From contig JBHGNT010000007.1 of assembly GCA_043228905.1 (NCBI GenBank), positions 14,880,001 through 14,944,000 on the forward strand: a DNA stretch of 64,000 bases, read 5' to 3'. Below are positions 1 through 64,000 of the stretch, piece after piece. Within the stretch, counting starts at the first letter, position 1. Each line of letters starts with the position of its first letter. A program made the position numbers and the translations under genes. The DNA comes from Azolla caroliniana. Lineage: Eukaryota; Plantae; Polypodiophyta. Under the pieces are notes generated by a model, which did not search any database, had not been told where the DNA came from, and saw only the letters and a program-made list of their open reading frames with translations.

Positions 1-1543
1 CTCCCTCGATCGGAGTGCTTGACTCGAACATCTTTGTCGGTCAGCAAATCTTCCGCGACACGAACATCTTCGGTCGACTTACGAACTTCGTAAAATCATT
101 CGGGTCATCAAAAAAACGTTGTATGTATGTGTGTTCCTTTTGTTGGTTTTGTGAGTTGTGTGTCAATCGCGTCCATTTCTTTTAGGTTCATGAGTTTTCG
201 ACATTTCGTAGGTGCCCTTTGATTTTTTTAAATTTTGACAATGCCATCATGTTTTTCGAAATTCTTCAGATGCCCTTAGGTTTTCAAAACTCCTCCAATG
301 CCCCTTATCATTCTCTTTTTCCCTCTTTTTTCTTTTCTTGTTTCCTTCTTTTTCTCTTGCTTCTGTCGTTTCCCTCCTTTCTATCTGTCTGTCTCTTCCA
401 ATTCCTTCCTTCTTCTTCTTCTTGTTTTCTTCTTCTTCAACGTCTCTTTCTCTGTGTTTTCTATTCGACCATTCCGTCCGCTCTCTGGCTTCTGTCGGTT
501 GGTGATGACCGTTCTTGAAGCCCCTCTCGTCGTCGCCGGCCCTGTCCGGCCGGTCTGCAGTCGCGTGGCCGTCTGTTTTGGCTGAGCTCCGTCACTTGGC
601 CACTCTTCAGTCGTCATCCGGTTGTCGTTCGGCTGCTGTCTGGCCGCTTCCGGCAATCTCCATCACCGTCGTTGTTTGGCGTCATCAGGTCCGGCCGCCT
701 CCATTCCGACGCCATTCAGCCACTGGGACCGTTCTTAGGTCGCTTTCCGACAAGTGCTCTGTCACCTCTTGTTCTGTCACCATCTCCGTATCACCTTCTT
801 GGCCGTGGTTTGGCTGTGTCTTTTCGGCTCTTTTTGGTTGTGTCGCTTGAGTCTATTTTTCTTGCCTGTGTCAGTTTGCTCATAAAACACTACAGATTCA
901 TCTCTTCGAAATTCCTAAGACGGGAACATAGAATGATTGGGAGAATGTCATTCAAACAGAAATCCATAGTCTCTATAGTTTGGTAGTTCGTTCTATCTTC
1001 TTCCTTAATCATGTTGCATCCTTCAGAATCTCTTTCATCGGTAAGATTCGAAATGGAGAAGACGCAAACCGAAACCCTAATGACACAACATCATAATCAT
1101 CGTAATCATTGTATTTTACTCCTATTTCTTTGACCTTTTCCCCATCTCTTGCACACGGTCATTGCCATTGTTGTAGTCTCGCACAACGTCATCATTTCAT
1201 CATCATCGCTGTTACACGCACATTTCGTTGTTGCCATGTCTTTGCCGCATATTCGTCTTCGACTTCATCTTCAAAGGGGGGGTCGCCTTAGTGGTCGCCA
1301 AAAGGTGTTGTAGGTTTTAGAGTTAGGGTTAGGGTTAAGGATGATGATGGTTAACGATGACGAAGATAGACATGGTGAAATAGCAAAGATGATGAAGAGT
1401 ATGATGGTGAGAGAGATTGACATGAAGATGTTGAGAATTATTGAGAAGCATTGCGGAGTAAGGATGACATTGATGAGCATTGCGGGGTGGGGGGTGGTGC
1501 CTAGAATGCCTCCACCCCCCTCCCAAGGGGTTCAACGTTGAGG

Positions 1544-1592
<49 letters not shown>

Positions 1593-1883
1593 AAAGAGAG
1601 ATAGAGAGAAATGTTCATTCATGTTTCATTCATTCCCCATAAGGGGGTTAAATAGTACAAGAGGGGATAGATACATAGGGGTGTAAGCCCCCTAGAGCAT
1701 TCATATTGGACACTCACTCACACCTCATCGTATCCCTCCACATGCACACACGTGTGCATGTGTTCACATACATATCGACTCACAATTACATTTATGTTCC
1801 CTACACATACACAACAACATCATGATAACATTCGACCCTCGATCATCACACTTGACTCTCCGTACATCTCGTACGGGGTAACA
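1..1883. mobile_element. Element J: probable LTR or terminal part of an LTR retrotransposon inserted into the gag of copia A; left end outside window
   Basis: Ends ...GGGGTAACA (TGTTACCCC on the minus strand) exactly where copia A gag homology (CATCTTGGTCCTACAAG = SWSYK) begins. Low-complexity, with no credible ORF. Confidence 0.5.
1546..1589. repeat. (GA)n microsatellite
   Basis: Direct reading of the sequence. Confidence 0.95.
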
Positions 1884-4800
1884 CATCTTGGTCCTACAAG
1901 ATGCACCAGTACCTACTCGGGCACGGCTACTAGAGTTATGTCGAAGGAGCTAATGACGCGGCACCCGAATCGACAGACAGAGACTTCCCATCGTGGGAGC
2001 AATCGGCGAACAGGGTATTGTACTGCTTCGCGTCGTGTGTGGGCGAACAGCTATTGAGCTATGTTCGGGATGCAAAGACGCCGAAGGGTGCGTGGGAAAA
2101 TCTGAAGAAGATTTTCGCCGCGAGCACCACAGCCAGGAAGCTTCAGCTCCGACAGGAGTTGAGCAACCTACGACAACGCGACTTGTTGGTGGCGGACTAT
2201 ACCTCGAAGATCAAGGATATCTGCGACTCCCTCGCCTCCATAGAGGTGAACATCGAGGAGAGCGAGATGGTCCAGATCTGTCTCGGAGGTTTGGCATCGA
2301 AGTTCGGAGCGTTCCGAACGGCTGTGTGTACTGTGTACCCAGGAGAATACGCCGTCCTTTTTCGACTTACAGTCGATGCTCCTGGTAGAGGAGAACCACG
2401 CGGGTGCGTCTACAAGCACGCACACCGACAATAGAATGTTGTACACGGAGGGAGATAGGCCCCGTGGACGTGGAGGATGAGGCGAGTCGGCACGCAGTGG
2501 AGGCGGCCGACGAGATCAAGAAGGAAGGCACTGAAGTGATGCCGACAGGAACTCCGGACCCTCCGGAAACCGGGGGAGTCAAAGCGATGAGAACCGGCAA
2601 GGGAAGTCCATCGCGGAGTGTTGGTACTGTGGCAAGAAAGGCCACAAGGAAAGTGAGTGCTGGAAGAAGCGTGCCGATTCGGAGAGAACTGGTTCCAGGA
2701 ACGGCTCCAGACATACCGACAAGGGAAATCGGCAGCGATCGCACTACGCTGAAGACTCCGGGAGAGCCGGAGAAGGGACTGCCTTCGTGACGAGACACGA
2801 AGCAAACTCAATGAAGCAGACCACCCCGAGATCGGACGAGGTGTGGTACGTAGACTCCGGCGCGTCAAACCACATGACGAGCCATAAGGAGTGGTTCTCG
2901 TACCTTGAAAAACCGATACAACCTGGAGTAGTCGCAACAGGAGACGACACTCCGCATCCGATCGCGAATGTCAGAGAAGTACCCCTTAGCCATGTCAGGC
3001 AGAGAGGGAAACTCATGAACGTGCTGCACGTTCCGACAATCACAAAAAACTTGGTCTCGGTCGGATAGATCATCGACCAAGGGATGGAGGTTCGGTTTAC
3101 ACACCTCGGGTGCTTCATTGAGGAAGAAGGTCGTGTGATTGCGCAAGGGCACAGAGACGGGAGGATGTTCATCCTCGACTCCACCGATGGCGGCACCGCA
3201 ATGTTCGCACAGGGAAGAAAAACCGAGTCGGACATCGACTTGTGGCATAAGCGGATAGGCCACGTCAACTACCAGTGGCTTCAAGATCTGCAAACGAAAC
3301 AGGTAGTATTCGGATTGCCCAAATTTAGTGGCCGAAAGGCACAAATTTGTGAAGCCTGCCAGCTTGGGAAGCAACACCGACTTCCTTTCCCAAACGAGCG
3401 AAATCGGAGCCGGAATAAGCTTGACCCTATACACTCCGATGTGTGGGGGCCGGCGCAAAACGTTAGTCTTGGCGGGAGCCGATATTTCGTCTCCTTCATC
3501 GACGACCACACGCGGCATACGTGGATCTACCTCATTGAGAGGAAGAGCGAAGTCTTCGACTGTTTCCAGGACCTCAAAGGGTTCGTGGAAGCCGAAACGG
3601 GACGAAAGATCAAGTGCTTGCGGTCGGATGGCGGGAAAGAGTACTTTTCCGGTCAATTCAACGGTTACCTACAACCAATGGGAATTCGCCGCGAATTCAA
3701 TTGTAGATACACGCCAGAGCAGAACGGCGTGGCCGAGAGAAAGAATCGGTCAGTTGTGGAAGCGGCACGGGCAATGTTGGAGGAGAAGAGCTTGCCCAAG
3801 TTCTACTAGGCCGAGGCGGTAAGGACCGCGGTATACATCCAAAACCGGATTGGAGACAAAGTGTCGGTGCACGAGCTATATTTCGGAACGAAGCCGAACT
3901 TGCGACACTTGAGGGTGTTCGGTAGCATTGCGTATGTGCATGTACCGAAGGAGAAAAGGAGGAAGCTGGACGCAAAGGCCGAGAAGTGCATCTTGGTCGG
4001 TTACTCGGACGAGCAGAAGGGTTATAAGTGCTATAACCCTCGCACCAAACAAGCGCGTGTCAGTCGCGACGTTGTGTTTGACGAGTCCGCGTCCAGGTAT
4101 CTGCCCCTGACTACGAACCTCAACTCCAATCCGAGCTCTGACGATGAGGTCAGCGAGGCCGAGATGCCTCCGGATGAGCCCGAAATCGAGACCCATGAAG
4201 AGAGTCCGATTTCACTCCGGTTAAGTGGACCGATTGGACGACTGAGTCAGTACGACCAGTCCGATGAAGAGCCGGCGAGTAGTGGAGACTCGGTCGTGCA
4301 TTCCCCGCGCAGGAAGCCGAGGAGACAGCTTACGCGCAAAGAGAAAGGGAAGAAGAAGGTGTCGGATTCCGGCATGGAAAGGAAAGAGTCTGACCGACGC
4401 GAGTCTGACTCCGAGGGAACCGGTGACGGGTCTTTAAAGATGAAGACCGCGTCGACCGAGAAGGCCTCAACATCGGCTAATGTGAGATTACGCCGATCTA
4501 CCTGCCAAAAAAACCCAGTTGTGCGGTTCGGTTACAACGAGTACATGGCGCATCATTATGCGTACATGACCCGCGTAGCGGAAGTGCGTGAGCCGGAGAG
4601 CTACGCAGAAGCGGCGAAGGACGCGAATTGGCGCGCCGCGATGGAGGAAGAGATGCACGCATTGGCAGAGAACGAGACCTGGGACCTGGTTGACGCACTG
4701 AAGGGTGTGAAGCCGATCGGGTGTAGATGGGTGTACAAAGTCAAGTACAACACCAATGGCTCGGTCAACCGGTACAAGGCTCGGCTAGTGGCAAAGGGCT

Positions 4801-6509
4801 ACGCGCAGAAACACGGCATCGACTACGGTGAGACGTTTGCGCCGGTCGTGAAAATGACGACCGTCTGTGTTTTGCTCGCAGTAGCCGCGGCCAAGGGGTG
4901 GCACCTACATTAGATGGATGTAAAGAATGCGTTCCTGCAAGGTGACCTTGAGGAACAGGTGTACATGGTACAGCCCCCCGGATTTCACTCTGGAACGAAC
5001 TCCTCGGCAATATGCCGACTGAAGAAGTCCCTTTACGGACTGAAGCAAGCCCCGCATGCCTGGAACGCGAAGATCACGCAACAACTGCGTCGGTTGGGCT
5101 TCGTCACGTCAAAATCGGACTCTTCCCTGTTCATCCGGAAAGGTCGACTCGGACCGGTTAGTATTTTACTGTATGTTGATGACTTGGTCATCACCGGCGC
5201 TGACCTAGGTGAAATCGACCGCGTGAAGCTCCAGCTTGCGGCATCGTTCGACATGAAGGATCTGGGGGACCTTCATTACTTCCTCGGGATTGAAGTGATC
5301 CGTACCCCCGAAGGCATATTGATCAGCCAACGCCATTACGTGCTGAGTATGCTCTTCAAATTCGGGGTGGCCGACTGTAAGTCCATCTCGACTCCTCTGG
5401 ACAGAACCGTCAAGCTTCGTCCCGATACGGGAAAGGTATGCGACCCGACGAGGTTCCGACAGATTGTCGGAAGCCTCATATACTTGACCATCACCCGACC
5501 CGACCTCAGTTATCCGGTCGGAGTGATCAGTCAATTCATGGCGCGGCCTACCGAGGAGCACCTTCAGTGTGCGCAACGCGTACTGCGGTATGTAAGCGGC
5601 ACTAAGGACCGCGGACTACTATATCGGATCGGTGCAGCCGCGCAGTTAGTCGGCTACACCGATGGTGATTGGGCTGGCAACGCCACCGATCGCCGATCCA
5701 CGTCCGGATACGCGTTCTCCCTCGGGAGTGCTGCGATCGCGTGGAGCAGTAAGAAGCAGCCGACAGTTGCACTGTCGAGCACCGAAGCTGAGTATCGAGG
5801 AGCGGTTGTCGCGACATGCGAAGCCATATGGTTGAAGCGGCTATTTAAGGACCTGCAAGTGGAGGTGTCAGATCCGATGACGATCTACTACCATTTCGTC
5901 CGTGAGCGTGTCCTTTCCGGTGAAGTCGAACTTCAGTACGTGCCGACGGATCGGCAAACTGCCGACATCTTCACAAAGCCTCTTGGTCTGGACAAGTTAC
6001 GGCAATTCTCCGATGCGCTCGGATTGCATCACCTCGATGTGCCTAACTTGAGGGGGAGAACAGTTCCGAACGACCAAGCAAAGCAGCAGGAAAGGAACGG
6101 AGGCCGCGACAGAAGGAGCGGAGGCCGCGATACCGAGTCGGTTGACTCGGTTGTTGACTCGTTTGTCGAGTTCAACTTCGGAACAGCTGAAATAGCCGAG
6201 GGCAGACCCGCGGAAAAGTCCGGAAGCGGACAGAAGGGTAGCAACCGAAGGAGAGAGCCGAAGCCAACCACGCATGGGGAAGATGACGCCATCGAAGGCG
6301 AGAAGACCGAAGACGAGTTGGAGACAGCCAACTCGGACGAGAGCGAAAACCGATCGGAGGTAGCCGAGTCAGTTCGGATGTTTGATTCAGATACGTTGAA
6401 TCAACCAAGGCCCAAGCGGAAGAAAAGGCAGCAGGAGAAGCGTCAACACCGCAACAGGAGAAGAGCTGATAAGGGGCGCATGAGCAGACAAGCCGACCGG
6501 AAGGGTTGA
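1884..6509 (+). pseudogene. Copia gag-pol polyprotein with stops, a frameshift and an RNase H deletion
   Basis: UBN2-type gag; CWYCGKKGH knuckle ~2622; protease WYVDSGASNHM; LWHKRIGH; integrase HSDVWGP / RSDGGKE / QNGVAE; [11 protein letters not shown] and LYVDD; RH YTDGDWAG / EAEY. Stops at ~3066, 3807 and 4911. Confidence 0.93.
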
Positions 6510-6620
6510 AGCGCGCGGAGTCGAACAGGTCGAGAAGCGCGAGCGAGGCGTGAAGCCAGGAGGAACCGGAGCTGTGAGCCCGAGGATCCCGAAGAGCCTC
6601 GAGTTGAGCTTGAGGGGGAG

Positions 6621-7007
6621 TGTTGAGAGACAAGCTCAACATCGGCCGGATCGGCTGAAGAAGCCAAGGACCGGATCGGTTGGGACCGATCGGTTAGGCC
6701 GAGTGCGTACACCGGGTGGTCGTTAGGAAAGATATTCCGTGAGGAATATATTTGGGAGTTAGTGAAGGAGCTCTTAATGAGCATTGAAGTACTGTCAGTA
6801 CTCCGGTTAGTCCTTCTAGGACTTGTATAAAAGTGCTCACTGAGCACGTCTTATGTACAGACTAAGTATTATTGTTGAATACAGTTTTTTGTGTTTTCTC
6901 TCTCTGTCTCTCCCAAGTATACTGCGTAAGCTTAAGCTCTCCATTAAACCTGAGTGTCCTTCCTTCTGTTCGGTCTTTATACTTGCTTCCGCACGTTGCT
7001 TTCTACA
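6621..7007 (+). repeat. 3' LTR of copia A
   Basis: TG..CA ends, directly after the PPT, TATAAAA at ~6826; LINE sequence resumes at 7008. Confidence 0.85.
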
Positions 7008-7843
7008 CTATGCATACATTTGAGATCAATACATAAAGGCCTATGATCGGATTCCGGTGTCCATTCACCAAGTGATAATTTATGTATACAATCCAAAATA
7101 CCTTCAGAAAGTAGCACATAGTCAATCACACTATTTCCGTTGTGTTTTCTAGATGTAAAACCATTAGTGTTGGGCCATAAGGAAATACCATTTGCAATAA
7201 GAAATTTGGTACTATTGCACATTTGTAGGAGTAACTTCCCAAATTGGTCCGGATCTTTTTCATCGCTAGAAGAGCGGTTATACATTTGCACATCCTCTTG
7301 CATCCTTGAGATATGTGGCATGAAAGATTCTTGTGAATCAAGTTGGAAACTTCTTGTACGAGCATTCATGTCACCAAAGACAATAACTTCCCCTTTGGAT
7401 TTGAAATAAGCAATATCATCTTCTAGATTGGCAAATAGTTGATCTTTATCCAAACAAGCATAAAAGTTAGAATCTTGATGAGGAATGTAACATCCAACTA
7501 TAAAAGTGGGCAAATCATTAGGTGTTTCTATTTTGAGCCATATGTAGCATTTATTTTCATCATTTTTTATGATTGACACATATTTCTCTATTTCCTTCTT
7601 AATCAAACATGCCACCCCTCCTTGTCCTCTTCTTTGTCTTGGATTTTTTTTCCATATTAAAGAGTGTACATTATAGTTTCCTAGACCTTGAATCCGTTGA
7701 GTATCATGCTCCCATGTTTCAACAAGAAGTGTGATATCCGAGTCATCGGTGAACTCCTCTATGCCAAATCCCGCATTCCATGGGTATCCACTGCAATTCC
7801 AAAAGCATAGTCGTAAAAGGCGTGGGTTAGTCTCATAGATCAC
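7008..7843 (-). pseudogene. LINE apurinic-like endonuclease domain
   Basis: Complete EEP motif set; truncated by the copia A insertion. Confidence 0.9.
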
Positions 7844-7849
7844 GTGTCC

Positions 7850-8471
7850 CTATTTGCCTACATTTCCATCTTTAGGCACATCCTTACCCTTGTTTTTCAA
7901 TCTTTCTTCATATGCTTTACGACGAGCATTTTGTTGTGAGATAGTACGACCTTCACTCACAAAGCATTGTGTACCTTTGAGGTATACCCAACTATTTTCG
8001 AGTATGATCCGCCACTTTGTATCATTTGTCATTGTGCATACAATAGGTCTTTCTCCAGAGCGAGTAACACCATGTTTCCCAACTCGGTGTGCCCCATATA
8101 CATTCACATCTGACATCCCATAATGCATGCTAAAAAATTCACCAATGGCCTTTCCAAGGGATGCGGGTGTTTCCATAGTCTCTTCTTTAATCCCACGGAC
8201 GACAATGTTCTTTGATCGTCGTTCACGTTCTTTCAATTCTCGGACATCTATGCTTTCTATATTCTTCTCTTGATGCATAACATGCATATTAGATGAGTTT
8301 GATAGCACATCCCCACCACATACATCGGCCCATGACTTCATTGTACATACATTTTTCATCTCACTTACATCCCGCCTCATCGTGTCCAATTTTTCTTCTT
8401 TTAATGCTTCCTTTAACTCAATCTTGTTAAGGTGCTCATTTGTTTCAAAAGAAGCTCTTTTACACACACAC
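7850..8471 (-). pseudogene. LINE ORF1-like (coiled coil plus RRM-type region), 5' truncated
   Basis: RRxNIVVRG motif typical of LINE ORF1, immediately upstream of the endonuclease. Confidence 0.75.
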
Positions 8472-8782
8472 AGAGAGAGAGAGAGAGAAGACACAAGACT
8501 CTATTCTGAAAATAACAGGTCTCTGTAATACTTTGTACATCATATGTGTTCAGTGAACACTTTTATACAAGTCCATACGGACTAACAGAAGTACGGTGTA
8601 CTTCAATGCTCACACAAGCGTCTGACACTAACTATGAGACATTAACTACCTAGTAGTCTAGGCTGCTACTAGGCTTCCGGTTACTGATGGATCCGGCTAA
8701 CCGGCTCCCCAGCTCACCGGCTCACCGATCCAGCTCAAGCTTATTCAGCAGATCCGGATCCGCTTGAGCTTGCTACTCAACA
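8472..8782 (-). repeat. 3' LTR of B (partial)
   Basis: Aligns to 14890-15224. Confidence 0.92.
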
Positions 8783-10796
8783 CTCCCCCTCAAGCTCTTG
8801 TCTGAATCGGTAGCTCTTGATTTGTCTTCTGGTTTCAAGCCCTTCACCACATCGGACCATGTCCAGGTCTTGGCCTTCTTCTTCCGGTCGGCTCTGTCCT
8901 TCTTGCCTCTGCCGTCGTTGCCACTTGTTCCGACTTGTTCGGATGTGTCAACTTCCTTTGTCGACTCGGCTCATTTCTTCTTCTTGTCTCTCCCTTTGTG
9001 GGTTCTTCCCTCACTGGCACAATCGGCAGTTTCTTTGCCTTTGCACGTTCCGGTGTCTTTGCCCGTTCTCCCCCTCAAGTGTGGCACGTTGAGATGCTAA
9101 ACACCAAGCATTTCGGTGAAGTGCTGCAACTTGTTCGTTCCGAGCTGTTTGGTGAAGATGTCGGCAACTCGCCGATCCGTATGAACATACCGAAGTTCGA
9201 CTTCACCGCTCAGGACATGCTCACACACAAAGTGGTAGTGCACTTCTATGCATCCGACAGCTGGGACTTGACGCAGCTGATTTCATCGAGTCCGAGTCCG
9301 GTGATGACTAGATCATCAACATACAGCAAGATGCAAACCGGACCGTCTGGACCTTGCCTGATGAACCACGAAGAGTTAGACTTGGAGGCCGCAAACCCCA
9401 TCTTACGCAACCGGTGTGTGATCTTCGCATTCCAAGCTCGGGGGGCTTGCTTGAGGCCATAAAGTGACTTCGTCAGCCGGCATACCACCGACTTGTTCAT
9501 CTCTTACTGGAAACCGGCGGGTTGGGTCATAAAGACCTCTTCTTCAAGATCACCTTAAAGAAATGCATTTTTCACGTCCATGTGGTGAAGATGTCACCCC
9601 CTTGCCGCAGTAACCACCAGCACCACACGAACCGTCGTCATCTTCGCTACCGGAGCGAAGGTCTCGTCGTAGTCGATTCCGTGGGTCTGCACATATCCCT
9701 TCGCCACTAACCAGGCCTTGTATCGATTAACTGAACTGTCGGCATTGTACTTGACCTTGTACACCCACTTACATCCGATCGGTTTACAATGTCGAGGAGG
9801 GACAACTAGGTCCCATGTGTCGTTGGCATCAAGTGCCCACATTTCTTCCTCCATAGCGGCACGCCAATTTGTGTACCTTGCCGCTTCTGCACAGCTCTCC
9901 AGCTCACGCACTTCCGCCACCTTGGTAATGTACACATAGTGATGTGTCATGTACTCATTGTACCCGTACCACTTCACAAGGCTCTTCTGGCGGGAAGACC
10001 GGCGTAACTTATCGTTACCCGGTTTGAGGCCCTTCTTGGCCGGTTCGGACTTCATTCTCGAAGATCCACCTTCATCCTTTCCGGAGTCGGATTCGCTCCA
10101 ATCCGACTCAACGTTTCCGGTTTCGTATTCCGGCATCTTCTTCTTCCCCTTCTCTTTGTGCGTGAACCGTCTCCTCAGTTCTTTGCGCGGGGAGAGCACG
10201 GCAAAGTCTCCACTACACGCCGGCTCGTCATCCAACTGGTCATCCCGATTCAGCCGCTCATTTGGCCCGCTCAACCAAAACGATTCTGGACTCAGACCTA
10301 GAGTCTCGAACCCGTCATCTTCTAACTGGACCGGTTCAGGCTCACTAGCCTCATCCTCTTGTATCGGGTCGGGGTCAGAAGTCGGAGCGGTAAGGCATAC
10401 CATGAGGCTGTCTCATCAAACTCAACATCCCGGCTAACTCGGACCTGTTTCATCGGGGGGTTATAACACTTATACCCCTTTTGCTCATGCGAGTAACCGA
10501 CCAGGATGCACTTCTCAGATTTTACATCCAAATTCCTTCGCTTCTCATCTGGCACATGCACATATGCAATGCTACCGAATATCCGAAGGTATCTCAAATT
10601 CGGCTTGTGCCCAAAATATAACTCATGCGCGGACACCTTGTCACCGATCTGGTTTTGGATATAGACTGCCATCCGAACCGCCTCAGCCCAGTAGAAATGG
10701 GGCATGCTCTTCTTCTCCAGCATTGCCCTTGCCGCGTCGACAATCAACCAGTTCTTTTTTTCGGCCACACCGTTTTGCTCCGGTGTGTATCTGCAA

Positions 10797-13700
10797 GAGT
10801 CGACTCCGGTTTCGACGACTCCCGGTTGTTCTGGTTTATCCAAGAAAGAGAACCACTCTTTGTGGCTCATCATGTGATTCGACACACCGGAATCAACGTA
10901 CCACACTTCCACCGATTCGGAAGTGGTCTTCTTCATCGAGTTAGCCTTGTGTTTCATCACCAAGGCTGGACCTTTATCGGCTTTTCCGATTTTGGATCCT
11001 CTCGATCCTTCTGCGTAGTGCGAGTATTGCTAGTTCTCTCTGTCGACCTTGTCGGATCCGGATCTATCCAAATCGGCCCGCTTCTTCTAGCACTCGCTTT
11101 TTTTGTTGCCCTTATTACCACAGTACCAGCATTCCGTGTCGGCCTTTGCTTGCCGCCCTCCAGCGTTGCCTTGACTCCCCCTGCTTGTGGAGGGTCCAGA
11201 ACTGTTGTCGGCACGTTCTCTGTGCCTTCGGTCCTACTCTTGCCAGCCGCTACCATTGCGAGCCGACCCGCCTCGTCCACCACATCCACAGGGCTGATTC
11301 GCCTCTGTGTACAGCATCCGGCTGTCGGTGGGTGTACTTGTTGACACACCAGTGTGGTTCTCCACAAGGAGCATCCACATTAAGTCGAAAAATGACGGCG
11401 TATTCTCCCTTGTACACACAGCAGTTCGGAACGCTCCGAACTTTGACGCCAAACCTCCACGACAAATTTGCACCATATCGGCTTCATTGGTGTCGAGGAT
11501 GAACATCCTCCCTTCTCTGCGCTCTTGCGCAATAATCTGGCCCTCTTCCTTGATGAAGCACCCAAGCTGCGTACACCACACCTCCATCCCTTTGTCAACG
11601 ATCTGACTGACTAACACCAAGTTCTTCGTGATCGTCGGAACATGTAATACGTTCATCAGCTTCCCCCTCTGTCCAACGTGGCTCAAAGGAACTTCTCTGA
11701 TATGCACAATTGGGTGACGAGTGTCGACTCCGGTTTCGACGACTCCCGGTTGTTCCGGTTTCTCCAAGAAAGAGAACCACTCTTTGTGGCTCGTCGTGTG
11801 ATTCGACGCACCGGAATCAACGTACCAAACTTCCTCCGATTCGGAAGTGGTCTTCTTCATCGAGTTAGCCTTGTGTTTCATCACCAAGGTTGGACCTTTA
11901 CCAGCTTTTCCGGTTTTGGATCCTCTCGATCCTTCTGCGTAGTGCGAGTATTGTCGGTTCTCTCTGTCGGCCTTGTCGGATCCGGATCTATCCGAATCGG
12001 CGCGCTTCTTCTAGCACTCGCTTTCTTTGTGGCCCTTATTACCACAGTACCAGCATTCCGAGTCGGCCTTTGCTTGCCGGCCTCCGGCCCTGCCTTCACT
12101 CCCCCTTCTTGTGGAGGGTCCGGAACTGTTGTCGGCACGTTCTCTGTGCCTTCGGTCCTACTCTTGCCGGCCGCTACCATTGCGAGCCGACCCGCCTCGT
12201 CGACCACGTCCACAGGGCTGATTCGCCTCTATGTACAGCATCCGGCTAATGGTGGGTGTACTTGTTGACACACCGGTGTGGTTCTCCACAAGCAACATCG
12301 ACTTTAAGTCGAAAAATGACGGCGTATTCTCCCTTGTACACACAGCAGTTCGGAACGCTCCGAACTTTGACGCCAAACCTCCAAGACAGATTTGCACCAT
12401 ATCGGCTTCATTGGTGTCGAGGAAAAACATCCTCCCTTCTCTGCGCTCTTGCGCAATAATCTGGCCTTCTTCCTTGATGAAGCACCCAAGGTGCGTACAC
12501 CTCACCTCCATCCCCTTGTCAACAATCTGACTGACTAACACCAAGTTCTTCATGATAGTCGGAACATGTAATACGTTCATCAGCTTCCCCCTCTGTCCAA
12601 CGTGGCCCAAAGGAACTTCTCTGATATGCACATTTGGGTGACGAGTGTCGACTCTTGTTTCAACAGCTCTCAGTTGCTCCGGTTTATCCAAGAAAGAGAA
12701 CCACTCTTTGTGGCTCGTCATGTGATTCGACTCACCGGAATCAACGTACCACACTTCCTCTGATTCGGAAGTGGTCTTCTTCGTCGAGGTAGCCTTGTGT
12801 TTCATCACCAAGGCTGGACCTTTACCGGCCTTTCCGGTTTTGGATCCTCTCGATCCTTCTGCGTAGTGCGAGTATTGCCAGTTCTCTCTGTCAGCCTTGT
12901 CGGATCCGGATCTATCCAAATCGGCGCACTTCTTCTAGCACTCACTTTCTTTGTGGCCCTTATTACCACAGTACCAGCATTCCGTGTCGGCCTTTGCTTG
13001 CTGGCCTCCGGCCCTGCCTTGACTCCCCCTGCTTGTGGAGGGTCCCGAACTATTGTCGGCACGTTCTCTGTGCCTTCGGTCCTACTCTTGCCGGCCGCTA
13101 CCATTGCGAGCCGATACGCCTCGTCCACCACGTCCACAGGGCTGAATCTCCGTTGTGTACAGCATCCAGCTATCGGTGGGTGTACTTGTTGACACACCGG
13201 TGTGGTTCTCCACAAACAGCATCGACTTTAAGTCGAAAAATGATGACGTATTCTCCCTTGTACACACAGCAGTTCGGAACGCTCCGAACCTTGATGCCAA
13301 ACCTCCAAGACAGATTTGCACCATATCGGCTTCATTGGTGTCGAGGATGAACATCCTCCCTTCTCTGCGCTCTTGCGTAATAATCTGGCCCTCTTCCTTA
13401 ATGAAGCACCCAAGGTGCGTACACCACACCTCCATCCCCTGGTCAACGATCTGACTGACTAACACCAAGTTCTTCGTGATAGTCGAAACATGTAATACGT
13501 TCATCAGCTTCCCCCTCTCTCCAACGTAGCTCAAAGGAACTTCTCTGATATGCACAATTGGGTGACGAGTGTCGACTCCGGTTTCGACGACTCCCGGTTG
13601 TTCCGGTTTCTCCAAGAAAGAGAACCACTCTTTGTGGCTCGTCGTGTGATTCAACGCACCGGAATCAACGTACCACACTTCCTCCGATTCGGAAGTGGTC

Positions 13701-14255
13701 TTCTTCATCGAGTTAGCCTTGTGTTTCATCACCAAGGCTGGATCTTTACCGGCTTTTCCGGTTTTGGATCCTCTCGATCCTTCTGCGTAGTGCGAGTATT
13801 GCCGGTTCTCTCTGTCGGCCTTATCGGATCCGGATCTATCCGAATCGGCGCGCTTCTTCTAGCACTCGCTTTCTTTGTGGCCCTTATTACCACAGTACCA
13901 GCATTCCGAGTCGGCCTTTGCTTGCCGGCCTCCGGCCCTGCCTTCACTCCCCCTTCTTGTGGAGGGTCCGGAACTGTTGTCGGCACGTTCTCTGTGCCTT
14001 CGGTCCTACTCTTGCCGGCCGCTACCATTGCAAGCCGACCCACCTCGTCCACCACGTCCACAGGGCTGATTCGCCTTTGTGTACAACATCCGGTTGTCGG
14101 TGGGTGTACTTGTTGACACACCGGTGTGGTTCTCCACAAGGAGCATCCAGTTTAAGTCGAAAAATGACGGCGTATTCTCCCTTGTACACACAGCAGTTCG
14201 GAACGCTCTGAACTTTGACGCCAAACCTCCAAGACAGATTTGCACCATATCGGCT
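10797..14255 (-). repeat. Tandem array of ~3.75 copies of a 924-bp gag C-terminus/zinc knuckle/protease unit
   Basis: CACCATATCGGCTTC recurs at ~11471, 12395, 13319 and 14243; the junction peptide is FILDTNE|ADMVQIC. Confidence 0.97.
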
Positions 14256-14759
14256 TCTTCGATATTCACATCGATGGAGGCCAGAGAGTCGCAAATGTCC
14301 TTGATTTTGGAGGTGTAGTCTGCCACCGACAAGTCGCATTGTCGTAGGTTGGTCAGCTCCTTCCAAAGTTGAAGCTTCCTGGCTATAGTGCTTGCGGCGA
14401 AAATCTTGTTCAGATTTCCCCAAGCATCTTTCGGCGTTTTTGCATCCTGAATGTAGCTTAGGAGTTGTTCGCCCACACAAGACGCGAAGCAGTACAGTAC
14501 TCTGCTTGCTGATTGTCCCACAGTAGGAAAGCTCTATGTGTCGATTCGGGTGTAGTGTCATTTGCTCCGTCGACATAGCTCCAATAACCGTGCCTGAGCA
14601 GGTACTGGTGTATCTTGTAGGACCAAGACGCATACTTGTTTCTGTCGAGCTCCTCCGTCAGAAGCGAGCTAGCCATGCCTATATCCATCGGTTTTACCTG
14701 TTCTTCTTGGTTGGTTTTCCTTTCAAGCTATGTCGGCTGTAGAGGTTCTCAACACTCTC

Positions 14760-14771
14760 GCTCTGATACCA
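14760..14771 (-). promoter_or_regulatory. Primer binding site of B (initiator tRNA-Met)
   Basis: TGGTATCAGAGC abutting the LTR end. Confidence 0.95.
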
Positions 14772-14859
14772 TGTAAAGAATAGCGTGCGGAAGCAAGTAG
14801 AAAACCGAAGACAGAAAAATACGCAGGTTTAATGGAGAGCTTGAATATACGCAGTACGC

Positions 14860-14908
<49 letters not shown>

Positions 14909-15224
14909 CACAAGACTCTATTCTGAAAATAAGAGTTCTCTGTAATACTCTGTACATCATATGTGTTCAGTGAACATTTTAATACAAGTCCATATGGACT
15001 GACAGAAGTACGGTGTACTTCAATGCTCACACAAGCGTCTGACACTAACTATGAGACATTAACTACCTAGTAGTCTAGGCTGCTACTAGGCTTCCAGTTA
15101 ATGATGGATCCGGCTAACCGGCTCCCCAGCTCACCGGCTCACCGATCCGGCTTATCCTTCTAGATGTCGATCCGGCTCAGGCTTATTCAGCCGATCCGGA
15201 TCCAGTTGAGCTTGCTGCTTAACA
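14772..15224 (-). repeat. 5' LTR of B
   Basis: TGTTAAG...TTTACA on the minus strand; contains a (CT)n tract; matches the 3' LTR. Confidence 0.93.
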
Positions 15225-15821
15225 CGTAAGCCAAAACGAAATTGCTCCATCAGTGCCTGGTCATCCCATAGAATATTGGTGGCAAGAAGACGGAAATCCG
15301 CAGCATAAGCCGAGGCCGGCCGCTCACCTTGACGCAATCTTCGGATTTTGTTGATTATTGTTCTAACACTATCGGTATCTCCAAAACATGCTTTTTTCTA
15401 ACAGGGGGGTGAACCATGCCAAAGTCGTGCCACTAAGTAGAGTGCCTACTAGTCCCACTTGTGATGCATCGGTGAGATATCGAGAAGGATGAATTTGAAT
15501 GACTAATCGTACCTGATTAAGGAATCCTCTAAACTGCGATTGCATTCCATCGAATTTCATAGGAAGGCCAATCTTGGGTTCTTTATGAATCCCTCGCGTA
15601 TTGGGTCCTTGTTGTTGTATCGCTACTAAGGTTGCTTCGAGTTGTTGCACGCGTACCACTAGTTGCCCATGTTGTTGTTGTGTCTGTTGCTTGTCTAAGG
15701 AGATTTGTTGAAGATCCCCCAACAACCGTTGATTTTCTTGTTCCAAAGCAAGGAACTTCTCTTTCAAGCATTGCAGCTCTGAGAAAATGGATTGATATTC
15801 TTGAGCGCTAACAGTGGCCAT
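15225..15821 (-). pseudogene. gag: Gypsy retrotransposon gag (frameshifted)
   Basis: Retrotrans_gag-type motifs P.KFDG and L.QG....AY...FR. Confidence 0.85.
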
Positions 15822-15904
15822 AGTATGAGAGAAAAGGGGAATAAGAGATTAGTATGAAGGGAGGGAGAAGTAAGAAGATAAAGGAGGAGAAGGAAGGAGA
15901 GGAG

Positions 15905-15917
15905 CAAATCGGTTCAA
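15905..15917 (-). promoter_or_regulatory. Self-priming-type PBS of element C
   Basis: TTGAACCGATTTG lies 2 nt after the LTR and is the perfect complement of 16161-16149 at the predicted transcript start. Confidence 0.8.
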
Positions 15918-16340
15918 ACTGTCAGGAGCAATACTAAGATAGAGAAGTATTGTCATGAACAGTACTAAAACAGAGAATGATTTAGTACTAAAAGATGAGG
16001 ATTAGTACTAAGGGAGGTGTAGAACTCTCGAGAGAAGGAAAGAGTGAGAGGGTGAGAGAGTGAGAGAGAGAGAGAGAATGAGTATAACAATAGATATATA
16101 TTATGTTAAGGAAATATACAATAGGAGCTAGGAGGCTTAAGACTGGCGTTGAACCGATTTGGTTCGAAATAATGCCTTGTGCCTCCTTTTATAGTGTTCT
16201 CAGGAGTACTCCTGAAGTTTCTAGAATGTTCCAGAGAAATCTGGAATATACATCAATTTTCTATAGTAAAACTTAAATGAAAATAATATCCTTCGTATTA
16301 CAAAACATAGCCTAATGGTAAGAGCTCGACCCATGTAACA

Positions 16341-17076
16341 TAACGTCAAGAGTCGAGTCTTGTCATATCAGGACAGAAGGTAGTCGAACATGATTGCAAC
16401 GTGAAGTACACAGACTTCGATAGGTGCATTCGAATGGTGGCTCAGACGATTCTGTCGAGTTTCTCCCATTCAAGCGACTTGTATGCTTTTGGAGCATTTT
16501 CGTTTTCGATGGGGTCGATTTGAATACCAAAGAGCCATCGTTGTAGAAACACCAAACCAAAACCCTAACTCTCGCACTAAGGAAAAGAAGAGGGTAACAC
16601 CTGAAGCTCTAAAACACATGAACCCTAACTCAACCAAGAAGAAGGTAAACCCAAAACCCCAACCTCATGAAACCTAGATCACATAAAGAAACCCAAAACC
16701 CTAAATCTCCCATGAACTATCACAAGATGAAGAACCAAAACGAACTACTAAACCTCCACTCAAGAAGAAGGAATCAAACCCACAAGACAAAGGAGAAGAA
16801 GAAGAATACCTAAAATGAAACCCTAAGGAAAATAAGAAGAAGAGAAAACTACCAAACCCTAGAGATAAGTGGTATACCCCCCTAACTCAAAATGGGCAAC
16901 CCTTCACAAGAGACCCCTCCCTCCTTTTATAGTCCAAGGAGGGAAGGACGTTACAATGTGGGATAAATATCCCCTATTATTTTATATACATTTCCTAATG
17001 TACATGTGCACATATTGCACATCGACTTTGCCCATTCCATCTGGTTTTCTCACCATAGCCGGAAATCTTCACGACA
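16341..17076 (-). mobile_element. Element I: partial LTR of the E-type gypsy family, inserted in the LTR of copia F
   Basis: The minus strand starts TGTCGTGAAGATTTCCGGCTATGGTGAGAAAACC, like 17342 and 52045. CTATAAAAGG at ~16932; flanked by GCGT. Confidence 0.75.
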
Positions 17077-17341
17077 GCGTACTAGGCTAGATTTGTAGGC
17101 CACTAACGGCCTATTGGTTACAATCCGGTCCATCTCTCCGATCCGGCTCCTAGTTCCGGACACTGATTCGTTTTCTTTGTTCCGGATATTGATCTGGCTC
17201 TGGCTTATTCAGCCGATCGAGATCCGGTTGAGCTTGTCCGCTCAACACTCCCCCACAAGCTCAACTTATGGTCGGATCATGGTGTTAGTGTTTGCCTAGC
17301 TTTATAGTCAACTTCTTCTAGAGTCTTCACACCTTCCTCGC
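17077..17341 (-). mobile_element. Element F (left piece): copia 3' LTR start, PPT and 3' internal end
   Basis: GAGCTTGTCCGCTCAACA|CTCCCCCACAAGCTC matches the LTR/PPT junction of A and B. Confidence 0.75.
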
Positions 17342-17597
17342 TATCGTGAAGATTCTGGGCCATGGTGAGAAACCGGGGAAAATCGGAAGAATCGGCGGAG
17401 TGCATAATGTGCACTCACCCTTGTTAAAACGTGTGAATAATAGGGGGGCCTTAATGGCGCCGAGTAAGAGTTAATTTGGGACAGAGAATCCCTTGTAAGT
17501 CGGGATTTATCCCACCTTGTTCTATAAAAGGGAGGGTGTGGCCCTTGTAATGGGGTGAGGTTCCATAGCTTCCCCTTCGTGGGTTCCATTTTAGTGT

Positions 17598-17988
17598 TGT
17601 TGAGAATCAAGCTCAACTTGGTCTAGTGTGTGAACTCACCTTGAGAGTGAAGAGACACTCCAACGGTCAAGAGTCACCATTATGTCACCACTTTGTATTC
17701 TAGCATTTAGTATGAGTCATAGAATCATATTCTATGACACATAACTTATGAGCTTTCACATTCCCCATGCTCCATGAGGCTTGTAGTTAATGAAGAGAGA
17801 GGGTGACTACATAAAGCACCCTCCTCCCACCTTGTATAATGTTAAGTCTTTCTCCTTTGTCAATATAATTTTACCTTGCGTATTCTCTGTGTATTACTCC
17901 TTGTCTCTCTCACTCACTCTCTCTCTCTCATACACACAGAGTTCACACCTATTCCGCTTCACAAGAATCCATCTCTTGATTCTTTACA
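17598..17988 (+). mobile_element. Solo LTR of the A/B copia lineage
   Basis: TGTTGAGAATCAAGCTCAAC...TTCTTTACA; TSD AGTGT/GGTGT. Confidence 0.8.
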
Positions 17989-18188
17989 GGTGTTAATAAA
18001 CTTCTGTGCATAACATCCATTTCTATCTTCTCTTCATCTTGGGGTGAGTTGTCTCTATTCTTTGTTAGGGGTTTGGTGTCATCTATGTGCGTGCGTGGGC
18101 GGTCTGTTCAGTTGTGGCAGGCGGCGCACGGACTGTCTGCGCCTTTCGTGAGTTCCTGCTTGTTGGCTTCTCAGCACTCCACGGTCCG

Positions 18189-18191
<3 letters not shown>

Positions 18192-18235
<44 letters not shown>

Positions 18236-18250
18236 GGTGGGTGGGTGGGT
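18192..18250. repeat. (GT)n plus (GGGT)n microsatellite
   Basis: Direct reading of the sequence. Confidence 0.9.
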
Positions 18251-18328
18251 GTTGGCTTCTATCGGTTGTGACGAGCCCGCGCGCTAGGTGGTTCGTTGGT
18301 AGGTTTCCCTCCTTGGCGCACAAGACCC

Positions 18329-18749
18329 TGTTACCGGCCGGCAAGGAGTCCAAAATACGGAGTGAAGGAATTAATTAGATATGGTTGTAAATGAGCATAG
18401 TGTGGACGGACGGACTGGAAACGGTAGGCCGTTCCAGATCCGGACGGATCCCGAATAGGTGCGAGAGGCACCGTTTTGTACTACGGGCCGGAAACCTATT
18501 TAAAGGCCCGGACCCCATTGTAATGACAGCGGATAATTAATACAGTTTATGATGTTTATACTTCTGTCTTGATTTCCGTTCTGTATTTTACTGTTGTATC
18601 TTACGCGTGTAATTAACCAAAGCAATCTAATCGTGTAACCTACGTAAGTCGGTGTAATCGTTGAATCTTAATCCTATGCCGTAATCACCCTTTGGTGAAG
18701 TGTCTCCGTGACACCTTGTGTTAGGCCTTGTCCGGCTAAGCAAATAACA
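18329..18749 (+). repeat. Left LTR of D
   Basis: TGTTA..TAACA ends; TATTTAAA at ~18497. Confidence 0.97.
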
Positions 18750-18982
18750 CGGAGCAGCAGCAGCAAGCAGAGCAGGAAATTCGCTCGGATCGTTCGTTCT
18801 CCAACGAGATCCGGAGAGTCACGGAGGAATCTCTCCGGTTACGGCAAACTCGCGACCAGGACGACGGCAGCAGTCTAAGTAGTCTCCGGGAAACCGAACG
18901 ACTCCTGGAGGCGCTGGCAAGCGGAGAAAACGAGGCAGAAGCCTTTTCAGCCTACGAATCGAATTCCGAAGGGGGATACAGC

Positions 18983-20782
18983 GTGCATACGAACTACCGG
19001 AGCAGCAACGATAACCCCGGCGGCCCGGAGGACGACGGGTCGGATACCGTGCCGACTCCAGAACCGGAACCGCGCAACCAGGGCTATCCGGAACCACAAA
19101 CGGAAGCCGTCAACCCACCAACACCGGAAGTGGAAGAAGCAAAGCCACCGACACCAACGAAAGAGCCGGTGAAGGAACCGGAAAAAGAACTGGAAAAAGC
19201 ACCGGCAAAAGAACCGGAAGTGGAACCGGAGAGAAAACCGGAAAGATATCAACAAACGCCACTAAACCGCGGCCTAATACTGGACGACGACATGCCGTTC
19301 CAATATTCAAAGTATCGCGATGATCCGGACGCGGAAGCGCATGTTCATGACTTCGAGCAGACGTGGGAAGCAAATCACACGTCCCAGCGAATGACACCGG
19401 AGGATGAAGAACGCTCGAAGATAGCGGAATTCGGAGTCACGTTGGAGGGACCGGCGACACGATGGCGGCGGACGCAGGACCCGGCGACCATCACAACCTT
19501 TGCAGAATTAAAAGCAAAATTCTTGCATTTCTTCCACAAGGAGGTCGACCAGACGACAATGGTGAGCCTGTTTTATACGATCCGGCAGGAGGCAGGGGAA
19601 AGCATTCCCCAATTCGTCATCCGTTTCCAACGAATGCATAGCCAGCTTGCCCGTGCACCCCCGGAGGAGGAATTACGGACGATATTTTTAAACGCACTCC
19701 GGGAACCGTTACGCACGGTGTGTACGGTAATCGACTTTCGAGGATGCACCATCGACCAGGTCATTGACCGGGTCAGAGAAATGGAAAAGACAAGCTCATG
19801 GCTTACGCTGGGAACACTGCAACGGGCGTTACCCACCGAGGAAGATCTCCGGTTCCGGCAGGCAATTCAATGCACAATCTGCTTGAATGCTGGACACTCG
19901 GCAGTAGAGTGCACCATGCGCACTCAGTGTGTGATTTGTCAATCCAAGAGTCATACAACGGACCGGTGCGAGTACAACCTGTTAAATCGACAAGCACCAC
20001 CCGTCCGACGGATCGAGCCAAGAAACAGCCGAGACGAAGATGACGATCGTTGGCAAAGAATGAACCGGTACCCACCGGCACAGGATGTCCGGTACGGAGA
20101 CAGGCAAGAGAATGATGGCCGGTACGGGAATCGGCGTGATAACTACGACCGGTATGAGCGATCGGACCGTTATCGGGAGCTCAACAGACGACACGAGCAA
20201 TACGACAGAGACCATTCCCCTGGTTACCGAAGGCACCAAGAGGACTACGGCCAATTTTACGATCCACCACGACCGGACTACCGAAATAAAAAGAATAATA
20301 AGAAACGTAATTTCAAGAAAGGTGGTCATACTAGGGACCCGGAACAGGGAACCCCAAGGAGCCAACCGGCACAGAACGCACCACTCACTACGGGACCAAC
20401 TCCGGATACCAACAAAGCTGAATCCAGCAATACCCGTAAAGAGTACTGCTATTACTGCAGGCAGGAAGGCCATTACAGTAACCAGTGCCCGGCAAAGAGC
20501 TACGATAAACGACCGGCAGTTAATATGGTGGTTCCGGAAGTGACGGATATACAGCAAGTAACCACACGGTCGAAAGGCATGGCCAAAGAGTGGGAAACAC
20601 AAGAGGCCATACGAAAACAGGCGACGGAATGGGTGAAGGAAGCCAATGAAAGGAACGTCGCGGACACGGAACGGCAAAAGGCGAATACCATAGGGAGTGC
20701 CGGCGGTAGCCACCCAGAAAACGAGACATGGCAAGCACTGCAAGAATGTCAGATCACGTTGCCATTAGGAAGACTCTTGTAG
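18983..20782 (+). CDS. gag: Gag of D (capsid-like domain, three CCHC knuckles); true start uncertain
   Basis: IRQEAGESIPQF motif; CTICLNAGHSAVEC, CVICQSKSHTTDRC and CYYCRQEGHYSNQC. Confidence 0.88.
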   Translation: MHTNYRSSNDNPGGPEDDGSDTVPTPEPEPRNQGYPEPQTEAVNPPTPEVEEAKPPTPTKEPVKEPEKELEKAPAKEPEVEPERKPERYQQTPLNRGLILDDDMPFQYSKYRDDPDAEAHVHDFEQTWEANHTSQRMTPEDEERSKIAEFGVTLEGPATRWRRTQDPATITTFAELKAKFLHFFHKEVDQTTMVSLFYTIRQEAGESIPQFVIRFQRMHSQLARAPPEEELRTIFLNALREPLRTVCTVIDFRGCTIDQVIDRVREMEKTSSWLTLGTLQRALPTEEDLRFRQAIQCTICLNAGHSAVECTMRTQCVICQSKSHTTDRCEYNLLNRQAPPVRRIEPRNSRDEDDDRWQRMNRYPPAQDVRYGDRQENDGRYGNRRDNYDRYERSDRYRELNRRHEQYDRDHSPGYRRHQEDYGQFYDPPRPDYRNKKNNKKRNFKKGGHTRDPEQGTPRSQPAQNAPLTTGPTPDTNKAESSNTRKEYCYYCRQEGHYSNQCPAKSYDKRPAVNMVVPEVTDIQQVTTRSKGMAKEWETQEAIRKQATEWVKEANERNVADTERQKANTIGSAGGSHPENETWQALQECQITLPLGRLL

Positions 20783-23700
20783 CTCGTGCCGCGATTCACG
20801 GAAGGACTAAAAACGGTCATGACAGACGGTATAGCCCCACCGGCACCAGTCCTCTTCTCGAATCCGGAGGAGGGACCGACAGTGGTGGACACTAGTAGTC
20901 CGGTGATTACAGCTATTGTCAAAGGGCACGAACTTCCCGGTACCGTAATCGATGGAGGTTCCGGAGTGAACGTAATAAGCCTCCGCACGTGTGATGCCTT
21001 GGGTATACATGAATGGGAGCCATGTCCGTTCTGGCTACGAATGGCGGATATGAGCTCTGTACGGCCAACGGGCTTAATACGGAAATTGGAGGTCACCATA
21101 GGAGGTCACACATTTCACATCTCGGCTGTAGTGCTGCAGCTACAGGCGCAAGGCGCGTACCCACTGTTGCTGGGCAGACCATGGTTGAAAACAGCACACA
21201 TCAAGCAAAATTGGCGGAAAAATATGATTACCTTCCGGCGCGGAAAAGCCAAGGTCCGGGTACCGACACAACCACGGACGAGCAACGGTAAGGAATGCAC
21301 ACCGCTGTATGCGGAATGCGTGAACATGCTTGAAGGGTTGGCAGACGACGAAGAAGCTCAGTACTTGGAGGAACACCCAAAGATCGTACCACTCTTCGAG
21401 ATCGACGTAGCTGAAGCCGTAGCCCCATACTTGCCGCAGCGGGACGACACCGAAGCCGAACTAGACAAAGATGCGATTCGGGAATTACGGCAAGCACAGG
21501 AAGCATTGGAACGGGAAATGGCCGTTTCCCAACGGGTAAAAGCATCCCAGCTCGACGAAGTGAACCTAGGAAGCAAGGACGAATCAAAGCCGGTTCACAT
21601 CGCCAAGGAAATGAAGCCGGAAGAGAAAGCGGCGATGATCAAACTTCTCACGGAATTTCGCGACGTATTCGCCTGGTCATACGAGGACATGCGAGGGCTG
21701 GACCCTCAACTATATCAGCATCAGATCCACTTAGGCAAGGACGCGAAACCAGTGGCGCAAAGACGTTACCGAATGAACCCCAACTACGCCGCCAAAGTAA
21801 AGGAGGAAATCGACAAACTCCTAAGAGTGGGCTTCATCCGGCCGGTAAAGAAAGCGACGTGGCTGAGCCCCATCGTCGTCGTCCCCAAGAAGAACGGTAA
21901 AATCCGTGTGTGTGTAGATTACAGGAAACTAAATGCAGCCACAATTACGGATGCATTCCCTCTTCCGTTCACGGATGGAGTACTGGATGCCGTCACCGGC
22001 CATGAAGTTTATAGCTTTTTAGACGGCTTCAGCGGATACAATCAAATCCGGATGCACCCCAACGACCAGGAGAAGACAGCGTTCGTCACCGAATGGGGGG
22101 TGTTTGTGGCCGAAGTCATGATGTTCGGCCTAAAAACGGCACCAGCAACTTTCCAGCGAATCATCATGGAGATCTTTGGCGAATACATTCCTGCCTTCGT
22201 GCAAGTTTTCCTGGATGATTTTGCAGTCTATAGCCGGGGAAAAGACCATTTGCAGCACCTACGGTTATGCCTTGAAAAGTGTAGGTTATACCGGCTAAGC
22301 TTAAACCCAGCAAAATGCATCTTTGGAGTTTCAAGTGGAATCTTATTGGGACACATTGTAAGTAAGGAGGCATTGCGGTCGACCCGGACAAAGTAAACGC
22401 GATACTAGGGGCACCGGCGCCGAAAACGGCCAAAGCACTAAGCCGATTCTTAGGACAGATCCGGTGGCACAGCCGGATGCTCCGTCACTTGGCTGACTTG
22501 GCTACACCATTACACACCGCGGTACATCGGACACCGTTCCAATGGACGGATACGGAAGATAAGGCATACAATGCCCTGAAGGTACTTTTATCGCAAGCAC
22601 CCGTCGTGCAGCCTCCGGATTGGAGCAAGGAATTTCATGTGTTCGTGGACGCTTCCGACATCGCTATTGGCAGCGCTTTAATGCAACTTACGGAGCCTAA
22701 ATGGTACCGGCCGGTATATTACGCCAGCCGGAAGCTGTCACAAGCGGAGAAGAACTATTCCACGACGGAACGGGAGGCCCTGGGCATGATCTACAGTGTA
22801 ACAAAGTTTCGTCATTACCTATTGGGAAGGAAGTTCTCCTTTCATGTGGATCACTCGGCGCTCCTGTACTTAGTGTCCAAGGCGTCCCTGACCGGTAAGT
22901 TGGCCCGTTGGACCTTGCTGTTGCAGGAGTTCGAATTCGAGATCTTCCACCGCCCCGGTATCCAGCATGCCGTAGCAGACTACCTGAGCCGGTTAGAGTC
23001 CGGAGAAGCAGGCGACGGAGTAGCGGATGAATTCCCGGACGCAGAGTTATTCCGTATCACCCCGGAAACGGCAGCGGACGACACGGTGGCATCAGAAGAT
23101 AGGTGGCTGACAAACATGCACCAGTTCGTAAGCACGGGCCTGCCACCGGAGGAAATGAACCGGGACGAGAGGAAACAACTGGCGGTGCAGAGCCGCAATT
23201 TCTGTCTGTTACGGGACACTCTCTACCACAAAGGAGCAGATGGAATATGGAGACGGGCAGTCCGTAGTGACGAGAAAGAAGTAATCTTACGGGAAGCACA
23301 CTGTGGGGTTGCCGGAGGACACTATGCCGGGGAAGCGACGGCGAGAAAAGTATGGCAGAGCGGCTTGTGGTGGCCCACGACGTTAAAAGACGCCGTCAAG
23401 TACGCTAAGGAATGTGACCTATGCCAACGAATGGGCCAGCCTACGGAGCAAGCACGGATGCCACACCAACCGGTACTTCCACTAGAGCCATTCCAGAAGT
23501 GGGGGTTGGATTTTGTCGGACCGTTCAAGCCACCGGCAATGAGAACGGGTAATCGTTATGTCATAGTGGCAACGGATTATTGCACTAAATGGGTGGAAGC
23601 TAAGGCCCTGAGAGACAACACCGCGTCATCCACAGCAAAATTCCTGTACGAAAACATTTGGTGCCGATATGGATGTCCGATTGAATTAATCAGCGACCAA

Positions 23701-24531
23701 GGAGGGCACTTCCTCGGCCAGGTAGTGGAAAGCTTAACAACGTTCTATGCCGTGGTCCACAAACGAAGCACACCGTACTACCCACAGGCGAACGGGTTAG
23801 CAGAGTCCACCAACAAAACGCTGCAGAACATTCTCCGCAAAATCGTCAATGAAAACCGCACGGACTGGGATACAAAGCTCCATAGCGCGCTATGGGCGTA
23901 CCGAACGGCATACAAAACAAGTATCCGGACAACACCGTTCCGGTTAGCATTCGGCTTAGAAGCGGTCATGCCGGTGGAATTTCAGGTACCAAGCTTACGG
24001 ATCCAACTACGGGAACGGCTGAATGAAAAGAAGTCGGAGGAAATGCGGCTAGCAGCACTATGCGAACTGGAGGAGCAACGGCTGGCCAGCATCCTACACA
24101 TGGAACTGGAGCAACGATGACGGAAAGCGTTCGTTGACTGTCACCGGAAAGGTAATGAGAAGATGTTCGAAATCGGAAAGCCGGTGCTAGTATTCTAAAC
24201 GAGGATGGGCAAGATGCCGGGTAAACTCCGGTTCAGATGGACAGGCCCGTATTGGCTGACACGGGAATACAACGGGTCCTATCAGATAGGGACACTTGCC
24301 GGTGAAGTACTAGGCAAGTGGGTGAACGGATTTCGACTAAAGCCCTATAAAGGACCGATGCCAAAGAACCCGTTTATGCAGCTCACCGGCACTACACCGG
24401 GAACCTGTCCGGGATCGGTACGGATCGGTCCGGAAGAAAAAGACGACGGGGAACCAGTAGCAGAGGCGAAGGAAGACACGGCAACCCGTAAGGAAAACGG
24501 TAAGGGTCCGAGGGGACCTACGGATGTGTAA
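20783..24531 (+). pseudogene. pol: Pol of D (PR-RT-RNase H-INT) with one frameshift and two stops
   Basis: VIDGGSG; RVCVDYR, MMFGL and FLDD; FVDAS and EREAL; HHCC, LDFVGP, SDQG and NGLAE; WTGPY. Frameshift ~22370; stops at 24118 and 24196. Confidence 0.93.
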
Positions 24532-24904
24532 GGTCACACACCGTCATTAAAATAAAAAATAAATAAATAATAAAAAATCATTAAAAATCGAGGTATGAAC
24601 GGGTGTGAAAGCAAGGCGCGAAAAGGTACGTAGTGGGCATTTAAGAGCCGCCACGTACTTAATACTAAATCGGTACACGACGTGCGCATGCTCGAAAAAA
24701 GGCGCCAAGACGCACAGAGAAAAAGAAGAGCGCATGGAGACCTTCTTTTTTCGCGAGCCAAGAAGCACAGAAGCACCAAGGCAGTGGAAGCTGAGCAAAC
24801 GCGAACCTGCACGCAGAGAACCCCCGCGCTCAGAACGCTCTCTCTCTCGCTCTCACTCTCATCACCACTCTACTTCGCCATCTTCCCTCAACCTAGAAGC
24901 AGAC

Positions 24905-27575
24905 ATGGAACCACAAACGCTGTCGGAAGCGGCCAGGAAATGGTTCAGGCAACACGGACTGGAGGGGTTCTTGGCCATCATGGAGGCACCGCCGCACAGA
25001 GAAGCCGACCGGGTCATCAAGGAGCTCGCCACAGAGGTCATCACCGAGGAAGCGATCCGTGCGCTGACAGGCCTTCCGGAGGGAGGAATCTTTCAGGTCG
25101 ATAAGCCAACCTCGGAGCAACTCATCCGATATTTCGGTGAGTACTCTGTTGCCGGCAAAGGCTATCGGACGCAGGGCGGCGAAGATCCACTATTCAGGGA
25201 GATAGCTCGAGTGCTCCATGAGTACGGTCACGTGTACCCCCGACCCCCTGTCATGCCAAAAAATCGGGCAGGGATGATCATAGCCACCTATGAAGGGATC
25301 AAGGTGGACTGGCCGGTGTTGATTGCAGACGGTTTGTGCACGGCAATCGACATGGTACGAGGAAAGGACGGCAAGGAGGGCCGGAAGCTGTGGCACGCCG
25401 TAGCTCAATGGATAACATTGCTCGTGCCGCCGGTCGAGACCGTCCAGCCAAAGAAGCGGCCAAGAGTATCGGAAGGAAGCACCTCGAAGCCGGCGTCCAA
25501 ACGACAGCAGCTGCTGGCGTCGAAGGCGACGAAAGGGAAGAAACGGGTCCCAGAACCGGAGGAGGTGTCACCGGTCCGACCCGTCAAGATAACCATACGG
25601 AGACCGGGACAGAAGGAACCGGAACCCTTGACGGCACAGAAACATGCCGTGACACAGGAAGAGGAAACGGAGGAGCCAGAAGAGCACCTCCAACGACGGT
25701 CAAGAAGTAGGACTGCCGAGACAGGAGGGGAGCGGTCGTACCCGCGAGAGGCAGAAACGCCCCCAACTCAACCTGAGCAAACCACAAGGGAGGAACCGGA
25801 ACCGGTGCGTAGGGAACCGGTCTTGTCGACTTCTATAGAAGAAGTCATTCCAACGGCTCCGGAGACGGCGAGAACCGGAACTCAACAGCCGGCGAGCCCA
25901 GCCAGAACACACGGCGGCCAAGGAGTAGAACCAGAACGGCATATGCAGGCACTCAGGCCAGACAATTCCACAGTGAATGAGCCGACCCGACCAGTACAGC
26001 AACAAGGCACCAGTAGCATGTGGCTACGGTGGGTAGGCGAGCAAATCGCCGGAGTGGTCGAGTATATAGAGGCGGAAGAGAGAGCGCACCAGGAACGGTT
26101 GCTCGTCACAACCGTAGATCTAGAGACGGCCCGGTCCAGAATCCGGAGCCTTGAACAAGACTTGGACAGGGTCACAAGGGAAATGGCTCAAGTGGCTTTG
26201 ACAACACAAGTCCAAGCACCGGTGACTCCGGGCAATGTACAGAATAAAGCGGTAGATCAACCTGTACATAGCAATCAGACCCCGGCAACGGAAACCGTTC
26301 CGGAGAGAAATGCGGCACAAGCCCAAGAGCTTGCGGATTTAAAGGATGAGCTAGCTGCCCAAGAAGCGCTGAGGAGCCGCGAAAGAGAATTGAAGACGGC
26401 AGCAGAGGCAGAACTCAAAAAGACTGCTGAGAATCTACGCCGGGCCGAGGAGAGCTTACGGAAAGGCCACCAAGCGTACGACCGGCTCAAGGAGGAGAAG
26501 GAGAAAATGCTGCAAGAGAAGGAGAGGCTTCGGAGGAACGCCGAAACAGAAGTAGAGCGCCTGAAAGAGGAACTCCGGCAGGTAAAGGACCGGGAGGACC
26601 GGAACCATCGCCAGATCAACGGCAAGCTCAAACAAAAAACGGAGGAATTTGAGCAATTGCACCGGGAGTATAAACGGTTGCAAACGGAGCACAAGGAACG
26701 GACGGATGAGCTCCGGCAAGCAGTTGATCGGACCGCAACCGCATTCGCCAAGGAACAAGCGGAAAACAGAAGACGGTTGGAAGAGGCGGAGAAGGTTCGG
26801 ACAGAGCTCCTCAGGCAACAGCAGGCGGAAAAAGAAAGAGCGGCGGAGGTACTGCAGAGGCTGCAAACGACATATCAAGGGCAGCTGACGCGCTACAGAG
26901 AGCAGGCGGAGGATACGGCAAATCTCATCAAGCAGTTGAAGGAGGAGCGACAAGTGGTGGAAAGCAGAGCACAAATGGGAGCAAGTCGCATCCAGGATAT
27001 CATGCGGGCTTGGTTGAACCAGACCAAGAGCTTGATTGACAACGGTTCCGTCAAATGGTGGACCAAGTGGGCCACGAACGCGGCGGAACTCCAATTGCTC
27101 CGGGCTGACGTAGCGAACCGGCGGAAGGAGGGAGATGATTGCTATATGCTGAATTCTGAAGATTTCACCGGCATAAGAGATGAGCTGGTCGAAGACTTTC
27201 AAGCCTTGGCAGAGGACCAACTAGAGCAAGTCCGGCAACTTGTAGCTCAGCTGGACGACGACAGGCTGGAGGCGCAGATCCAGTTTGAAAGCTACGAGAG
27301 GTCCCGGATCCGGGGAAGAGAAAGAACGAGAACCAGTTACGGTCAACCTCAGTGATGAGGAACCGTTACTGGAAGGAGACCGGACCGGAAGCAGACAAAC
27401 GGAGCAACCGGAGTCAGCGAAACAAACGGAGCAGCAGCAGCAAGCAGAGCAGCCGGAGCAGCCTCAGTCCCAACCGCAACCACAGCAGCAGCAGCAAGCA
27501 CAGCCGCAACAACCACAACCGGAAGAACAAGTGGAAATTCTTGAACAAAGTATTTTGGACAATTTGGGTGAATAA
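24905..27575 (+). CDS. Extra 3' ORF of D, unknown function (globular N-terminus, long coiled coil, Q-rich tail after a probable frameshift at ~27315)
   Basis: Open 24605-27355 with a likely ATG at 24905; continues in another frame to 27575; E/K/R/Q heptad-like composition. Confidence 0.75.
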
Positions 27576-27619
27576 TGAAGGGTTCGACGTACAAGGTACT
27601 GTCCCACGGGCATGCCATG

Positions 27620-28040
27620 TGTTACCGGCCGGCAAGGAGTACAAAATACGGAGTGAAGGAATTAATTAGATATGGTTGTAAATGAGCATAGTGTGGACGG
27701 ACGGACTGGAAACGGTAGGCCGTTCCAGATCCGGACGGATCCCGAATAGGTGCGAGAGGCACCGTTTTGTACTACGGGCCGGAAACCTATTTAAAGGCCC
27801 GGACCCCATTGTAATGACAGCGGATAATTAATACAGTTTATGATGTTTATACTTCTGTCTTGATTTCCGTTCTGTATTTTACTGTTGTATCTTACGCGTG
27901 TAATTAACCAAAGCAATCTAATCGTGTAACCTACGTAAGTCGGTGTAATCGTTGAATCTTAATCCTATGCCGTAATCACCCTTTGGTGAAGTGTCTCCGT
28001 GACACCTTGTGTTAGGCCTTGTCCGGCTAAGCAAATAACA
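27620..28040 (+). repeat. Right LTR of D
   Basis: Direct repeat of 18329-18749, followed by GACCC. Confidence 0.97.
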
Positions 28041-28608
28041 GACCCAACTTGAGTGGGTGACCCCTTGCGCTGCCTGTAGGCGACTTGGCGACAGGAGGTG
28101 GTCATTCTGGAAGAGGCATGCCCTGCATGAGGGTCTCGTCGCGCGAACGAGCCTGGAAGCTCCCCGACCGGCCCTAGGATGCAGGCTCCCTCTTCCTCTC
28201 CGTGTGGAACTAGCGTCACGTATGTATGTGTGTGTGTGTTTCGGGTAAGCGTAGGGTCTGAGAGTAGGTGCGCACGTGGTCGCCGGTGTAGAGGTGTCGG
28301 TTGTTACCGGGTGTGTATATGTGTGTGTGCGTGTGCGCGTGTGCGGGGACGCAGTTAACCGGGTCGTGTCCCGTACCTCTTTTGGGCCCCTTGTACATAC
28401 AGGCGGAAGGGGCGGCAAGGACAAGGGCGCGCTCTCTCACTTCCCATGCGATTACCGGTCGCATCTGGAGAGTATCCGGGAGCGAACCGGCCGGCAACGC
28501 GGCAAGCTCCGGAGGATACGGGTTCCCTGCAACTCCTCTCCTCTTGGACCATGACCCCGGTGGTCCCGCCTAGATCCGACATGCAAGCGCGGATTACCAC
28601 GACATCTT

Positions 28609-28625
28609 TGGTGAACCCGACGTGA
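28609..28625 (+). promoter_or_regulatory. PBS of E (tRNA-Trp)
   Basis: TGGTGAACCCGACGTGA is complementary to the plant tRNA-Trp 3' end (tRNA sequence recalled, not searched). Confidence 0.85.
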
Positions 28626-28643
28626 AATAAGGCAGCAAAGGAA

Positions 28644-30775
28644 TTGAAGATGAGGGGATCAGAGCTCGTCGAAGCCATGGCGGCAACAGTCGATCGGATA
28701 GTAAGTGCTCATGAGGGCACGGGCGCCTTCGACAGGGCCATTGAAGCAATAGTTGGCACAATAGGCCAGTTCAATGGGAAGGATGCCACGAGTTATTTGG
28801 TGGCCTACCAAGCCGAAATGGTGATGAGGGACCTCTCGAAGGAAAGATGTCTGGTTGGGTTCCCTTGGATGGCGACACCGGGCATCCACGCGGAGGTGCT
28901 TGAGGTGTAGACTGGATGTTGGACCTAGAGAGAATTCGAAGCGCGGCTCCTCGAACGGTACGGACTTGATGACACACTTCGGTTATCGAAGCGAGACTTC
29001 ATGGATTGGGTGGAGACCCCCGGAAAGGGGAGGAATGCGTCGGTGCTCCTCCGGGAGTTTGAGGAATGCTTCGCACGTCTTCTGGCACTCGACAGGACCG
29101 TACTGGACACGAGTCGTCTCCTTTTATTCGTCAAAGATGTGGACATGCAAGATCGGGAGCAAGTGGGTCTCCTGCTAGAGACAGACAATGGGCTGACGGC
29201 CGACTAGGCCATGGTAAAAAGGGTTTGCGGCCGTTTCGACAAATGACGTGATTGGGTCGACAAGGGCTCATCGGGGGCAGGAGCGGTTACGGCAAGAAAG
29301 CTCGAGGGACCCCTGCCGGCACGAAGGGAGGAAACCCGAGATTGGCTTGAGACAGGCTCGACTTCGACCAGCGTGGTCAAGGGTCCGTCCGGGGGAGTAT
29401 CTCTAGAAGAGCTGATGCAGATGGTACGAGACCTCCAGATTGCACAGGCAAGGAGGAACGGCGACGAGCAGCCTCACGACCGAAGGCCTCTGGGTGGGCA
29501 TCGGTGCTTGTGGTGTGACGCGGTCGGTCACGTGTGGAAGGACTGCGTGGACTTCGCAGAAGCGATAAGGGCCAACATGGTGTACCTGTGGAATGGGCGG
29601 GGCCAACCTAGCGAGACCCAGAGAACACTGGAGTTGAATATCGAACGAGGAGGAATGAAAAGGCTGATGGAAGAAGCGGTGGCACGCCATGCGGAGACCA
29701 TCCACTACTCGGCATCGGCAGGAATCCGGGTTGGGAGTGAAAAAGGCTAGAAGACAAAGGACTACGGGTTCTAGCCGTTGGTGCTAGAAGGCCTCGCCAG
29801 CGTGCAATTGAGGAAGGAGGACACGGACCACGCAAAAAGACGGGTCCGGGAGGTCACCGGGTGGAGCGATTCGATCGAGGAAAAGATCGGCTTCGTGGAA
29901 GTCGCGTGCTAGAACTACGAGGTTCTGGTAGAAGACAAGCGTGCGGGAAAGGCCGGAGGGGCCGAACCCTCGCAGCGGTACGAGACCCGATTCGGGCCGA
30001 AGCAGAATGACGCTGGTACTCCTAGCACACCGGATAAAGCAAAGAAAGCACAAGGTCCTTGAAGAACGAATCCTCGACAGCAAGGTGGAGTTGTCGCTGA
30101 GGGAAGTGCTTGGGATCGCCAAGAAAGAATTCCATGACTCCATTGTGGACCTGGTGAAGCGAAAAAGGCTTTCGACGGAGCAAGAGCCGGAGAAGCTGGT
30201 GGAGGTGCGAACGACACACCTAGAAGACATGGCCCTGGAAGACAAGGAAAGCCATTATTCGAAGCTGCACTAGGCAAGACCCACTACGGAGACCCCGGTT
30301 AGGATCAGAGACGTCTAGGAGCCGATGGTGGCGTTGGTAGACCACGGTTCGGAGATCAACTTGATGTCTATGGACTTCTACAAGAAGGTCAAGTGGCCGA
30401 TCTACACGAAGCACGGGTGGAAAATACGAGCGACGACGCGCACCACGGAGGAGCTACACGGGGCCTGCCCAAATGTATGGGTGAAAAACGGATATGTCCA
30501 GATTGACCAACACTTCTTCGTGCAAGAGACATTCTCGCATCCGATGATACTCAGAGAACCGTACATTACAGCAGCATGCATGGAGACGAATGTGTTGGAT
30601 AACAGTTCGGCGTACGCGCGCGTGAAAAGCCAAGATGGGGGACACTCCATCCAATTTCTGACGGTGCAACCGAACCATGAGTGCAACCGAGAGACCCTCG
30701 GCGGTGAAAGATGAGGAGATATTTAGAGAGGGCTATCAAGGCGTGGGGCCGCGATAGTCCAGACACCCCAGAAAC
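28644..30775 (+). pseudogene. E gag/protease remnants
   Basis: FNGKDATSYL; knuckle CLWCDAVGHVWKDC; protease ALVDHGSEINL; many stops. Confidence 0.85.
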
Positions 30776-31516
30776 TGTTAGGAAACAAGTCCCTCCGGAT
30801 GGGAAATGAGAAGAACAGTACTGATGAGCAAACTCGGCCAAGGCCGATAGGCCGAGGCCGAATCCGGATTTGGAGTACCCGGCTACGGAAGACCCGGTGA
30901 GAACCGGATGTGGTGTACCTGGCAAGTGCCGGATGAGGAGTACCCGGCATCGGAAGACCCGGTGAGAACCGGATGAAGAGTACCCCACAAGCGCCGGATG
31001 ATGCCGACCCGGTGAGGAGTGCTCACCGGATGAAGGGACATATTCATAAATATGTCTCTAAGAGTCCATCGGGGCTAAATGTGTAAATAGCCGAAAAGTC
31101 ATATTAGTATAAATATGACTTAGGGAAACTCTTTTATAGTTGTTGTCATTCTTGTTGGCGCAAGAAGAGAGTGCGCTTAACAGTGTATAGAGAGAGAGAG
31201 ACAGAGAGAGGAAGAGGTGTTTGCCTCTGTTGTAACTGCCGCCTGTGGCGAAGATCGTGAGCATGAGGTCGTTGCCTCCGTGAACTCACTGTTGTAATCA
31301 TTGTGATATAGTGATAGTTTGGAGTCTATGGAATTCCGTGGTTTTTCCCTCTCAGGGTTTTCCACGTTAAACATCCTGTGTTGTCTTCTCTCCTTTGTGT
31401 CGTGCTTTCATTCCCCGTTTTCTGTGTTTGATCTTAGACTCGGTTGTGGCCAAGCGGTGTTCATCGGAGCGTGCAGTTCCTGTCAAAGTGGTATCAGAGC
31501 GAAACGACACACAAAA

Positions 31517-33930
31517 TGGACGAATCGTTGGGAGGCATGTTCAAGCTCACCGGCTCCAACTATTGGGTGTGGAAGTTGAAGATGAGGGACATGCTCGTGG
31601 TTAAAGACCTCTGGCTGCCGGTTCAGTTCGAGGACAAGAGACCAGACAAAATCGACGTCGCGATATGGGAGGTAATGCACATGAAGACAACGGCGTACAT
31701 ACAGTGCTTCATCGACATGAGCCTATACAACAACTTCAATGAAGAGAGCAAGGCTCATGAGCTCTGGGAGAAGATCGGCATTATGTTTCAAAACAAAAAT
31801 GTTGTTAATCAGGTTTCGGTATTCCGAAAGCTAGTAAGACTCCGGTACCAAGATGGCTACAGCATGGCGGAGCACATGAATTCTTTCCAGAGGCTGATCC
31901 ACCAGGCAACATCATTGGAAGTACCTCTCGCCGATGAGGTACTAGCGCTACTCCTGCTCAGTTCCCTCCCGGTAAGCTGGGAGACGTTGGTTGTCACCTT
32001 GGGCAACGCCGGGCCGGAAGGGAAACGGTTATCCCTAGCAAGAGTGAAGTCGAGCTTGCTAGATGAGGAGGCGTGTCGGAAAGATAAGGATACAAGCTCT
32101 GACTCCAAAGCGTTCCTTACCGAATCGGAACGCGGAAGACAAAGAAACCGTAGTCCCCAGAACCGGGAAAAGTCGGGGACATGGTCAAAGTCAAGGGGGA
32201 GGCCTACTTGCTTCTATTGCGGCAAGCTGGGACACTTCCAGAAGAACTGTCGGCATTTCCGAAAAGACAAGGAAACCGACGGTACCGATTCGAAGCGGAC
32301 TCCGGACCGAAACGGTAAAGACCGGAGGGGGCCGGACTGGAAGGGAACGACGGCAATCGCGGGAAGTGAAGAAGAGTTGATGCTCATCACCGAGGAGAGT
32401 GAGCTTAACCTTGCCAGTGACGAGATGACCTGGGTGGTCGACTCCGGAGCGTCGTACCAGCTTACCCCGGACCGGAAATGCTTCTCATCCTACTCAGTCG
32501 GTGATCACGGCTGTGTCCGGATGGGGAATGAAGGTACATGCCGAATTATCGGCATAGGAGACGTGTGGTTGGCAACACCAACCGGATGCAAGTTGTTGCT
32601 GAAGGATGTCCAACACGTTCTGGAGGTTCGTCTGAACCTGATATCAGCCGGTCAGCTAGATGATGAAGTCTACACGGGTAGCATCCGGAACGGTGTTATG
32701 AAGTTCAGTAAAGGGAGCCTGATTGTGGCTCGGGCCCGGAAGGTAAACACATTGTACCTGATGAATGCCCGGTTATGTCCGGAGGAAGTGAACGTTGCAT
32801 CCGACACTGCCGGTGAGTTGTGGCACAAGAGATTGTGTCATATGAGTGAGAAGGGGATGACGAGGCTTGCAGACGACAACCTCATTCCAGTGAAGAACGT
32901 GCACTTGGAGAAGTGCATTGATTGTCTGGCCGGTAAGCAAAACCGGACCTCCTTCCGAACAAGGCCACCGATGAGACGTAATGCACCACTAGAGTTGGTG
33001 CATACTGATGTGTGTCAAGTGGACACGAAGTCACATGCAGGATCGCAGTACTTCGTGACGTTCATAGATGACCACAGTCGGAAGCTGTGGGCCACACCGT
33101 TGAAGACGAAGGATCAGGTGCTATCCGTCTTCAAAGAGCTCCACACGAGAGGGGAAAGAGAAACAAGCCGAAAGTTGAAGGCGGTTCGAGCAGATAACGG
33201 AGGTGAATACCAGGGGCAGTTCAAAGAGTATTGTCACTCGAAGGGAATCCGACTCGAATTTACCGTGCCAAAGATGCCGGAACTAAACAGGCTGGCCGAG
33301 AGGATGAACCGGACCATAATGGAGAGGGTCCGGAGTATGCTGGCGCATGCAAAACTACCCAAGAAGTTTTGGGCTGAGGCACTGTCGACGACGACATATG
33401 TGATAAACAGATCACCCTCAGTACCAATGGACGGAGACACGCCACAGAGAGTATGGACCGGTAAGGAAGTATCTTACCGGCATCTGAAGATTTTCGGGTG
33501 TCTTGCGTATGTGCATGTAGCTAAGGACCGGAGAGGAAAACTAGATCCGAGGACCCGGCCATGCATATTCCTCGGTTACGGCGACGATGAGTTTGGCTAC
33601 CGAGTGTGGGACCTGGTCGACAAGAAGGTATTCCGGAGTCGAGATATTATCTTCATGGAGGACAAGACGCTTGCCGACTGGGAGTCGGAGAAGAAGATAA
33701 TGAACTCTGAGTCGACCGGTAAGGATCGATTCTACGATGAGCAGACCCAACCGGCAAGAGACCGGTTAGCACTCGAGGAACCAAGTCGGTTACGGTGGGG
33801 ATACCGAACCGGCAGAAGAAGAAGTAGAGGAAGCTGAAACCGGAACCGGCCAAGACCCCAAATCGGATTCGGATGAAGAGCAAATGGAGGAGCCGGTTAC
33901 CGAAGCCCAAAGACGGAGATATCCGCTCAA
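31517..33930 (+). pseudogene. G gag-PR-INT
   Basis: CFYCGKLGH, WVVDSGAS, LWHKRLCH, HTDVC and RADNGGE; frameshift near 33800. Confidence 0.93.
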
Positions 33931-36900
33931 AGAAAGAAAGAAAGAAAGAAAGATATATTAACGTCTTCTAAGGCCAAATTTGGCCCATGAGACAATTGGT
34001 TTACACCAAAAGAGTATATATCCAGTCATCATAACTAAAATAAAATTAAGTAAAAATAGAACTTAAACTAAAAGAGTTCTAGTAGTGTACAATATGTAGT
34101 ATACTCGAAAGTGATTATACACTAAGCCTAATTTTATTTCCACCCAAGCCTCTCGAAAAGAAGTGGGGGATCAAAGGGTCTTGATGTGGGTTCCAATGTA
34201 GAGAGTGCCCTAGCCATGGCTTCTAGGCGGTGTAGCTCACGTTCCCTTATTTTCAATATTGCTTCCACATCACGTCGAGTTGCTTTGAAACCCGGCACCC
34301 GAGGACGTCTGGTTCTTCTCTGGTTTTCTACCTCATCAATGGAAAGGCCGAGTGGTGCAAGTGTGTCGGCATTCGTTGTCTCCTCATGTTCCTGAAAAAC
34401 TTCATTTGTTACATGTTCGTGATCATTAGCAACATTATTGTCAACATTTTATAACTTATTCTCTCTGTGTTGTTTTAGCTCTAGAATGTATTTGCCTAAT
34501 TTCTTTATATCTAGAGTATCTAATAGTTTGGGGAGGGTGGGAGACGAACCAAGTATGTCTTGGTATTTTGCCCTTATCTCGGCATAGGTTGGACACTTGC
34601 ATGTAAAGTGGTACTCATCCTCTATCTCTATGTGACATAACCTACATATCCTTTCCTCCCTAGGGACTCCACTAGTACGGCCATTCTCAATCTCAAGTTG
34701 GTGAGATGATATTCTAAGTTGTCCAATGGCAACCCTTAGTGCATGTGGTAAGAATACATCTAGATATTTTGGCCGCGTGATAAAACCTAACTCAGAGAAG
34801 TGCATGAAGTGTTTCTTATAGTACAACATTTTAGATGGGAGTGGCTCTAGTGGGGTGATCCATTTACACCGAGTGTAAATTTGCCATATTTCTTGGCGTA
34901 TTACTTTATTGCGGTCCTCATGAGAGATTAAAGTGTTATCACTCGTGTGGTTGTACCTAAGGGGAGGTAGGTTATTAATGTCTAGACCATTCGCAAGAAG
35001 CCAACTCACCATCATGCCATACCATGAGCTAGTATAGCCGGACTCATACAATGATCGAGAGGCCTTAAAGGCTTGATGAGATATTCTATCATGTGGTTGG
35101 CTATGTATCCTGTGAATGAAGACTACAAGTTGAAAAAGTGTCTCTACTAACATTGGGGGTAACGTGAACTCAACCCTAATAATGTCATGTGGTACATTCG
35201 ATTTGCTTCGGAGTTGGCGTGATAGCATCATCACCAATGGTCTCTCTAATTGCGTCCACATGAAAGATGGTAATCCTGGAGCCCAAACCGTTGATGCATA
35301 CATGAGGGAGGGGGTCACTAATGAGTCAAAGAGCCACCCTTTAGTCTATGGCTCTTGAAAGTGTGCTTGGTGGCATTGTCTCTCTAGGAGTGAGAGGGAT
35401 GCATGTCCTCTCGTGAGTCTATCCTTCGCTGCCTGTGTCATCGAAAATTTACCTGAGCGGGCACTAAAAGTGACTCCGAGATAGACGTATGATCCAACCA
35501 CCTCGACTGGGCTATGGGAGATAGTTAGGTGACACTTAGCTCTAACTTGGGCCGATGTGTGGAAGATAAGGACTTTCGTTTCCCCTAGATTCACTACCAA
35601 TCCTCGTTGTACACAAAAATCATCTAAGGCATTATGGTGCCTTTGTAGGTCGTGTTCGGATTCAGAGAGCAAAACTATGTCATCCGCATAGAGCAAGATA
35701 CAAACCTGCGTATCCCCAAGGACCACTCCGGTGCCTCCCTCACGAGCAATAAAATCTGTGATCTCATCAATGTAGATCTCATCAATGTAGATCCCAAAAA
35801 GCGTCGGTGATAGGGGGCAACCTTGTTTTACACCAATAGTGCTAGTGAAACGATTAGATAGGCCACTTGGGCATCGGACACACCCGGACACTTGTTCATA
35901 TAGTGCGTAGATGGTGACAGGAACTCAACGCTCCTTATGCACAAAGTTCGGCCACAACCGAGATTCTTTTCATACACAGAAAACAGGAAACGAAAAACAC
36001 GACTCAAAGGAGAGGAAGGTACACAGGAGGTTTACGTGGAAAACCCAAAGAGGGAAAAACCACGGCAGCCCACAGGCTGCAAACTGTCACTATGTGGGAA
36101 TGTACAACAGTGAGTTCACTGAGGCAACGACCTCGTGCTCACAGATCTTCGCCACAGGCGGCGGTTACAACAGAGGCAACGACCTCTTTCTCTCTCTCTC
36201 TCTCTCTGTACACTATTACGTGCTCTCTCTTCTTCTTGCACCAACAGGGAAAAATGACAACAACAACAGTTACTAAAAGTTTGCCCTAAGTCATATTTAT
36301 ACTAATATGACTTTTCGGCTATTTACAAATGTAGCCTCGATGGGCTCTCAGAAACATATTTACGAATATGTCTCTTCATCCGGTTCTCACCGGGTCTATA
36401 CCATCCGGCTCTCCGTAGCCGGGTACTCCTCATCCGGTTCATACCGGGCCTGCACCATCTGGGTCCTCCTCATACGGTTTCGGCCTCGGCCGAGTTTGTT
36501 CATCGGCACTGTTCTTCTTCCTTCCCATCCGGAGGGACCTGTTTCCCAACAGATGGCCCATACCATATCATCTGGTATCCTCAAGCTTTTAAGTCTATCA
36601 AACAACTGCTCTCTAGGGACTGTGTCAAAGGCTTTGCGGAAGTCCACAAAACAACAATATAATTTCTTCTTGCGAGCCTTAGTTTGGTCAATTAGGCATC
36701 TAAGTGTGAAGATATGATCAATAGTGGAGAAGGCTCGTCTAAAGCCACCTTGTTCAGGTGCACGAAGGTTTAGGGTCTCCATATAGTCGCTAAGCTCTGC
36801 TTCCATTATTGCACCATATAACTTAGCAAGGGTATGGCCTATCATAATGGTCCTATATGTATTTGGGTCCATGGGGTCCCCCCCTTTATGTATGGGGGCC

Positions 36901-36936
36901 ATTGTATTCATAGTCCACTATGATGGAAAACCCTCC
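33931..36936 (-). mobile_element. Element H: 5'-truncated LINE (RTE-X-like) with RT, CCHC C-terminus, 3' UTR and (CTTT)n tail
   Basis: PIHKGG..YRTI, VDFRKAFD, GVKQGCPLSP, LYADD and RICRLC..EDEYHF..CP; AAAG repeats 33928-33953 at the 3' end. Confidence 0.92.
35915..36551 (-). mobile_element. Solo LTR related to the G family, inserted in the RT of LINE H
   Basis: TGTTGGGAAACAGGTCCC...GTTCCTGTCA on the minus strand; perfect TSD GATGG. Confidence 0.93.
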
Positions 36937-38557
36937 GCACCGGAGATTTCCGGATGCAGAGCATGTGCTGCTGACCGATGAGAGGGAGCCAGAAAGTTTC
37001 GAGGAAGCTAAAAGTGACGCCCACAACCGCAAATGGTTAAGTGCCATGCAGGATGAGATGGATTCCCTGCATGAGAACCATACGTACGAATTGGTGGAGT
37101 TGCCGAAAGGAAAGCGGGCACTCCGAAACAAGTGGGTGTACAAGTTGAAACCGGGAGATGACGGCAACCCCCCGAGATACAAAGCCAGGATCGTGGTGAA
37201 GGGGTTCCAGCAAAAGAAGGGCGTGGACTTCGACGAGATATTTGCCCCGGTAGTAAAGATGACCTCCATCTGGACAGTGCTAAGCATAGCGGCAAGCATG
37301 GACCTCGAGGTAGAGCAGTTGGACGTGAAGACGGCATTCCTTCATGGTGACCACGAAGAGGAGATCTACATGCAGCAACCGGAAGGATTCGTGGAGAAGG
37401 GGAAGGAGCCCCTGGTTTGCCGGTTGAAGAAGAACTTGTACAGACTGAAGCAGGCTCCTCGACAATGGTACCGGAAGTTCGACTCCTTCATGACCGATCA
37501 AGGGTACCACAAGATGCAGGCAGATCATTGCGTGTTTGTGAAGAAGTTTGAAGGAGGCGACTGCCTAATACTCCTTCTGTACGTGGACGACATGTTGATC
37601 GTCAAACGGGACCAAGCCAAAATACGGATGCTGAAGAAGGCTCTCAACCGAACCTTCGCGATGAAAGACTTGGGTCCAGCGAGACAAATGCTGGGGATGC
37701 ATATCATCCAGAACCGGCCAACGAAGCAACTGTGGCTGTCACAGGAGAAGTACGTGACAAAGGTGCTTCAGCGGTTCAACATGTCAGATGCGAAACCGGT
37801 TGGATCGACACTTCCGGCAAACTGCAAGTTATCCGGTAAGCAAAGCCCGAAGACGAAAGCAGAGAAGGCGGATATGATGAAGGTTCCATATGCCTCTGCC
37901 GTCGGGAGCCTAATGTACACAATGGTGTGTACCCGACCGGATATAGGATACGCAGTCGGAGTGGTGAGCCAGTTTATGAGCAATCCTGGCAAGGAGCACT
38001 GGAACGCAGTCAAATGGATACTCCGGTACTTGGAGGGCACTTCGAACATGTGTCTTCGATTCGGCTCCGGAAAACCTCAACTTGACGGTTTTACCGATTC
38101 GGACATGTCGGCTGATGTGGATACCAGCCGGTCTACATCCAGGTATGTAATGACATATGCAGGGGGAGCTGTTTCGTGGCAGTCGAGGCTGCAGAAGACG
38201 GTTGCGTTGTCAACCACGGAGGCGGAGTACATGGCGGTTGTGGAAGCCGGCAAGGAAATATTATGGATGAAGGACTTCATCAGAGAGCTCGGTATCCAGC
38301 AAGATGAATATCGGCTCTATTGCGACACTCAAAGTGCCATCCACCTTGCTAAGAATGTGGCCTACCATTCCCGGACGAAGCATATCCAGCGTAGGTATCA
38401 TTGGATCCGGGAAAGAGTAGATGACCAAGAGTTCGCCCTGACCAAGATCCACACGGCCGAGAATGGGTCAGATATGCTGACCAAAGTACTGATACCCGAC
38501 AAGCTGGATGCATGCCGGAAGCGAGTCGGACTAGTAAGACGTCCCATGCCGGAGTGA
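36937..38557 (+). pseudogene. G RT-RNase H (frame open but separated from gag-INT)
   Basis: YKARIVVKG, QLDVKTAFLHG, LYVDDM, FTDSD and TKHI. Confidence 0.93.
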
Positions 38558-38916
38558 AGGGGGAGTTTGTTAGGAAACAAGTCCCTCTGGATGGGAAATG
38601 AGAAGAACAGTACTGATGAGCAAACTCGGCCAAGGCCGATAGGCCGAGGCCGAATCCGGATTTGGAGTACCCAGCTACGGAAGACCCGGTGAGAACCGGA
38701 AGTGGTGTACCCGGCAAGCGCCGGATGATGCCGACCTAGTGAGAAGTGCTCACCGGATGAAGGGACATATTCGTAAATATGTTTCTGAGAGTCCATCGGG
38801 GCTATATGTGTAAATAGCCGAAAAGTCATATTAGTATTAATATGACTTAGGGAAAACTCTTTTATAGTTGTTGTCATTCTTGTTGGCGCAAGAAGAGAGT
38901 GCGCTTAACAGTGTAC

Positions 38917-38961
<45 letters not shown>

Positions 38962-39238
38962 GAGATCATTGCCTCTGTTGTAACCGCCGCCTGTGGCGAA
39001 GATAATGAGCACGAGGTCGTTGCCTCCGTGAACTCACTGTTGTAATCATTGTGATATAGTGATAGTTTGGAGTCTGTGGACTCCCGTGGTTTTTCCCTCT
39101 CAGGGTTTTCCACGTTAAACATCCTGTGTTGTCTTCTCTCCTTTGTGTCGTGCTTTCATTCCCCGTTTTCTGCGTTTGATCTTAGACTCGGTTGTGGTCG
39201 AGCGGTGTTCATCGGAGCGTGCAGTTCCTGTCAAAAAC

Positions 39239-42200
39239 ACCCCACACGTGTACCATAGGAAGGAAACCTTGTACTATAGATAGGAAATTTTGGTTCTCCG
39301 ACAACAGAGGTTGTACGATAATCGGCATTAGCGGCCCGGAGAAGAAACGGGCGGAGGGACGTCTCAGGGTGTGCGGAAACCTAGGCACCGACGACGACAT
39401 TGGTGGAGCTGTGGAGACGGTCTCTTTCGACGACACCCTAGGGGAATTAAAGAGGGTGTTCGAAGAAGGCCTCAGCGAAGACCGGACGATTCCGATTAGT
39501 TCGGAAATAATGTACGAAGTCATCGCCGACTTCGGGAAGAGGGTCGAGTTGGATCGGACGGCCCATGTGCATACGAAGCACAAGATTGTGGACCGGAAGG
39601 TGAGGCCAGTTGTGGTACCCTTGCCGGAGGGCAGAGAGTTGCGAATGAAAGGGGTCGCGTCGGACCCAAGTCTACGAGATCCGGCGGACATAGGACACCG
39701 GTTCACCAACATAACACTATGGGAGCTCAAGGTTGGTGGGGCTAGCTTTCTACTGCCGACAGAGGAGGAACAGTTTCAAAGAATGCTCGAGAGGCACAGG
39801 AAGGGCTTCGCATTCTCGCGGAAGAGATCGGGTGCGTGGACCCGATGGTTATCTTCACAGTACCGCATGTGCCGTGGAATCTCAAACCGATTCCAGTACC
39901 CAGAGCTCACATCCCGAAGCTGATGGAGCTGCTGAAGTAGAAGGTGGAGATGGGCATGCTCGAACCATTAAGTGCCCCATACTCGAATCGGTGGTTTACC
40001 GTGCCTAAGAACAACGGCACGGCCGGTCAACAAGGTGACCATTCGGAACGCAGGAATCGGACCGACCATTGACGAGTTCGCGGAGGCCTTCGCCGGAAGA
40101 TCGATTTGCTCGGTCGGGGATCTGTACTTGGGGTACGACCAATTCCAACTAGCCGTGGAGAGCAGGGATATTACGACAATGCAGACTCCTCTCGGCCTAG
40201 TGCGGATGTGTACCCTTCCGCAAGGGGGGACAAACTCGGTAGCGCACATGGTGAATGCGATGAATAAGGTGCTAAGGGACTGCATCCCGGACATCACCAT
40301 GCCGTTTTTGGATAACATTCCGATCAAGGGATGTCCGGTGGAGGATAAGGACGAAACGGTCAGACCGGACGGGTGTCGGAAATTCGTCTCGAACCACATC
40401 GGAGAATGTGAGAAGGTGCTACAGAAGCTGGAAGGCGCACGGCTCACCTTCTCCTGGGAGAAATCGGCTTTCAGACAATCGAAAATCATCGTCGTCGAAC
40501 ACCTGTGCGGGCCTTATGGCCGGAAGCTGTCTCCGGCTAAGGTTGAAGCTATCTCTGCGATGAAGGAAGACTACAGGTCGGTTACAGAAGTCCGGAGGTT
40601 CTTGGGAGCTTGCGCGTTCTACCACATTTGGATACCGCATTACGCCCATATCGTGGAGCCGTTCTATGGGTTGTTGAAGAAAGGGCAGAAGTTTGAACGG
40701 AGCGGGGAGCATGCGGAGTCGGTCCGGAAAATGAAAGAAGCACTTGTCGCGGCACCGGCACTCCAGAAAGCGGTCTACAGTAAACATGTTCCGATTTATG
40801 TGACCGTAGACATGAGTCCGACCAGAATCAGATGGGTGATCAACCAGGAGGATGAGAACAGCACGAGGTTCCCCATCCGGTTCAGTGCGAAAGTACTTAG
40901 CGAGCGACAGCGAGGATACGCCCAGGTTAAACGCGAACTCTAGGGTATCGTTTCGGCGGTCAAGGCCGACAAAGACTACCTGATCGGGATAGAGGTAGTA
41001 ATAGAGACGGACTGTCTACCGATTCTCGATATGGTTTTCGGATGCGAGACGCCGGACCTAGCAATGCTCAGGTGGATAGCGTACATTAAGTCCCTGAATC
41101 CGGAGATACGGCACATCTCCGGGAAAGACAACGTCATGGCCGACATTCTTTCGAGAGAGAGGTTTGATGACGAGAGCGGCATGTTTTCGGAGGATGAGCA
41201 AGTCAGCGTGGACTTCTTCGAGACGGCTTACGTGACGACAAGAAAGGGGAGCACTCCGACGTTTAATGAGTTCGACGAGAGCAAGTACGATGTGGAGTGG
41301 CTCCAGATCACTGGGTTCCTGAAAAAGATGGCGCCGGACGCGGCATTTACAAAGGAAGAGGCTAACCGGATCCGGAAGAAAGCGTACCAATTCTTCCTAC
41401 GGGACGAGAGCATATGGAAGCACCCGAAGAAGCGAGATGGCGTCCCACTCTAGGTGGTGGCGAAGAAGGAGGAGCAGGAAGCATTGTTGATGGCATACCA
41501 CGAGAGTCCTTGGCCCGAACATCGGGGGACATGGGCCACGTTCGAGAAGTTGAAGGAGAAGTACTAGTGGCCGGGACTGTATCGGGATGTGCATCGGTTC
41601 GTAACGACTTGTGAAAGCTATCAGATGCATTCCATAGTCTGACATCGGGACGAGTTGCACCCGACTTACCCGCCGACCATCCACTTCAAGTGGATGGTGG
41701 ATCTGGTGATGATGTTGATGGGGGTAGGGCAGATGCGATACCTGGTGCTAGCACGAGAGGACCTGAGGAACCAAGTGGAGGGTCGAGCGTTACCAAACAA
41801 GATGATCGCGGCCGTGTGCCGGTTCCTAATCGAAGAGGTGGTATGTCGGTACAGGTGCGTGGGGAAGATCGTAGCGGACCGTAGAGAACTAGATGCACAA
41901 GAGGTCGAAGAGTTGTTTGATCGGTTAGGGGTTAAACTCTTGTTCACCACAGCGTACAATCCAGAGGCAAACGAGAAGGTGGAACACGGACACAGGCCAA
42001 TCGTAAAGGCGTTGGTACATGCATGTGAAGGCCAAGTCAGGAATTGGCCGCGGCTCCTACCTTACGTGTTGTGGGCTGACCGAACTACACACAGTTCGGT
42101 AACCGGATTCATACCGGCGGAGCTTATGTACGGGCAGAAGCCGATCATGCCGATGGAGCGAACGATCTCCTCGTGGGCCACAGTGGACTAGAGAAACGAG

Positions 42201-42635
42201 ATGAGCCAGGAGGAGCTGTTAGCGGCACGAATCCGACAGCTCGAGGGAAGACCGGAGGACGTGGAACGAGCAACAACGAACCTGCGTGCGGCAAGGACAA
42301 AGAACAAGGGACAATTCGACCGGACTCACTGACTACGACCGAAGAAAATCGAGGAACGCGACTGGGTTCTGGTCTACGACAGCAGCCTCGACAACCAGCA
42401 CAAGGCAATGAGGAAATTTGCGAGGAGGTGGTTCGGACCTTACACGGTGACAAGCGCCAACGACAACGGCACCTACCATCTCACGGAGCTCGACGGAACG
42501 AGGATAGTTGTGCCGGAGGCCGGGAAGAGGATCAAGGCGTTCAAGAAGCGGCACGAGGACGAACCGGATCTAGAGGACATAGATAGCGACGGCAACCGGT
42601 TCGGAGCGGATGGCGATCCGGAGAACGAAAGATAA
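39239..42635 (+). pseudogene. pol: E pol remnants (RT, RNase H, integrase)
   Basis: DLYLGYDQF, LPQGGTNS and PFLDN; TVDMS and KREL; WMVDLV, TAYNPEAN and WFGPY. Confidence 0.9.
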
Positions 42636-42708
42636 GCGTGGGCTGGTCTTCTCCGGCAAAGGTCTATTCTGACACATACCGGTAGATGCACAGTTAGGTA
42701 GGGGCGGA

Positions 42709-43358
42709 TGTCGTGGAGAAAACCGTCCCTAGGAGGAATCGGTGGATAGTGTGCGTGAATCGGCCCTTACACAAGGGCACATGCTTTGATGTATTGTGCA
42801 TAGTTATGTACAGGTCGGCGTAATGAATATCCTAGGTAGCGCGTATTCATTAGGTAGGGAATCAAGGAGTATCTCTGTCCAAAAGGACAGAGAATGAAAG
42901 TTGATGTAACAAACTGTAACGGCTCTCTCTCCCTGGGATATAAAAGGAGAGAAAAGGGGACTGAGTGGGCATTGGGTTATCGAGGACAAAGTGTTGTCGG
43001 ACTGGAATCGAGCTCTTCTCCTCTATCTTTCATCATTCTCTGCAGGTTTTGGGAGGCTACCTTTGCTTCGTGGAAAGCCCGAGTGCTTCCAGCAGAGGCT
43101 CCATCTCGCGTTGTTGTGTGAGTTGTGTGAGTTGGTGTCAACATGTTGACGCTTATCGGCTAGCCGGCTGTAGTCTTGATCATGTATATATATATTTGCC
43201 TTATTCGTTGTTTGATCTTGATTGTGAGTTCTCTATGTATTTGTGTGCACGGCTCGGCCGTGGTTTCGTGGTGCTCCTCCCTCTGTTCGGTTATTCCCCG
43301 GTTCAGGGCCCCCACGGTCCCGCCTTGGTTTCTCCTACGTGTGTAGAATAACACAACA
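42709..43358 (+). repeat. 3' LTR of E
   Basis: Follows AGGTAGGGGCGGA; TGTCGTG...CACAACA ends; TATAAAAGG at ~42939. Confidence 0.75.
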
Positions 43359-44340
43359 TTGCGCTCCTCGTCCGATACGGTTCCGCCTCCTGCGACCCAT
43401 TCGGTTCTGCACTCCTCGACCCTCTCGGTCGACTTGTCTCCTCATACGGCCTTTCCGGGCTCCTTCGTTGTTATGACCCCGGTGCTTCTCGACCCGTCAG
43501 TTCCTCCATGTCAGTGTCGACTTCCGTTGCCTCCTCATCTATTTGGCCTTGAGTTGATCCGGCTCATCCAAATCAAACACCTCTTCCAAACCCGGTGCCT
43601 CCAATTCATTCCAACTCTTGTCTAAATTGGTTGTATCCAATTGTTCATCAATCTTCAAGCCCTTTACCATATCAGACCATGTCCAGGTCTTGGCCTTCTC
43701 GTTCCAGTCGGCTCTGTCCTTCTTCACTCTGTCGATGTCACTGTTTGTTCTGACTTCATCGGATGTGCTGACTTCTTCAGTGGGCTCGGCTTCCATTTTC
43801 TTCTTGTCTCCCCCTTCTTCAGTTGGCTTTTGCTTGGGGTCTCGATTCCGGTGGCTCCCCATGCGTCGTTCTCGGCTTTCTCGGTCATCCCATGCACTCT
43901 GACTTCTTCAGTCGGGCCGAAGTCGAAATGGGTTTCCGACTTGTCTTTCTCATTCATCCTTTCATTCCTGCCCCTCAAGTTCGGCATATCGAGGTACTGC
44001 ACACCCAGTGCACCAGAAAAATGCCGCAACTTGTCTTAAGCTGAGGGGTTTGGTGAAGATGTCGGCCACCTGCCGATCCGTCAGAACATGTAGTAATACC
44101 ACTTCACCGGAGAGAATGCGCTCTCAGATGAAATGATAGTAAACCTCGATGTGCTTAGGCCGTGCGTGAAAGACGGGGTTTTTGCCAACTGGATGTTGTT
44201 GAGGTTGTCACAATAGATCGACGTCGGATCAAACACCTCCACCCGCAGATCCTTCAGGAGCCGATTGAGCCAAATGGCTTCGCATGTCGCGACAACCGCT
44301 CCTCGGTACTCGGCCTCAGTGCTCAACACTGCTACTATCG
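43359..44340 (-). mobile_element. Element F (right piece): copia RNase H end plus C-terminal extension
   Basis: LSTEAEYRG..CDNL..; LRGR; KAKTWTWSDMVKGLK is shared with B. Confidence 0.88.
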
Positions 44341-44584
44341 ATTGACTGGCTTTATTTTACAGTTTCTAAATTCTGTAAACTACATAACAATACAAACTGT
44401 TTAAAATTCTGTAAACAGGCCAAACAAATGAATGCCTCCGCTCATAAAGCCCGTCAACATCTACTAGTTAAGAATGTAAGTGATTGATAATCAATTGGGA
44501 CGTGGCAATGCTTATCACTAGGGCATGATAATATGCAATTGGTATACAATGATCAAGAAAAAATCCTCAATAAACATTAAAAGA

Positions 44585-44910
44585 CTTCATGAAAAGACTT
44601 TTTTATTTATTCCCAAATTAAGGTATGAGCTTGTTCCACTTCATTGATCCACATTCCAAGAAATTTTGGCATGAATGAGTCGAAACAAAAAACCATCTGA
44701 AATATCATGAAAAGACTTTTTATTTATTCCCAGATAAGGTATGAGCTTGTTCCACTTCATTGATCTACATTCCAAGAATGTAGAGTTTGGCATGAATGAG
44801 TCGAAACAAAAAACCATCTGAAACATTACACAACTCTTATTTTTATTCGCAGCGGAAGATATGTTCCACTTCATTGATCTACAGAGAAAAGTTTGGCATA
44901 AATAGAAACC
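44585..44910. repeat. ~120-bp tandem repeat, ~2.7 copies
   Basis: TGTTCCACTTCATTGATC recurs at ~44632, 44747 and 44862. Confidence 0.8.
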
Positions 44911-45027
44911 AAAAAAAGCATTTGAAAACATTAAAAAAACTCTGCTTGAAAGGTTTTTATTTATTCACAACAGTACAGCTCAAGATATATGAGATTAAGC
45001 CACTTCATTGAGCCACTTCACATTGAG

Positions 45028-47174
45028 CTACATGACATAGGAAAGGGCTTGCTCCCACCAATAGTGCATTTGATTTTGAGAAGGAGATCGTGGATATTGG
45101 CTATGACGTTCCTCATACCTCTCATGCTCTCCTCGACCATAACGTTCTTCTTGAGAATATGGCCGACGTTCCTCATACCTCTCATCCTCATGATCATGCT
45201 CTCCTCGACGAGAATGTGACCTTGTTCTTGATTCTTCTTTTCTCGCATCATAAGGAGGGAATTCTTCTTGAGAGTGTGACCTTGTTCTTGATCCTTCTTT
45301 TCTGGCATCATAAGGAGGAAATATAATCTCTTGGTCCCTACCCAACTCCTCAAGGGTTTGTCGATCCACATTGAAAGCTGCAGCAAGAATTTCCTTTGGG
45401 ATGCCATGGTATACAGAGTTGCGACCCGCAAGGAAAGAAATTGATGGCCTAGGAAAACAAGGCATCAAAACCCAATGCAGCATTTATATAAAAGGAGTAA
45501 GCAAACAAGAGACTAAAAAAGGACATTAAACCTTAAAAATAAACCATCAACAATGCTAGTACCTATGCGATGTTAGGAAGCTAACCATCTCAAGCCCTTC
45601 TTCGCCAGCAACCTTGATCAAGGGGAAGAATTGCGGTACGAGTATGAAGGAGCCTCGATGCACCTCCTCATTGAACACCCGTCGTCCGTCACCATTCGAT
45701 ACTTGAATCCGTCCACTACCGCGAGTTACATAGATAAGCTGGTGAGCATTAGTAGAGAATCCAGGAGCCACCATAGCATTCTAGCAAAATGCAAGAAACG
45801 GAGGATAAACATGTCAAAAGACGTATAGATGCTCTTGGTCCACACTAAAGACCTCCAACTCTAAATGATTGGGAATAGTTCAACCCAATCATTCTTACCT
45901 CCTGAAGGGAGACTCTCCCCACACTAAATCCAACATTGTGAAGTGCAGGCAACTTCTGGGAGGTAATAATGCTCATGAAGCCGCCATTCTCGACGAAGAT
46001 ATCAGGCTGAGGTGATGGTGTATATTGAAGCTCCTGAAAGATGTTCAAGGAGGCACCATCATCAAACAATGCTTCTTCTTCATTACGCCATCGTCGACTC
46101 CTCCCAGATGAGGATGAAGAGGAGTATTTTGCGGAGCGAGAACTTGTCTCAGGGAAGCGAATCAGACTACGAGCACGAACTATGCCAACCTCAGTTTGGC
46201 TCTCGAGAAGCGACCCGATTGTGTCTTCTTCAACTCCCCAAGCAGTGGCTAGTGCCTTGTGACTGAAGCCGTGAAGGAAGGATCCGAATCGACGTTGTTG
46301 TCCACCTGAGAGGAAAAATTGCTACAAGCACAGCACATCGGAAAACACATCAAATTTGATCATGTTATAGCTGTCTCTCTATAAATGTAGAAGGATTAAA
46401 AAGAAAATAATGGAGGCCTTCTTCTTCTTACATTGTAGTGACTAGGATGAGGAGAGGCAAGGCTAGATATGTCAGCAAGGCTAGATATGTCAGCAGCACA
46501 CAAGACGCGATGCACCTCCTTCCCACAATTATACCACCAATAGATGGTACCCTTCGGAAGAGCAATCACATCTCCCCTCTCCACTCGTCGAACATATGGT
46601 CCAGAGCCGATAATGCCACTACCACTTCCACTTGGGAGGACAGCACCCATATATCCACAACCTAACCAAATACATTCATGTAGATTCATAATAATACATT
46701 CATAATACATCATCATTTGTTGTTGGATGGATCAAACCAATCTTATATTATGATTACGATACCTTGGATCACATAAGCAACCTTGGGGACATTCGCATAG
46801 TTCGGCAAAAGCAAGCCGTCTTGCTCGAGCTCTAGCTCTGCAAGCCCGACCCCGACATTGCGGATGGCACCACCTATATCATCTTCCATCCAAACACGCA
46901 CTACCCCACCTTCGGTTCGTAACACCTCACAAGGTTCCCCAAGATCTAGATCAAGGCTCTCCTCTTTCTGTCTATCATCATGATTATCGAGCATAGAACT
47001 TAATGTCGTAGTATAGAGATTCGATCGACCTTTGCAACCTTCCGATGACGAATATTCGGAAGGAGCATCGCGACCTTCCAATGAAGCATATGATTCATCC
47101 ACCACACAACCTAGAAGAAGCAGCAACAACACCCATAGCATCAAATGGTTGTAGTAACGCATCATGAGCATCAT
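45028..47174 (-). CDS. 11S globulin/legumin-like bicupin storage protein, 5 exons (47174-46763, 46661-46432, 46321-45899, 45780-45563, 45448-45028), ~567 aa
   Basis: Signal peptide; GLLLPNYANVPKVAYVIQG; RGDVIALPKGTIYWWYN; NAHQLIYVTRGSGRIQV; SFLAGRNSVY..IP.EIL..AFNV. GT-AG introns give one continuous frame (1704 nt). Confidence 0.9.
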
Positions 47175-47260
47175 ATTGAAGGGATATCTTTGTGGAAACA
47201 GAGAGGATATATAGATGTGATACAACAAAACTGGAGATTGAGGAGGGCATATCATTTACA

Positions 47261-47264
<4 letters not shown>

Positions 47265-47317
<53 letters not shown>
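47265..47317. repeat. (AT)n microsatellite in the proximal promoter of the cupin gene
   Basis: Direct reading of the sequence. Confidence 0.95.
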
Positions 47318-47321
<4 letters not shown>

Positions 47322-47332
47322 CTATTGTAATG

Positions 47333-47372
47333 GCATGCAAGGGATTGTGCATGGAGGTGTGTCCACATGGCA
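47333..47372 (-). promoter_or_regulatory. RY (CATGCA) and G-box-like (CCACATGGC) motifs upstream of the storage-protein gene
   Basis: CATGCA ~47334, TGCATG ~47348 and CACATG ~47365; function is inferred from seed storage-gene promoters. Confidence 0.45.
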
Positions 47373-48232
47373 CGACAGTTCAAGGGTGATGATCATCATG
47401 AATGTAATATTATTAATCATTAAGCATTATCGTTGTTTTCCAACCTATGGTGTAGTAGGTGGTTCCTTTAGTATAAGCTCATTTATCTATGTCGAAGCAT
47501 CACATGAAATGTTTTCTCTCCCTTCATAAAAAAGATCTTACGGGCTACAAAATCAAGCAATGACATCCATTATACGTTTGGTAATCAGTTTTTGGTGGTT
47601 ACATGTCACTTGATAATTCCTTTGCATGCAACATGTTGCGCAACAAGGGTGATGGAATCATAACTTTATATAATGTAACAAACCTTCTAACAATCCTACA
47701 AGGCTCCTAATGTGACATCTTGTTTAAAGCTACAAAGTAAGTCAGATATTGCCAATGCTTTTGTTTACTTAATATGAGCTTTTTTCAAACTTGTTAAGAA
47801 ATTACAATGGAGAGTACTTGCCCACCTTATTTGTAGCATTGATTTAAATAACATACATAATTAGTGACCACTCCTCTACTATGTTAAACATCAACATGCA
47901 TGTGTTGTAATCACCTTGCCCAAGGTTCCTTCTAAAGATTACTTCTAATTTGTATTTACTTGCAATCATGCCCAAACATATTTCATAAGTCATCACTCAT
48001 ATGCCCAAACACTACAAAGTCATTCTATATAACTTGCATGAATAGGACCTGAAGAATGGTTGGAACTTGGAATATAACAAGATGATCCTTCGAAATGTTT
48101 TTTGGCTTGTTTTCAATCCGAATATGATGACAACCAAGACAAATGCTCTCCACTCGATGATGAATGCAATTTTCTTCGAATATTATATTGTCGTACAGAC
48201 TTGGTAATATAAACTATCAAAACCATACAAGA

Positions 48233-48773
48233 TGTTGAAATGACTTGAATTAATTGGTGTGGTTTACGGAAAGCCATGTCTCTCATCTGCATGATCTACA
48301 CAAAGCATGATAACTAATTGCAAAGTCATCACTCTTGGTGAATATATGAAGGCCACGTGCATCACTACTATAAAAAGTCGGTGAAGTGAAGGCTATAAAA
48401 AGGCAGCCTTAGTCGTTTGAAGGTGCATCAAAAAAATAGAAGACCACCAAGAGTTGTAGGCTTGTGAGATGTGAGAGAATTAGAAAGTTGTGAGCTTGTG
48501 AGTTTGGGAAACACTAGTAGGAGAAAATTCTGGTCAGAGAATTGTGAGGTTATTCTCTTGGGTGTTGGGTTTAATTAGAGAATATTTTCTCTAATTGTTG
48601 TAAACTCTTTGTTATATTTTCTTATAGTGGAATCTCTCTCTTGTCCGTGGACGTAGGCTAATTTGGCCGAACCACGTAAATACTTGTGTCATTTATTTCT
48701 TCGCTCCTATATTATCATATTATTGTCGTCTATTTAATCTGATGTACTATTTGATCCGAGAGCCAGCCTAACA
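48233..48773 (+). mobile_element. Solo LTR (copia-type)
   Basis: TGTTG..TAACA ends; perfect TSD CAAGA; CCGTGGACGTAGGC..GCCGAACCACGTAAA motif. Confidence 0.9.
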
Positions 48774-49557
48774 CAAGAAATATAAATTCATGGTTTTATC
48801 TAGAATGGAGTTAGTAAAGAATAAAGAAAAAATATAATTGCGACTACATTGAGGTTGACATATTCCAAGGATACCATGACCTTGCCATTCCACTTGGAAA
48901 TGACCACAATTGGGATGAGTTAGCTTATTGATCTCCTCCTTGACTTGAGGCACATAGTCATCCCAAAATACTCTTTGAATTACCAATAGATTACATACAT
49001 ACATATGTTCATACACATACACACTCACATACATACAATCAATATAAATATACATATAAATGCATACCAACACGTGTAATAAACCCACCTAAGAATACTA
49101 GAGATTAAACCTATTCCCCAAAACCAACAAGTGTTGAAAGCGGTATCCCACGAGCTCTCCAATGTCGACGACTCAAAACAATTCCACCCTCCTTTGTTCA
49201 AGCCCCCATGGTCCTATTCACATTTCATATGCATGCCCGCATGTTCGCAATATCTTCTTCCTCTTGTAACACACACATGTAAAAGAGGGTAGCTATGATG
49301 TGAAGGTTTATTGTAGCATCTTTAGGTTTGTATGGTTCCTTCAATTTTGCCCAATGTTTTGCAACTGCATATGTGAGTTTTGAATTATAACATCTAATTG
49401 TTTTTCATCTATATTTAGTATTATCTCCAATCCAACTCTTTGGTCTACTTTCCGTCACTCCTTCTATTTATCTAACTATCAATTGCTAGGTTCACGACTC
49501 GCACTAATTGTGACTTGGAAGAGCTTGTCAACATCAAGTAGAAGTTTCATTTGAGTC

Positions 49558-50053
49558 TAGCAATGGGCACAGTTCAGTTTCAAGGCAAAGAAACTAAACT
49601 GAACCGTTTATATAAAACAAAAACCAAACCAAACCGTTTATGAACTCTCAAGTCTTTAAACCAAACCATTTAAGAAAAAGTAAACCAAACCATTTAGGGA
49701 AAAGTTGAAACCAAACCAAAACATTTAATAAAAAATTTAAATCTAACCATTTACATGAAACTAATTAGTTATGTAAATAAACAAACATACATTAAATTAA
49801 ATAAGCATTTAAGTTAAATTTATTAAATCAATAAAAACCCATTACTTAAACCATTAAATTAATAAACTATTAAAGTAAAAAAAAGTTAACCCATAAACCT
49901 TTAAACCAGTTACCAAACCTATAAACCCGAGTTTAGAACCGAATCAAACCATTTATCGAAAATCCAAACCGTTAATTTTTTTGGAACCAATAAACTGTTA
50001 AACCATGGCTTAACGGTTCAGTTCGGTTTGAGCCAAAACCGTGCCCATTGTTA
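49558..50053. mobile_element. hAT-type MITE
   Basis: TIRs TAGCAATGGGCAC / GTGCCCATTGTTA; 8-bp TSD TTTGAGTC/TTTGAGTG; AAACC subterminal repeats. Confidence 0.88.
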
Positions 50054-51525
50054 TTTGAGTGTTCCATGTTTTGTAATTTTTCTTTTTATTTCCAAAAAAA
50101 ACGTACTTCACATTAGTTAGCAATAAAAATACAACAAAGTTCAGCACTAATATTCATAGAAACAACCTTAGTGGAATCAGTATCTATAGCACGAAGGAAG
50201 AACTCCAAAACTCCTACAATAATCCCCAACCCTACCTATCCCACCAAACTCTTTTACAACAAAGTTATCTTGTTAATATGACTATGATAACTTACTTGTA
50301 CCCCATCTAGACATGCATATTTACATCCCATGTACAATATTAGGGGTTGTTGGTGGAAACAACCACTTGGGCACTGTCACGGACACACCAAGCGCGGACT
50401 AAGACGGAGCACGGATGATGAGGCTATGACGGAGCGATGACACGAGGAACTTAAGACGGGGAATGACACAAGAGCATAAATATAGAGATGAAAATCAAGG
50501 AGAGAGGATGGGCGAAATGGGAATACTAGATTGATATGTCCATGACTGGCATTGTTCACCTTGAATTCCTTCAACGTGAACTCAACTATTTATACTAAGT
50601 GGCATGCATACCTGTTGCATGCATGTGATACAATAGAGCATGTAAGTAGTAGGTACGCATGCATGTGCCAAGTGTTAATAATACAAGGGAGAAATTATGC
50701 ACATGATTCTAGCTAAAACCTACAATGAGGAAGTATATACATGATTATATACTAGATGTGTGGTTAACACATAACACTCGATTATAACATGGTTATGTCA
50801 AGAGTTCGAATCTTCACAGGCACCTGGTAGTTCCACTTAGGCCCTATCAAAGATTTGATCATCATGGGAGAACCACCCCATTTCAGCAAAAATTTTGACC
50901 TTGGCATTTCTACTTCGTCTGAATCCCCCTACATCAAGTCGTACCATCCACATAGTCAGGCCATCAACTTGAACCAGATGTTTAGCATCACCTCACCGCA
51001 TGGAAGCTTTTGCCGTTGAAAAACAAACTTGCAACGCCTAGTCCAAATGTGTCAAACTGATAAGCATGCCACCATAAGCCAAATCTCCTAAAAAAATCAG
51101 AATTTGCGTTAGGTTTCACCCCAACACATTGGGACACATTGCCACCCTGCAGTATAAAACCATGTCCCTATGGGTTTAACTATTCTACCCAACCTTCTCC
51201 TTTTAATGTGAGACCCTATATGGAACCCCACACAACTTTTCCATTCACACCGCAAGCTACCACAATTTTGAGGCCTCGACACCAAATGCTAGTCGCCTTT
51301 GTACAATTCCAGAAACAGTGAGGGATTGATTCCAAAGCATGTCCACAGAACTGACAACCAACCTCACCACCATGAGAACTCAACCACTCCCCTTGTGGCT
51401 AAGAAGCAACAACCAAACCGTTATTTTTTCTTGCGTATCCAATGCCCATAGTCTCCTCCAAAACAACTTCAGGAAGCCATCTGATATGCCTTTATCCTTC
51501 CAGCTATTACGAGTCTGTATAGCAC

Positions 51526-51830
51526 CCGCCGATTTGGAGCCAATGATTCGCTTTCCTAGCGTAGTGTTGTACTCAAAAAACCTTTTCAATTTGGTTGTCC
51601 CGGTTTTTGCCACCATACATCCAATGGATCCCACTCCAAATCACATAGGGGCTTGTTATCAAAGAGCCATATTTTACACGCCGATTTGGAGCCAATGATT
51701 CGCCTTCCTAGCGTAGTATTGTACTCAAAAAACCTTTTCAATTTGGTTGTTCCCGGTTTTTGCCACCATACATCCAATGGATCCCACTCCAAATCACATA
51801 GGGGCTTGTTATCAAAGAGCCATATTTTAC
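51526..51830. repeat. ~152-bp tandem duplication within the L1 remnant
   Basis: CGCCGATTTGGAGCCAATGATTCGC occurs at ~51527 and ~51679. Confidence 0.9.
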
Positions 51831-52444
51831 AATCGTGATCAAGTTTCTTAGGGTCCAGGTTCAATTGTCACCTCTTACCCTCCAACACTACCACCCGCAC
51901 TACCAACCATCTACCATCTACCATCATCTATCAATGCAGTTGGGTTGCCCCACAAATGATCCTCATTAGATGTGCCCTTGTTGCGGATAATCTGTGTGTC
52001 ACCCTTACCTACAAACCAACCTAACCAAACTCCCTCTTCCGCGTTGTCATGAAGATTTTCGGCAATAGTGTGAAAATCCCATAAAACGTACGAAATAGAG
52101 TATGAATCACGTAATACAATAATTGTGAAGATAACATTTTTAATATCTAAGTACAAAATGATGGAGGTTTCGAATGCACTTTATTACACGAGAAAGGGAC
52201 AACTAAATGTCAAGATATGAGGGTATAAAGTTTGTGAAAAGAAAAGAGAAAATTGTGAGATATCCCACATAGGCACGACAAATACGGCTCTCATCATATA
52301 TAAGGTGGAGCAAAAGATATTATCTTTGTGTCTATGTGTGGAGCATAGAGAGTTCAAGGTAACTTGAACTAAGAGTGGAGGTGGCTAGCTACTCGTAAAG
52401 GGTTTTGGCCAACCAAAACCGGACCGGCGATGGAGCCGGTGATC

Positions 52445-52662
52445 CGACGGCAATCCGGCGACGGCATCCGGCACCGGTATCCGGCGAGGCACCGGTAACC
52501 GACAGCATCCGGCGGCGGCACCGGTATCCGGCGAGGCACCGGTAACCGACAGCATCCGGCGGCGGCACCGGTATCCGGCGACGGCACCGGTAACCGACGG
52601 CATCCGACGACGGTATCCGGTAACCGGCGGCATCCGGCGACGGTATCCGGCGAACCGGCGAC
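52445..52662. repeat. GC-rich minisatellite (~47-bp unit built of CCGG sub-repeats)
   Basis: GGCACCGGTATCCGGCGAGGCACCGGTAACCGACAGCATCCGGC is repeated. Confidence 0.9.
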
Positions 52663-52710
52663 TAGATAAATAAATATATAAATATATATACATATTTACA
52701 TATACAAGGA

Positions 52711-52776
52711 GGGCAAGTATGGATTCAAACCTTGCACCTCCAAGTTAGGAGTCAATTGGCTTACCATTAAGCCACT
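52711..52776 (-). other. tRNA-derived (SINE-head-like) fragment
   Basis: A-box-like TGGCTTAATGG and B-box-like GGTTTGAATCC with tRNA spacing; no good acceptor stem. Confidence 0.45.
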
Positions 52777-54299
52777 ATTTAGTTGAAATTATATTTCTAT
52801 CATTGTACTTTTACATGTAAATTCTCATACATGAGATCTAAAATGAGTGACATGGTTATCATGCACCACATGTAATACTTAAGCACCAAATGGCAAACAT
52901 GCAATTTATGCATGTCTTGTACCCTCACATGCATCATATGAATGAGAGCATCTATAAAAGAGGGAAGGGGGAGGAGAAAAAACACGGTTTTTTTTATGAA
53001 AATTAAGAGGAAGAAATTCGTTATCAAATTGATCGTGTAATCTCAACTTCTCTCTTTCCCAATCTATCTTAAGTACTTTCTCGCCAAAGCTTCTATCGAC
53101 TCTAAATCCTTCTGGTCCAGAACCCCGGCGGTTCCGCCTCACGATCCGCGCGTAGTGACGGATCTTCACGACAGCGTTCAACTTATCTAATCCATCAATT
53201 GCCTTATCTATCAGTTGGGTCACCTTCGCTAGCCTTCCATTATACCTAATGTTACCAACCTGACGCTCCCCCCTCTACCTGTTGTAAACCTCCTAGTCTC
53301 TTACCGACCTTACATTGTACTCAAACATATGCCCCCAAGGCAAGTATTTTTTATGTCCAAGCATCATACTGTCTTCGCTTCTAATCCTGGGATTCCAAAA
53401 CAACGGTTGTCATAGCCATTCATCCAACGATTTCGGTTGCATTAAGACCAGCCCTTCTCTTAAATTTGCCCATGACTTCATTATGGCGTAAACTACCCTA
53501 TCCTCCATGCCAACCAGTTGTTTCAACTTTAAACCTAGACTAAACAACCTCCACGTATTTGCCTACCAAGGGCCACCATTCCTCTGGCCCCAAAGGTCAG
53601 CTCTATTCTTAAGGAGCACCTTCCATAATTTTGGTTCCCGAGTAGAGCCTTACTTTGGTGAACCGAGTCCGCCAGCCCGAGACCTCCTTGATTAACCAAC
53701 CCCACGCCACTTTAGTTAACGTTGTATCATTGTCTCTACCCGACCACAGGAAACCTCTCCCCATTGCCTTAATGTTTTTTATGTGAGCTTTGTCTAACAT
53801 CCAACATGCCACCAAGTGCCACATGGTGTCCAGCAAAATATGGTTCACCATGACCACCCTACTTGCAAGGGAAAGCTTTATTGTTGCCCATAGCTGGAGC
53901 TTTTTTCAAATTTTGTCTTTCACTTGTTCGAGTTGTTAATTTTTAGGTGTCTTTTGTAATTTTCCTTTGTTGGTTTGTTGAAGGTATGTGTTCAGCTTGA
54001 ACTTGCCATAGTACTGTGCTTGTCTTAAGTGATATGTGCAAAGTTTTGTTGGTTGTAGAATAGTGAAATAGTTAGATTTAGATAATGAAACAATGCCCTA
54101 ATACCATGTAACAAAGATTGGGACAAAATGAAATAAAAGGTGGAGCACAAAGGAGGGAAATTTGATGAGTGTAACAAGAGGAACTCGATATTCAGAAGAC
54201 TATTACAATAAGAAGTCAATACAACAATTTAATGTTAACTACAGTGATATTCATGGCATTCGCCATCCGTAATATTCGAGCATACAAAATGGCCCCAAG

Positions 54300-54810
54300 A
54301 ATATTATAGAACCATTTGTTTATTTATTTATTTATTATTTAAAAAATAATATTATTTATTATTTATTTAACTATTCGAGTAAAAGTGATGGATTATTGAA
54401 CCTTTTATTTATTTATTTATTTATTTATTAAAAATAAAACAAATACTTTTAAGTTTTACATCTATTATACAAATATTATTAGTGTGAGGTCCCAATTTTA
54501 ATGTCAAATAAAAATATCAAATTTTGTGGGAGAGTAAAAAGTGAGGAATCAATGAACCTTTTATTTATTTTATTTATTTATTGTTTTATGAAAAGATAAA
54601 ACAAATACTTTTAAGTTTTATATCTATTATAAAATTAATATTAGTGTGAGATCCCCTTTTTAATGACAAATAAAAGTATCAAATTTTGTGGGAAAGTAAA
54701 AAGTGGGGAATTAATGAACCTTTTATTTATTATTTATTTTTTTATTAAAAATAATTTACATTTATTATAAAAATATTATTAGTCTAAGTCTCCTTTTTAA
54801 TGTGAAGTAA
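54300..54810. repeat. AT-rich ~160-bp tandem repeat, ~3 copies
   Basis: GAACCTTTTATTTATT recurs at ~54398, 54554 and 54716. Confidence 0.8.
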
Positions 54811-54840
54811 AATATCCCTTTTTTTATTGTCAAATTCCTC

Positions 54841-55374
54841 TTTGTTTTTTTTTTCCAAAGAAAACACTACTTCACATTAGTTAGCAAACAAACTACATCA
54901 TAGACCACCAAAATTTCAGCAACCCTCACTCTAGCCTTCTCCAATTCCTCACCAAAGTGTTCATAGTCCCGACTCCCCACCTCATTTTCAACAAAAGTAT
55001 CCCAACAACTCCTATAACCTAGTAATTAACTTGTACCATATCTATACATATTTACAGCACCTGGTCACTAATGGAAGCCATTGGCGGAAACAGCCATCGG
55101 GGTGCTTGGTAGTTCCATTCAGGCCCTGATGATGATCTGCCCACCATAGGAGAATTACCCCATTTCAGCGAGAACTTTGACCAAGCTCTTTCAACTGCAT
55201 CAGATTCCCCCTGAATCGAGTCGTATCGTCCCTGCAACCAAGATACCAACTCGAACCATATATTTAACAACACCTCACCGCTAGGGAGCTTTTGTTATGG
55301 AAAAACAAACTTACAACGCCTGGTCCAAATGTGCCAGATCGATAAACAAGCCACCATCATCCATATCTCTTTAA
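54841..55374 (-). mobile_element. L1-type LINE 3' end with poly(A), same family as the 50080 copy
   Basis: T-run at 54841-54854; aligns with 50085-50330 and 50820-51080. Confidence 0.72.
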
Positions 55375-55382
55375 CTTATAAT

Positions 55383-55984
55383 TAGGGATCGGCAACGGTT
55401 CGGTTTAGGCTTAGCCGGTTTGGCTTGGATCAGGCCAAACCGGCTAAGCCTAAACCGTTTACGGGATCTCAAACCTGAGCCGAGCCGGTTCACAAACCGG
55501 TTTAGGCTAAACCAGTTTATGCTAAACCGGTTTGGTAAACGGCTTGGAAACCTCCCTCTCTCTCTCTCTCTCTCCCTACCTCCCTCTCTCTCTCAAATGA
55601 TCCACTATATACTATAGTATTATATACTATATACTGTACATTGTACAAGCTCTCCCTCCCACTCTCTCTCACGTCTGTGGTCTCGACTCTCTCTCTCTCT
55701 CTCTCCTCGTCTGTGTAGTTCTCCCTCCCTCACTCTCTCTCTCTCTCTCTCTTTCCCCTTGTTTGTTGTCTCTCTCCCCCTCTCTCTAAAGTTTATAAAC
55801 GGCTTAAACAGTTTAGCCGGCTTGAGCCGGTTTGGCGAGGCTCAAGCCGAGCCGAGCCGAGCTCAAACCGTTAAGGCAAGGTCAAGCCTAAACCGAGCCG
55901 AGCCAAGCCGCTAAGCCGCTAAGCCATTTTCAAGCCGACTAAGCCAAACAGTTTAGGCTTGAGCCGAGCTGTTGCCGATCCCTA
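55383..55984. mobile_element. hAT-type MITE
   Basis: Perfect TIRs TAGGGATCGGCAAC / GTTGCCGATCCCTA; perfect 8-bp TSD CTTATAAT; AAACCG/AGCCG subterminal repeats. Confidence 0.95.
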
Positions 55985-56859
55985 CTTATAATTATAACTT
56001 ATATGATATACGATATATCTAAGGAAATAAAAAGTAGAGACTTTATGAACTCTGTTATTTTTTAACGAATATTTTCCAGGCATTCGTATGCGTATTTGTA
56101 TGCATTCGTTCGGTAACCTCCACGAATGCGAATATGTCAATCTATGCTCGTAACATTCAACTTCCCACATAATTATAGATATACACGCCCACATCAAACA
56201 AATAATATATACACCCATTAGCCATTACACATAATTAAAAAGTACACACATGGATTGATACACATAAACACAAAATACATATGCATACATTCATATACAA
56301 ATTACATAAAGGTGCATTCACACACAAACATATACATACATCCTTACTTACCCATAAGCCTTAAACCCTTCACACATCGTTACAAATTTACAAACATATA
56401 AATACATACCTTTACATTTAAACAAATATACATATATGCATGCTTTTACCCTTATGTGCGTACCTATACACTCACTAGCCCCTTTCATTAAAAGATACCT
56501 AAACACTGATACTTTACACATATACAAGTATACATATACATAAAACAAATTTTTGAAGGGTACTATTGCATTCAACAACTCCACCATCAAAACCATTTTC
56601 CAATTTTTTTAACGGTACTATTCATGCACAACGCCGGCCAATGACATTGGAATGCAATGAAGCATATTTTTAAATATTGGAATGGCGCACATGACTAAAT
56701 AGCATCACATTCGGCCAGAAAAATTCTCAATTCAAAACAACCGCCTGAGTTGTTTATAAAGATTCAAACTATGCAAGATGCCTGGACAATAAAAAATCAA
56801 CCTCCAGCTACTTCTGATTTGTAGGTAGAACAAGTAGAACAAACTCATGGAGATCTAAC

Positions 56860-57260
56860 TTCAAGTGTACATAGCAACCTCAATTACTAAAGCAAAATTT
56901 GTAGTTGCACATGACACACCTAAGGAACCATTATGGCCCAATCAACTAGTTGGCACATTTCAACATATCAACCCGAACTAGTGATAGTTAGGATGCTATC
57001 CCTTTGGCGAAGAATCCACTACATCATTCAACATCAAAAAATTATAGAGATCATATATCACTTTGTCAAAGAATGTGTCATCAAGAAGAGACATGTCAGC
57101 AAGATTCCAATACTCAGCAATACATTTGATGCCATGACTAAAAGTTTTCCAATATCTCAATTCCAATTTTTGCACTCAAATGGGCTTGAAGTGAATTCCA
57201 ACATTGACGAGCTAAGTCACCTACATTGTATATGCCCATTACAAGGGAATGTCGAATTGC
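56860..57260 (+). pseudogene. Highly decayed copia RNase H end
   Basis: H.K.IEI.YHFVKE.V and D.MTK remnants. Confidence 0.55.
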
Positions 57261-59680
57261 AAGATGTGTGTTAATGGACACATACATATTGTATGGGCTA
57301 TTTATGTAAATAGACATGATGGTTTAACCATAAAATGTATTTTCGATACGGTACTTTTAAAGTTTGATTTTAAATAGAGTGAAAATAATTTAATCTGGCT
57401 ACAACAATGTTTCACTCACACTCTTCTCTCAATTGTTCATGCTTAGACTACCTAAATAATATGTTGTGGTACAGCATTGCTCTCCACTTTCAATACCTTG
57501 CAAGGTCAAAAAAACAACCTAATGATGGTTATGGCACACAAGCTAGATCATCATGTGAAGGACAATATCATTCATTTTCCCCACTTATAAAAATGTAAAA
57601 TAGATTGTTGGATTAATGTCAAATGCAATATTACAGCAAAATCTTTTGCTTCAACAACTTGTTAGCACACGTTAAAATTAGTGGAGAGGGAGAACAATTC
57701 AGTAACAATCAGCTTGTTAGTTACATATTAGCAGAGAAGGAGAGCTAGTGAATAATAATCCAACTATAACTAGCAATTCCAGATGTCAACATTTACAAGC
57801 ATACATGAAAGATGAACATTTGAATCCATACTTAGTGATTGAGGTACATAGTAGCATATCAAAAGTTCTTACGAAACATTTCATAGCATTCATATCAGCT
57901 TATTATTGGATTTGTTTATAACAATTGCAATCCCCGTTAATTTAGTGTGGTACATAAAATCTTGGTCAGTAGCTCATAGTATTATTCATGCTAGCTTATT
58001 GGATTCATTTACAATTGTTGGATTTCCTGATTTACCAAGGCAAATTTCAGCTATTTAAGTTCATCTTTTGCATAGAGATTTTCTTTTCAGTATCTTCAAC
58101 TTCTGTATTAATTCAGAAAATTAATAGTTATCCTAAACCCAGAATTTTGAGAAATTTAAGAAATAGGCTTCTAAACAAGTAAATTTTGTTCCTCTGATGA
58201 GTTTGCACTTAATCTTTGCCATGTTAACAAGTCTCTTCAGGTCACTTCCAAGCTCCCATGCTCCTAAAATTATATTGACACCATTGTTCTGTCTTCCATA
58301 GAGCTGCAATGAACAGTAAAGATTTATACATTATGAGCATATGGCATTAAAAAATTGAATCATTAACCAATTGGTGAAAGCATTAAAATAATAATGCAGA
58401 ATGTTGCAAATGAATATCAGATTCTCCGAGAGTCTCAAAATGCAGACAAAAGGTATTTTCGAATAGTTCCTTTCATGAAGAGAGATGGTTATTGAGATGA
58501 TAGAAAATTTATCAATCATGCCCATGAGTCCACTTCTTTGAGTTCTCTCAGTAAACCATTCCAATACACAACTCTTTCCACATCTAAACTGACGACCATT
58601 TGTTTTGAAAACCCCACATGAATAATGATACATAGACCCTCTCCACAATAATGATACAATATAGAACTTCTTTCCACATCTAAAATGAGAACCATTTGTT
58701 TTCTCTACAATAGAACAAAGCTGAGACCCATTTGTTTTGTTCATTCTACATTCAGAACCCATTCAAAATTTGTTATTACTACATCACCAGAAAACCACTG
58801 ACCTTTCAGGAAATTCCTGCAACATCTGAACGTAGCCATAAAGATCTCAAAAACAAGGTGAAATATAAAAGGTTTTCTATATCAATTGACAATGCTCTCT
58901 CAAACTTTCAACATGAGAGTAGCAATCATACCAAACTGATATTATTGCTAAGAAAAGCTATCAGCTTTATTCCAATGTAGATACAAGACTTCCATATAAC
59001 AATGCCTTCCTTTCATTCAGGCAAATTTACAACTTCTTTCCCTTTTACTGAATTATTTTCAAAAAGAACTCGTTCCTTATCACTTCTTTCTGATTTCTTT
59101 CAATTTTGCTTACTTATTTCACTTTGAATTCTTTTCACTTTTTCAAATTTCTTTCACATTTCTTCCATCTCTTTCACTTTCAAAGACATGGTCTGAGACA
59201 CAAGACCCTATCCCCCTCCAAAGGTCTCTGTGACACAAGCAAAAATATCTGGCATCCAACCGATACTTCTGATTTCCAATTTTCTCTCACATTTTTCATC
59301 ATTTGTTTAACTTTCCAAGACATCCTTCGAAGACACAAAATTACCAATAAATCCCCTTCCACAAGTCTGTTAACATCAAGGTGAAACGAAGAGGATTAGG
59401 ATACTAATGTTGATGACTAATTGCTATTAACAAAAGATGTGGGATAACTTGTAATATTTTTTTCGCCTTAAGTAGTAATGTTATTGCTCACTGGCTAAAA
59501 CACTCAATGACAATGAATCTATTGCATACTTCATTGAAGAATGAAGGGAAGAGAAATCATTTCAAGCATCATCGATAAAAATTATGAATTTGACACAAAT
59601 CACTTACATCATATACCAAGATAGTAAAGAGTATCCATGAATATCTGTACAGTATGTTTCTGGATAATGGAATCGAATTC

Positions 59681-61971
59681 TCAATTAGGGCCCCCTTTCT
59701 TAAAGAATTTGCCACCTTGCTGACCTATCCCTGTTCCTTCCAGGCTACTGTGTAGAAGAGATTTCGCATCTGGGCTCCATTTGAGCTCCTTCAGGTTACA
59801 AAATTGGAGAGAAAGCTCTGGACTTATATCGATGTCTTTGATATTGTTGCAGTATATCACTCGAAGAGCTTGAAGCTCTTTATATGCCATTACTACCATT
59901 TCTAGCCCCACTGTTGTCAGAGGTGAGCATCCTTCTAAAGAAAGAAGCTTCAGACGCCTGCACGATAATAGTAAAAAATGCCAAAGCCAAGAATCAAAAC
60001 GAAAGGCTGAAGGCATTGCTTTCGATTGAACTCCAATTGAAAAACATGTTTTCAAAAAAACTAAAATACAATTCTGAAGAAATATGGTTTCAAAACACTC
60101 ATATGAGAAAACATTTTCCAAAAAATCTGCTTACGACACTTAATAATATGTTTTTGAAGCAAATGAAGAATAGTTTTTGGAATAATCAAGACAGAAATCC
60201 CAAGTATGCGTTTCTGGAATATATTCCGAAACAAACAAATGAAATATGTTTTCAAAACAACTCCCACAAAAGAATACATTTCTGACACAATCAAATACAA
60301 CCCGAACGTAATAAGTTTTTTAAAAACACTATCATGAAGAATAAACTTTCAGATATATTAAAATATACACAAGGCTCGTGTGGACTTGAACACTTCTGAA
60401 GCAATCCCAATGGAACCTTGAAAGCCTATATTTTCAAAACATGTGATCAAAAATTGCATTCCTTATTACCTGCATGTTGATGCGAAATAGAAGATGTTAT
60501 CATCCAATCCCCAACAATCTTCAATCTCAAGCTCCCGGATATTCACACTTAACATCATAAGCGCACAAAATCCAGCACCATCTCTGAGATTACATCTAGC
60601 AAGCTGAAGGCAATCTAATGACATACAATAACCAAGATGCTCGAAAGGTCCAGGATGAAGATCAATCTGCTTACAATTCTGTAATCTGAGTGTCTTTAGG
60701 CAGCTACAGAATGAAAGACCGGCAATCCATCCATCATAAAACATGTGATTGGATACTGTGAGCTCTTCTAGCATCATACAACATTGGCCAATGGCAGCTA
60801 TACCATCATAACTACCTTCACAGCCACTCAAATCAAGCTTAACGAGACGATTACAACTTCTGGCGAGAATCGTTAGACCTATGTCTGTGATTGAACTTCG
60901 ATAATACTCGCTTACATAACCAATAAGACGCATTATCTGTAGATTTTTGCATGCTGAGATGGCATTTAATGATTCGTCTGTGCAGTGATGAATCTCTAGT
61001 TGCTGGAGAGTTAGGCATTTCTGAGCAATATAAGTGAGTCCATGATCATAGCTATCATGAACAAAAACGGATTCTTCAAGTTTTACAACTTTCATCAAGT
61101 CAATTTCAGTCAGTTTTTGTTCTAGTTTTCCTTCAGATATGGCTTTGACATCATTGGCAAGCTCTTGTGCTGCTTTTTCTCCATCAGGTAATATAGATTC
61201 CAGGCCATTCTCAAACTGATTTCCTTCTGTTTCATGTGCAGACATGGCTTTCAAATTGTTCTCAGCCTGTTTTTCTTCCTTTCTTCCATCGTCAGAAGCA
61301 AGACCCTCAGATAAGGAAGAATCATTGATCAATCCATAGCTAAATAAAGAAGGATCGATCTCAGGTTTTCTGACATCTACAACACACAGGCGTTGTAGAT
61401 CTGGAAATGAATCAGCCAAGATCTTCATACCTTTGTCAAGAGTAGAAGGAAGTATTTGCTGGTTTTGAATAAATCTTTCCAATGATGGAATATCAAAAGC
61501 TTCATGAGCATCAAGATGAATGCTCAGGAAACTGTGCGTCAACCGAATGTTGGAGAAATTCTGGTTGCTTGACATTGCAGAAAGACAAGCAAAGGAAAGA
61601 TCGATGTCAGTAAGGTTTGGAAACCTGTAGGAAATTCGTTCGTTTTCAAGAAATCGCCAATCTAAAACCTTAATAGAGCTTCGAAGGAGACCTTGTAGTT
61701 TCATCCATCTCTTGCAGACTTGCGAATATGGATATGGAGAAAGAGGAAGAAATCGTAAGATCCTTAACATAACTTCATCATCCAAACACTGTGTTAAATC
61801 CATGGAAGCTTCGACGGTACTAGTAGTAATAGCAGTAGTAAAACCTGTTGAGACCTTCCATGGATCGATCTTGTTTCCCAGTCCTTTAATTCTGTGCATG
61901 CCCTTACCTTGAGATTGTTTCTGATGATGATATTGTCTTTCGTTATGGTTATGAAAGAAATCATGAAGCAT
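59681..61971 (-). CDS. F-box/leucine-rich repeat protein (At5g07670/At5g51370-like), 2 coding exons (61971-60470, 59957-59681), ~592 aa
   Basis: F-box DLTQCLDDEVMLRIL..SQVCKRW; cysteine-containing LRRs (ITDIGLTILA, LDLSGCEGSYDGI, LSLEGCS.LTT.GLE); phase-2 GT-AG intron. Confidence 0.92.
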
Positions 61972-62216
61972 TTTCTTACCTCCTTCAGCAACAGCATTGC
62001 AGTACTATAATTGGCGATGGCAGCTTTAGGAAGAGTTCTCTCTCACACACACACACTCTCTCTCCCTCGCCCTTTCTTACCGTGCTACAAAAAAAAAGAA
62101 ACGTAGAGAGAGAGAGTTGGGGGGGGGGGGGGGGGGGGTTGATTACAGAAAGAAAGGAGACGATTGAGACAGATGGAGAGGCTATGGCCACAAAGCAGAA
62201 GGAAAGAGAAAAACAG

Positions 62217-62218
<2 letters not shown>

Positions 62219-62262
<44 letters not shown>

Positions 62263-62321
62263 GTCTGTCTGTCTGTCTTGTCTAATCTGTGTGCGAGAGA
62301 TGGAAAAGAAAGGAAAGGAAA

Positions 62322-62362
<41 letters not shown>
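62219..62362. repeat. (CT)n and (GA)n tracts in the 5' leader/promoter of the F-box gene
   Basis: Direct reading of the sequence. Confidence 0.9.
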
Positions 62363-62367
<5 letters not shown>

Positions 62368-62635
62368 TGAGGATTCGAACCAGAGACCGATCGATCGTCC
62401 GTCTTCCTCCACATTTAAAAAGGGGTTTTTTCTTCTTTTTCTTCTTTCTTCTCTCTCTCTCTCTACTCTCTACTCTCTACTCTCCGCAGACCTCCTCTCC
62501 TCACATTTATTATGTTGGTAACCATATGTATATGTATGTAAAACGCCCCTTTAAGGGTTTCCCACTGGCCTACTCTCTTTTATTCGCATATATATGGTGG
62601 CTTCCGAATCCTTCCTAAACCCTAACCCTAAGGAT

Positions 62636-62930
62636 CAACGCATGATCTCTACCGCATGATGATCATATCGAGATGTAGGAGTTGAATCGACCTCGAGAGA
62701 CACTCCAGAAATGAGCATGTTGAACGCGAGAGGGCGAACTCTACAAGCGTGACACCCACTCCAGAAATGAGCATGTTGAACACGAGAGGGCAGACATCTA
62801 TAAGAGTGAGCTGGCATGTAGAACTTTGTCGCATGATGATTGTGTCGAGATGCAAGAGTTGAACCCACCCCGAGAGCCACTCCGGATTGAGCATGTTGAA
62901 CACAAAGGGCGGACTCTATAAGAGTTAGTT
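62636..62930. repeat. Imperfect direct repeats (CACTCCAGAAATGAGCATGTTGAAC x3)
   Basis: Copies at ~62701, 62757 and 62878. Confidence 0.7.
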
Positions 62931-64000
62931 GGCTACACACCCTTTGCAAGTTTAACTTGCCTTCAAACCCCCCACCAATTCAATAGACCACCGATGTTTT
63001 GAAGAGTTTGTGAGAGTTGAAAGTGGATTCCATTAGGCAACTTAACATTTGTGTGGAAATATACATGTGGGATGCAAGAATTATCGTGTTGGATGTAAGG
63101 GTCGAATGTGTGACCTTTCTTGACCTCCTCGAGCAAACCTTAGCAACTAATGCTCAATTAGCATAAATACCAAGGTCGAGCACATCTACCCACATGGGAC
63201 AATTTTAAGGTACACACATGTCAAAATTAAAGTCTCTATTTCCATGATAATGTGTGGGGCGTGGGGCCATCATTCTTGCACTATGTTTCCATAATCTATA
63301 ACTGAATTGGATGTGTGCCATTTATTCGAAGACATGGACTAGAGAATGCAAATTTTCTAAATTGATTATCATAAAGTGGGATCAATTTTTTACAAACCAA
63401 GTGAAAGTTCTCCTTTTCCTCATTCTATTGTCGCTCTTAACTTTTCCATGATAGTTGTATGCATATTTAATAGCACGTGAAAAAACCCTTGTTGAGCCCA
63501 TCACTATAGTGAGAATCCTTACAACATAGTGACCCCTCGTAAGATGTTAGTAAGACTAGTTGACATAAAGGTAACTCCAATTGGGACAACCTATTAACAA
63601 AACTCAATTGTGACAATTGTCACATCAAATTCCCTTTAACTTGTTAGCTTCTCTCTCTCTCTCTAAGATTGCATGGAAAGCAAGTAAAATGTTTCACAAA
63701 GGACATACAAAGGTGAATTTTAGGGTTTCGTATGGGTGAATGATATGTCCATAGATTCCTTTGTAAATGAAGCTTTCTTGCAATGCCAATGTATCACAAC
63801 TTGGGAAATTTGTGGAGGCTTGTGGTTAAAACATTATATTGCACATAATGAACTACAAAACCATCTTTGTCTCTATATTGGGAAACCACACTCATCGACA
63901 CGTGCTAGAGCACATCCCTTTGTCCACCATTTATACCGTTGCTTCAATACCACTACGCTCACATTCTCTTCCTTGTGAGACAAAGGTGTTGGGGCAACTC

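Follow-up and report, generated by a model that had tools for sequence, protein, structure and literature searches.

LTR retrotransposons and retroviruses, as a standard, prime their second DNA strand from a polypurine tract (PPT), and an LTR can be rebuilt only when plus-strand synthesis starts at the U3 boundary. To our knowledge, the known variety of primers, which covers whole tRNA, half tRNA and self-priming, is used for the first strand in all cases. The available part of PMC6317226 describes it as the rule for most elements that a primer binding site (PBS) follows the 5' LTR and a PPT precedes the 3' LTR. In the accessible text of PMC8599865, m1A58 is described as a stop for reverse transcriptase (RT) in HIV-1 plus-strand strong stop.

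Here, we analyzed a window of 64,000 nucleotides (the whole stretch of DNA under analysis) from Azolla caroliniana, contig JBHGNT010000007.1, which contains a Ty3/gypsy element named D. In D, a reversed tRNA site stands at the position of the PPT. From sequence comparisons, we estimate with a probability of about 0.8 that host tRNA-Arg(UCU) primes plus-strand DNA, annealed to this reversed PBS on the minus-strand DNA outside U3.

Structure of element D and its 5' junction

Element D occupies 18329-28040 of the window, its LTRs are 421 bp each with 1 mismatch between them, and the target-site duplication (TSD) GACCC is found at both flanks. The domain order is gag-PR-RT-RH-INT, all on the + strand, and the acidic motifs of RNase H are present in the RNase H-integrase frame. 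The features are as follows.

18324..18328, no strand: left target-site duplication GACCC, from LTR/TSD comparison
18329..18749, + strand: 5' LTR, 421 bp, TG...CA
18740..20782, + strand: gag frame (Retrotrans_gag, zf-CCHC), stop to stop, the stop preceding pol
18750..18775, + strand: aberrant 5' junction in the window copy of D, 26 nt identical to 27427-27452
20783..22396, + strand: protease-RT frame of D
22366..24120, + strand: RNase H-integrase frame of D, in a frame different from RT in the window copy
24599..27355, + strand: 3' extra ORF (eORF) of D, 918 aa
27427..27452, + strand: donor of the 26-nt piece found at the aberrant 5' junction
27580..27587, + strand: reversed PBS block 1, GGGTTCGA, identical to tRNA-Arg(UCU) nt 51-58 (T arm)
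about 27588..27601, + strand: 13-nt hairpin insert between tRNA positions 58 and 59 (A58/G59)
27601..27617, + strand: reversed PBS block 2, GTCCCACGGGCATGCCA, tRNA-Arg(UCU) nt 59-76 including CCA
27618..27619, + strand: 2-nt spacer TG, from CCA to LTR
27620..28040, + strand: 3' LTR of D
28041..28045, no strand: right target-site duplication GACCC

The eORF has no match to a Pfam family, Athila ORF-1 included, and only weak leads were obtained for it in the protein Atlas (best 0.79, all below 0.9), in Streptophyta clusters. Family matches to aRH and chromodomain were also absent from D in the Pfam scan. An LTR of a second gypsy element (window about 17500-28640 and 39186-42586) contains D; the PBS of that second element starts with TGGTGAACCCGACGTG at 28609 and is presumably that of tRNA-Trp. 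A relative (in L125) has a 4-bp ACGT TSD, which fits the Phygy description (NCGN TSD). Elsewhere in the window, a 924-bp unit occurs in about four copies in tandem within a copia-like element (10796-14257), and a 512-aa frame on the - strand (60466-62004) has weak F-box and LRR matches below the curated cut-offs.

In siblings of D, the left LTR is followed by CAGTTT and then TGGCGACCACGAT, which is complementary to host tRNA-Arg(UCG). Generally, the ordinary 5' PBS in siblings is short (10-13 nt) and its tRNA depends on the family, being tRNA-Arg(UCG) in families D, D2 and G and tRNA-Arg(UCU) in E and F. The tRNA PBS that characterizes Ty3/gypsy elements after the 5' LTR is present in these siblings and lost in the window copy, in which 26 nt from 27427-27452 replace the 144-nt PBS-bearing leader, through a 14/15-nt homology with the gag start, and leave the copy 118 nt shorter in net. 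Among 40 candidates scored, such a PBS-less 5' junction was found in the window copy only. The loss is likely an accident of that copy and a dead end, and a faulty strand transfer was probably its source. The idea that the element transposed with the architecture first described holds for the 3' site.

The missing PBS misled the preliminary description, which was made from the window sequence, toward a replicated RNA antisense to the mRNA. A genome antisense to gag-pol, or a one-off rearrangement of the window copy, would agree with a 5' end without PBS, and we consider both extremely improbable. Among the distinct LTRs obtained with the 5'-junction query, 15 lead into an ordinary PBS, 8 come after the reversed site and 3 have neither of the two. 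Moreover, tRNA-Arg(UCG) plus CCA, used as control, is located at U5 ends in all 30 sites examined (from 100) and at U3 in none of them. Normal PBSs and tRNA-Arg(UCG) copies at the U5 end speak against an antisense genome, as does the clade-wide occurrence of the 3' site against a one-off rearrangement.

Two other primer candidates were also rejected. The 26-nt repeat after the left LTR is private to the window copy, and self-priming, in which the 3' site would serve the 5' PBS, does not apply to D, D2 and G, whose PBS is complementary to tRNA-Arg(UCG) and not to the 3' site. Since these three families use tRNA-Arg(UCG) at the 5' PBS, tRNA-Arg(UCU) has no minus-strand role there.

The reversed tRNA site before the 3' LTR

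The 3' site of D corresponds to tRNA-Arg(UCU) from about nt 51 to nt 76, in two blocks, minus one C and with a hairpin between A58 and G59. The preliminary description had named tRNA-Arg(UCU) as the counterpart, and ARAGORN indeed predicts tRNA-Arg(tct) genes with the 3' end ...GGGTTCGAGTCCCACCGGGCGTG in the host genome (523 Mb). Its observation that the match continues into the T-loop past the 13-nt hairpin agrees with the full identity of block 1, and the gap and the transition that it counted were both found again: one C of the C65/C66 pair is absent from block 2, and a G>A change is present at 27612. The latter is almost private to the window copy, with G in 29/29 siblings and in all other compared 3' junctions. 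In the window, 1 match to the site was obtained against 0.01 expected by chance (2 mismatches allowed). The last 15 nt before the 3' LTR are 53% purine, versus 80% in the copia element of the same window (control). The PPT that is usual in Ty3/gypsy elements is missing from D, and its position is taken by the reversed tRNA site throughout the clade. The spacer after CCA varies elsewhere (GG, AG, CG, TC or TA), and it is 4-5 nt long in some families.

The reversed tRNA site is a clade-wide feature, not limited to the window copy. The exact pattern of the element's match to the tRNA-Arg(UCU) 3' end plus short spacer has 2,535 matches in the genome, while the reversed control pattern has 0, which confirms the inverted PBS reported before the right LTR of D. 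These matches adjoin many LTR families with unrelated LTR starts and are without a purine tract. A search for a family with a reversed tRNA-Arg(UCG) site and 2-nt spacer gave 2 matches genome-wide. The site is present in 30/30 best loci from a search of the genome with the 3' region, a query that itself contained the site. In a motif-independent sample (20 of 150 integrase matches taken), it was found in 5/5 D-clade elements with a locatable 3' end, whereas 5/5 elements of the Athila-like sister family H of the same genome have an ordinary PPT; the remaining 10 loci had no usable 3' junction. The RH-INT identity to D is 69-98% in D-clade elements and 45-47% in family H. In addition to its PPT, family H has an Athila-type PBS, which we take to be that of tRNA-Asp. 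In the comparison of both junctions across copies, which was proposed earlier, a normal PBS follows the left LTR of siblings, and a reversed site in place of a PPT precedes the right LTR.

In a scan of metagenomes, at least 124 sites were obtained by selection on the motif. Among the 124 matches listed, the eORF was found upstream in sense in 44 and in antisense in 0, with no match in 80. Because 77 of 78 named loci come from one assembly series, maybe of the same or a close species, they add family diversity and not taxonomic breadth. The viral contig collection gave neither a relative nor a match to the motif. One motif match (L229) without hairpin and T-arm block was rejected as likely due to chance. 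In one copy (L131), the hairpin is precisely deleted and the site is almost colinear with the tRNA. Degenerate repeats that resemble tRNA-Arg(UCU) also form a cluster at about 19.55-19.59 Mb of G000 C4 (L041 and L042).

The hairpin inside the site was evaluated in 60 of 83 distinct junctions, which have near-canonical spacing and were picked by eye. In these, 93.7% of 300 cells are paired, compared with 13-48% for slid partners. Compensatory double changes occur at 5/5 pairs and the covariation score was reached by 0/500 shuffles, although such covariation counts are inflated by the relatedness of the sequences. When mutual information was calculated for all 83 junctions, the top two pairs were both stem pairs, and all four combinations were found for the two variable stem pairs. 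Cofolding of the tRNA with the minus strand, with RNA parameters as a stand-in for the RNA/DNA hybrid, gave two helices with the hairpin extruded (-47 to -52 kcal/mol, versus -26 to -30 for shuffles, sd 4). Speculatively, the hybrid might be shielded from RNase H, or the register of RT be set, by the hairpin together with the bulged C.

Joins of tRNA-Arg(UCU) to LTR ends and the proposed plus-strand priming

The element site is without one C that the tRNA has, and the C count marks the source of a sequence. There are 30 exact genomic tRNA-type sites with CCA, including 7 at a U3 start, 1 in the middle of gag, 19 as U5-end PBS copies and 3 unassigned. The U3 joins at left LTRs, one near-exact site included, represent four independent events in four families, and each has the spacer of its own family. 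For example, the join of D at C2 contains tRNA nt 20-76, TG and the LTR, and lies in a locus that was amplified in tandem and also holds a full element. In D2 at C20, 18 nt of tRNA, TG and the LTR (TSD 4/5) are preceded by a partial LTR, rebuilding the end. The join of F at C16 reads LTR, 5' spacer, exactly nt 59-76, AG and LTR; it occurs twice, left of a full element with perfect TSD, and the 3' site of F itself differs from the tRNA at several positions. The G join at C2 begins with the tRNA at about nt 28, has A58 misread as T, and continues with the spacer TATG, the LTR, the native PBS and the internal region. CCA and the misread A58 indicate mature tRNA as the template of the joins. Because of tandem rearrangements, more than one history is possible for the loci at C2 and C16. 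In the control, the minus-strand primer tRNA-Arg(UCG), such U3 joins are absent from the 30 sites examined.

Mirror products at the U5 end, where the PBS is extended to 18 nt and a jump follows, are common. Several ordinary U5-end PBS copies (L039, L032, L076, L079 and L290-L293) were left out of the plus-strand count, and L104, which resembled a remnant of the element's own site at the left end, was rejected, as it is cut by a nested insertion. In L388, an LTR with an 18-nt PBS copy runs into telomere-like TTTAGGG repeats, as if a cDNA end had been telomerase-capped.

The joins also bear on a primer in cis, which would be element RNA around the site that survives RNase H, with the hairpin helping, and acts like a non-purine PPT with its end at CCA; template jumps of RT would then account for the tRNA joins. 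We regard this account as unlikely. A fixed end at CCA plus a spacer is compatible with any primer, the hairpin also forms in RNA, and two loci have the tRNA joined at odd places. In L381 (G000 C21:4842471), a D LTR end, the 5' spacer and 18 nt of tRNA-Arg(UCU) are followed by gag, which sets in at the counterpart of window 20554. The tRNA-gag join, with no more than about 2 nt of homology, would result from either ectopic priming or an RT jump. L363, a chimeric element, has a mosaic tRNA join at its 3' LTR. These two loci show that RT can jump onto tRNA-Arg(UCU), so the joins alone are no proof of priming, and a jump from RNA onto packaged tRNA at the 11-nt homology would give an identical join sequence.

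However, a cis primer leaves the two-block identity with tRNA-Arg(UCU), over about 25 nt and in many families, unaccounted for. All left-end joins found have the CC of the tRNA and never the single C of the element, which also disfavours the tRNA-mimic RNA end offered in the preliminary description. Furthermore, the element-type 3' site precedes a 5' LTR in 0/60 sites examined, and no 5' acceptor strand for a tRNA-like fold was seen. Priming of the plus strand by a tRNA instead of a PPT, as suggested at first, is supported by the family-wide conservation of the site, the PPT-bearing sister family and the tRNA-to-U3 joins. The only conserved feature of the U3 boundary is a site complementary to the tRNA at PBS distance, which makes priming by tRNA-Arg(UCU) on minus-strand DNA the simplest account.

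The same tRNA might instead prime on an antisense transcript of the 3' end, with two RNA templates involved and not minus-strand DNA. On antisense RNA, the site would have the geometry of an ordinary PBS, and identical joins are expected, but an antisense promoter and the packaging of a second RNA are demanded, while minus-strand DNA is there in any case; we find such a template very unlikely. It is highly improbable that the primer is a 3' tRNA fragment (18-22 nt tRF), or that the main role of the site is to be a target or decoy of such fragments. Exactly 18 nt are found in 2/4 joins, but about 46-57 nt of tRNA are present in two joins, and the T-arm block lies beyond 22 nt. At the 5' PBS, too, stops as a rule come at 18 nt, as a stop at A58 would predict (m1A58 being assumed for tRNA-Arg(UCU)).

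With intact tRNA-Arg(UCU) on minus-strand DNA, replication could proceed as follows. A first tRNA would prime minus-strand DNA at the 5' PBS as usual, and after the first jump RNase H would clear the RNA and expose the reversed site. Then tRNA-Arg(UCU) would pair via its T arm and acceptor end, which would leave one C bulged and the hairpin extruded opposite A58/G59, and RT would extend the CCA end across the spacer into the LTR. The tRNA would be removed by RNase H and the spacer trimmed by integrase. If the removal fails, the minus strand would copy the tRNA onto the left end, often to nt 59, and the observed joins would result. It is also quite probable that the clade, being without PPT, primes both DNA strands with host tRNAs via a reversed, hairpin-split PBS on the minus-strand DNA; two tRNA-Arg species would then be used in D, D2 and G, and one would be used twice in E and F.

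Three inverted chimeras (L361, L362 and L371) have the 18-nt PBS copy of one family joined to the antisense-read 3' site of another element. Since an 18-nt PBS copy and a 3' site are complementary, they can capture each other, and the reversed site may have originated from PBS copies captured in this way. At L362/L363 (G000 C3, about 8.087-8.095 Mb), G-type LTRs surround an antisense D fragment, and the chimera is apparently inserted in a tRNA gene, presumably one for tRNA-Phe.

If plus-strand priming by tRNA-Arg(UCU) is true, a clade with thousands of recent copies uses a tRNA for its second strand and breaks the PPT rule, and the mechanism is likely new. An RT that extends a tRNA on a DNA template, while its own RNase H spares the primer, becomes testable, and the PPT-using sister family in the same genome is a natural control. 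Moreover, annotation tools that need a PPT or orient elements by the PBS may misjudge or invert such elements, and tRNA pools and fragments would gain a second control point over transposition.

Comparison with known systems

The nearest named proteins come from Adiantum for RT (61-69% identity) and from Riccia and Calypogeia for RH-INT (39-46%). In a tree of the integrase region only, built from 59 of 121 rows without lineage-labelled references, D is nested (98/93) among elements of Riccia, Calypogeia and angiosperms that lack aRH, and is separate from the aRH-bearing rows. From this placement, D appears to be an Athila-like Ty3/gypsy element. According to the available part of PMC6317226, D is similar to OTA/Athila in domain order, 5-bp TSD, the lack of an aRH or chromodomain match and a 3' extra ORF. 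Unlike OTA/Athila, it has a tRNA-Arg PBS where tRNA-Asp is dominant, and its U3 boundary carries the reversed tRNA site in two blocks but no PPT. D also differs from OTA/Tat in having no aRH domain, and the D clade, with 5-bp TSDs and an Arg PBS, differs from Phygy, which has a 4-bp NCGN TSD and a tRNA-Trp PBS (same part of PMC6317226). The moss Tat-like elements without aRH are likewise non-chromoviruses of non-seed plants, but they are reported without extra ORFs, whereas D has its ORF of 918 aa at the 3' side (accessible part of PMC4408406).

No description of a reversed tRNA site was found in the accessible parts of PMC4408406 or PMC7466625, and no report of a tRNA-primed plus strand was found in the partly available literature covered, outside which lie subscription journals and Repbase-type reports.

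In HIV-1, as in the D clade, tRNA copies end at nt 59, here at U5 and also at U3 ends; the HIV-1 tRNA primes the minus strand only, unlike what is proposed for the D clade (accessible text of PMC8599865). The yeast elements Ty1 and Ty3, as far as described in the available part of PMC5371799, resemble D in that the tRNA is held by its acceptor end and T arm in two separated blocks, in their short 5' PBS, and in dead-end plus strong-stop products that copy the tRNA. However, the two-part site of Ty1/Ty3 is on RNA and primes the minus strand, and their plus strand is primed by a PPT, whereas in D only the minus strand of the two-part site is the complement of the tRNA, and the site stands at the position of the PPT (PMC5371799, same part).
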